Assembly: GCA_030295235.1 (NCBI GenBank)
Contig: AP026124.1
Location: 124,001 to 188,000 of the forward strand
DNA from: Fistulifera solaris
Lineage: Eukaryota
Reading direction: 5' to 3'
DNA: 64,000 nucleotides
Position 1 is the first letter of the stretch, and each line of letters opens with the position of its first letter. The position numbers were made by a program, and so were the translations under genes. Positions 1 through 64,000 of this stretch are shown in pieces. Below the pieces are notes generated by a model. It did not search any database. It saw only the letters and a list, made by a program, of their open reading frames with translations, and had not been told where the DNA came from.

Positions 1-476
1 GTGACGACGATTGATGGTTCCGCGGATAAAATCACCGGAGCCACACTGGGTGATTCCGTGAGTATCACTGGACTTCGCGTCGGGCGAAAGGTCGGTAAAG
101 TCGTCGGAACACACTGATCCAAATAAGGTTGAAAGTCGCATTTCAATTCACACGTATAATTTAATGTTTGCAGCGAAAATGGATCGACTGTACACGTTTG
201 ATACCATGCTAATGCTTCCGCCTCACAGACGGAACAACAACGCACCAATCCACAAAAGATTCTTTGTACATCATCACAGCTTTTGGGTTGGGGAGTGACT
301 AAAGTAGGCGTACCGTCGGTCGGATCTGGATCGCAGGCTCCACAGGGACAGGGAGAATTGTTCAAGACGCAATCGCGATAAGGTTGCAAGCCGGCTGTTG
401 AGCATTCCTGGCCTTGCAGTGTTCTAAGTAATACGAAAACCAATGAAAGAATCAAATAGTAGTGATAGAATGACAT
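1..476 (-). CDS. Secreted Cys-rich protein with Pro/Thr/Ser linker (5' part; runs off window)
   Basis: My translation from ATG at 476: MSFYHYYLILSLVFVLLRTLQG (signal peptide-like), a Cys-rich block ([17 protein letters not shown]), then PTTLPTFRPTRSP. Open to the window edge, so absent from the ORF track. Confidence 0.7.
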   Translation of the reverse strand, partial: MSFYHYYLILSLVFVLLRTLQGQECSTAGLQPYRDCVLNNSPCPCGACDPDPTDGTPTLVTPQPKSCDDVQRIFCGLVRCCSVCEAEALAWYQTCTVDPFSLQTLNYTCELKCDFQPYLDQCVPTTLPTFRPTRSPVILTESPSVAPVILSAEPSIVV

Positions 477-996
477 TTTTGATAGGTAGTGAGTAATATT
501 ACGAAGAAGAAAGAGAAATAAGTGCAAGTTACTGCATCGTTATTGTCATCGTTCATGTTGCCAAAATGCCGATCTCCATCCATTCGTCCATTATTCATTC
601 GTGTTTCATTCGTTTGCGTTTTGGCAAGACTGGTACCATTTCCGTTGGATTGTTGTACGACATCAGTTGTCTGTTGAAAAGTCTGTGGCGGAGAACCGTG
701 ACGATGCAGTGCGATCTTTAACATCGCATGATGCTACCTGGTACCGTACCTGGTACTTCCTTCATCTTTCTTCATTGTTGCTGTACTTGGTACTTCTTGA
801 CACCGTTTTCTTATTAGATCGATTCAAAAGGCTTAAATATTCAAGAAAAGACTGGTGTGTTGAACGGCGATTCAAGTTCCCGTCGATGCGCATCGAGAAA
901 CTCTTGTCATTCGCCATTTTGAGAATTCCTTCCGTCATGACATTTACTGTACGACCGATTTCTTCACGAACAACTACTACTACTGCCTCAAGAGAT

Positions 997-2304
997 ATGC
1001 AAGAACAAAATACAATGGATACTATCAATAGCACAGGTGCAGCGCTTGGTGGTACAACAACTGCTCACGTTTCACGAGAAGAAATGCGTCAGCGAAGACT
1101 GGAGGCTCTAGGACAGGCTGAATTTTCTACCGAAACGTCTGCTGCAGCTGCTCCTTTTTCCGGTCAATCTTCTGCGCGTCATCCTATTTATGACCTTTGC
1201 AACAGCGATGATGATGATGACGACGACGATGATGATGATGTAAAAGAGGATAATCCACAAACACCAACCGCTAGCAATGAAAGCGATAGTGACGATGATG
1301 ATAGCGTCAATCTTTTGGATTATGCTATCGTGGCACCATCGCGGAGCACACGATCTATGCCAAAGACGTCTTCCAGCTCACGAAAACGCCCAGCGGCAGC
1401 GCTCTTGTCGATAAATCCCACGTCCCCGGCTAACTTTCAAATTGTCACCTACAATCTATGGTTCCAAACGGTCCATCCTACCGAACGCATGAATGCCATT
1501 GCACAGATTCTATCGCAGTGCCATCAACCCGACAACCCACTCGTTATGGTAGGGTTCCAAGAGGTCATACCACTGCTGGCTTCGGTGCTATTTCCCGCTC
1601 TGGAACTCCAAGGATATACCATCGTGCGTCAGCCCATTAAATTCGTTCCTTACGGATGTGCCATGGCAATTCGAAATGACGTGGCTACCATTCTGGACTC
1701 GGGGTTTCGACCCTTCCGTCATTCGAATATGGACCGTGGTATTTTGTACGCGCGAGTCCGACTCTCGACGGCGCAGGAAATCTTGTTTACTACGACCCAT
1801 TTGGAATCATGGGCGGGGGAAGACCATCCCGGATCGACGCAACGACAAAGTCAAATTCTGGAAATGGAAGCCTTTTGCGTACAGACCGTATCCATATATC
1901 CCAATGTACAATGTGCAGTCATTACGGGTGATTTGAATTGGGATGATGAGCGAGCACGCAGTGCTGGACCGGATCCCGTGATGTTAGGGCATTTGAAAGA
2001 GCCATGGAAAGATGCTTGGGAGCATTTGCACGGCGACAACAAGAAAGCGGTCGGTTATACCTATGACGCCAAGTTAAATCCTATGTTGGGAGGAAATCTT
2101 CGACGGCGATTTGACCGCATATTATTGTACCCCGACAATGTGTCCCAAGTACAACGCACCGAGTTCTTGGGGAAAGAAGCATTACCAGGCCTTTCGTGGG
2201 ATAAGACGAATCCGTACAACAATACAGTACGTTCGGTTCCCGTGGCTCCTAGTGATCATTTTGGTTTACTTGCGCAAATTACCGTCGAGACGACTTTGAA
2301 ATAA
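997..2304 (+). CDS. TDP2: Tyrosyl-DNA phosphodiesterase 2-like EEP-family phosphodiesterase
   Basis: EEP motifs TYNLWF, FQEV, TTHLES, GDLNW, TYD, RFDR, SDHFGL. Acidic low-complexity N-terminus. Start codon uncertain (ATGs near 937, 997, 1015). Confidence 0.8.
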   Translation: MQEQNTMDTINSTGAALGGTTTAHVSREEMRQRRLEALGQAEFSTETSAAAAPFSGQSSARHPIYDLCNSDDDDDDDDDDDVKEDNPQTPTASNESDSDDDDSVNLLDYAIVAPSRSTRSMPKTSSSSRKRPAAALLSINPTSPANFQIVTYNLWFQTVHPTERMNAIAQILSQCHQPDNPLVMVGFQEVIPLLASVLFPALELQGYTIVRQPIKFVPYGCAMAIRNDVATILDSGFRPFRHSNMDRGILYARVRLSTAQEILFTTTHLESWAGEDHPGSTQRQSQILEMEAFCVQTVSIYPNVQCAVITGDLNWDDERARSAGPDPVMLGHLKEPWKDAWEHLHGDNKKAVGYTYDAKLNPMLGGNLRRRFDRILLYPDNVSQVQRTEFLGKEALPGLSWDKTNPYNNTVRSVPVAPSDHFGLLAQITVETTLK

Positions 2305-2345
2305 ATTAGCCGTCTAGTGCGACGAAGCAACTGAAGGTGTAAGCT

Positions 2346-3030
2346 CTAGTGCCTCCCTGCTTTGGTCACCCACTACAGTTCGGCCAAATAGCTCGGCCAA
2401 CTGTGCAGACTATGCTCATTATAGTACTAAAAATATTATTATAGGCTTTAATGTAGTTCGTTTGTAGTAGTAATTGTGAAGCATATAATTACTGTAAATG
2501 ACAGCGGACGACGTTTCTTTTCGATCATTCGATGCAATAAAAACAGGGATTATTCATTCACAAACCTTGTCCGATGTCAATTAATCTTCGCTCAAGATAT
2601 CAGCCATGAGACGAAAGTCTTGAGAAAGACCGTAGTCCACGCTGCTGTCGTCACTGTCATTGAGAAATGAACCTTCTCGAGGAAATGATTGCCCGATCGC
2701 GCGGCCACAATTGCAGGAAAGGGCTCATCGTCTCGATTTTCCTGCACCTCAGAATATTTCGAGGAACAAGCTTTGATGTGTGAAGATGCTCAACAGAAAG
2801 AACATTTCATTATTCTGTCGATTTGAATTTGAATGTGTTTGTTGTTTGGAGAAAAAACGGCGGACGCTTTCGATTCAATAACGCGAAAATTCTCCTACGT
2901 AGACCAGACCAACGTCAAATTAGTACTACGCACAATCCGCACAAGTGGCCGAAACCGGTACTTGATAAGTATGAGCTATATAGTAGTACCCAACTCGGCC
3001 ACCTGGCCGACCGAAACAGCGAGGCACTAG
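2346..3030. mobile_element. Non-autonomous DNA transposon / MITE with imperfect terminal inverted repeats
   Basis: Left CTAGTGCCTCCCTGCTTTGGTC vs reverse complement of right end CTAGTGCCTCGCTGTTTCGGTC. Subterminal TCGGCCA (2380, 2393, 2995) and TGGCCGA (2946, 3004). Inner inverted match 2393-2430 vs 2920-2952. No credible ORF. Confidence 0.65.
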
Positions 3031-3976
3031 TCATTCTCATATAACAAATATTTAAGTCATCTCCGAGCATTGTAGTTGTCTTAGTTTACAACTAAAGCTC
3101 GGAAGATAGGACATAGACGTCCTTTGTGTACCTGTTCTCCCGGCTCCCGGATTATCTTCGTCCGTTAAATGAATTCAGTAAGTTTTTTTGTTCCAAAGTC
3201 AAACGATTCAAGTCATCTAGCGGAATGTGAAACTACAAGGGCCGATATGCGAGGTAAACCACAAACCACAAACCACAGAGGGCGGGCTGCTAACCTCCAC
3301 TCTATGAACCCGAATAGGGATCTTAGCCAATGATTCTCATTGATCTAGCTAGTTTACTGGCTATTGGTACCAGAACCTTGCCGTCTACGGTCTGCCACTG
3401 ATGCCGGCAATATGATGCTTCAAGCTTCAATGGGCAATTTAATGAGCTCTCTGTAGTTTACCCCTTTGTGGAGAATCTCTTGCTGGGAACCACAAACCAA
3501 ACTTTTCGCTCCACTCTTGACTGCAAAAGCTTGAAGCGGGGAATGCGGAGCGCGGAGCACATCGCACATGAAGGATGTACAAGTATGACTGTGATGACAA
3601 GGTGCTTGTACTTTTTACAATGGGGTAACAGGGGAAAAGTCATGGTCATGGGTCATGGGCAATCGGGTTAGTTGACTAATGACCCTGTTTTATGGGCAAC
3701 GGGCAACGCACGGTAGATTACGATCAAGGATCAATATCATTTTTTTACTGATAGTTGTCCGGGGAAGATTTTTTGGTCATAAGTTTCAGGGATCTGTATG
3801 TGCAACTTCATCCTGAACAGTGTAAAAATGCTTCTAAGGTCGTACTTGAAATACGAGTGTCGCTTCGACTTTGGCTTTCCAGGAAGTCCGACTAGCGAAG
3901 AAAAGGGACGCGAAAAACATCGGCGCTGAGCGCAAATTGTTGCCATAAAACAATAACGACTACAACTTTCACAGAC

Positions 3977-5608
<1,632 letters not shown>

Positions 5609-7095
5609 TCACAAAGGCTACGTTTTGGCTGTTTCCGTGATCGATCCAATTCATAACTCTCCTCATATAATGATAGTAATTTCATAGAATTCTTTTTCAT
5701 TCGTGAAACTGTCTTCGACGTCTTTTGAACAATTCCTCGATCATACGTCCTTTCATTTGTCAGGCACTCAGGTACCAAGAACTGATGAAAGTGTATTGTT
5801 ATGAATCGTGTTCTTTCTTCTGCGCTACGTTGCCTGTCGACAAATTGAATCCTTTTCCTCCACCCTGCCGATATCATATTGCCTAGTCACCCGCTTGTCT
5901 TCTCTACGTTATAATAAGCGATTCTCTGGCTCATACTGTATAGGAGACGCTTTAACTGCGTGAGGTCGTCTTCGACGTGATGAGATAAGTAAGGTTCGCG
6001 TATCATGTGATTTTCAACCGAAAGGATCACAGAAAAATCTTACTCTAAAGAAGAGGTCTGAAAGGTTGTGTGTTGTGCGTCATGCAGAGGTTAAAGAGAT
6101 TTACAAGACAAGAGAAAACCAAAGTTCACCAAACCATTCATAATCTCAATTTGTTGTTGTCCTTGTTATTCTCATTCATCTTTGACGATCGCGATGGTTT
6201 GGCGGTCGATGATGATTGATGATGGATTCATTCTTCATCATGATGGTCGCAATGCGATACGCGATTGCGCCAGTTTTGACTCAATAATATAGTACTATCA
6301 TGAAAATAGTAAACCACTTTTAATCCGACTCAAATAGTTTTCGGTCACGGATTTTGCCCTCACAACAAGTTTTATCTGCAATGCTTTGTTGAATACAGTG
6401 GAAACTAAGCTCCGCAATGCCAAAACATACTCAAGAACGATAATATGACAACCGAGAAGTCTATTTTCTCAAATCTGCAATTGTTTTCACATCATGAATA
6501 ATGATCCAACTATAATTGATTTTCGGGCGTGCTATCGCGAGCAACGATGATCGATAATCGACGATGGTGATTGATATCGCTCGACGCAGGCGCAATTGAT
6601 TTGATTCCTTCGCTTAACATCGAAAGCATTCCTTTGTCTTGAAGTCTTTGCAAAGTAGAGGAGGACGGAAGACCGGAGGCCTCGCGCTGGTTCAATTCGT
6701 GGGTTTGTTGTGTTCCTTCGCTTATCAAGTCTATTGGCTCGTGGACGTCGGACTTGACTGTATTAGTTTATGGTAGTCGTAGTCTCCGTACCAGTTAATT
6801 CAAAGGTCATCGCAATAAGTCATTAGCCTTAATGGTGTCATGATTTCATGATTACAAAATATTATATAAGTAATAATAGTCATTATGTATAATTGTTCTC
6901 TTCACAATTCACAAACCTTCGCATCGGTCTTTCCGATTTAAAGTCTTTACTCTCTCTACCTGCGCTGACGTAAAACATCGTCTTTCGCGAAGAAACCATT
7001 GAGAAACCCCGACGAAGAGGGGCTCCAATTTCGATCCGAAGATAGCAACATTTTTGCAATAACTTTCTTGCAAACCAAAAGCCGTGAAATTGAAG

Positions 7096-8793
<1,698 letters not shown>

Positions 8794-9527
8794 TTAGCTG
8801 TCGCTATCCGTGCTCTTCCTAACGAAGGCCACAACCCGATTTATTCGTGACCAACAAAATTCATAACTTTCCTCATAATCAATCAGTTTTTGCCTAACGT
8901 CTGCTTCCCTTTTTCGTATAGTGAGTACAGAGTCATCAAGCGATAGATTTTGTCTTGACTCATTTTGAATAGGTAGCGGTTTGCCACAAGAGGAGGAAGT
9001 ATTGCAGCACAAATCGGTGTCATGCTCACAGAGCAAGTCTTATTCATCCAAGAAAAATGTCAATATTTAGTTTTATATTGGGAGGGCTCCTCATTGCTGT
9101 AAACGACGCGGCACAATATTCCCAGCCCACAAAAGATGTTTCTTACCGATTAAACTTCACGATTCACGACTCCTCTTGCTCTTTCATGCACGGTTCGTGG
9201 CCGTCCAAATGTCAAAATTGCATTCTTACTTCAGGAAATTAGGGAATTATTTTTTTAGTTTATTTTGGTAGTAAATTAACGTGCAAAAAAATCCGATTAA
9301 CTTAAATCGTTTTCATTGGTTTTGTCCCAATGGTCCGTAGAAGAACTATTTGCATTCTCTTCTTCCTTCGTCACGTATTTATTTAGAATGTAACCCAAGA
9401 CCAAAGATACGGTAGGTGACTCTAATAATGATTATCATTTATCATTATTTCGCATTACCAATTTACCCGAACTTCGGAAAAGGCCCTTGGCTCTTGCCGA
9501 AGACCGAAGACAAGATCTATGACTTCA

Positions 9528-10021
9528 GATGATCTATTTCTATTCTTCTCACCTCTCTCCTCTTTCCCAGTCTTTCTTCCTCGAGTTATGAACTACGGAG
9601 TCTCAGCTATGAGCTATGAGCCACTGTTAGACGTTAGCTATCAACCCCCTTGTACCGGTACCACTGATGTCTTATGCACCGAGTCCAGTCGCTACTCCTA
9701 TCGCCACCCCTACATCTTCTGCCCTTGTTCCAACTCCCACTTCTCTGGTTGCAACACCAACGATTGCAACTTCTGCCCCCGTGGCTGCCCCAAGACCAAT
9801 CGCAACTCCCATTACAGCCTCGACGGCCATTTCTCCTGTTGAAACGCCCACTCCACCGGTTGTCACACCAACGGCTCCCCCGTGGCAACTCCGAGTTCAA
9901 TCGCAAGCCGGTCGCCAAACCTACTCGAGCAAAGCCTAAATGCTTGGTTTCGGGAACACGGTGTTCCGGTCCTCCTAAATGCTGCATTGGCATTTGCCGG
10001 GCGAATCGCAAATGCAGATAA
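9528..10021 (+). other. Protease-less Pro/Thr stalk + 6-Cys knottin-like unit (frameshifted small secreted gene or relic)
   Basis: PT-rich frame 9667-9939; another frame ends CLVSGTRCSGPPKCCIGICRANRKCR*. Upstream hydrophobic stretch SISILLTSLLFPSLSS in a third frame. No catalytic motifs nearby. Confidence 0.5.
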
Positions 10022-10212
10022 CATATTATCGCCTTGGACGAAAGACAGTTCAATCTCAAGCCAAACTTACAAATATTCATAATCAGCCTCATAACGTCAA
10101 CTAGAATCCCTTCTTCATGAATGTTTAGTCTCATCGACCTAAAACAGATCGGCAACTTTAGCATACTATTTCTTGAATCGGCTATGAAAAAGACCAAGCA
10201 AACAACATTCGT

Positions 10213-11659
10213 TTATGATCGTAAGGAAGATTGTTCGATATCGGCTGTCATGCGCATCGCCATTCGTCTTGCTTCGTCGATATTCGCGGGCAAAACTTTG
10301 CGACACGGCGTCCCCTCCGGTAGACCAAAGGTAAAGTAAAAATGATTCGAAACACGTGCGCTTACTTTTTCGGGTTCGGTCACCCAGGCTTCGACTTCGA
10401 CCATGATCAGAGGCATCTTCAGGTGATTCGCCACATAATCTCCGAGAAAGCCTCCTTCTGGTTTCGTATACAAAATCCGTGAATTGAAGACCAGCAAATC
10501 ACCCACATCAACCGGCGCATCGAAGCTAATGTCGTCCACCTCTAAGAAATGCGGCCGCTTCCCTCCAAACAGGTAGGCATTCGCATAGGCCAGCTCAAAA
10601 GCACGCCGCATCAAAAATCCACCAAAGATACGATTGTGTAGATTGCGGACTTGCGGTTGCGCGGTCATGGCGTTCTGCATCGAGGTCCGATTCATGAGAA
10701 TGGAGTGAGGATCCGCCAAGGACGGCATTCTGAGCAGGGGTCCAGCTTCTTGCAAAAGAGACGCAGCCAATTGATCGAGTTTGAGTGAGTCTTCGGATAG
10801 AGGTTGTCCTACTTGTAGTCGATTTTTCCGACGAACTCTTTTGGCTTGTGCCTTTAACGCACCCAGTTCAAATTGTGCTCGCTCTTCGTTGGTGACGGGG
10901 AGTAAAGGTGGCATCGCGACCGGCTTTTTCGATTGTGGATCCAAGGTAACGAATGTAAAGTATGCTTCCAGCCATTCTTCTTGTGTGTCTACCTCGGTGC
11001 ATTGCATTCGAATTTCCATACTACTAGTGCCGACCCAAGTAACTTTCCCCGACAAACTAAGATCTTTTTGCACAGAAGCGCGATTACGGGTACGAATGCG
11101 ATCCACCGCAGCTGTTACAATCAGCGGATTACCAAAGACATGATTGAATGCAATATTTCCAGCCAATGCATCGAGATCTTCCATGATCTATCAATCAGAT
11201 GAAGTGAGTTGAAAACAAACGTCCAGGTCTATCATCCCCCAAAATACTCACCTTTCCTATTCTCATTTCACCCCACGGACTTTGGTAGGCTTCCCGCAGA
11301 ATGAGATCATTCGAAAATGGGTACATGATTTCGGTGGCGGATTCGGAAGGAGTGCGACCACGCCGTTCATCGGACGAGGAACGTCCTTCTTGCAAGACCG
11401 CTGCCGCGGCGCGGCTTACATCGGTACTACTCGTCGATCCCGTGTCGCTCAAACTCAAGCGCTGCTTGGCTTCTTGACGAGCGGCCCACAATTTAGCGAC
11501 GATGGGGTTCTTGAATTGTGCTTCTAAGGGGATTTCGTTGGTCGTTTTCGACGAAAAAAGGTGCACGAGCAAGAAGTGAAAAGATGATCCTTTATTTCTT
11601 CTTCCTTTTCCGTGTAAAGCGTTGCATTTCAGTAGTCTTGGTATGTTGAATACGCTCAT
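10213..11659 (-). CDS. Acyl-CoA thioesterase 9-like double hot-dog protein, probably mitochondrial; exons 11659-11252 and 11187-10213
   Basis: Spliced junction reads SPWGEMRIGK|IMEDLDALA; IVTAAVDRI; RNLHNRIFGGFLMRRAFELA; GT-AG intron 11251-11188. Confidence 0.85.
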
Positions 11660-12060
11660 TGAGAGTTTCAAAAAAGAAAGATCGTAAGGAACTTGTTGTT
11701 TCAATGTTCTAATGGCTTTTTATTTTTAGATCGAAGGTCACACAAGACACAACGTTTGTTGCGGCAATAAAAAAATGCGCGGCGCTCCATTTCGTCTGTC
11801 CTGCAATACGGACAGACGACCGGATTTCTTAGTATAGGCCAAAGTGTTGTCTTGTACGACATAGGATGAGACACGATGAGACACACAAGACGTCGAAAGC
11901 GTCAAATCAAAACCCGCACCCCGCACACACCTCATACGTAGTAACCACGCAAATCATTTGACGATAAGACTGTAAAGTAATAAGCTTGCAACAGATCCAA
12001 TAAACCAGCTGGGAAGGTTCGTTTTGATTCCAGACGTGTAGTTGCTTGTGTGCAGAAGCA

Positions 12061-15000
12061 ATGGAAGATGGGCAGTCGAAAAGAAAATTACAACCAGTTG
12101 ATCCAGACGATACAATAGAAACAATGGCGAAACGCTCTCGCCCGAAGAAGAACAAAAGCAAGGATGATCATGACGCGTCTGCTGGTGATCCTTTACTTCC
12201 TTCACCTTCTGCTCTCCCTGAAGTAGCAGTCGACATTCCTAAAACGTTCAGTCGCATGCGACTGGAAGCCATCTTTATCCCAAATTCGAAAACGAACAAA
12301 AGGAAAATCAACGAACTCGAGAACAAATGAAGGAGCGCGTCTTGGACAAGCAAGGCTATCTTGAAGCCTCCATTAAACATTCGGGGAGTTTGATTTTGTG
12401 GTCGGGTGGTGAACGCTTTTATAGCAAAAACTCCACCAACAATGTCTTTACGGACTGCGCGGAAATTTTGTTGCGGCAACACTTTGTGAGGGCGTACTGG
12501 AATGACGACAATAATAATGGCGATCGTATGTTTCGCGAATGCAGTGAATACGTGGAGCAAAATCGATACACACTAGCTTTTGAAGTGGTCACATCCTTTT
12601 GGGTGATCATGGGGATCGGCCGAACCGAGATTTCTTGATATTGACCGCTGTCGCTGTCAAATCCGCGTCACCTTATTTTATGCCAACCTTAGAGCTTGTT
12701 GATTTGGCACAACGGTTTCGATTGCCTCACAATGATGCCTGGGTCTTTTCGACTCCTACCGCTGTGGATTCCCTTTTCAGGATTTACGATAACAGTCGCG
12801 AGACGGGTCTAGCATCCACTATCAACCCAGCTTTGTCCGAAGCGGCGGATGTTCATGTTTCGAGCATGTATCCGCATGAGATATTCCAAGGTGATATTAT
12901 GGAAGGTATTGTCATTCGTTACGTAGCCTCTCCGGGCGACTTGGCTGCTACGCTCGACCGTGTGAAGGAGCTATCGAAGAAATCAATCGAAATACTCAAA
13001 AGTATCGTTCCTTCTACTCTGGCTGCGTGTCCAAACCTTGTGAAGCAGAAGTCGGATAAAAATACTCATAGTGCTGTAATCCGGGCTGATCTTCGACAGA
13101 TATACAAGGAATCGCAAGTATGTGACGAAAGAGCATTTGATTTGGACGTGAGAAACTTACTGGAAGAAAGCCAGAAAGAGCGACAAACGGTAAAGGTAAA
13201 ACAATTCGCGAGTATCGACATTACACAAGTAGTTGAAACACTGCAGCAATCATCGGATTTGGAAACAAAGCGGATTGCTCGGACAATATCACTTTTGGCT
13301 TCATTGAAAGATCGAGTTCAATACGCTTTGTTTCAGGAACAAACGTCGGACACAAATCGTTGGCTCTGCATTGTGCATGTCTTATTTGATCGGACATTTC
13401 CCAAATACCGTGAACGAAACAAAGACTCTCTCGACATGGAGCTTTTTCGTGGGTTTTGCATTGAGCTTATGGAATATGCAAACGAAGACGAGCCTATCGA
13501 CGACGCGACCATGTCACATATTTCGATGCAAAAACAAGAAGAGCCTCTCATGCTCAAAATGAAACTTCTTCCGTACATGATTCGTACCTTTTGCTGTCGA
13601 AATGGACTGGCGACCATAAAGTCGGGTGGTCCATCTGCATTTTCTCTTTACTGCCAAAATCTTCTTTCCAAATGGGGCATTTCTCGACAAGGAATGGAAG
13701 CATGGCAACCATTTCTGGACGCTTGGGGCGTGTATGCTAGCGCTGTACTTGCTGAAAGTTCTGTGATCCCCGATGACAAAGTAGCCAGCTTGCGAGACGG
13801 TCAACCAAAAGTAGCACTCAACAGTCGAAACTTCTTGGACCACGTATTTTACTTCACGAGACTCTACGACACCGGTTATTATTCTGGGCTGTCTCATCAG
13901 CCGGATGAATCGGGATCATTCAGAGGATTAGTTATTGTGGTCGGACCCGACGCTGTTTCGGCCTCCGCAGTTGCTGACTTCCTGGCACAACAGTGGTGTA
14001 GTGCAAAGCGTCTTGACGATGTGTCGAAGTTGGATAAATCTTTCATGGAACGCTCACTCATGCGCGGAGGAGGGCATGTTCTTAGTGTAGGTCTACTCGA
14101 CAATTACGCGGGCGCCGGGAAAGTCAGAGATTTAATGAAAGAGTTCAAAGATGTCATAGCGATGGTTCTGTTTGATGTGGTTGGCAATTCGGACATTATG
14201 AAAGAACCCAAAACAAAAGGGCTTTTGAAATCTTGGCAAAAAATCGACTGCGGAAAAATGTTCACGTTGTCAGGAAAATCTTTATTTCGAGAGGATGGAT
14301 CGCTCGAAGCCGATGAAAAATTCCAAACAATGGTAAACGAATGTACCTTTCGAAATTCTTGCGATAAACCTGGCATACTGGTATTTTTCCCGCAAATTCC
14401 TGGCTGCGGTAAATCGTGTTTGACGAGCGATGAAGATCGCATACGTGTCGCGATCGAAAGCTGCGGCGCTGCTGAAAAGTCAAGAAAGGTGCTAGTGATC
14501 GCTGGTGATAAAACCAAGGACAAGTATTGGCCAAAAGTAAAGCACACTAGACTTCGAGACACCTCGTCAGTGGTTTTAGCGGACAAAAACGCTCCGACGC
14601 CATCGTGGGGAATGATTGGCGAGGTTTGTGAGCTCACTCAAGCTGTTGCGGTTCCTGTTCTTGCCCAAGATGCTTTACAAACAACGGATATTGCTGGGGC
14701 CCGTTCCCTACACGGCGACGAAGAAGCAGACACGAAACACGTCTATCCTTATTCTCTTGCTTATCTTGCTGTTTGCATGGCTCGCGTTCTTGACCGATCA
14801 CAAGGAAGTCACCCGGGAAAGTTAGATCGTGGAACAAAGCGCGCATGTATCATCGTGCTGCAATTTTACAGCATGTACCGCAACTTAACGGCAGAGCAGT
14901 TTGAGGACGTGATGAGGTCTAAATTTGAGGTCAAAGGAGCAACGTTCTCGGTGTTGCCTATCAGCATCCCATTCTTCCGAACCGGTGCGATGGATGAAGG

Positions 15001-15931
15001 TCTTTCAAGCCATTTGCAAGAAGTATTGATTGATGGGCTCAAACTATTGGTAAGAAAACACATGTCTCCCTGAAATTGATTTCCCCTTTATCTTACTCCA
15101 CCTTTTGTAGTTTGGAATTGAGCTTGATCGAGAGAAGATAAAGGTAAGCAACACACAAGTTACTAATTTACGACTACGTTTTCTTGGCTAAAATATGCAT
15201 TTCAGTCGTTGACAGAAGCAGAAAAGCAAGACGCAAAACGAATCGAAAACGAGGCTCTGGATGAGATGGATATTCGACTTCGAGCCGCCATATCACTTCA
15301 TCGGGATTCTATCCTTGCGCTATCCAGCGATGAAGAAACAACAAAAGAAAAGTTCGTGACTCAATTGAAGGAGAAAGTAGCCGCCTGCGATGAGATGAAA
15401 TCGTATGATTCGAAACCTTCAAAGTTCATCAAATTGGCATCTTTAGATGTGAATCATGAAGACATTATGAGCATATTGAAATCGTTTCAGGGTAAACCTC
15501 AGTTGCAGGAGGTCTTGAAAAATATTGTGGGCGACCGCGAAATAGAAGAAGTAGTCTTCCACGGCAGCGATCGCCGGATCGTGGCCAAGCCTCACGTGAC
15601 GCTGGCTCACTTTAGTGATATGGCACAAGATGAACTCCGAAAGAACTTTGATCATTTGTGTGGCCGTAAAGTGTTGTTGTCTGTTGTCGCCCTTTTTTGG
15701 AGCAGGGATAATGTAGCCCTCGAAGTGAAAGTTGACAATACAACGACTTGCGGTATCGAGCTACCGACCTCCCGAAACGACTTTACTCACATAACAGTGT
15801 GGGTCCATGACAATAGTTCGGCGGTCAAATCGAATCAGCTTCCAAAATTGGTTGAGAATCAAGAGGCATCCAAGTTTGACTTTCCCCAACCTTTCTTATT
15901 GGAAGGATCTTTGTCGTTGTGGGAGAGTTGA
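12061..15931 (+). CDS. Plant-type trifunctional tRNA ligase (Trl1/RNL-like: adenylyltransferase - polynucleotide kinase - 2',3'-cyclic phosphodiesterase)
   Basis: AIF(Y)PKFENE, motif I KHSGSL, YSKNS, AFEVVT..GDHGDRP, EGIVIR, MLKMK. P-loop VFFPQIPGCGKS, VLADKNAP, HPGKLD. 2H motifs HVTLAH and HITVW. Single-T deletions near 12275 and 12598. Introns 15050-15110 and 15144-15205 flank a 33 nt exon (FGIELDREKIK). Confidence 0.85.
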
Positions 15932-16549
15932 TGCTGCATTCGTTTTCGGAGCGATCCCTCACACTTATAGATTCAAATGTTAATCATCCCACGGGAAGCT
16001 AGACTATCTAATTTTCTTTTGAACTTTCATCGCTTCTTCTTATGCATTTGTTGCAGAGTCAGGGTGATCTCAGATACCACAGAAAATTATCGTCCCTCGA
16101 TCTGTATTCTGCGTGATCAAATCTAATCCGATTTCGGTCTACTGTCGCTGCTTGTTAAGCTGCTTTTATGTCCCTTCTCCCTTCTCGCTCGTCTTTGCCC
16201 TTTCCTTTTGTCTCTTTCTCAACGGAGTAATTGCAATGAAAAATGAAACACATGCATAGTTGCACGTTGCACGAGTCGATCCACAAACACATCATAAATC
16301 CAAAATTGCAGTCATCCGGCCCACAGGCCAAGCCATGAACTTTGTGTACACAAAACTTGACATCAGGTATCACAGGTCATAACAATGCCGGTTATTGGGC
16401 CATTCTTGCATCACGAAGTCACTGACACCAACATCGATGAAAAGTGAAACGATGTCAAAGCGTGATGAAAAACGGCAACGGCCAAAAATTTGGCGACCTC
16501 TCTCACCAAAACGATTCAACACCATTGGCTATCTAGCAAAGATATACCA

Positions 16550-17961
16550 ATGAAGGCAATCTACAGTTCAGTCTTTCTTTTTGTTCATTTAGCGTCAACA
16601 CAGACGCTAGAAAAGGTTGGAGATGTCTTTCCTATTCAGCTTCGTTCGAATGGAGTCTCCGACATCCAGGGAACGGATTCTCCGTTGGGCAAAACCTACG
16701 TCTTGACGCATCCTGGAGCCACGTACATCGCCTTGCACTTTTCTCAACTCAAATTACGGAAAGGTGATAGTATTGAAGTCAGTGACGCGGAAGGCGGTCA
16801 AGCTTACACTCTGACGGGGAGCGGCAGAGGAAACGGAGCCGCTTTCTGGTCACAACATATCAAGGGCGACACGATTGTGTTGAATACGGTGATCCAAAGT
16901 AGATTCTTTTGGCGAAGAAAAAGCGTCTTTGTGATTGATAAATATGCCGCTGGATTCGAAGCATTGACCGAAACAATTTGTGGAAGAGACAACAAGGAGA
17001 ATGCTATGTGTTATGCGTCATCCTTCCCAGAGGAATACAACAAATCGAGAGCCGTGGCGAGATTGTTGATCAACGGAAGCGGTCTTTGCACAGGGTTTCT
17101 TGTGTCAGAGTCGGGGCATTTGTTGACCAACCGACACTGTATCGAGTCTGCTTCGGACGCGCTCAACACCGACTACGAGTTCATGAGCGAAGCGCCGACT
17201 TGCGATTCTCCCAATTCACAGCTAGCTTACAAAGGAACCATTTATTCAGGCGCAACACTCATAAGCTACAGCTCATCCTTAGACTTTGCTCTGGTCCAAA
17301 TCAATAATGGCAATCCAGCGAGCTTATTCGGATATTTGGAATTAGACGATCAGTTAGCTGCTGTGGGGGTCAAATTTACATTCCTCAATACCCTTACGGC
17401 TGGGCAAAGCAATTGGCTATTTACAGTTCCCTGACTGTAGACGAAATCGACGGTTTCTGTCATATCAACAAACGCGGAACTTTCGATTCCTGTTCCAGCG
17501 GTTCCAACATCGACTTGTTCTACTATTGCGACACGGAAGGGGGCAGTTCTGGCTCGCCAATTATTTCGCGAGCAACAAACAAGGTGGTTGGCCTTCACAA
17601 GTGTGGCGGATGCTCCAGTGGCAATCACGCTACTAGTGCTCACCTTATTCGAAATCGAATAGTTCCGACCATTTCGCCGCCACCAGCTCCTGTGCCGGTG
17701 GCTCCGCCAGTTGAGACGCCAACGACACCAACCGCGCCTAGTCCTGTTCCTCTACCAGTTGAGACACCAACGACGCCGACTGCTCCTATGCCTGCTGAAC
17801 CAACAGCTCCTACTGTCACGGAAACCCCACCCGCTCCTGCACCGGTAGAAGCCCCGCCAGTACCTGCTCCGACACCAGTTTGCTTGAGAAGAAGGTCACG
17901 TTGTTCGTCGCATTCTAGATGCTGTAGCGGCTTTTGTAGGTCCAGTGGAAGATGCCGATAA
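16550..17961 (+). CDS. Serine protease copy 3 (frameshift in G run near 17365)
   Basis: TNRHC, LDFAL, GGSSGSP; PT/PE stalk; tip CLRRRSRCSSHSRCCSGFCRSSGRCR. Confidence 0.85.
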
Positions 17962-18893
17962 GCATGCGCATGGTATTTCATAGAAATGATAATAGATAAA
18001 CAATATTTTCACAGCGAAATATTTGATGTGAGTAGGAAGAGGCCCAGTCTTTGTGTGCTGTTTACTTTTAGCTCTTCTTGAGAACGAATCCTTATTTCTC
18101 ATCGAGAAAAGGATCATTGGCTACTGGAGCAACAATACCCGCGTATACTTTGTAAACCTCTCTAGATAATGGGTTTAAGAGTTCCGCGATGTGTAAACGA
18201 CATCACCCTCGTCCTCGACTGTTTTTTTTTTCTCTTCTCCCTAACTGGTCGACATTCGAAACATTTCTTGAAAGACGATGATTCCAAATGCAAGAAATTT
18301 CTCAAGATTAGAAGCATTGTGGAATCCTTTTTATTCGTAGACCTGGGTTGCAAGATTCTGTTGACGGAACGATAGTTCAAGATAACGGATGTTGTATTGT
18401 TGGCATTGGAAAGGATGAATGTTGTGAACAATGGTGTTTTGGTGCAAAGATCATTCCGTACTCGTGAACCATTTGTTCGCGGTCAACAATCATGAATAGT
18501 CCTCACTCAAACTGCCCTCTTGCCACAGTGCCATAAGTCATAATTGCAACATGCCCTGAGCCCTGATGACCGCGTAGTACATTATAGAACGTACAAAAGA
18601 AAGGGGTTAAATAAAGGAAAGGAATGTAAGTAGTAAAGGATATAATTACAATCTTGTTTGTTCTTATTCTTAGTCGTCGTTTCCGAAGCAACTACTTCTC
18701 GCCTAAGACTCGATTAGTCTGTTCAACATTGCGCTCGATACGTCTCTCTGTATACACGAAGTAAGCCTGTTTCGATTTGGACGATCGTTTGGCAAAGATT
18801 GGTTGCCAAGGTCTTGCAAACAAAAGTTTTGTGTCATAATTTCCAACTCGGGCAATAATCGTCAATTTATTTGGAAGCCTCATTGACATCAAT

Positions 18894-20578
18894 ATGATTG
18901 CTCTCTATCTACTTCTCTTTCTCTTCGGTCTATCGTCTGCTCAGACTGCAGAAAAGGTCGGCGATGTATTCCCAATTCAGTTCGTTTCGAAAGGAACCTC
19001 CGACGTTGTCGGAACCGACACGCCTCTGGGAAAACGATATGTGCTCACCCATCCTGGAGCTACCTACATTGCCTTGCATTTTTCCAGGCTTGCTTTAGTA
19101 AAAGGTGACGCGATTGAAGTGAGCGATGCCGACGGTGGACAAGCTTATACGCTCATTGAGAGTGGAAAGGGAAAGGAGCCGCTTTCTGGTCCCAGCATAT
19201 CAAAGGAGACACGATTGTGTTGAATATCTTCACTTCAGGTCGAAACCGAAGCTTCTTTGAGATTGACGAATATGCTGCTGGCTTCGAATCGTTCTTTGAG
19301 ACAATCTGTGGTATTGACGACAAAGCGAACGCGGCGTGCTATTCGTCGTCCTTCCCCAACGCATACAGCACTTCGCGGCCAGTGGCGAGGTTACTCATCA
19401 ACGGAAGGAATCTTTGCACGGGCTTTCTCGTTTCGGGGTCGAATCATTTGTTGACAAACAATCATTGTATCCAAAATACCACAGACGCGCTCAACACCGA
19501 CTACGAGTTCATGAGCGAAGCGCCCACGTGCGATTCCTTGAACTCACAGCTTTCGTACCGAGGAACCATTTTCGATGGCGCTACATTCATTCAGACCAAT
19601 GTTGCACTTGACTATACTTTGGTCCAGATAAACCTCGGGGAACCGGCGACTTTGTATGGCTTTTTGGAATTGGATGATCAACTAGCGGCCATTGGTGGGC
19701 AAGTGTACATTCCTCAACATGCCATGGGCAAAGCAAAACAATTGGCGATCTTCAGCACCGAGGCTGACGATGCCATTGATGGTTTCTGTCATATCAACAA
19801 GAGCGGCAATTACGGCTGCGGTGGAAGCGCTAGTTCGAATGTCTTTTATCTCTGCGATACGGAAGGAGGCAGTTCCGGTTCCCCTGTCATATCGATGGTG
19901 ACAAACAAGGTCGTGGGTCTTCACAAGTGTGGCGGATGCTCCAGTGGCAATCATGGAACTAGTGCGCACATCATCAGGAATGAAGTAGCGTCTATCATCC
20001 TCCCGCCTGCGACTCCTACGCCTGCCAATGCAGCGACTCCTATGCCCGTCATTGCGCCCACAATTGGTGTTCCTCCGCCAACTGCAGCGCCAGTTCCAGT
20101 CCCCGCTCCCGTCCCTGCTCCGGCCTCCATCGGAACAACAATTTCTCCTGTTTGTGGAGACGGGATTTGTGACATTTCTTCAGAAAACTGTGTGACTTGC
20201 CCTTCCGATTGCAATGGAGTTCAAGATGGAAAACCCGGTGCTCGTTTTTGCTGTGGTTGTGGAGGAATTAACCCGGTCGGATGCGCGAACTCGGCTTGCA
20301 ATAGCGGTGCGTTTTTCTGTAATACAAGTACGCAATGCACGGCGAGTGCTCCGGCACCGACACCCATCGCATCGCCTATTCAAGCCCCCACGCCTATCGC
20401 ATCTCCCATTCAGGCACCTGTCCCTGTGGCTTCGCCTGTTCAGGCACCGACACCCATCGCTTCACCTATTCAGGCACCGGTGAAGCCGCCCACATCTTGT
20501 TTGTCTTCCGGCACGCGCTGCATCTCAAACTCTGATTGCTGCGTCGGCGTTTGCAAGGGCAACGGAACATGCAAATAG
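18894..20578 (+). CDS. Serine protease copy 4 with an extra internal Cys-rich module (frameshift near 19170)
   Basis: Triad intact; module CGDGICD...ENCVTCPSDC...RFCCGCGG...C...C...C...C inside the stalk; APTPIASPIQ repeats; tip CLSSGTRCISNSDCCVGVCKGNGTCK. Confidence 0.85.
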
Positions 20579-21533
20579 CTCTATCTGTTGGAATCCATCT
20601 GACTTACAAGCAAACAAGTTTGCATGATTTCACAAACGGATCCGCCGCATCGATTGCAGGTCAACAATAAGAGCCCAGAAATTCATAAACTTTATTAACT
20701 GACAGTAGCTTTGTTCAATGTTCTAACGTTTGCTATCATGATTGTGCGCATCAGTGAGTTGAATGATGGTGATGATCAAGGGTAGATGGAATGCAGTTGA
20801 GCCGGTTGTTTCATGTTCTTAAAAGTTGAATTACCTGGTACGCAAGTTGCGAGTTGAGACGCTGCCAGGTACGGTACCGGTACCGGTTACCAGTTACCAG
20901 GTATGAACATGCACAACAAAAGAAAAGTGCACGGAACACAGAAGCACGGAGCGCGGCGGAGCAAACGACGGAAAATCGAAACGGAAACCAGAAACCACTA
21001 CGAAAACATTAGACACTCGATAATAGAGTACCTAGCTTTATATAAATTTTTGGTACAAAATACTATTTTACAAATAAAGTATCAACCCAATAATGAAGAC
21101 GAATTGTTCATGGAAAGATGGACTTAGTACTTTCAATGTGAACAAGAGCAGGGGTTAAATCTATGCTACGCAGTAGTTGAGTTCTGCTAAGGAGGAAGTT
21201 TGATACAGAATAGTAGAAATCGTGTTGTAAAAGTCTCAACGACTTAAAAATTTTACTTAACGTGTCGAGTACCGGGTAACGTGTTAGTGACATTCGGCCC
21301 TCAACACACTGCCAAAATTCAAATTTAGCTTCATTTTCGATCACGAACATCGAACAACCACATCTACAATCTTCCCTCTTGGCATTCAATTCATGTCAGC
21401 TTATTACAAGATTGCTAAACAAATAACCAATGCAGCACCACGTGCGCCGCGTATCCCTCATATGATTGATAATAGAAAAACGTCCGGCATTGCTAGCTTC
21501 TCGTCATTTCCTCAACAACTTGCACTATCCTGA

Positions 21534-22973
<1,440 letters not shown>

Positions 22974-23161
22974 TTCTATTGTTATTTGAATACACATACA
23001 AAAACATGAGTCTATACGATGAAATGATGGTATGTTTGTTCTATAATAATTCCTAAGTTAGTTCTACACCGGCGATCCATCGCACCTGAACTTCTAAACA
23101 AAAATTGTGCCTACGTAAAGTTTACTTCCACATCGAAGCAAACTAAAGGCCAGTGGGACCC

Positions 23162-24705
23162 TTACTTGGGGTCCATTATGGACGCTAGAGCAGCGCCAGT
23201 TGCAACAGCGGCACCAAAAGTCGCGAAGAAAAATGGCGTCCGCTTTCTCTTTTGTTCCTTTTTTCTCTGTTCTTCCATTTCTTCGCGTTTCAATTTGTCG
23301 CGTTTGTTCTTTTCAGCTATTCGTTTCGCAAATTCTTCTGGTAATACGGACGAATGGTGATGAACTATTTTCCATAAGCCATTTTCGTAGGCGTAAACGA
23401 ACGAGTATCGAGCAACGGCTTTCGAGCCATCCGCTCCCATGGTGAATTCATATATCCCCGTATCTTGAGCCCAATTGGCTCCGACTGTAATTCTTCCTCC
23501 CACAATCTCTGCCCGCGGAAGAAACTCCAAAAATGTGTCGTAATACTCTCTAATTTCGTCGGGCGTGACACGCGGTGGACCGGATATCGTTGGAATAAAA
23601 CTCGCTTTGGAGGAATAAAGATCAATGACTCTGGAGGAATCCAGTGTCGCCAGAGCCCTGTTCCATTGATCAAAGAGAGCCCGTACCTGTTGTGGATTGA
23701 TCCGATTGGCGACAACACCATCTTCTGGCATGATTGACGAATGATGATGAGCAATTTTCCACCGCCCGTTCGTATATATATAGATGAACGAGAATCGACC
23801 TCGTAGCCTCTCACCCGTAGCCTGGAACACGAATTCGTATATCCCACTGTCTTTGGCCCAATTCGTGCCGATGTGGACGTTTGAGCAAAGAATTTGACAT
23901 TGCGGTCGTAGACGGAGAAAAGCACGATAGTAGTTGCGTATGCTGTTCGGGTTGGTCAAAGGCGCATCGGATGCGGTCGGAAGTACGACGGCATCTTCGG
24001 TATATCGGTTTAACACGGCTTCCGCATCTCCTATAATCAACGCATCATTCCACAAATTAAAAAGATTGCGAACTTGAGCCTCCGAAATGCGTTGCTCGAC
24101 GACGACTGATTCGGGCATGAAGGATGAATGATGATTGAGAATTTTCCATGCTCCGTTTTCTTTGACGTAAAAGAACGAATAACGGGCCATCATACTCGTC
24201 CCATTATCCAAGAATTTGAATTCATAAATTCCTACATCCTTGGCCCATCCATCTCCTATTTTAATCCGTCCTCCGACAATTTCGGCTTGCGGTTTCCGTC
24301 GTAGAAAAATGTCAAAATAGTCGATAATACTTTGCGTGGTATTGCGGGGTTCGTCGCGAATGGTAGGAATGAGAATAGCTTCACTCGAATAGCACGCCGC
24401 GACTTTTTTGGCATTCCCGGTAATCAACGCTTGATTCCATTTATCAAATAGCTTTCGAATTTCTTCAGGGGAATTTGGTTTGACCTTTTCCACCAATCGG
24501 GCATATTGAAGGAGGCTAAACGACCAAATGAATTCTCCGTGACAGCACTATATATTGTAGTGATGGGAGATCGATGTATTGCGAAAGAATGACCATGTAT
24601 CCATGATTGTGTAATTTGTGTCGGCGATAAGAACGCCACGGTAAATTGGACCGTCCACAACACACATGAAGCACAGTAGAGCGAATATGACAGCGATCTT
24701 TTCAT
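23162..24705 (-). CDS. Iota-class carbonic anhydrase (LCIP63/COG4875, SnoaL/NTF2-like fold), 3 domains, bipartite presequence and C-terminal hydrophobic tail; frameshift near 24497
   Basis: Three repeats of LFxxWNxAL...PT...R...Y(F/Y)xxFL...GIYEF...RYSF...W.I.HHSS. N-terminus ...VQFTVA-FLSP. C-terminus FFFATFGAAVATGAALASIM. Confidence 0.8.
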
Positions 24706-24878
24706 CTCGAACTCGTCAATGCGCGACGGTAATAATGTTTTTATTCTTTAAATCATGGGCGTCTCTCTTTCCAGGAGTTAAATGAATGTTAGAACACAGT
24801 GACACCTTTGTTTTCCATATCTGTCTCTCCCTGACCTACTGTACAACTGCGAGGAAAAGTTGCCCCGCATAGCCCGCA

Positions 24879-25330
24879 TCTCACGTATCGACGGACAGAA
24901 ACAGAAATTCTGTCAACCAAGTCGCTACGTTTCGCAACAACAGAAGAGGAAGTATCTGGTAGAGCTAAGACGATAAACAGTCAAAGTTTTCCAAACAACA
25001 ATATTATGAAGCCTTTACAAATCCGACAAATGAACAAGGTGGAATCTCACTGGGTGATGGTTCCGCCGAGAATGTCACTGCCATCGGACTAGGTCTTGTT
25101 TTATCTTGAAATTCTGAGCTCACGTATGTGGCTCTAACATTCTTGTATCGCGTTGCTTGCAAACCTTTCACGCCTTCACGATCAACCCAAATCGTGCAAA
25201 GACCCTTGGGCCTCGCCCAAGAGGTTACACTCCTGATGCTTCCGATTTGGGGATCGGAATTCGCATTAGGTCGTGCGGCCATATTGGCTGAGTCCCTAGT
25301 AGTCTGCCCGCTATCCGCATTTCCGTGACA
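24879..25330 (-). repeat. 3' LTR (452 bp); polypurine tract GAGAGGGAG immediately upstream at 25331-25339
   Basis: Matches 31526-31977 with no difference found by eye. Confidence 0.95.
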
Positions 25331-28300
25331 CTCCCTCTCAGACGAAGAGGGACCACTTTCAACCCAACCCATTAACTTGTCTCGAAGATAGGTAAATGTT
25401 TCCCTAGGCAATCCTTTCGTCATGATATCCGCGAAGCTGTTCTTTAGTGTCAATCTTGTTGATTTTCAATTCACCACTTTGAACATGTTGTCGGAAGAAA
25501 TGATACTTCGTGCCGTAGTGCTTCGAGCGAGGGGTCATCCGCGGAATCGTAGCAAGAGTGAGCTCCATTGTTGTCTTCAAATACATCCGAATGGGCAATG
25601 CTCTCGACTTGGTCTTCTCCAGTAATAGCCTTAGCAACAGCAGTAACAAGTCTTCGCATCGGCAAAACATCGCGCATGGCGGTACTCAATGCGACATATT
25701 CACTCTCCATTGTACTTAGAGAGCTTTCAGACTGTAGCTTCGATACCCAAAGTAGGGGGCAATTGCCGAGCGTCAAAATATAACCAGTACGCGACTTCAC
25801 ACTTATCGGATCTTCAGGATCTTCAGCACCCCACAATCCGGCAAAGTCGGCATCAACAAAACAATCAATTTTCAACTCTTTCGTCGGACGCATCACCAAA
25901 CCACGATCTGCCGTTCCTTTTAAATAGCGGACGATTCTCTTGATCGCTTTAGCATGACTTTGTCTTGGCGAATGAGTGAAACGAAAGCACTGATGGACGG
26001 CAAATGCAATATCCGGTCGAGAGTTTGACGACAAGTAGAGCAACATTCCAACAACCGAAGCATAATTCCAAGATTCGGCAAATGCAGCACCAGCCAAATC
26101 TTTTCCCAATGGCTTGTTTTCAGCAGGCGTGTCGCAAGAATTACAATCAGCCATGTCGGTGGCTTCGATGACGCGTTTAATGAGACCTTTCTGGGTCAAC
26201 TCGATAGTATCTCCACGACGGGTAAACTGAATTCCCAAGAACGCGGAAACATCTTTCGACTCCACAGTTAAAGTTAAAACCTTGTCAATAGTGTCAATCA
26301 TGTCATCCATGCACTTTTCATCGAGACTGAACCAAAGGCAATCATCGACATAAGTCAAACAAATAATTTTCTCGCACGAACAGGCAAGCATCGATGTCGA
26401 CCAACTGTTTGAAACCATGCTTCTCCAAAGTGTCCTTCAATAAGTTGAAGAATCGGAGAGGACTGTCGGACTTGCCGTGAAAGCGTCTTTTGGAGCATCA
26501 AAACAGTATCTTCGCCATCGTCGTGAAATCCTTGAGGCATCTCGATGTAGCACTCTTCAGTAGGTGGCAAAGGAGCTTGAGCGAACGCATTGACATAATC
26601 AACTTGGCGGGTATGCATTCCGTGGACGATGGACATAATTAACAGCAACCGAACTGTGGACCACTGTACGACAGGAGAGTAGGACTCGAAGTAGTCTACT
26701 CCTTTTATCTCCATGTCGCCACGAACGCAAAATCTCGCCTTGTACTTCGTGGGTGTCCCATCCGGTGAACGTTTAAGCCGAAACGCCCAAGTGGATTTTA
26801 TCACGCGCTTATTCGCAGGTACTGAAGCTCGCGGAATTTTCTTCCACGTCCCCATCATCTCCAACATTCGAATTTCTTTCACCATCGCCTCTTGCCATTC
26901 TCGATATTCGGCAGACGACATTGCTTGATGATACATTGGATAGTCGGGATCGGAACCTTTCTTTGGCTTCTTTGCACGCTGCATAGCGGCGAAAGCAACA
27001 GGGTCGCGCAAATCAAACTCGCCGATCTCCCGAATCCCAACAAGCAACAAGGCCGGAATGAATCGACGCAATAAAGGAGAAAGTTTGGCGAGGAATCGGG
27101 CGCAAGAACAACCGGAAGCAACGTTTGTAATGAATTCGTTGAATCTCTTTGGAGCACGTCTCTCGCGAGTGGATCGGCGAGGTTCGGCAGGAACAGCTGG
27201 TGTCTTCTTCCGCGGCGAACTTGATGGAGGCTTGGCATCCACAGCAACCTTTGGAGCAGGAATCGGCTCAACCGGCTTTGAAATAGGCTCAGATAATTTA
27301 ACAGGAGTAGTAACTGTCTTTTGTTCTGGCTCCCTCTGCAATGTAGGCTCGTTTGAACTCTTTTCAGTTGTAGGCTCGGCATCGGTTCGTAATCGCTGGT
27401 GCACTTTGTCGAAATCAACTGGAGGGCTAGCAGTGTCTTGGACGCTTCGAATTTTGCGAGATCGCTCTTGAATTCGAACATGCAACTCATCTTGACTCAA
27501 CCATTCATCATCCAAGTCGATCGGATCATCCTCATCGAAAAATACCTGAAAGCGAGATGATGCGAAGATGTCGGCCCAAGTCTCCGGATCGACAGAATCA
27601 TCCTCATTAACGACATTCAAACAGTGGCAAACCAATCATCAACAACAACATGGAACTGCGCGGAAATCCGGTTTGTTTCTAGGTTCAGAACGACAGGAAC
27701 ATTCGATGCATGCCGCTTTGACAAACCCAAGAAAACGCCCGCTCTCGAGCGAGGTTCAAATTTCGAATCTTGTGCCCATCTTGCAACTGAGGGTTCAAAA
27801 TATAAGCGGGTGATCCCCATACATGCATATCAGCAAACACTTTCCGATCGGTCGTTGTTCTGAAGATCATATCAGCCGGAGATGAATTATTTTCGCCCGG
27901 GTCCGTAGTTGAAATTTTGAACGACATAATCGATCGCCTGAGGCCACAAATCCGAAGAAATCGCTTTCGGCCAACGCAGTTTAGCATGTAGCATCGTGGT
28001 GCGTGCGAGAGATATAATACTTCCGATCGCTGTCAGCAACAGCATTTTGGTGGTGAGCACCAGGTCCACTGAGAGTCATCGACTGGTAGTTCGTATCAAT
28101 TTGCTTTGCGAACTCCTGCGCCGTAAACGTGCCATTGTCAGTATGATATTGGACCACCGTGATGCCGTGATTAGCCATTGCACTTTCGAACTCCAACTTG
28201 GCGCCAAAGCCCTCGCCAGCAGTAAAATTCAAAACGTGAACGACATACACGAAGCCACTTGCATGATCGACAAAAATAACACCGCCTTTGAACTTCTCAT

Positions 28301-31300
28301 CATCCTTGGTACCACCGAAACCAGAGTAGAGACGACCTCTCGTTGAAACAGAGAAGTGATCCATTGAAACCTTCTGGCCCGGAATTAAAATATCCTTCGA
28401 GAGAACTTTGGATTGGCGATCGACGGTCAATTTCGCTCCAGTCGACTTGCGCTTTCCTTTTCCATACATACAAGCAGCGACTTGGGAATATCACAACGCC
28501 GCCGCTTTGACTTCAGCAGAATTTCCGAGAGCGCCGGTTTTGAGCAAGGCTTGAATATTTTTCATGCTTCGGTGAACAAATCGGAAATGTAAGCGAAGAA
28601 GAAATTTCTGTGCTTCACTCAAGTTTTGATTCTCAGCCGCGGTCACACAGTTTCGAATCTTTGCAGCATTGAGAGCAACAGATTGTTTTCGGAACATCTC
28701 CAGAGTAGGCAAGTTGTTTTCCGGAGAGTAAACAATATCAAGAAAGTGGCCGTCCAACAGATCGACATGAATGAGGCTCGAGTCGCCTGAAAAACGCGGT
28801 TCGTCGTTTCGTTGCGCCTTCACCAATTGACAGTAGGACTGTGGGCTGAAGAGTCGGATATTGGCATCGGGCACATGTAATCCAGGGACCCGAAAAGTAA
28901 AGCCCTTGCCGTTGGACAGAGTAACAGTCCACTCAAGAGTGCCCGTGCCGGCAATCGAAGAACCTGCAGCAAAGCCAGACAAAACTTTATCGCCAGTAGT
29001 CGGAGTGTAGGACGTGAAGTCAGCACGGTCGAAAGTAACAGCAACTGTGGCTCCAGTATCCCAAATAACCGGAAACAGATCCGCCATGGTAGGCTTTCCA
29101 GCGACATGCACTTGATGCAAAGCAGGGAGGGCATAAATAGACGGGGGCAGCTTCGCGTACGGTGCAAAGTAGGCTTTAGAGTTGTCTACACTATTATCTC
29201 CCTCTCGAAGCAACATCGTCTCACTTTCACTAGCAGCTCCCTCTGGAAAGAAATGCCCAGTGGGATAGCAAAACAGAAGAGAGTCGTCCAGTAGGTTCCA
29301 AGGCTTAGGATGCCCGTTCGGGCGGACACGATAAATCTAAAGACTCGGTACACAAATGGCCATTGCTGTCAATCATATCCGGAAGCTCCAAGGCCCAACG
29401 AGGAATCGCTTCAAGTCTTCGACGACGTTTGCTCCTCTCGCAGTTTCCGACAAAACGATTTTGCTTGCGACGCCGAAAAACACCATCCTCACCATGCTGA
29501 CAAGACGAATCTTTTGAAGATGAAGAAGGATCAGGAGGTCGGCTTAAACGTCGGCTGCGATCACTTGGATGAAACTGGTAGCGGCCATGCCAGGCGGGCA
29601 CCAAGTTAACTCCATAAACAACACCGGGGGGCGCCGAAGCGTCACTCGCCACATGCTCGTCATGATCGGAAGAAAGAACCATGAAACGACACGGAGAGAG
29701 ATGAGACGCTCGGGCAAAGGGCGTGAATCGCGGCCGAAGACCAAGAGAGCGACGATGAGCGGCACTTTGGGCACGCAACCACTTCGAGATGGTCGCAGCA
29801 ACACGGAAATGACGCCACCAAGAAAAGCACTCCACAATCAACCAGCAAAGAATAAAATGCTTCGGCCGAAAGCTCCAACGATAAACGACCGATAAATATG
29901 GACAAAAGGCTCAGGAAGGGACCTCGATCGAAGGTTCACCTTCCCTGCCGATTTCCTATTCGAATCGCTGTCGGAACCCCAACAGAACTGCAAGGGTGCC
30001 GTCCAAGCTTGAGCAACATTAGCGGCAGGAGCGGCGGGCTTGGCATCAGCGGGCTTCTCTTCTTTGCTCTTGTGCTCGTCGGTTCCATGAGTCTGGTTCC
30101 AACGCTTGCACTTGGGCGCCAATAATAGAAAGTCTTGCCGTACTTGGTCATGGTGGTGGGCTCGCCGTCCTTCGGCGATGCGAGTCCAACGAAGTTTCGG
30201 TCGAACCACCGCTTTTTCTGCCATCACCACCGCTAGCCTTCGGAGCAGCCTTGTCTTTGTTCGCCTTCTTGTCTTTGGTCTTCGAGGGAGGCAGTTTTAG
30301 TGCCGTTCGACTCGAATTTCGACTTGAGGGTCTTGAACTCGGCTTTGAGACTCTTGATAGCCGCAGTATTAGCACTAACATCAGTAGCAACTCCTTTAGC
30401 CGGTCCCCAATCGTCCTTCAGGGTGCTGTAGAAATCTTTAGCTTCATGGAGAATGCGGCGATAGTTTGTATAACCGCTCATCCTTTCAGCAACTTCCTTC
30501 GACTTTCCGGCAGAGAGACGCACAAAGTCGGAGAGAGATGCCAACTTCGTGTGCCAGTGAACACGGAACGCCGACCGAACATTTGCACAGCTGCTGCTGC
30601 AAAATAATCAAGTGGTCGCGAGGGAGCTGGTCATTAGCTTCCAACTCCTGCAAAGTCTCCATCTGCGCATTCGCCCAAGCAGCAACATTCTCACCGGGAG
30701 TTTCAACCAACGTGCGCTTCGTGAACTCCTCTCCGAGCTCTGAGACACGGCCGAAATGCGTTGGGAAGAACTTCTTCGGTGATTTTCATCCAAACCAAAG
30801 GGCCAAAGCGCTGCATGGCCGGAACTCAAGGAAGTACGAATCGCGGCGCTGGAAGGAGCGCTCCAACGAGTTGAGCAGAAAAGCAGCCGAATCGCTTAGC
30901 GAGTTGATCATGTACTGATCAAAGACACCGGACTTGATCATGTCTTCGAGATGCTTCGCGACTTCGCCGAAAGTGAACTTGCCATGGTACACGAAGAGAT
31001 CGATGACACGACTGAGATCAGCAGGATCATTCATGTAGAACGGCGACGAGACCATGCGTAATACAATGGTTGAACGCTTCATCCGCGAGCTCAACAAGGC
31101 GGTAGTCATTCGCAGTAGGACTGAACTTGGGGTCGAGACCGGCGATGCGATCCTTAAAACTTTTCTCAGCGCGATAAGGATTCGGATCTCGGAAGCAGTA
31201 GGGCTCGCAGGCACAAGGTTAACACTCGCGAGTAAAGTTTGCATCCGGAGGACCACCAATAGCTGGGATAGAACCTTGAACAAGGCCGAACTTTGGCGCG

Positions 31301-31425
31301 AGAACGGGCTCGGAAAAAGTGGCCTGAACATCCTTTTCGACTTTTGCGCTTGGTGAAACTGCGAGGCGAGTACCGGCGGTCACCGGAGGAGGTTTCCTGT
31401 CATCAGTTTCGCTATCGGAAGACAT
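25331..31425 (-). CDS. gag-pol polyprotein, broken into many frames
   Basis: Gag starts MSSDSETDD at 31425. PR in ORF 28491-29216, IN in 27617-28469, RT in 26355-27635, RT/RNase H in 25471-26418 and 25004-25453. Confidence 0.85.
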
Positions 31426-31510
31426 ATCGCGAATAACGAAAGACGACAAAAAGGGAGTAAGTAGGGCACGTGTATCAAACAACTGCAAAGACTGTACCAG
31501 ATAGTGTGAA

Positions 31511-31525
31511 TCTGGGCTCGTAACC
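31511..31525 (-). other. Primer binding site GGTTACGAGCCCAGA (internal initiator-tRNA-Met half-molecule type)
   Basis: Directly after the 5' LTR; resembles the GGTTATGGGCCCAG PBS of Drosophila copia rather than the TGG-initial 3'-end type. Confidence 0.65.
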
Positions 31526-31977
31526 TCTCACGTATCGACGGACAGAAACAGAAATTCTGTCAACCAAGTCGCTACGTTTCGCAACAACAGAAGAGGAAGT
31601 ATCTGGTAGAGCTAAGACGATAAACAGTCAAAGTTTTCCAAACAACAATATTATGAAGCCTTTACAAATCCGACAAATGAACAAGGTGGAATCTCACTGG
31701 GTGATGGTTCCGCCGAGAATGTCACTGCCATCGGACTAGGTCTTGTTTTATCTTGAAATTCTGAGCTCACGTATGTGGCTCTAACATTCTTGTATCGCGT
31801 TGCTTGCAAACCTTTCACGCCTTCACGATCAACCCAAATCGTGCAAAGACCCTTGGGCCTCGCCCAAGAGGTTACACTCCTGATGCTTCCGATTTGGGGA
31901 TCGGAATTCGCATTAGGTCGTGCGGCCATATTGGCTGAGTCCCTAGTAGTCTGCCCGCTATCCGCATTTCCGTGACA
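31526..31977 (-). repeat. 5' LTR (452 bp), termini TG...GA
   Basis: Direct repeat of 24879-25330, bounded by the TSD. Confidence 0.95.
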
Positions 31978-32009
31978 CCGCAGCAACGTTCTCGTTCTCG
32001 CTCGGGCCC

Positions 32010-32286
32010 ACGTCATCAAGCAATCATTGCCATTAAGCAACGAGGTGGACTACGGACAGACGCGCAGTGCGCACGAACTTGAAGGACGAAAACCGCCATT
32101 TTCACCACTTTATAATATGCTATGCTCATGGACCGAGAATGCAATGGAATGTAAACGTTGTGTGACGTCAACCCCCATAAAATCACACTCGAACCACGTC
32201 ACACCTCTCTTGGTTTCACGTGTGATCCTGCGTACGTTCTGGTACTGAGATCACGAGCTGACGTTCGGCGACGTAAAGCATGACGT
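32010..32286 (+). promoter_or_regulatory. Cluster of CCRE/ATF-CREB-like bZIP motifs upstream of iota-CA 2
   Basis: ACGTCA 32010, TGACGTCA 32163, ACGTCA 32196, TGACGT 32259, TGACGT 32281. Confidence 0.65.
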
Positions 32287-32366
32287 CCGTTGTTTGTTTG
32301 CTCCTCACGCGTCTCATAAATTTCATTTTTGTGGCTTTTTTCTTGTAACATCACATCCATTTCAAG

Positions 32367-34302
32367 ATGCGCTTCTCTGCTATTGCCCTTGCCAGTGCTG
32401 CTCTCTTCTCCAGCGAGGCGTTTGCCTTTGTGCAACACCCTCGCACGGCCTCCAAGGCGGCTATTCACTCCGAAGCCGCCTTTGTTTCCCGTCCTTCTTA
32501 CGCCAAGATCTGGGAACCTCTCTTTCTTTCGGCCGTCGCCGAAGACGAGAAGACAGTCGTCAAATCCGGTAAGGCTGAACTCACCAAAGATGAAGAAGAG
32601 ATTCGTTCACTCTTTTCTCTCTGGAACAACGCTCTTGCTACGGGAGATTCGCGTCTTGTTGCTGCGCGTTACGCCAAGGATGCTGTCCTTCTTCCGACCG
32701 TGTCCGACACTCCGCGCACGACGCCCGAATTAATCAAGGATTACTTTGATGCTTTCTTGAAGCGAAAGCCTCAGGGTGTTATTACCGAGGGATACATCAA
32801 GATTGGTGATGGATTCGCCAAGGACTCGTAAGTTCATTCACTTGTGTCGTTAAAAGCAGTCTGCGGTCGTGCACGTGCGCATGACCTCTAACGCTCGACT
32901 TGTTTTCTCTTACTCAAATTAACTACAGTGGTATCTACGAATTCACAATGGGTGACAACAATAGTAAGGTAAAAGCCCGATACACTTTTGTCTACGTCAA
33001 GGAAGATGGAAAGTGGAAGATCCTGCACCACCACTCTTCGGTCATGCCGGAAGGCATCAGCGTCGCCCAGAAAATTACCGAGAACGAAGTCCGAGGTCTT
33101 TTCAACTTGTGGAACGACGCCTTGGCAACTCTGGATTCGGATGCCGTTGCCAGCCGTTACGCCAAGACGGCAGTCTTGCTCCCCACCGTGTCGGACACGC
33201 CCCGCACCAGCTATGAGCTCATCAAAGATTACTTTGACAACTTCCTCAAACGCAAACCTCAGGGTGAAATTCTTGAATCCTACGTCCAAATTGGTACCAA
33301 CTGGGCCAAGGACAGTGGCATCTACGAATTCACCATGGGTGACACCGGTGACAAGGTGAAGGGTCGCTATTCCTTCATTTACGTCTACGAAGACGGGCAA
33401 TGGAAGATTTCGCATCACCACTCCTCCGTCATGCCCGAAGGCATTACCGTCGGACAAAAGATTGAAAAGGAAGAGGTTCGCAAATTGTTCAACTTGTGGA
33501 ACGACGCTCTCGCCACTGGAGACTCTGCCAAGGTGGCCGCCCGTTACTCGAAAAACGCCGTGCTTCTCCCCACTGTCTCCGACAAACCCCGTACCAGCAA
33601 CGAATTGATTGTTGACTACTTCAACAACTTTTTGAAGTTGGAACCCCAGGGTGTGATTGATGACGGTGAGATCATTGTTGGAACCAACTGGGCCCAGGAT
33701 GCTGGTATCTACACTTTCACTTTGGGAGCGTCGGGCAAGAAGGTCCAGGCTCGTTACTCGTTCGTTTACGTCTACGAGGACGGTGAGTGGAAGATCTCTC
33801 ACCACCATTCTTCGATGATGCCCGAAAAGGTGACTGTCCCTGAACCCATCACCAAGGAACAAGTTCGTGACTTGTTCGGATTGTGGAATGACGCTCTCGC
33901 CACGAAGGACCCCAAGAAGGTCGCTGCCCGTTACTCCAAAAACGCCGTTCTTCTTCCCACCGTGTCGGACACTCCCCGTACTTCTCCTGAGTTGATTGAG
34001 GATTACTTTGAGGCCTTCTTGAAGAAGGAACCCCAGGGTGTCATTGACAGTGGAGATATCACCATCGGAGCTAACTGGGCCCAAGATGCCGGTATCTACA
34101 CCTTCACCATGGGCAATGACGGATCCAAAGTTCAGGCCCGATACTCCTTCGTTTATGTATTCGAGGATGGTGAATGGAAGATCTCTCACCACCACTCCTC
34201 GGTCATGCCGGAGGCTTTGCTCAACCCCCAAAGGCCGAAGCAAAGAAAGAGGAGGTTGAAGCAAAGAAAGAGGAAGTTACGGAAGAGAAGGTTGAAGCAT
34301 AA
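32367..34302 (+). CDS. Iota carbonic anhydrase, 4 domains, plastid-type presequence; intron 32828-32928
   Basis: MRFSAIALASAALFSSEAFA-FVQ. Four HHHSS domains. Intron splits Ser of KDSGIY. True end is likely ...KAEAKKEEVEAKKEEVTEEKVEA* (TAA 34300-34302) after a missing base in the C/A run near 34228. Confidence 0.88.
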
Positions 34303-34668
34303 TCAAGTTATATCATGCATATAATTTTGTCCCAGTATTATCGTGAGAATCTAATGTTTACTAGCTAGAAAAGCTTAGTCTATTTGACTGACCCTCATCG
34401 TACATCTGACGATTCTTATTGGTCAAAGGGTGACTTGTGACTTAATTTCAGTGCAGTCCCTGAATTTCGCATGTGCACAGTAGGTTTTACCAGGTAGTGT
34501 CCTAATCCCTAATCATGTTCGGTAACCGCGCGGACGTGGAAAAAATCTTCACAAGAAATGAATTACGGAGTACCAGACAAAACCAAGCGAAGATCATTGC
34601 TATTGATAAAAGACATTATTATTCAACATTCAACATTTACATTTTCTCGAAATAAACAATCAACACAA

Positions 34669-36159
34669 ATGACAAGCTTGAAAAAAGCATACGTTTTATA
34701 TGTCGATCATCAAGGCCATCCGGCACCTTTAACGGAATGTTTTCACGCCACCGCGTCTCGTCGGCTTTCTTCGACACTGCAGCGCTTTCCCCCTTCTTCC
34801 GTCACTTCCATCGATAGTGCCTACTGCCCAAATTGTTTGACTTCGCAAGATCCTGTTCAATATTGTAATCGCTGTCAGCGATGTCCAGTTTGTGTGCATG
34901 CGATGTTGCAAATCATGGTCCGTGATAATCACTGTGTCTACGAATGTGCGACGTGTCAATGGCGTAGCGCTATATCGGTACCCGTGGTCGAAAATGCGAG
35001 TAAAGTAGAAATAGCACGAGCAGCGGAAGATTTATGCTTACAAGCAAAAGAAGCGAGACAAGTGGCAGATCACAAAGATTTGTTTTCGGAACGAAAGATA
35101 CGTCGTGAAATTCACTCACTGCGTTCGTTTGAGCGAGAGAAAGATTGGTCGTTGGAGATTCTCGAAGCAACGCTGGAAACAAAAAGAAAACAGAAGAGTA
35201 GTTTTCCGGAAGAGTCATCAAAGGTCGAGAGTAGTTTATCGATTCAACGACTCGATCTAGAAGACGAGGAGGATACGCGGTTCGAAGGTACTATAGGAGC
35301 ATGGCAGTGGCAGGCCTTGGTTCGTGGTGTACATCGCAATGATCTGCTACCCTTACCGGTTCCTTTACGTGCTCGTCGAAGTCGTCGGTGTCGTGCTGAA
35401 CTTGCCTCGGGTCGTCCCGGAATTTTGGTCAAACCGAAAGTCAATCCTTTGGAGGGCGACAGCAGTTTAAGAACAGGCCACGGTCAATGGTGGAGAAAGG
35501 TACGCCAGTCAGCTCAAAATGAATCATTACATAAATTATACAAAAATCTCACACGGGTTTTATTCATTTTTCAGGATTCGAGTGCCATTCACGTAATTCC
35601 GCGTGTACGAGTGATGAAGATGGTCTATCAGGAACAATCCATCCATTTTCTATTACAAGTTACGAACCCAACGTTAGGTTTGATTCGATTGCGATGGAGC
35701 CCTAGTCCTTATTGTGGCGAAGAGGATTGGGATGGAAATGTGACGTTACTGTTACCGCACCTATTGGTTGACACCATAACACAGGAGATTTGGCACGTAC
35801 GACTGCTCGAGGCGGAAGAGAGGCAATTTGAGACAACCGAGATTATAGAGCTCGCGTCAGCCGAAGATTCCTTGCTGGAACTAAGTCACAGTAGTGGTAA
35901 TCAAGTACCAGAAGCTGTATCCCGTTGGAGTGGTACCAGCGAACATACTCAGTGGATCGCTCAGCAGCAACAAGACGCCTGGCTGGAAGTTGTCGTTAAA
36001 ATCAAGGCAGCAATGAAGAACAATGAGCATTGGGCGATTCCGCTTCGGATGCAAGTCGAGCTTGGCAATGGTTCGTGGGAATCATCGCTGATTCAGCAGG
36101 ATACCTCCAAAGAAACAGATTGGGTCGATTTCGACGTGGTATTGACGTGGGAGTCATGA
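34669..36159 (+). CDS. DCTN4: Dynactin subunit 4 (p62)-like; probable in-frame intron 35500-35574
   Basis: IDSAYCPNCL, CNRCQRCPVC, YECATCQW, LLPLPVPLRARRSRRC, LVKPKVNP match the p62 motif order. Confidence 0.7.
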   Translation: MTSLKKAYVLYVDHQGHPAPLTECFHATASRRLSSTLQRFPPSSVTSIDSAYCPNCLTSQDPVQYCNRCQRCPVCVHAMLQIMVRDNHCVYECATCQWRSAISVPVVENASKVEIARAAEDLCLQAKEARQVADHKDLFSERKIRREIHSLRSFEREKDWSLEILEATLETKRKQKSSFPEESSKVESSLSIQRLDLEDEEDTRFEGTIGAWQWQALVRGVHRNDLLPLPVPLRARRSRRCRAELASGRPGILVKPKVNPLEGDSSLRTGHGQWWRKVRQSAQNESLHKLYKNLTRVLFIFQDSSAIHVIPRVRVMKMVYQEQSIHFLLQVTNPTLGLIRLRWSPSPYCGEEDWDGNVTLLLPHLLVDTITQEIWHVRLLEAEERQFETTEIIELASAEDSLLELSHSSGNQVPEAVSRWSGTSEHTQWIAQQQQDAWLEVVVKIKAAMKNNEHWAIPLRMQVELGNGSWESSLIQQDTSKETDWVDFDVVLTWES

Positions 36160-36748
36160 GGGGCTAACACCTTTTACATCCTTTGCTTCCACGTGTCTTT
36201 TCGTGTCCATCATGATGTATTTTCTTTGGAGTGAAATTATGTGAACGGGAGAGTTTGTCGATGGTTTTTGCTGAACAGAAATGCAATAGGCCAAACCTGG
36301 TACCTTGCTTTGTTCTAACTTTTACCTTCTTTCGTTGGCCAAGTTGATATAGTCGGCCCTATTTAAACTTATGGCTAAGAGAAAAGGTCGGAAGCTTCAA
36401 ACGGGCTCTTTTAATCGTGTTAGACCTACGTATGGTACCGGTACCAGGTACCTTTTCTAGTTGTTTTGTTTTTGACCTTCTATCATAGAGCAGGCGTAAA
36501 ATAGGCCATAATCCAGCTAGCTGCAAGGCCAACGCTATCCGAGAAAACAGCTATACAGCATCTACTAGATACCTAAAATGTGGATGGGACTTAATTGCAA
36601 TCTCTACTTGCCTGTCAGGTCTCCCCAGAGTTCACCCCCACCCGGGATTCGGCTGACGACTCGAGCACGGCGAGCGAAAAAGGTTCTTGCGACGAGCAAG
36701 TGCCAAGTCGAAGTTGCGATCCGGCATTCAGGCGCAAAGATCCATGGG

Positions 36749-36865
36749 TGACGTCAGATCTTTGAAAAAACACGTCACACATACGACACGAGGTCCAGAG
36801 TAGGATGTAAAGTAAAGCAGACGGAACGCGAGGTCTTTTGTAGTTTCGTGACGTGCCTGTGACGT
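36749..36865 (+). promoter_or_regulatory. Cluster of CCRE-like motifs upstream of iota-CA 3
   Basis: TGACGTCA 36749, ACGTCA 36772, TGACGT 36849, TGACGT 36860. Confidence 0.65.
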
Positions 36866-36970
36866 ATGCGTACGTGGTTGATCGTTGGTCTGAGTATTCC
36901 GATCGTTCAAAAGCGTTCATTGCATCGCATCACAAAAACGAAAAGCGTCGTTTCATTTATCTTCATCACA

Positions 36971-38340
36971 ATGTTTACCGCTCGCGCTGCCAAATCCCTC
37001 CCTGTTTTGCGACAGTATCAGTCCAAGCAGCTTTACGCTGCTGGATCTAACTCTGCGACCCTTTTTTAGCTTCTCTGGCGGTGATAAGGGACCGAAAGAC
37101 GAAGAAGTCCGAGCCCTTTTCTCCGTCTGGAACAACGCCCTGGCTACAGGAGACTCGGCTACCGTGGCTTCTTGTTATGCCAAGGATGCTGTCCTTCTTC
37201 CTACCGTGTCGGATACTCCTCGTACTTCTCCGGCTTTGATCAAGGACTACTTCGATGCCTTCTTGAAGCGAAAGCCTCAAGGTGTAATCACCGACGGATA
37301 CATCCGATCGGGAGAAGGATTCGCCAAGGACTCGTAAGTATACTTGAAGTAGTCATTTAAGAGCGAAACATTTATCGTTCGCTCACACTTCCGTTTCTCT
37401 GTCGTTCAGTGGTATCTACGAATTCACCATGGGTGACACTGGCGACAAGGTCAAAGCCCGATACAGTTTCGTCTACGTCAAGGAGGATGGAAAGTGGAAG
37501 ATCTTGCACCACCACTCATCTGTCATGCCGGAAGGTATTACTATTGGAAAGAAGATTGAGAAAGACGAAGTTCGCAGCTTGTTTAACCTGTGGAACGACG
37601 CTCTTGCCACTGGAGACTCTGCCAAGGTGGCCGCTCGTTACTCGAAAAACGCCGTTCTTCTCCCCACTGTCTCCGACAAACCCCGCAACAACAACGATTT
37701 GATCGTTGACTACTTCAACAACTTCTTGACGTTAAAGCCTCAGGGTGTCATTGATAGTGGCGATATCCTCATCGGAACCAACTGGGCCCAGGATGCTGGA
37801 ATTTACACCTTCACTTTGGGTGCGAACGGCAAGAAAGTCCAAGCTCGTTACTCCTTCGTCTACGTGTACGAGGACGGCGAGTGGAAGATCTCTCACCACC
37901 ATTCTTCGATGATGCCTGAGAAGATCGTCGTGCCTGAGCCCGTCACCAAGGAACAAGTGCGCAGCTTCTTCAACTTATGGAACGACGCCCTCGCCACTCT
38001 TGACCCCAAGAAGGTCGCTGCTCGTTACGCAAAGGACGCTGTCCTTCTCCCTACTGTGTCGGACATCCCCCGCACTTCTCCCGATTTGATCGAGAACTAT
38101 TTCGAGGCTTTCTTGCAAAAGAAGCCCCAAGGTGTCATTGACAGTGGAAATATCAAGATCGGAGCCAATTGGGCCCAAGATGCTGGTATCTACACCTTCA
38201 CTATGGGCAATGACGGATCCAAGGTCCAGGGTCGATACTCCTTCATCTATGTATTCGAGGATGGTGAATGGAAGATCTCTCACCACCACTCCTCGGTCAT
38301 GCCGGAGGCGTTCTTGAACCCCAAGGCCCCTGCTCAGTAA
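36971..38340 (+). CDS. Iota carbonic anhydrase, 3 domains, mitochondrial-like presequence; intron 37334-37409; one frameshift near 37030-37068
   Basis: MFTARAAKSLPVLRQYQSKQL..., then FSFSGGDKGPKDEEVRALFSVWNNALA. Same intron position as iota-CA 2. Three HHHSS motifs. Confidence 0.85.
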
Positions 38341-38554
38341 ATGTGCGCAAGACTCTGACAACTAGGCATAATCATCTGTTTAAAGTGGCTTGAATTATTT
38401 TTGCAAATAAACTTTGGCAGCAACTTCGGATTGTAGGTGTCATAATCATCTATACTATGCTGTACAAAGTTTGTTGGTTAGAAAAAAGCAGTCAAACGAA
38501 TTCTAATTACTTACTTGCTCTACTACATAATGCTGAACTACCGAATCAAGGTGC

Positions 38555-41382
38555 TCACGCTAGCGCGACATCATAGACTTTCTGATAATCATCAGCGTAT
38601 TCCACCTGCAAACCTTCTTTCAAGTATTCAGGAATTTCGTCAAAGTCGCGCTGGTTAGCTTGTGGCATTATCACACAAGTTATTCCTGCTCGACGAGCCG
38701 CCATAATTTTTTCTCGGATACCTCCTACTGGTAGTACCTTGCCTGTGAGACTGATCTCGCCGGTCATGGCCAAATCATTTCGAACTGGTTTAGCGGTTGC
38801 CAGTGACAGCAACGACGTGACCATTGTAATCCCAGCCGATGGACCGTCTTTGGGAGTTGCTCCTTCCGGGACATGCAAATGAATGTCTGCCGTGTCAAAA
38901 AAAGAGTTTGTCGGATCAATCTCGTGCAGTCTTGCACGCGCCACAGTGTAGGCTATGTCAGCACTCTCTTTCATGACGTCTCCGAGTTGCCCGGTTACCT
39001 TAACGTGACCGCCTCCTCGTGGCTTGCCTTCAGCGTCGGGGGCACGCTGAATGCCCTGCGTCTCAATATACAAAGCTGATCCACCCATGGATGTGTATGC
39101 TAGACCCATGACTATACCATTCGGCAAAGGTCCGTCTTCATAAAGACGATCGCTTGTAAAAATTTGTTTGCCGACATAATCGACCAGGTTGCTTTCATCT
39201 ATGGTCCATGAATTTGACTTTCGCTTCGATTTTTCCCGCAGTACAGCCCCCTCTTGCTCCGCAACAATTTGCAAGGCCAGTTTGCGAGTAATACGATCAA
39301 TATACTTGGCGAGATTACGAACACCGGCTTCGCGGGCGTACCAGCGAACCAAACTCTGAATTGCTTCACGAGAAATAGCAACGCCCTCGGGGATTCCCGG
39401 CGCATGAACGTATTTTTCAAGTGGCGTCGTTTTGATATTTGTTCCATCCTGATCGGAATCGTCCATTTTCTTTTCTTCCGAATCAAGTTCGTCGGTAGTG
39501 TCGATTTCCTTTTCGACCATTAGACCGCTCTCTTTGAACGATTTGGGGACCAAATAGTTTTCAGCGATCGTCACCTTTTCAGGGAAGTCGTATCCGGGCA
39601 GCCGAATGACTTCCATGCGATCCAGCAAAGGCCCAGGAATGCGATCCAGCTCATTGGCTGTACAAAGAAAGAGAACTTGGCTGATATCTACTGGGACGTC
39701 CAAAAGTGATCCCTGAAAGTTGAATTTTGGCTCGGATCCAGCACTTCCAACAGTGCACTGGCTGGATCGCCACGGAATCCCGACCCCAGCTTATCAATTT
39801 CATCAATAAGAATCACGGGGTTACTAGTCCCAACTGTTTTCAAGCTCTGAATGACTTTTCCGGGCATGGCGCCGATGTAAGTTCTGAAACCCGCAAACAA
39901 GAAATTAAGAAACCACCGCAAAGGAAGATTTAGGCCAAGCCGCACACATATGTCAGCAAACGCACCTTCGGTGACCCTTGATCTCGCTCACATCACTCAA
40001 ACCACCCACACTGAAACGGTAAAATTCCCGGTTGAGAGCTTGTGCGATCGACTTTCCAATACTGGTTTTTCCGGTGCCCGGAGGCCCCGCCAAACACAAG
40101 ATTTTGCCTTCCACGGTCCCTTTCAGCTTTCCGATGGCAATGAATTGTAAGATAGCATCCTTGACATCCTCTAAGCCATAATGATCTTGGTCAAGTACGC
40201 GTCTCGCTTTGGCGAGATCAAAATTCTCTTCGCTCATGACCCCCACGGAACTCCCAACAACCAATCCAAATAACTGCGGGTGACCTGATACTCGGGTGAA
40301 TTCTTTTCGAGTGTACTGAATTTTTCCATTTCTGCTTGAATAACATCGTTGACTTCCTTGGGAACCTTCTCACCATACTCTTCCAACTTCTTTTGGTACT
40401 TTTCAATCAAAGCATCCTTATCATCCCGTTCCATCCCCAATTCCTTTTGATGGACTTGAGTTGTTCCATCAAGAAGTACTTTCTTTGCGTCTCGGTCATT
40501 TTCTCCTCTACTTTTTGATTGATTTCTTTCTGTAACTGACTGACCGACAATTCCCGGTTGAGCAACACCAATGCCAAATGCAAGCGCTGTTCCGGATCGC
40601 GTTCCGCTAAAACTGCCTGCAAATCCGCGGACGCACCGCCACTGGCACTGATGCTGGCCGCAAAGTCCGCCAATTTGAACGGATCATTCGCATCAAAGCG
40701 CATGGGAAATAAATTGAGTGATTCACGAAAGAGTGGATTCATTTGTGCAATTTGTCGAATGGTACTGATGATTTCGTTCGACAAGGCCCGGATGGTGATA
40801 TCTTGATCGGGTTGAGGTGCATATTCGAGTCGGGGCCAGTGTTTGATGTTGACGCGGAGGGGAGGACCCACTTCATCAATCGAAAGCAAATCGACACGAC
40901 GATGCGCCAGAAGAGTCAAGGTGGCGGTGGTTTCTTCATCGACTTTATGAAAGCGTTGTATTTCGGCGAGAGTTCCAGTTTCGTACAACTCGAGAGGATC
41001 GGTTATGATTTCGGGTACTTCGACTACAGTTCCGTGCCCTTCTGTCGGTCTACGTAGAAAGCAGGAAAGAAAAGCTCGATCTTGATTCCAAAGTTCTTCC
41101 ATGGCTTTGATGGTAGGCGGATCCGTCAGTGTAATGGAAGTGATGAGACCAGGAAAGATGGGTCGTGTTTGCAGTGGTAGACCCAATGTATGCGGCATAC
41201 GAGGTGCTGCTTCACCAAAGGGGATTTTTCTCCGGAACAACAACAACTTTGTTGTTGTTGTTGTTGTTGTTGTTGTTCTCATCGGATGAGGAAGACGAGG
41301 AGGACGAGAACCATCGAGGAAGAGGCGCTACACGCGGCCGTCGACGAGCGGATCGAACCGCCAAGAATGAGGCCGCTATCAT
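38555..41382 (-). CDS. LON: Lon protease, mitochondrial type; intron 39965-39884; several homopolymer frameshifts
   Basis: Arg-rich presequence, Walker [36 protein letters not shown] (catalytic Ser), VGGIREK. Confidence 0.92.
41250..41277. repeat. (GTT)n microsatellite encoding poly-Asn in the Lon N-terminus
   Basis: Directly visible. Confidence 0.85.
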
Positions 41383-42379
41383 TTCGATGACCGGTCGGTT
41401 GATTAAGAAGCGCAGCGACCTTTTCTTTCGTCTAAAAAAGTAGATGTTACAAGTTCCAGAAGATGGCTTAGCGACTGAGCAAGCAAATGCCCTTCGACGG
41501 GCATCACAAAAGAACAAGAACGAATGCGTATGAACCATTCGGTTGAACCTCTCGCGCTGCGCTTTCTTTGCGATAATGCGCCTCATTCTCTGCGTGTACC
41601 TGTCCGACGCAGAGCGACTATCAAGCTTTTAGTAAGTTCCCAGAAGTCTCGTGACTCATGACTGTTCAGTCTTGGCGAAAACTGTTTGCATTTTGACCTA
41701 TAGCCTATAGCCTATAGTACATTCGGAAATGCAGCCTTGGGGATGATTATCAACGTAGTGAAACGAGGGGTTTACTATTAATGCAGCTCGAAGGAAGGAA
41801 ACGTCATGTTTTCAGAGCTGATGACATATCTTAAAAGTATTGCTGATGACCCTCGCTTCAATGTAGCCAAACATCACAATCATAGTTCATGACTGAATTC
41901 CAGTCACAGTTCACGCCTGTCTACACGTCGCCTTTATATCGTCAGAATCTAATCTTGACATTCGACTGAATTTTCCACTTTTCATTCACATATATTTCAG
42001 TCTGACACTTCTCTGAGTAAGCTTTGGTTCTAACTCTCTAGCCTTAGTGCGCTAGTAGAGGGCCAGTCCCGAGCCCGTTTCCCAATGAGGGGGATTCCGT
42101 TTTGGCATTCCTTCTCTTGGATTTCGCAGAAGCATACTAACTGACCTGACCAGGGAAAGACTCATGCGCGCCCGGATGAAGCCACAGATCTCGGAGTATG
42201 GCTTGTTCCACTTCCTTATATAGTTTTCTCATCAAATAATGTGAACGTGACAAGGACAGACGACTTTTCCGAGATTGATGAGAGATGCAAAATGCAAAGC
42301 GCAACCAAAGTGCAAAGTACTTAGACATAACAATAAGTGCGGAAAGAAGTGTGATACCTAGTAACACAAAAGACACAGA

Positions 42380-43168
42380 ATGGCACAAATTGATACAGAA
42401 TGGAAAACGATTTCGCGAAACGACAAGAAGCGGGTCATGAGGCGAAGAGATCGTCCGTCTTTGACAGGAAGAAAGGCACAAGAACATCAATCTCTCAATC
42501 AAACAAGTCACCATGTTGAAGATTATGATTTGTTGCGCTCGTACATCCACACATGTCAAGAGTCACTGTCGATACTCTTGGAGCAAATAATGGCTTTAGT
42601 TGATGATGAAATGACAATAAAGAAAATTGTTTGCTACGGTATCGGGAATTTTTCGCGGACGTCAGAACACTTTTTCTCGGCTTCTCTCTGGCAACTAGCC
42701 CTCGTCTTACGTCTTCAGTCTACATTCAATGTTCCGTTATTGTACTATGATCCGTGTACCACACACTTCGAAACAGAATTTCTCGAGAAAATGGGTGTGC
42801 ATGTGATAGCGAGTGATGAAAAGGGCGTTCGAACATCGGCGCACACACTCTTCTTCATGCCCCACTGTCCCTGTGGTCTCTATGAAAATGTGTTATGGTC
42901 AAATTGGCAACATTTAGAGTCTATCTTTATCTTCGGAAACTCACTGAAGTCGTACAGTGAAGGTTTGCAATTTGATGGACCGTGTATCACGGCGATCCAA
43001 CTCTGGCTGAGAGAAGATGTGATTCGGTGGAGCAATATGAATGCATCTGGCGACGTAGAGGGTGCTTTCAATGATACATTCCTCAGTCAAATCAAATCTG
43101 GTAAACTGGACGACTTCCCTGAACGTCCTTATGACATTTTGTGTGAAAGGATAGAGATACGGGAGTAG
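42380..43168 (+). CDS. SRR1/SRRD-domain protein
   Basis: IVCYGIGNF, WQLAL, YYDP, LFFMPHCP..LYENVLWSNW, FGNSL. Confidence 0.8.
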   Translation: MAQIDTEWKTISRNDKKRVMRRRDRPSLTGRKAQEHQSLNQTSHHVEDYDLLRSYIHTCQESLSILLEQIMALVDDEMTIKKIVCYGIGNFSRTSEHFFSASLWQLALVLRLQSTFNVPLLYYDPCTTHFETEFLEKMGVHVIASDEKGVRTSAHTLFFMPHCPCGLYENVLWSNWQHLESIFIFGNSLKSYSEGLQFDGPCITAIQLWLREDVIRWSNMNASGDVEGAFNDTFLSQIKSGKLDDFPERPYDILCERIEIRE

Positions 43169-43378
43169 GAGTACGGTCAGTTAGTTTATTAATTGTCACC
43201 GTTGGAGTATGAAAAGAAATAAAGTTTTCAACGACACAACTAACGCGGACAGGGACAACGAAGAATTGTGGCTTCAGTGGATGATTCGCCATGCAAGCTT
43301 TGTACTCTTATATCTCCGATGCGCTTGCGATCAGTATTTGTGAAGACGATTTATAGTTTTCCATAACGTTAAGTATGT

Positions 43379-46300
43379 TTAGGATCGCTTTATCAATTTT
43401 GTAGGCCGACAATCGATACCTTTTAATGATTCGTCTTCACTTGTACCCCACTCACCGGAAACGCCAAAGCTGCTATCATTATCACTTCCGGAAACAGAAA
43501 TAGAAGCATCGTCATATATTTTAGCAATATATGATTCCTCATTGTGCTCACCCTTATCAAGTCGCCGGTTTCCTTCGGTCGCAATAACAATACGGTCAAG
43601 CTTCGGTAGACTTCGAGGCAGCAAGGTAGGCGACGATAAGTTGTGGACAGCGGCTATCTTTCGGATATCACGGCCTGCTTTTTCTACGATAGCTCTCAAA
43701 TTCGTCCGTTTAAAGGGGAAAATACGGGCCGTCGGCCTTCTCCACAAAGAAATCACAGAGAGACGATAAATCACCAATAACTGGAGACATGTGCAAATGA
43801 ATCAAATCGTCAAGGTAGGAAAGGGAGCCCACGTCAATCGCGCTGGCTCGTTGAGCGACGGAGAGAATGGGTTGCCGATTACGCCAATGAACACACTGAC
43901 GTAATTTCAATATCATCACTCCAGTAAAATCACGAGATAAATTTGACAATGTTCTTGAATTTCGGCTCGGAAAAATTGCAAAATTGTCACGGAATATGTT
44001 TACAAGGCGTCGGAACACACCAAGGGTGAACTTCAGATGCTGATAAGGCCCTTCATGAGTTGGGGATACCCTTGTCGGCTCGTCGCCTCCCATCAGAAGA
44101 GTCGTCAGTGAAAGAAAAGTGTTGAAGAAATCTGGAAGCGTTGTTGAGTTGAGAAAAGGAAAACATGACGCTTGGATTGCTCGTGTAGTTCTTTGTTTTC
44201 CGTCAATTTCGACTTTTTCGCCTCTGATTGTTGCATGAAGTGCTTTAGCCAAAGAATCAGTTTCTTCCAAAAGTTCCACCACGTGGTGAGAATATCGCGA
44301 CAGTTGAAGCGGGGTGTCTGAAATCAGCGCAACGTGTCTGATTATCGACAAACAATACGGTGCAAAGGATTTGACCGTGATGCTCCGACAAGACAAAGCC
44401 GCCGCTTTCAACAATGATTCCAAGGGCATCTTTACTTCTGGATAGCCTTTTGCTTTTCCTCTCTGCACCATACGAAAGAGATGCCTTTGCCAATCTTCAG
44501 GGAGTAGCTCGATTGATCCACAATACACATCGTGTAAAGAAGACCAGCTTATCTCGATGATTCTGTTTATGTGTTCCGCGTCACTTCGTTTCACTAGGCA
44601 TGAGATTATATCCAATTGAAAATGAGCAATTCCAACGTCCTCTGTGTTTTTGAGTTGGAAAGCGACGAGCTCAAGCAACTCAACTTTATTGTGTCCTCCA
44701 TTAACCCTCCCAATAGATTCTACAACCTGGGACTCTGTCAGAACTGCTGCTAATAACTTACAATAGGCCCTTGACAAGTGCACTACCACGTCCAGGACAT
44801 GAACATCAACTGCATGGCTTGCATTTGTTTCTCGAATATGGATGTAAAATGCAACGATCGTTTTCATCGATTGAACTAAACTTTGAAGTGTCAAGTCGAC
44901 TTCTTCGGACAAGAATGATGTACTCACTGCAAGCTCTTCCAAAAACATGCATTGGAAAGATACCATCACCAGGTCGAAGGGCATGAATTGTTGTCGTGTA
45001 AGAACTTTATCTTTCAATATCCGAAGAATAGTGTTATTTAAATCGTTTCGTTGAAGGACCTTCCATAAAGTTCTTGACGAAAGGTAGGGATCGGAGCAGA
45101 ACAGAACATGAATCTTATCGACTTCTCTCGCCGCGGTTTCCACAAGGGACGACAGTTGCAACGCGCCCTGCTCTGAAAAACTTCGCGTTCCATTACTAGG
45201 AGATGATGTACTTCCTTTTCGATTTATGCCAGTTAAGTTCTCGTTGCTCTGCCGTTTTCGCTTCGAAAATACTTTCAGTGCACGAAGCAACTTCAAAATC
45301 TTACTTGATTTAGACTTCAGATGAAATATTTTCATCATCTGGTAGAGCATTAGCCGTTGACGAGAAATTTGCTTGTCAGGGGCAGATGTCAGAGTGAAAT
45401 GTTCAGAAGCATTTTTCAAAACTGCCAAGGATAAAGAGATTCCTACCAACAAAGCTATTTCGTATTGGCAGAGCATCAGAACAAAATCCTCCGTAAGTTT
45501 TCCATCGAGTTGGTCGCTTTCTAATGGCATAATTTGTGAATGCAAAGAATAGTCGTTAGCATCCGCGAGAGCAGTATCCAATGCGCTCGATACAGACGGA
45601 AACGAGAAAGTCGAAAATTCAATGGAGGCCTGTAACCACCCTTCTGCAGCCCAGTCCTTCATCGCATTCTTACGAGCGAGTGTGAGGTACGTGTCAGTCA
45701 GCTCGAAAACCCATAGGCAAGTGCATTCCCATCGTGTGGGATCCGTCACGGTGCTTATCTTTGTGAAGTAGTCGACACAGAATACTATGTCCTGAGGAGA
45801 GAAGTGGGCGTCTTCATGCCAAGCTGAATATGATGCTAGGACTGGTGGAACGTTCTGGTACGCAATGATATTATTTTTTAAGCTGTTGCGACCGATTTTG
45901 TATTGGGATAGCTTTTGAATGAGACCAGTATTTGCAAGAATCATTTTGAATTGCTCGAAGTAGGCTTTCGACGTGCTTTCCGAAGTATCCCGATTTGCCA
46001 GAGCCTGTAGAAACATCAACGACGCACTTCCCACTTCTGGAGCAATGGTTCGACGAGTTGAAGGCAGCATGATCTTTGCACCCATTCCTCAATTTGCTTA
46101 GTTTCTCTTTCGGGCACTGTCGAAGTGCCTATGATAACTCTACTGAGTGTAAGGCCACAGACGACCCGAATCGAATCGTTTGACGACAACGAGTATCCAC
46201 CCGTCGATAAAAAGAGCAACCGTTTTAAAAGCTCCATCAGCTCTTGGTAACCATTTTGCGATGCTTGAACAATAGCTACCAGGATATAGCATATATATTC

Positions 46301-47550
46301 TGCAGAGGTGTGCAACGTCGAGCGACGGCTCCCAGTATCGCAGCACAATCTTCTCATAAACGTCTCCTTGAAAGGAATGAGCAAATCTGGGGATTGTTGA
46401 GCAACTTGTATCAAAAGATCGTTCACAGGCCGACAAATAGCGTTTGGCCGTTCTGTACTTTTTGGTTTTTCTACAGCGAGCCCATCTACTTCCCTCACTC
46501 AAGTGGACCAGGCATGAAAGTAAACTATTTCGATTTGCATGATCCAGTAGATTGATCATTTGATATACCAACGCCACCATTGGTTGCATCTCACAAGTCG
46601 AGACACGAGCGTGTGTCAATAAGAGGAACATTGCAAGGCGAAGGAGGCCATCAACAACGCGCTGATAAAATGACGACGACAACACGTTTTCTCGACTCGA
46701 GGAACAAACCCATTTCACAACAGCTTCACAGAGTGCATAAGGAAAGCACGCACGACTCAGCCAAGAATCGAATATCTTGTCAACTGGATCTTCGTGTTCA
46801 TTAGAAAGACCCAGCAAAAGCATGACGTCGAGCGGATGCGCACCATCTTCACTTTCGCTCACGCTATACAAATATGTCTTTCTTAACAGGTCCCGCTTCT
46901 GATCTTGACGAAATCCATCAAAGATATGTTGCGCAACCATCATGAGATGATCATTCACTTCAAAATCGTTGCCTTGAACCCGAATGGTCGACCACAACAT
47001 CATTGCCTCCCTTTTGTCGGACACGATACGAAATAGAATACGAAGAAGAGATGGCCATTCCGATTCTTTCACTAATGCAAGTGACTTGAAGGCCTGCTGG
47101 AACGAAGCTTTTCGTGCTTCCCCCTGTCAATGGTAACACCGAGAGACATTCTAGGATTGCTAAGCGAGAATCGGGTACGCGTTGACAGCTATCGAGCAAG
47201 ATAGATACGACCGGCTCAGAAGCGCTCTCAATCTGTTGATCTTCCATCAATGAAGGCAAAAATTTGAGTAACATTTGCAGCGTTTCTTGCTTCTGCGATC
47301 GAAGAATCATGTCGAGCACGTGCTTGGGTGAAAGTGAATGCCTGTAAATCATGGATGACAGCATCTTGCGTATTTGAGCTAACCGTGCAGGAATTTCTTC
47401 CTCATCGTTATCCATTTCGATCGCTTTCAGATATGCAATGATCCTCTTGACCATTTTGGTGGCTTCCGATCCTTGCCCAGCATTTAGATCTTGTAAACAT
47501 TCTTGAAGAGCCGTCTCAAGATCGGACATGAAAACTTGTTTGTCTGTCAT
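43379..47550 (-). CDS. Large helical-repeat protein, FANCD2-like (several frameshifts)
   Basis: Chained minus-strand ORFs 46960-47550, 46140-47072, 46016-46498, 43710-46085, 43379-43777. LAILECLSVLPL...ESEWPSLLRILF...WSTIR recalls the FANCD2 ILDxLSxLxL...EDLPxxIKFxL segment. Acidic tail. Confidence 0.5.
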
Positions 47551-47964
47551 TTGTCACACAATTTCACGTAGCGGGCTGACTAAAAGCTTTGCTATCATAT
47601 GAATATTGACCTTACATGCGAGATCATCGTAAGCACTGCTTACTGCTTTCTTTCTTTGAAAAGAGCTGTTTAGCGACGTTATCAGCGCTGTTGTGGTATA
47701 ACGGTATAATAATCATCGTGTCGTTTTGCGGTCTTGTTGCGACGAGCTTTATCGACTTGTCGATTATCGACGCAGCTCGTCTTGCCGTCGGCCAGGGCAA
47801 TGGACGCGGGCTAAGGTTATTTCCGACATTGATTGATGAATTTCTAAGCCTTTGCTCCTACGAAATATCTCGATTAGAATAATTACATTTTCGCATGCAA
47901 CTTGTTATCTATCACTATCAATATCTAGATAAGGAGACTGTTTTGTTTACTATTCATTCGTTGT

Positions 47965-49240
<1,276 letters not shown>

Positions 49241-49578
49241 GGTGCGGTCGAGTGCTGCTTAAAAAGTTGATTTGTTTAATTTCTGTTTCAATCAACCACA
49301 ACAAGGATTGCGTGTCGTCAGTTGTGTGGGGGTTTTGCTTGATCGGATGCTTTGTGCTCCTTTCCTCCCTCCAAACGTCAAGTTCAACTTCCGGGTTGGT
49401 AAAACATTGATTTACGTCGTTCTCGTGAATGAAGAGACATCGCCTATCACGGGAATGGAAAATGACTTTTCCATCAAGCCAAAAAGTCTCGTAATATAGT
49501 TTGCGATCTTGTTGCGCATTCAATCCAACATCCCTTCGACTACTTGTTCTTTATCTTCCTTTCACCTTTAATGACATC

Positions 49579-50181
49579 ATGTTACGAAGACACCATACGC
49601 CCACTCAACCGACTTCCACGTCTTCACGGACCGCCAAATCACGCGTTACGGCACGCACCCGTCGACCGGGTCGTCCCTCATCGCCCTGGATATGGAGTTT
49701 GTTTGCGCTCGCCGCGATCATTACCACCATCACCTACATGTTTCCCGAAAAAATGCAACAAGTGGAATACAGTGCAATGGAAGAAGTTGTACAAGTAGAG
49801 CAAGATCTGGTAAAATGGTGGAGTCAACCCATACAGAAGCCACCCATTCCGCAAGACGAACACCCGCATTTTGTCGGATTGACCGATCCTAACGAACGGA
49901 TGAAGCAACAATCATCTTTCTCGTCATATAGCTGGGTAGAAGGTGAAAAGAAATTGAAACAAAAATTAAAAGTCTTGTATGATCGCCAGCAACAGGGACT
50001 CGACTTGGGTGTACCGGTCCTGACGCGATATTTGGGAGAAGACATTCCTGCGTGGCCCGAGAGAGGTAAAGAAGACGATTGGCAAAAGCAAGTTGATGCA
50101 AAGTACGAACAAATGCGGCGCGAAGAAGAGGAATGGAAAGCTAGAATCACGGCTCTGTTGAAAAGCGAAAAGCGGGGATAA
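49579..50181 (+). CDS. Hypothetical single-pass membrane protein with C-terminal coiled coil
   Basis: Basic N-terminus, hydrophobic WIWSLFALAAIITTITYMF, charged helical C-terminus. Confidence 0.65.
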   Translation: MLRRHHTPTQPTSTSSRTAKSRVTARTRRPGRPSSPWIWSLFALAAIITTITYMFPEKMQQVEYSAMEEVVQVEQDLVKWWSQPIQKPPIPQDEHPHFVGLTDPNERMKQQSSFSSYSWVEGEKKLKQKLKVLYDRQQQGLDLGVPVLTRYLGEDIPAWPERGKEDDWQKQVDAKYEQMRREEEEWKARITALLKSEKRG

Positions 50182-50945
50182 ATCGCGAAAGCATCCTATT
50201 GCGTTTAAATAGTTGATGTACTTTGTAATCAGCTTGAAGGTGCCATTAATATATCTGATCAAATTCAATCGTTTTGTTTTATCCCGCTAGCTCAATGATT
50301 GGTGTTCCTAGCATCAGAAAGAGACATCTTCAGCTAAAGATAGTCTATTGTTTGTTGTCGACGTTCCGTCGCACCTGTCTACCTGAGAGTCTCTTCAATC
50401 AGCGAGTTAAGATAAAAAGTTAGTTGACTTTATTGTTAAAGGCATTTTTCTAGTCTATTATAGGTCGATAATATAACCGCGAAACGAGCCTTCGACCTTC
50501 GATATCTACTATAGTGATTAAGTGTAAGCGACCTTTCACCACGACTGGTATTCAGTCACGATTTGGCAAATGATATTGTTTGTCGTCCGCGCTGTGTCGC
50601 ACCTTTCAACATGTGAATAGTGTCATCAATCCAAGTAATACAATTAGCAATGGGAAAATATAGCTTTACGTTCAAATGTATGCTTCTTTGCATGCTTTAA
50701 CCGTTCTCCCGTTGAGATCCACATTCACTATAGTTTCAACGTGTAGACGTTACTGAATAACGTAATAAACGTGAATGGTTGGATTCGTGACTTGTGAGAA
50801 TCTCGCCGCGAAATAACAAAGGACGACCATGATGAATGATGACATCCATAAAAAAACCAATGCGCTGCGCTTAGCACTTTATAGCAACTTGCCAACAACA
50901 AGCAACAATACCATTCATCCTTTTCAGTGCAATTAAGAAAGAATA

Positions 50946-52419
50946 ATGGGCCGCTACGATGCTTTGCTCGCTTTGTTTCCGCTACTACCACCGATTGTTT
51001 TGTTGTTTCAATTAATGGAGCATCCCTCGGACACCTTACAACGATGGTATACACATTTCTGGTTGTCACAAGACGCAAGTGGAGGCAAAAACGCAGTCGA
51101 AGAAACTCCCACAGTTGCAACACAATTACTGGCCTACATTCTCATCGCCATTGTTGGATATTTACTGACTACGCTTATGGTTCCATCGATTCAAGTGTAT
51201 ACGTTACGGAAAGGAATCTGTGGTAAAGATTTGGGAAAACGAGGCACTCTGCAAGGGGAACAACCTTTGTAAGTAACCTTGTGTCTTTGCTTTGAATCTT
51301 ACTGAATATCGCATAACAATTTCTGATGCCTTCCGCTGCCATCGTCTTTCTTACTATCTCTCAAGACCAGAAGCATTGGGGATTGTCCCTGGCGCGGTCT
51401 TTCTGGTCTGTTTGCTCTTTTGCTTGGTCGGCTTTGCGGCTACCTATCCCAGTCGAATGTTGGATGTGAATGCGGCGTTATTGTCAATATGCTTCATGCT
51501 GTTTCTAGGATTCACTGATGATGTACTCGACTGGCCGTGGCGATACAAACTCGTTCTTCCCAGTGTCGCGTCCTTGCCATTGTTGTGTTCCTACAAAGGC
51601 AGCACATCGGTAGTAGTGCCGTTGCAATTGCGCTCTTTGCTTTGGAAGGATGGACACATGACTGCGTTCGGAGATTTCTTGGGAAGTTTTGTGATTGTTG
51701 ATGCGCAAGCAACGGGTGCCTTAATCAATTTGGGATACTTCTATCTCCTCTACATGGGACTGCTGGCCGTCTTTTGCACCAACGCCATCAATATATTCGC
51801 TGGAATCAACGGTCTTGAAGCCGGACAATCGTACGTTATTGCCTGCGCAGTCCTGTTACATAATCTCATGGAAATTCAGCGAGACGGTCCTGCCGACAAC
51901 CACTTGTTCTCTGTCATGCTCATGTTGTGCTTCATTGGTGTGACGCTTGGTTTACTGCGGCACAATTGGTATCCCGCCACCGTATTTGTTGGAGACACGT
52001 TTTGTTACTTTGCCGGTATGACATTTGCCGTTGTAGGAATCCTGGGACATTTCAGTAAAACGTTGTTGCTTCTGTTCATTCCTCAAGTAATCAACTTTCT
52101 CTGGTCTACACCTCAACTGTTCAAGCTTGTCCCTTGTCCAAGACATAGATTACCCCGCTACGATCCCACAAAACAGCTCATGTACCCAAGTACATTTCCT
52201 TGTGAATCACACCAGTACACATGGCTCAAAGCCTTGCAAGGAATACCGAGTAATGCCCAAGAGTTGCCCAACATGACCGTTATCAATTTGTGTCTACAAG
52301 TTTGCGGACCTCTATCGGAAGTACAACTGTGTCGACTGCTGTTATTACTACAATGTCTTTGTTGTGGATTTGGATTTCTTTGTCGCTATTGCTTGGCGAA
52401 ATACATTTTTGATGAATGA
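50946..52419 (+). CDS. DPAGT1: UDP-GlcNAc:dolichyl-phosphate GlcNAc-1-P transferase; intron 51269-51365
   Basis: GKDLGK, LPEALG across the splice, [50 protein letters not shown]. Confidence 0.95.
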
Positions 52420-52601
52420 TAAAATAATAATCAAAAGGAAACACCTTTTTTAGAGACTATGGATTGCATCGGAGTTAACACCCATAGACAGATTATTGTC
52501 GTTCGACGTCCCATTGTTCATGCTTTCTGTTTGAGCTGTTCTGGGAAAATATAGTGATTTTGCGGGCAAAAAAAAGTAAAAGATCTCACTCGGTTCCGCT
52601 C

Positions 52602-52898
52602 TCATGATGAAGACGATATTTCCGATGAAGCCCCGTTCGTTGGAACCGGTGCAGCCGTTAAACCGACCGGAACCTGCATAGCTACGGCTTGACCCCCTTC
52701 ATACTCCTTGACAAGCCATGCATAAGTTTCTGTTTCAATTGTAATTAGAGGAGGAGGCGCTGTAGACGACGCATTCCCTTCGAGTTGAGACGCAAGGCGT
52801 GTCAAATTGGTAAAAACGCCCGTGTCGGAAGTTGTTTGGCCGCTTAGACACAAGCCATTGACGTCATTACAGATGATTGTACGAAGATCGTTGCTCAT
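52602..52898 (-). CDS. Ragulator subunit LAMTOR5 (HBXIP)-like roadblock protein
   Basis: IICNDVNGLCL...GVFTNLTRLASQL...PLITIET...LVKEYEG.AVAM pattern, about 98 aa. Confidence 0.65.
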   Translation of the reverse strand: MSNDLRTIICNDVNGLCLSGQTTSDTGVFTNLTRLASQLEGNASSTAPPPLITIETETYAWLVKEYEGGQAVAMQVPVGLTAAPVPTNGASSEISSSS

Positions 52899-53457
52899 GA
52901 TGATTGAGAAATGAATCGTTGCCTCAAGCAATGGCAATGTTTTATGAAATCCTTTCCTGGTAACGCAGCATCATGACTACCGTACTTACTCGCACCGCAG
53001 TTTACAAATTCATGATTCATGACTAAATTGCAGTCGTGACGAAAGGTCACGTTTTTTAAAATAATTGGGTTTCTAGTCAATACCTGGTACGGAAGCAAAC
53101 GATAGAAAATGATTATCGGCACAAACAATTGAGGCGTGCATCGCAAAAGCTGTTGTCTCGTGTCTCGTATCAATTTTGATTTGATTGACTGAAATATGAG
53201 TTGCGTCGGCGTCTGGATGCTGGATGCCCACATAGTTTTGCTTTACGTTATCATTTGGCAAAACAACCCTGCCTAAGATCCCCTCGGAAGCTCTGAATCA
53301 ACTTTCTGATAAATCGTCTTATCCTGTGATAGTAATGACTCGTGAGTCCGAAATATAATTTAAAGTCATATTTTTCAATAAAAATCTAGAAGGATTCCAG
53401 TTATCAGGTTATCAATTTCGCTACGATCCAACATTTGGTCGGGTGATGAGCATTGCA

Positions 53458-54759
53458 TCACCGACGATATCCGAGAGAGGCAGCCGATGCCGGAGCTTGT
53501 ACGTCCTCGTTGATTACCCAGGGATGCTCGAGTACTTCCGCAAGCGTCAATCTCCTTTTCGGGTCTTCTTGTAACATAGCTTGAAGCAAATGACCGACTT
53601 CGTCCGATAGGTATATGTCCCAATTTCGCAACTGTTCCACCAATTTTCCGGTCACAATCAGTTCGTAGCGCTTATCGGCACGGCTGGCTTGATCATATGG
53701 TGGAAAACCAGTCAGCATAATGTACAAAACGACTCCAGCTGCCCACAAATCAATAGCAAATCCATCAAAGTCCTCTGAATTCGCGAACACCTCGGGTGAC
53801 ATGTAGTTGTGCTTCCCGCATACACCCTGAGGCTTAATTAAGCGTCGGATGACACCTTTGTGGACATCGGTTACTGCACCGGCTCCGTCGTCGTACGGAA
53901 CGCGTAGACACATTCCCATGTCGATGATCATGCATACATCTCCATTCACCAAAACATTCTCCAGTGACAAATCACGATGGCATATTCCTTCGGATTGTAA
54001 GTGATGCAGACCCTTTATCAATAAACAATACAGAGAAATGTGTCAGATAAGAAAGAACTTCATGATAGCTTTAAAAACAGCGTCGCTTACCCATAATATT
54101 TGTCGAAACCAATACCGTGCGACAGGTTCAGCCATTCCTATTTCCCCTCCGTTCTCTTCCGCGTGCTCAACTACAACGCCAAACAAATCTCCGTCACGGC
54201 AATAAGGCATGATCGAATAAAGACATTCTCCATCTTGCAAGACTTCCATCGTACCAAGAACATGCGGGTGCGGCGTGGAACCCAACATTTGCATCGCCGC
54301 CACTTCCTTGACTGGATCTTCCAAAAGACGACCCCTCATACGATGCACTCGAGCCCATTCAACCATTTTTACTGCCACATGGCGTCCTTCTGTGATTTCC
54401 CAGACAACAGGAGCATTCGGGGAACCCGGCTGGACTCCGGCAGCACGAGCGGCATCATCCGCGGCAACGCCAAAATGTCTTCGTAAAACCAAACACGCCC
54501 ATACGGATCCGTAGATGGCATCTTGTAATCGTCGCTGAGGCCAATACGCTAAAGCTTCCGAGGAGCCATCCAGATCTTCTCGGTGAATAACGCCACTGCA
54601 GACTTGACGAGTGCCTGTTTGGGGATGCACCACGAGAGCATTGACGCGCACTCCGGGACGAACACGCGGCGGCGGAAAGTCTAAAGGACGCGTTGCTGGA
54701 CCAGCTTCTAGAACTTCTCGATACTTTTGTCGAGCATGTAATCCGACTGGCTCATCCAT
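53458..54759 (-). CDS. Ser/Thr protein kinase (CAMK-like); intron 54090-54013
   Basis: VAVK, HRDLSLEN, IDMG, GKHNYMSPE, DLWAAGV, KRRLT. Confidence 0.9.
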
Positions 54760-55822
54760 TGCTGTGAGAACCGAAGCCAGCGGTGTTTCCTAATTTGAAC
54801 GCCGAAGAAATATTCGTCGGACGGTTCAAAAAGAAATTACACCACAAAAAAACCAAGAGCAATCAGTAATGAAACGGAATTAAATGAATATAATGAACGA
54901 AGGGGGGGAAGCACTGCAAAATGTGAATTGTATTCCTTCTTTGGGATGTCGTTACAATTTTTTTCCCTGGGTTGCAACTTGCAACCAAGACGCCACTACA
55001 AGATCCAAGAACATGATCGTTGGGGTTTATTATTTATCGCGGAGTGCGGGGGAGCAGCGGGGAGCGAGCGAGCGAGCGAGCGCAGTAATTACGGAGTATC
55101 ATATTTCACATTTGGAAACCAGTGGTTGTCGATCTTGTTTTATACAATACTGCCCTTATGCCGTACGACATACTGCTTGGTACAAAGAGAGGTTATGCCG
55201 AGCTCAGCATTCTACGCAAAAGTGCACTAAACAATTCGACTGGTCTTGGATTGTACATTGTACAGTCCGGTACGGTACACAAGGAACAAGGAATGATAGA
55301 TTGTGGATTCCCGTCTGTCTGTGCCTCCGTTCTCCCGCGAAACTACCACCGGAGAAACTACTACGCGCGTTCACAAATTATTCCCAAAAGGCAAACCTCC
55401 AGAAGAAAAACTACGAGGGTACTTCGTATTGGGCTATTGGGACTTTGGGTGGTGCCACCTTTCACGGGGGGTTATTAGTTGGGGTCACCTTGGAGGAAAC
55501 ATATCAGTCCTCTATCGCTAAATTTAATTACCGGAGTAGCATTTATTTGGAAAAGGTATCGTGTCGCCTTTTAACTTCGTGGCGCAAGCAACAGGAAAGA
55601 AACTAGCTACAATGAGTTTAGGCATTATTGTAGCGTTTAAGTAACTCGGTTTATGCTAGAGCCTTATGGAGTCGCCGTACGGTCTTCTAGCAACTTTAAT
55701 GTAGATCGACGTTTGATTTTAAGTTTAATGAATCGAATATTATACGATAGTGACCAAGGAAACGAACATAGCCCGATTCTCTGGGCTCTATAAATCAGCC
55801 AGTGATACAAAGCATCCCCTTA

Positions 55823-56528
55823 TCAATCACTCATCTCAGAGTTTGCCAAAGGGAGGCTCTCATCAACGCAGTGCGCAGGATGGAGCAAATTGCCATCACT
55901 GTCCGTACAAAACTTGTCTTCTTCAACAACATTCGCAATATCGCATCCTTCCCAGATCCATTCAGCGTAGTTGCGGTACGCTTGGAGCCGAATGGCGTCG
56001 GAATTGTTGTACATTTCGAGCCTTTCTTGTTCGCTTAGCGTGCGGTGGCTTGGGATTTCAAATACAGTATCCTTCTCTGGTGCGAACTTAACTTTTCGAC
56101 ATCGACCGTTGAAGTCAAGATTCGATGAGCTATTTCCCATCATATCTGAGAAGCTAAGACCAAAGTTAGCATCGTCATCTTCCAGAGGAAAGACATCCAT
56201 ATCAACGCTGCACAGTGACATCTCGAAGTCTTTTTTCGTCTTCCGTGCTGGACAGACATGACGCAGCTCTTGTTGATGATTCTCCGTCGATCTTTTCGAT
56301 AAATGCGTCCAGGAGCTTTGACAGCGGTGTGTCATGGTCAAGGCCCATCTTCAGTACGTCAACGGCATCTTCCGCCGCGAGTGGCAAAATTTGGTCTTGA
56401 GAATTGACATCTATTACCAGAAGCTTACCAGGGCCATGATCACTGTTCTTCACTAGAGTATTTGATACATGTTGTAATGGAACAGTTCGCACGGCGTCTT
56501 CATTTGAAGGAGGCCGTGCTGATGACAT
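55823..56528 (-). CDS. Hypothetical protein (frameshifted; start uncertain)
   Basis: Overlapping minus-strand ORFs; KVKF...IPSHRTLSEQER..MY...RN..EW.WEG.D...VVEE looks like a conserved coding motif. Confidence 0.55.
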
Positions 56529-58945
56529 AGCGTTTAAACGACGTACTGCGCGGTTGCGCGCCTCATGTCGATGCCGGAATTGAGGCTTCACTGACAGCTT
56601 GCGCTTGCTGTTTGCCGTCTTTTTGTAATGACAATCTATTGTGCCTAAGAGCGATGTGAGAGAAATGTTATTACTAACCGAATTGCAGCCTTTCATTGTC
56701 CTTCGCAAGGTGAGATTGTGCCAGAGGAGCGGAGCGCGACGTGAAGCTATTTCTTTCGGCGTGCGATGCAGGATGCAGACGGACTTTTCGAGACCGACGT
56801 TTCGCTTGAGAGAGGCGTTAGAAATTGTTCTTCACTCGTCACTGACTGCGAAAACAGTGTAGAATGATCCAACTGCAAATAAATCAGTCAATACCGGATG
56901 CCAGAGGGCTCCGTATAAAATCAATGCCATTATTTGCAGTTTCTTCGCTTTTTACAGTACATTTGCCGTTTTAAAAAGCCTTTGAAAGTACTTATTTATC
57001 ACTAATCACGGAACTAACCTTGGTCCTTTTCGATGAATTTTTTGTTGGGCGGATGTGGTTCCGGATTATTCAACAGTCACGACATTTCTGCGAAGAACAG
57101 TCACCGTGCTTTGTGCAATAGATTGTACGCCCAATAGCCCAATAGACACGAGACATGTTTTCGACATTTTCTTGTTTCATGCCCCGTTTACACTTTACAT
57201 CAGAGTTTTTATCGAATGACATTGTCCTTAACCCTACAGGTGCCAATTTCAGGCAATTGCGGACGTCATGCGTCATGCCTGATTTGCGGCTCGTCCTCAG
57301 TCCTCCGCTCGTCCTACCTGGTACATGGTGAGTCTTACCGGTACCGCTAGGTACCGGCACCGTACCAGTGCCGGTTGGTATAGGATTTCCCTACGTATTT
57401 TCTACGCACTTTTTTGTACAGCAACGGAGAGGAATTTTAACCTAAGCCCTAACGATTCTTATCCTTTTGCAATTAACAAGGATGAATTTAGTTGTAGGTT
57501 GTATTCTAGTAGCCGACCGCATAGTAACTCGCAGTTAGATTAGGCAAAGGTCTAAGTCGATATCTAAAGGTCACTGTTCCTCCGATTCACCTTTCTGCGC
57601 ATCAATTATACCGCCATCATACAAAAGCTTACGTGATGACCAAAGTCGATGACAAAAGTTTACTGCGCACGGATAGCTCAGCAAACTCGGCAACAACAGA
57701 AGTTACGATACAAAGGGTCTATCTACAAAGAGATAGAATGCTGTTGAACAAGTAAGCAACAAGGAGAGTCGATGCTAACCAAATTACAACAGAAACCAGG
57801 CGTCGTCAGGCGCCTTAAGCTAAGACTTAAGCTAAGATAAAAATAATTTTTTAAAAAAGATCATCTAGAGAGCTATTGATAAATATTAAACACTTTACCA
57901 CCTCAATCTTAAAATAAGATGTTGTCGAAAATACCGTTCAGCTCTATCTGGAGAAAAGAAAAATTTCGCATCAAAAAACTTCCGTTGCCCGACTGCCATT
58001 TTTGTATGAATCTTGAAAATACTTTGAATACTTGCAGACACACAAAATTGTGGTTCTGAAGTTTCATAAACCAGCGTAGATTTGTTTCAATTGCTTTAGG
58101 TCGTTCTGATGATTTATTAAAGAAAGCCTCCTGTCACGTTTAAACTGTTGAACACTGCTCAAACGCGTTGTGCTAACGACGTTTTTGCCTTTGCTGTGTA
58201 CTTTATGTGCAATGGTAGCTCCAGAGTAAGAGTTTCTCTGTGAAGTCATTCACTATCGTGTTCAGCGAAAGGTTCGGAGATCGGAATTTTACGACGAACT
58301 ATGAACACCACTTCATTGCAGATCGAATTGATGCATCACGGCACGATAGTGCGAAGCAGCGGGCTCTTTGTGACGAAGGACGACTTTACATTAACATAGT
58401 TTTTCGCGTAGCAACGACTTGTCGGATTTCTCATGGTTTCTTTCCTTTTAATGGCTCATTTTTTTACTGGCTTTTCGAGAAAAATGCGGCAGACGTATTA
58501 CTAGTGATTGAAGGACTCCCACGATTTTTTCACAGTTCACGTCATGGTGGTACTTTTCGAAACGGCACCGGTATTTCTTCACCCGCTATACCCCGACGGT
58601 ATATTTTTCCAAAAATACTCAACGTACTATGCCAAAAGCAGAAACTACTTCGAGTATTTTTGGAAAAACATACCAAATTGGTATAGCAAGACGTAGAAAA
58701 GACGTAGAAGTGGTATAAATGTACGGGAGGCTGGTACGGTACTTGTATCTGGTATCGTCCGCGACGCGGCTTCTCCCTTTCGCCTTTTGACCTTTTTGAT
58801 TGTTGCAGGGGGGAATCACGCTTGTTGTTGGACCAAACAGATTATTACCAGGTACGGTACTTACAGCAAACTGCTGCAAACAGTTCTATTGTCTTGCACT
58901 TCTGGGCCATAACTCTAACTTTAGCTGCAGAAATAGACACACTCG

Positions 58946-59413
58946 ATGTACAAATTGTGGTTGCTGCTTACCACAATGATTTCTTTCCGAGCCGCGCAAT
59001 CGTTTTCGGTACTACGGCACCATACGCCGGCTCCGATGCTACATGCAAAGGCGTCCTTTCGATTATTCAGTGTTTCTGGTGAAGCTGGTACCAGTCTTGT
59101 TGATATCTGCCACAAGAAAATTCAGGATGCACTGCAAGCAGATTCTGTCAAGGTAACAGGTCAGTGCTGTGAAGTACCTCTTTTCCCTCGCCTTTTAGAA
59201 GAACTGGTAACCATTCAACTCACATTCTTTTATTCATCAGGAGCCTACGACGATCCGAACGGCTCACATATCTCCATAGAGGTTGTGTCGAGCATGTTTG
59301 TTGGGAAACGAGCCGTGCAGCGACAGCAACTGGTCTACAAAGCTATCTGGGAAGAGCTGCAAGGGCCGGTGCACGCTGTAGATTCCATGGTTTGCAAGAC
59401 ACCAGACGAGTAA
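58946..59413 (+). CDS. BolA-family protein, plastid-type presequence; in-frame intron 59160-59240
   Basis: GSHISIEVVSSMFVGKRAVQRQQLVYKAI...VHAV; N-terminus MYKLWLLLTTMISFRAAQS-F. Confidence 0.88.
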   Translation: MYKLWLLLTTMISFRAAQSFSVLRHHTPAPMLHAKASFRLFSVSGEAGTSLVDICHKKIQDALQADSVKVTGQCCEVPLFPRLLEELVTIQLTFFYSSGAYDDPNGSHISIEVVSSMFVGKRAVQRQQLVYKAIWEELQGPVHAVDSMVCKTPDE

Positions 59414-59509
59414 ACGCTGCGTCAGATTTAGGAACCTCACGGTATGGTAAAATTGCCATATCTAATGACTAGTTAACAAAGTTTTTTCTCATGCAATGTA
59501 GCCTTAAAT

Positions 59510-62039
59510 TTACTGAGCCTTAATTTCATTTAATGCTCGATTTGTCACGCTGGCAATTGCGTTACCATCAGCTTTGGTAATTTGATGGTATTTACCCCGT
59601 GCTGCGTTCGCAATTTCTTTGGCGAGACCAGTCGAGATAAACTTGTTTTCTGTGTCGATGCAGAGTAGGTTGAAGCCATTCAGTGATCCGAGTTTCTTCG
59701 CCAACGCAAGCACCTCTTCCTTTAGGTAGTTGCGGCTGGGCTTTCCGTCCTTCGACTCCTCGTCGGCATCCGGGTCAAACTCTTCTCCCATCGATACGCA
59801 AAGTGGAACATTCGCTCTTCCATCCGAGATTAGAACAACAACTACCTTTCCAATATCTCCACTCTTCTGTGCATTGATACCCGTCAACATTGCACTTTGT
59901 AAAGCATGAGCAAGGGGAGATCCACCACCACACGGCATTTGCTCGAGACGCTTGCGAGCCATGGTGATGGACTTGGTGGGGGCAACAAAACGTCGGACAT
60001 TTCACCTTGGAAAGGAATAAGTGAAATTTGGTCTCGGCTTTGATATGCCTCAGTCAAAAGACTGACAGCAGCACCTTTCGCAGCGTTCATGCGGTTGAGA
60101 GCCATTGACCCGGACGCATCCACAACGAAGATAATCAGTGATCCTGCTTTTCGCGCCATCTTCTTGATGCGCACATCTGATTCTTGGATAAATACACCGC
60201 GTCCTTCATTCTTGGTGCCAACGGCGCGACCACGGCGTGCCTTTTGGTAGGGGGCCGATGCACGAAGAGTAGCGTCAACTGATGATTGCAAAACAGCGTG
60301 AGATTACTGAATGTCCGAAACTAAAAAGACAATTCAACAGCAAATTTTCTTACCTGCAAGACGAACAACCTTGCCCTTGGGAAGCATTGGCTTGATGTAC
60401 CGACCACGATCTTGCGAAAAGATGAGACCGCGTCCTCCACCTTTACCCGCTCGTTCGCGACTAGAGAACTCGATCAGATCGGGATCCATGGGCGTGGCAT
60501 CGATATCAAACATAAATTCTTGCGGTACATCCGGGACATCAGGTGTATCGTTTTCGTTCTCATCCTCGTCTTTATCTTCTTCTTCTTTCTCTTCTTCCTT
60601 TTCATCTTCGTTCTGGTCTTCATTTTGTTGCTCGTCCATTTGCGGCGGCGGCGGTGGTGGCGGGGGAGGAGGAGGCATCATCTCATCCATGTCTTCAGGA
60701 GAATTGATAAAGGTTCCTCGGGGTGCAATGGCTAGTTTTACTGCCAATCGCAAATCGTCCGCGTTGACTTGTCGTCCCTCCAAAGCAGCCGATGCTCGTG
60801 CGACTTCCGCGGCAAAGATTTCAGCACGGTGGCCCTGACATCCAGCACGGATGGCTTCTTCACAAAGATACTGAATTTGAGAGGGTGCCACTTTGACATC
60901 TTTAATGTACTCGCGAGCAAACACAATCGCTGTCCTCAAGTCGTCTTCGTTTTCAATGGCAGCGGCCAAGTCGGCTTCGGCCTTTTCTGTCTTTTGTGGG
61001 CCTCCGCTGGAAAAGTTCAAGACACTGTCGACTGCATTGACACGCTCGTCCACTTCGAGTGGTTGAGCATCCGCGGACAAGGCAACGGCGATGCGGTCGA
61101 GTAAGTGATCGCGTAGTACGCCTTCATCGGGGTTGAACGTGGCGATCAAAAGAGGTTTGCAAGGATAACGTAGAGAGATACCCTCGCGTTCGACAATGAC
61201 GTAACCTTCGGTGACGACATTTAAAAGTATGTTTGCCGTTTCTTCATCCAACAGGTTGATATCGTCGACGTACAAAACACCGCGATGTGCTTTTGCGAGT
61301 AAACCCGGAGAGAAGACACTTTTTCCTGTCTTGACACTCTCTTCCAAATCAGCACTACCAATGAGACGGTCTTCCATGACATTCAGTGGAACTTGCACGA
61401 AAGGACATGGAATGACTTCCGTCTCTCGTTCCGAAAGGGGTGTTCCTCCATTGTCTAAACTCCTCTGCGTGAAGTCATCGAGACCAAACTCTCCCTCCGG
61501 ATCGATGTTAAATGGCGATCCTTTGATAACTTCAATGGGCGGCAACAACTGGTGCAACGCTCGAGCCATGACTGATTTGGCGGTACCTTTCCCACCGGAA
61601 ATAACAACTCCACCCATTCGATTGTTGACAGCGGACAAGAGGAGCGCCTGTTTAATAGCGTCTTGACCTACGATCATGGATAGAGGAAACGGACGACCTC
61701 CGGTATCCATCATTTTATTATCTTTTATAGTGACAGTTTCCGCCTCCATTGCGGCGCGTGCTCGCTCTTCGGCCGATAAAGGATCGGCAACGGCGCTCAC
61801 GAAAGTGGTTTGTGCGCCATGGTGACGAACACTTCGACTTGTCGGCATAAAGGTAAAGGCATGACTCTGTGTTGAGAAAGAGAGACGAGTGTGTCAGTCA
61901 GTCAGTCAGTAACGTTCTTAAAAATGAATAACGAAGAAACCCCTTTTCAGTGTATTTTTTCGTCCTCCTTTTCAAGACGTACCGTTTCACAAGCGACCAA
62001 CAAGGCCAGCGATAACTGAAACGCTCGCCTAAGACCCAT
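59510..62039 (-). CDS. chlD: Magnesium chelatase subunit D; introns 61982-61867 and 60353-60279; frameshift near 59978
   Basis: Signal peptide ...[25 protein letters not shown], poly-Pro/acidic linker, v[28 protein letters not shown]. Confidence 0.95.
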
Positions 62040-62573
62040 TGCCTTGGCTTGTTGCTTTGATAAAAATTGATAAAAAGAAATATAAACTATACAAATCAAA
62101 TCCTAACAAGCCCTAACAAACAACCAAGACCAGAGTGATTGATTGAATTGTACAGTGGATTTGGCGTCGTTGAAGTCTCTTTTTCTCTTTGCTTGCACTT
62201 TTGTTCGTCGGTCGGTGGACACAACCGTTCACTTTCGTACGAGAGAGAGCCTTCCACTCATCATCATCATCATCATCCGCCGCGTTTGACGTTGTTGTGG
62301 GCCGACTTCAACTTTCGGGTCCTTTTTGTTTCAATTCAATCACGAGTTGTGAATAAAAAAAACTTTTATAGTATATAATCACGGAAACACTGACTACTGT
62401 AACTGTACCTGGTAACTGGTAGCCCTAAACCCTAAAATAAAAGTTGGCTGAATGCGTCTTGCATTCTGTACGGCGACACCTCATTTTTGGCGCGCTTGTT
62501 TCGCACCTCGCACCGTCCTTTTCACAGCACGTTCTTTGCCAAACAAAGCATACGAATAGACAAAAAAGAAACG

Positions 62574-63338
62574 ATGCATCCCGAAGCATTGACTAGCAAC
62601 TTTGAAGTGTACGTCTCGAAAGACACGTTCAAATTCAACGCCGCTCATTTTGTCGCATTTCAAGGATATCGTGAGCGTCTGCACGGACACAATTATCAAG
62701 TTGGTGTTCGACTGCTCGGTCGTAGAACATTGGGAGCCGACGGTTATGTCATTGATTTTGGAAATATTAAAGCTGTTTGTAAGACTGTTTGCAAGAAACT
62801 CAACGAACACTTTCTTTGTCCCATGTACTCGGATGTATTGAAGATTGAGTCGGACGACAACACCAACACGAATATACGCATTACATGCCAGGATGGTTCC
62901 AGCTTTTCTTTTCCACCACAAGACTGTGCTATGTTACCGATTGTACATGCCACTACGGAAGAAATCGCCATTTATTTGTGGTCCGAAATATTGAAAGGAC
63001 TCAACTCACAGTATTTGGTGCAACGAGGGATACACACCATGGAAGTTACGGTGGCGGAAGCACCGGGGCAACAAGCCACTTTTCGATGGGAAATTCCACA
63101 ACAAGTAATGGAAGAGAACTTCTCGTTGGATGTTCGAACATTTCTTCAAACAGGACAAGTCGTTCCGATGCCTTGTCTGGAGCAAGACAAGCAAAACAAG
63201 TCGACATGCTGTGATGGTTGCCAGAATCATTTTGCTACTCAACTCGAACGACTCGCCAAAGCGATCAATCAACGAACTACAACAGAAGCCATGACACCGG
63301 ATGAGTTACAAAACATGTTAAATCATAGTCTTTCATAA
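62574..63338 (+). CDS. 6-pyruvoyltetrahydropterin synthase paralogue, PTPS-III (Glu) type
   Basis: KFNAAHF...RERLHGHNY, VIDFG, TTEEIA, VAEAPGQ. Confidence 0.85.
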   Translation: MHPEALTSNFEVYVSKDTFKFNAAHFVAFQGYRERLHGHNYQVGVRLLGRRTLGADGYVIDFGNIKAVCKTVCKKLNEHFLCPMYSDVLKIESDDNTNTNIRITCQDGSSFSFPPQDCAMLPIVHATTEEIAIYLWSEILKGLNSQYLVQRGIHTMEVTVAEAPGQQATFRWEIPQQVMEENFSLDVRTFLQTGQVVPMPCLEQDKQNKSTCCDGCQNHFATQLERLAKAINQRTTTEAMTPDELQNMLNHSLS

Positions 63339-63392
63339 GAAATAAACACACGAGCGAGTTTTCTGACATTCTCCCGAAAACGTAAATCTTTT

Positions 63393-64000
63393 TTACGCCT
63401 TCTTGGCTTTGGGTGCAGGTTCCGAGTGCTTTGACGCCAGAGAGTAAGCAAATGTACCCAAAATGGCAATCGCTGAACCGATGACGGTGTTGCGTTCCAT
63501 GGCTTCCGCAAAGACAAAAGCGGAAACTACAATAATGATGACTCGCTTGGCCGTGTTGAGCACCGATGATGTCACGGCACCGACACTCGCCGTGAACTGG
63601 AACGCTAATTCGTTGTACATGTAGAAGCAAAAGCCACTCATGACAATATTGTAAGCCAAAGCCTGCATGCCATGCTTGTCAATCGCGTGGTCGATTTCGC
63701 TCTTGAGTGTCGGCATTTCACTGACGACAACAAACGGGATGGTGCAAATGAAGGAGATGATGTTCATGACAGCGTAGACGTTGGTGGCATCCATGTTCTT
63801 GGTTTTATCGGATTTCAAGGCTTTGGTGACAGAGCTGCCCAACTTTCCCTTCAAGGCGGCCGCCGCGTTGGCCATGGAAGCATAAAGGAAGGCTTCTACA
63901 TTAATATCAATACCCTTTCCTTCCTTGATGCAGGCCAAACCGACACCTCCGACAATGGGAATGAGCATGGCGTAAGCCAAAATGGGCTTGACATCGGCCG
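63393..64000 (-). CDS. Triose-phosphate/phosphate translocator family (3' part)
   Basis: LIPIVGGVGLA, FYMYNELAF, SVLNTAKRVIIIV, GSAIAILGTFAYS. Confidence 0.88.
   Translation of the reverse strand, partial: ADVKPILAYAMLIPIVGGVGLACIKEGKGIDINVEAFLYASMANAAAALKGKLGSSVTKALKSDKTKNMDATNVYAVMNIISFICTIPFVVVSEMPTLKSEIDHAIDKHGMQALAYNIVMSGFCFYMYNELAFQFTASVGAVTSSVLNTAKRVIIIVVSAFVFAEAMERNTVIGSAIAILGTFAYSLASKHSEPAPKAKKA

Follow-up and report, generated by a model that had tools for sequence, protein, structure and literature searches.

An Iota-Carbonic Anhydrase of Fistulifera solaris With a Predicted Mitochondrial Leader

CA3, one of the three iota-carbonic anhydrase (iota-CA) genes in a 64,000-nucleotide stretch of Fistulifera solaris DNA (contig AP026124.1, hereafter the window), encodes a COG4875-type iota-CA that arose by duplication of its neighbor CA2, received a new leader and, judged from its sequence, resides most likely in the mitochondrial matrix.

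Results

The source genome of 51.7 Mb consists of paired contigs, and the iota-CA cluster of the window, CA1 on the minus strand, CA2 and CA3, recurs on contig C1. In protein searches, the GenBank counterparts in Fistulifera solaris were FisN_1Lh074 and FisN_1Hh074 for CA3, and FisN_1Lh071 and FisN_1Hh071 for CA2. The features are located in Table 1.

Table 1. Positions of iota-CA features in the window.
Feature	Positions	Strand	Remark
CA1, more divergent three-domain iota-CA	23162..24547	-	C-terminal hydrophobic tail
Five TGACG[T/C] (CCRE/bZIP11-type) motifs upstream of CA2	32163..32286	.	Motif count
CA2, four-domain plastid-type iota-CA, signal and transit peptide, CA3 sister paralogue	32367..34300	+	End approximate
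Five TGACG[T/C] (CCRE/bZIP11-type) motifs upstream of CA3	36749..36865	.	Five also in the C1 homoeolog
Upstream ATG, in frame only in the window copy, probably unused	36866..36868	+	Out of frame in C1
CA3 exon 1, leader and first two thirds of domain 1	36971..37333	+	Frame, C1 comparison
CA3 leader, residues 1-42, predicted mitochondrial presequence	36971..37097	+	No signal peptide
Extra base	37053..37053	+	Absent in C1, 4/4 runs and the GenBank protein
CA3 intron, GT-AG, 76 nt	37334..37409	+	DNA level; present in both GenBank models
CA3 exon 2, end of domain 1, domain 2 (~37561-37920), domain 3 (~37945-38307), stop	37410..38340	+	

Read from ATG 36971, the window frame gives MFTARAAKSLPVLRQYQSKQL... 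and terminates at the TAG at 37067-37069, and the stretch RPFFSFSGGDK, which continues into domain 1, sits one frame over. The initial annotation had assumed an indel between presequence and domain 1, to be corrected with reads, and had allowed that the TAG might be real. The indel proved to be a single extra base at 37053. This base is absent from the C1 homoeologous copy, whose frame stays open through all 121 codons before the intron, and all four sequencing runs examined (X1, X2, X3 and X5, of six listed) gave the short form as well. The X3 contig (36900-37103) and the X5 contig (36944-37138) each differed from the window allele by no substitution and by one gap, at 37053, while the X1 contig represented the other homoeolog, likewise without the base; X2, an independent metagenome, contributed two contigs lacking it, as judged by a loose end. 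X1, X3 and X5 belong to a single study, and rare variants get lost in assembled contigs. FisN_1Lh074 (430 aa) corresponds to the window allele: across 310 positions of exon 2 the identity is 100%, the leader is unbroken, and Tyr16 is shared with the window CA3 leader. The extra base is an assembly error that causes an apparent frameshift, and the TAG is out of frame once it is removed.

It is extremely improbable that the extra base is real, leaving this allele either a pseudogene or dependent on a 55-nt rescue intron (GT 37015-AG 37069). Such an intron would bring the frame back and carries a CTAAC branch-like site, and a minor allele with the extra base may have been lost from the contigs, but neither the base nor the intron joint occurred in any of the four runs. 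The X3 and X5 contigs run unspliced across 37015-37069 with the letters of the window allele, the GT is missing in the C1 copy, the GenBank protein of the window allele is intact, and comparable one-base breaks are found in CA2 on both contigs. The rescue intron, although fitting the frame, was therefore ruled out by the C1 copy and the run contigs. A practical lesson is that single-base breaks in this assembly are often errors.

CA3 comprises 430 residues (121 + 309) in both GenBank models. The CA3 intron and the CA2 intron (32828-32928) each lie inside the Ser codon of KDS/GIY, confirming at the DNA level the common intron position that had been noted initially. A spliced CA3 joint at 37334-37409 was found in none of the contigs of the four runs, which are only presumed to be RNA.

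CA3 carries three complete repeats, scoring above the cut-offs of Pfam CaMKII_AD (PF08332) and TIGR02246. Domains 1, 2 and 3 keep 47, 48 and 47, respectively, of 48 columns showing 95% conservation across 726 domains of the matches listed, and the conserved core includes PTVS, YF and HHSS; we infer that the PTVS-Thr and YF-Tyr are equivalents of the catalytic Thr and Tyr of COG4337 proteins. CA3 matched PDB 3H51 with E 1.5e-33 and ~51% identity, and the COG4337-type 7C5X with E 5.6e-15 and 21% identity; its sequence is closer to COG4875 than to the metal-free COG4337 type. The predicted structure contains three alpha+beta barrels, with domains mostly at pLDDT>85, and its top fold matches were the iota-CAs 7C5X/7C5Y and 3H51 (TM 0.80 over the target). 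The leader is disordered in this model, with pLDDT<50 for residues 1-33 and 35-37. Going by repeats, motifs and predicted fold, CA3 is an intact three-domain iota-CA of the LCIP63/COG4875 type, with predicted activity.

CA2 and CA3 formed a sister clade with tree support of 100/99. CA3 has three domains vs. four in CA2: its domain 1 pairs with CA2 domain 1 (79% over exon 1), the second half of domain 1 being a mosaic of CA2 domains 1 and 2, and its domains 2-3 pair with CA2 domains 3-4 (88%), suggesting that one repeat was probably lost in CA3. The domains had initially been called near-identical, which overstates an identity of 79-88% between proteins of three and four domains. At four-fold sites, CA2 and CA3 differed at 45 of 120, and the homoeologs at 28 of 130 and 34 of 185; the larger divergence between CA2 and CA3 indicates that the duplication predates the subgenome split. 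We propose that CA3 originated, ahead of that split, as a tandem copy of the plastid-type CA2 and lost one repeat. Synonymous to replacement changes between the CA3 homoeologs were 8:1 in the leader (38 codons, codons 27-28 being left out), compared with 13:1 for the remainder of exon 1 and 55:5 for exon 2. The leader ratio, being like that of the domains, implies that the leader is translated and under selection; these sequence counts show purifying selection on it, apparently as strong as that on the catalytic domains.

The N-terminus of CA3 holds five R/K and no D/E in its first 30 residues, with the first acidic residue at position 38, and its best 10-residue Kyte-Doolittle mean is 0.64 vs. 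2.31 for CA2, bearing out the initial observation that a signal-peptide hydrophobic core is missing. The signal peptide plus transit peptide of the plastid LCIP63 class is absent, and the leader has the basic, acid-free character without hydrophobic core of a presequence. Two comparators in the genome, Lon and PEPC, have six R/K, no D/E and the first acid at 34 and 41, respectively. The best hydrophobic moment was 0.41-0.44 for the CA3 leader, and 0.68, 0.61 and 0.51 for Lon, PEPC and CA2. Of the MPP cleavage patterns, R-2 would fit R29-P-F-F-S, and R-3 and R-10 fit loosely; overall, the agreement with the R-2/R-3/R-10 patterns is loose. We predict with good confidence, from these sequence features, that CA3 is imported via the presequence pathway and cleaved near RPF/FS. 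What the initial annotation proposed as retargeting after duplication stands as to the CA2 origin, the missing signal peptide and a conserved mitochondrial-like leader, with the destination itself a prediction.

The leader end LRPFFS resembles LRSFFS of the plastid-type iota-CAs P0035, P0030 and P0110, which matched the CA3 leader at p<=0.05 (186 N-termini, among the matches listed), so the leader could be a transit-peptide remnant. CA3 could then be cytosolic, having lost its signal peptide and kept a transit-peptide-like leader that drives no import. Besides the LRPFFS similarity, the modest amphipathicity of the leader fits this reading, as do the start of mature Thalassiosira pseudonana LCIP63 with LFGSR right after the transit peptide (PMC5299434) and the assignment of one Nitzschia LCIP63 to the cytosol (PMC8329260). 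However, the leader is constrained as strongly as the catalytic domains, its first 37 residues are acid-free, and it shows no likeness to the CA2 leader at the protein (p 0.98) or DNA level, so that we consider a cytosolic CA3 quite unlikely. A DNA search of the genome for a donor of the leader matched the two homoeologs only.

Plastid or secretory targeting, through the ATG at 36866, which would add a weakly hydrophobic extension of 35 residues, or through another 5′ exon, is very improbable. In the window copy this ATG shares the CA3 frame and is directly followed by hydrophobic residues, but it is out of frame in C1, where the indels were confirmed by the X1 and X2 contigs, and it falls within the CCRE cluster. 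Moreover, the X3 and X5 contigs start downstream of it, at 36900 and 36944, and both GenBank models start at ATG 36971. The upstream ATG was rejected as a start because it is unconserved between the homoeologs. A peroxisomal CA3 was also rejected, as the C-terminal end (...KAPAQ) is not PTS1-like and no nonamer fits the PTS2 consensus.

Sets of TGACG[T/C] define the CO2/cAMP-responsive elements (CCREs) of low-CO2 genes in Phaeodactylum (bioRxiv 10.1101/2023.09.20.558591), and LCIP63 is induced at low CO2 (PMC5299434). In both subgenomes, CA2 and CA3 have five such motifs each (5/5/5/5) in the 300 nt ahead of the start, giving CA3 the clustered TGACGT/C of a CCRE/bZIP11-type proximal promoter. 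Five motifs were reached in 2 of 213 tiles of the window, namely the CA2 and CA3 promoters, which had been spotted first and were counted afterward, and in 0 of 115 tiles from other stretches. Window-wide, TGACGY was not enriched (73 observed vs. 71.6 expected), and the iota-CA paralogues on contigs C5 and C6 have 0 and 1 motifs. Given these motifs, the chances are about even that CA3 would be switched on together with CA2 at low CO2.

The genome surroundings and the other CAs provided several observations. CA1 has a charged coil, and its C-terminal tail is hydrophobic and may be a tail anchor; no start was found for CA1 in the window. Retrotransposon-like pieces, including a Pol domain (28494-29336), separate CA1 from CA2 in the window, and on C1 the two genes are divergent and <1 kb apart. 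Near-identical stretches in opposite orientation at ~24900-25400 (5′ of CA1) and 31650-32000 (5′ of CA2) would fit either an LTR pair or a duplication made on insertion. The end of CA2 can be placed only approximately, as its tail holds a second assembly frameshift (34148-34300): the frame shifts near 34225 relative to FisN_1Lh071, a protein ending in a K/E-rich repeat; the C1 copy of CA2 has a one-base frame break in the leader (L021 7658-7958). The gene between CA2 and CA3 (34513-36159) has a Cys-rich N-terminus and a weak, below-cut-off match to dynactin p62. A Lon protease gene (38555-41460, minus strand) stands tail-to-tail with CA3; introns or indels split its frame into several pieces, and its mitochondrial-looking leader ends RWF/SSS, followed by poly-S and poly-N. 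The fourth iota-CA pair, on C5/C6 (L023 3670-5135, L024 3770-5244), shows what looks like a signal peptide, three degenerate repeats (HQHSS, HHHAS/HHHDS and SD-for-TVSD changes), the KDS/QDS intron position of CA2 and CA3, and no TGACGT cluster. One pair of theta-CAs, with signal peptide, was also found.

Three protein searches, taking the best 120 of 1881, of 616 and of 350 matches, yielded 222 proteins among the matches listed, which a simple rule classed as signal peptide (126, defined by a hydrophobicity of 1.9 or more, a cut-off set in this analysis), truncated (53), other (29) and mitochondrial-like (14). From the last class, P0009, P0123, P0081, P0107 (Cylindrotheca), P0115 and P0138 were kept; P0001 (a fragment of P0123), P0025 (truncated), P0053 (unclear), and P0087, P0151, P0157, P0212 and P0221 (visible signal peptide) were dropped. 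P0101 and P0022, and later P0254 (Epithemia) and P0244, were added by eye; P0081, P0101 and P0244 are without clear start. In P0151, P0157 and P0180, all plastid-type, a basic extension lies in frame ahead of the signal peptide; it may represent 5′ UTR, or else offer a second start site that allows dual targeting.

Trees were built from the last two domains, with rows chosen from 217 after a first FastTree and the first eight labels fixed beforehand. The 50-row tree required five label changes, four of them forced by starred branches, and a single clade of the eight rows gave p-AU 2e-14; the 54-row tree required six, and a single clade of the six most complete rows gave p-AU 3e-108. Hence, on the last two domains and among the matches listed, the mitochondrial-looking diatom iota-CAs form no single clade. 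This polyphyly, which is new here, points to repeated retargeting as far as sequence can tell.

The CA3 leader resembled P0081 and the Epithemia P0254 best among the 186 N-termini of the matches listed (p<=0.006), both of which are mitochondrial-looking. This would suit a scenario in which raphid pennates have long had a mitochondrial paralogue and gene conversion homogenised its repeats with the plastid neighbor, so that domain trees would mislead. The mosaic of CA2 domains 1 and 2 in the second half of CA3 domain 1 is in line with this, and the mitochondrial-looking and plastid copies of P0254/P0220 and P0244/P0086 appear to share contigs, the longest contig being equally long within each pair and the first pair also having near locus tags. 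However, such conversion predicts that P0254 and P0244 group with their presumed contig neighbors, while the trees place them apart and reject one clade at the p-AU values above. Furthermore, 38-46% of four-fold sites differ between CA2 and CA3, matches to the CA3 leader at p<=0.01 include two plastid-type leaders (186 N-termini, matches listed), and cleavage motifs converge. We hold such an old, homogenised paralogue unlikely, although conversion between tandem copies could mask a single early origin.

Among the metagenome iota-CA loci, the 25 inspected of 32 showed no mitochondrial-looking leader and no close relative. The wetland metagenome X2 contained two alleles of CA3 with leader and promoter (window 36695-37250), indicating that the gene is present in wild relatives.

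Discussion

In the mechanism we propose, CA3 would hydrate CO2 from the TCA cycle and glycine decarboxylase in the matrix to bicarbonate when external CO2 is low, and the trapped bicarbonate would feed a mitochondrial PEPC or move back toward the plastid, as proposed for Chlamydomonas CAH4/5. Of the two PEPC pairs in the genome, one starts with a signal peptide; the other bears a mitochondrial-looking leader, whose join to the PEPC body we infer. An anaplerotic or CO2-recapture role of CA3 is plausible, since this PEPC pair and the CCRE-type motifs would fit it; reviews have proposed the anaplerotic role for diatom mitochondrial CAs (PMC7215798) and the recapture role for Chlamydomonas CAH4/5 (PMC8320531). 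Gamma-CAs are already predicted for diatom mitochondria (PMC7215798), which counts against our proposal. In the literature searched, no diatom mitochondrial CA of demonstrated activity was found.

According to the initial annotation, no characterised mitochondrial iota-CA was known. This does not hold, as Hirakawa et al. reported that the leader of the COG4337-type Bn50950 carries YFP to mitochondria, with mitochondrial peptides predicted for 19 of 62 eukaryotic COG4337 proteins (PMC8132391). Nor is CA3 unique, as had been implied, because LCIP63_5 of Nitzschia inconspicua has been predicted mitochondrial (MitoFates 0.993), with LCIP63_5a/b assigned to mitochondria in 2 of 11 supplement rows (PMC8329260). 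A mitochondrial iota-CA is therefore already shown in the COG4337 subtype and predicted in the LCIP63 subtype, to which CA3 adds a member. The open literature searched contained no experiment placing an LCIP63-type CA in mitochondria, nor any mention of iota-CAs having been retargeted repeatedly. In the available part of the founding LCIP63 paper, the string 'mitochondri' is absent (PMC6776030). A survey of chloroplast-targeted iota-CAs counted 10 or more in F. solaris, where GFP localisation has already been done (PMC6723447), and iota-CAs, regarded as chloroplast enzymes, are among the most abundant CA transcripts of ocean diatoms (PMC8119650). CA3 and CA2, a plastid/mitochondrion pair that is 79-88% identical and has matching promoter motifs, offer a clean candidate with which CO2 recapture or anaplerosis in diatom mitochondria can be addressed directly by experiment.

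Compared with LCIP63 of T. pseudonana, CA3 likewise has tandem CaMKII_AD-like repeats, of which two to four are typical, and (H)HHSS (PMC6776030, PMC5299434), and it may likewise be under low-CO2 control. In contrast, T. pseudonana LCIP63 has a signal and transit peptide and lies at the chloroplast periphery (PMC6776030, PMC5299434), whereas CA3, with three repeats, lacks a signal peptide; its Mn2+ use and activity are putative.

Bn50950 of Bigelowiella natans shares with CA3 the iota class, the fold, HHSS, and the occurrence of plastid and mitochondrial paralogues in one alga, and its proposed role is also in matrix pH and bicarbonate for anaplerosis (PMC8132391). Unlike CA3, it is a metal-free, single-domain chlorarachniophyte protein of the COG4337 subtype, and its leader is mitochondrial by YFP, that of CA3 by prediction (PMC8132391). 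Nitzschia LCIP63_5a/b are, like CA3, diatom LCIP63 proteins without signal peptide and with a predicted mitochondrial location; their location, too, is a prediction, given in the supplement (PMC8329260).

CAH4/CAH5 of Chlamydomonas are low-CO2-induced mitochondrial CAs with a proposed role in recapturing respired and photorespired CO2 or in PEPC feeding (PMC8320531, PMC7215798), and, by analogy, CA3 most likely works as they do. They differ from CA3 in being beta-class zinc enzymes, and PEPC is cytosolic in Chlamydomonas and predicted mitochondrial in diatoms (PMC8320531, PMC7215798). It is conceivable, though we hold it short of probable, that diatoms and their kin independently redirected a plastid LCIP63-type iota-CA several times (four to six changes) into a convergent, low-CO2-induced mitochondrial recapture arm of the carbon-concentrating mechanism, the F. 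solaris copy having retained its CO2-responsive promoter. If true, this arm would be the counterpart of Chlamydomonas CAH4/5, hidden in model diatoms with a single plastid LCIP63.
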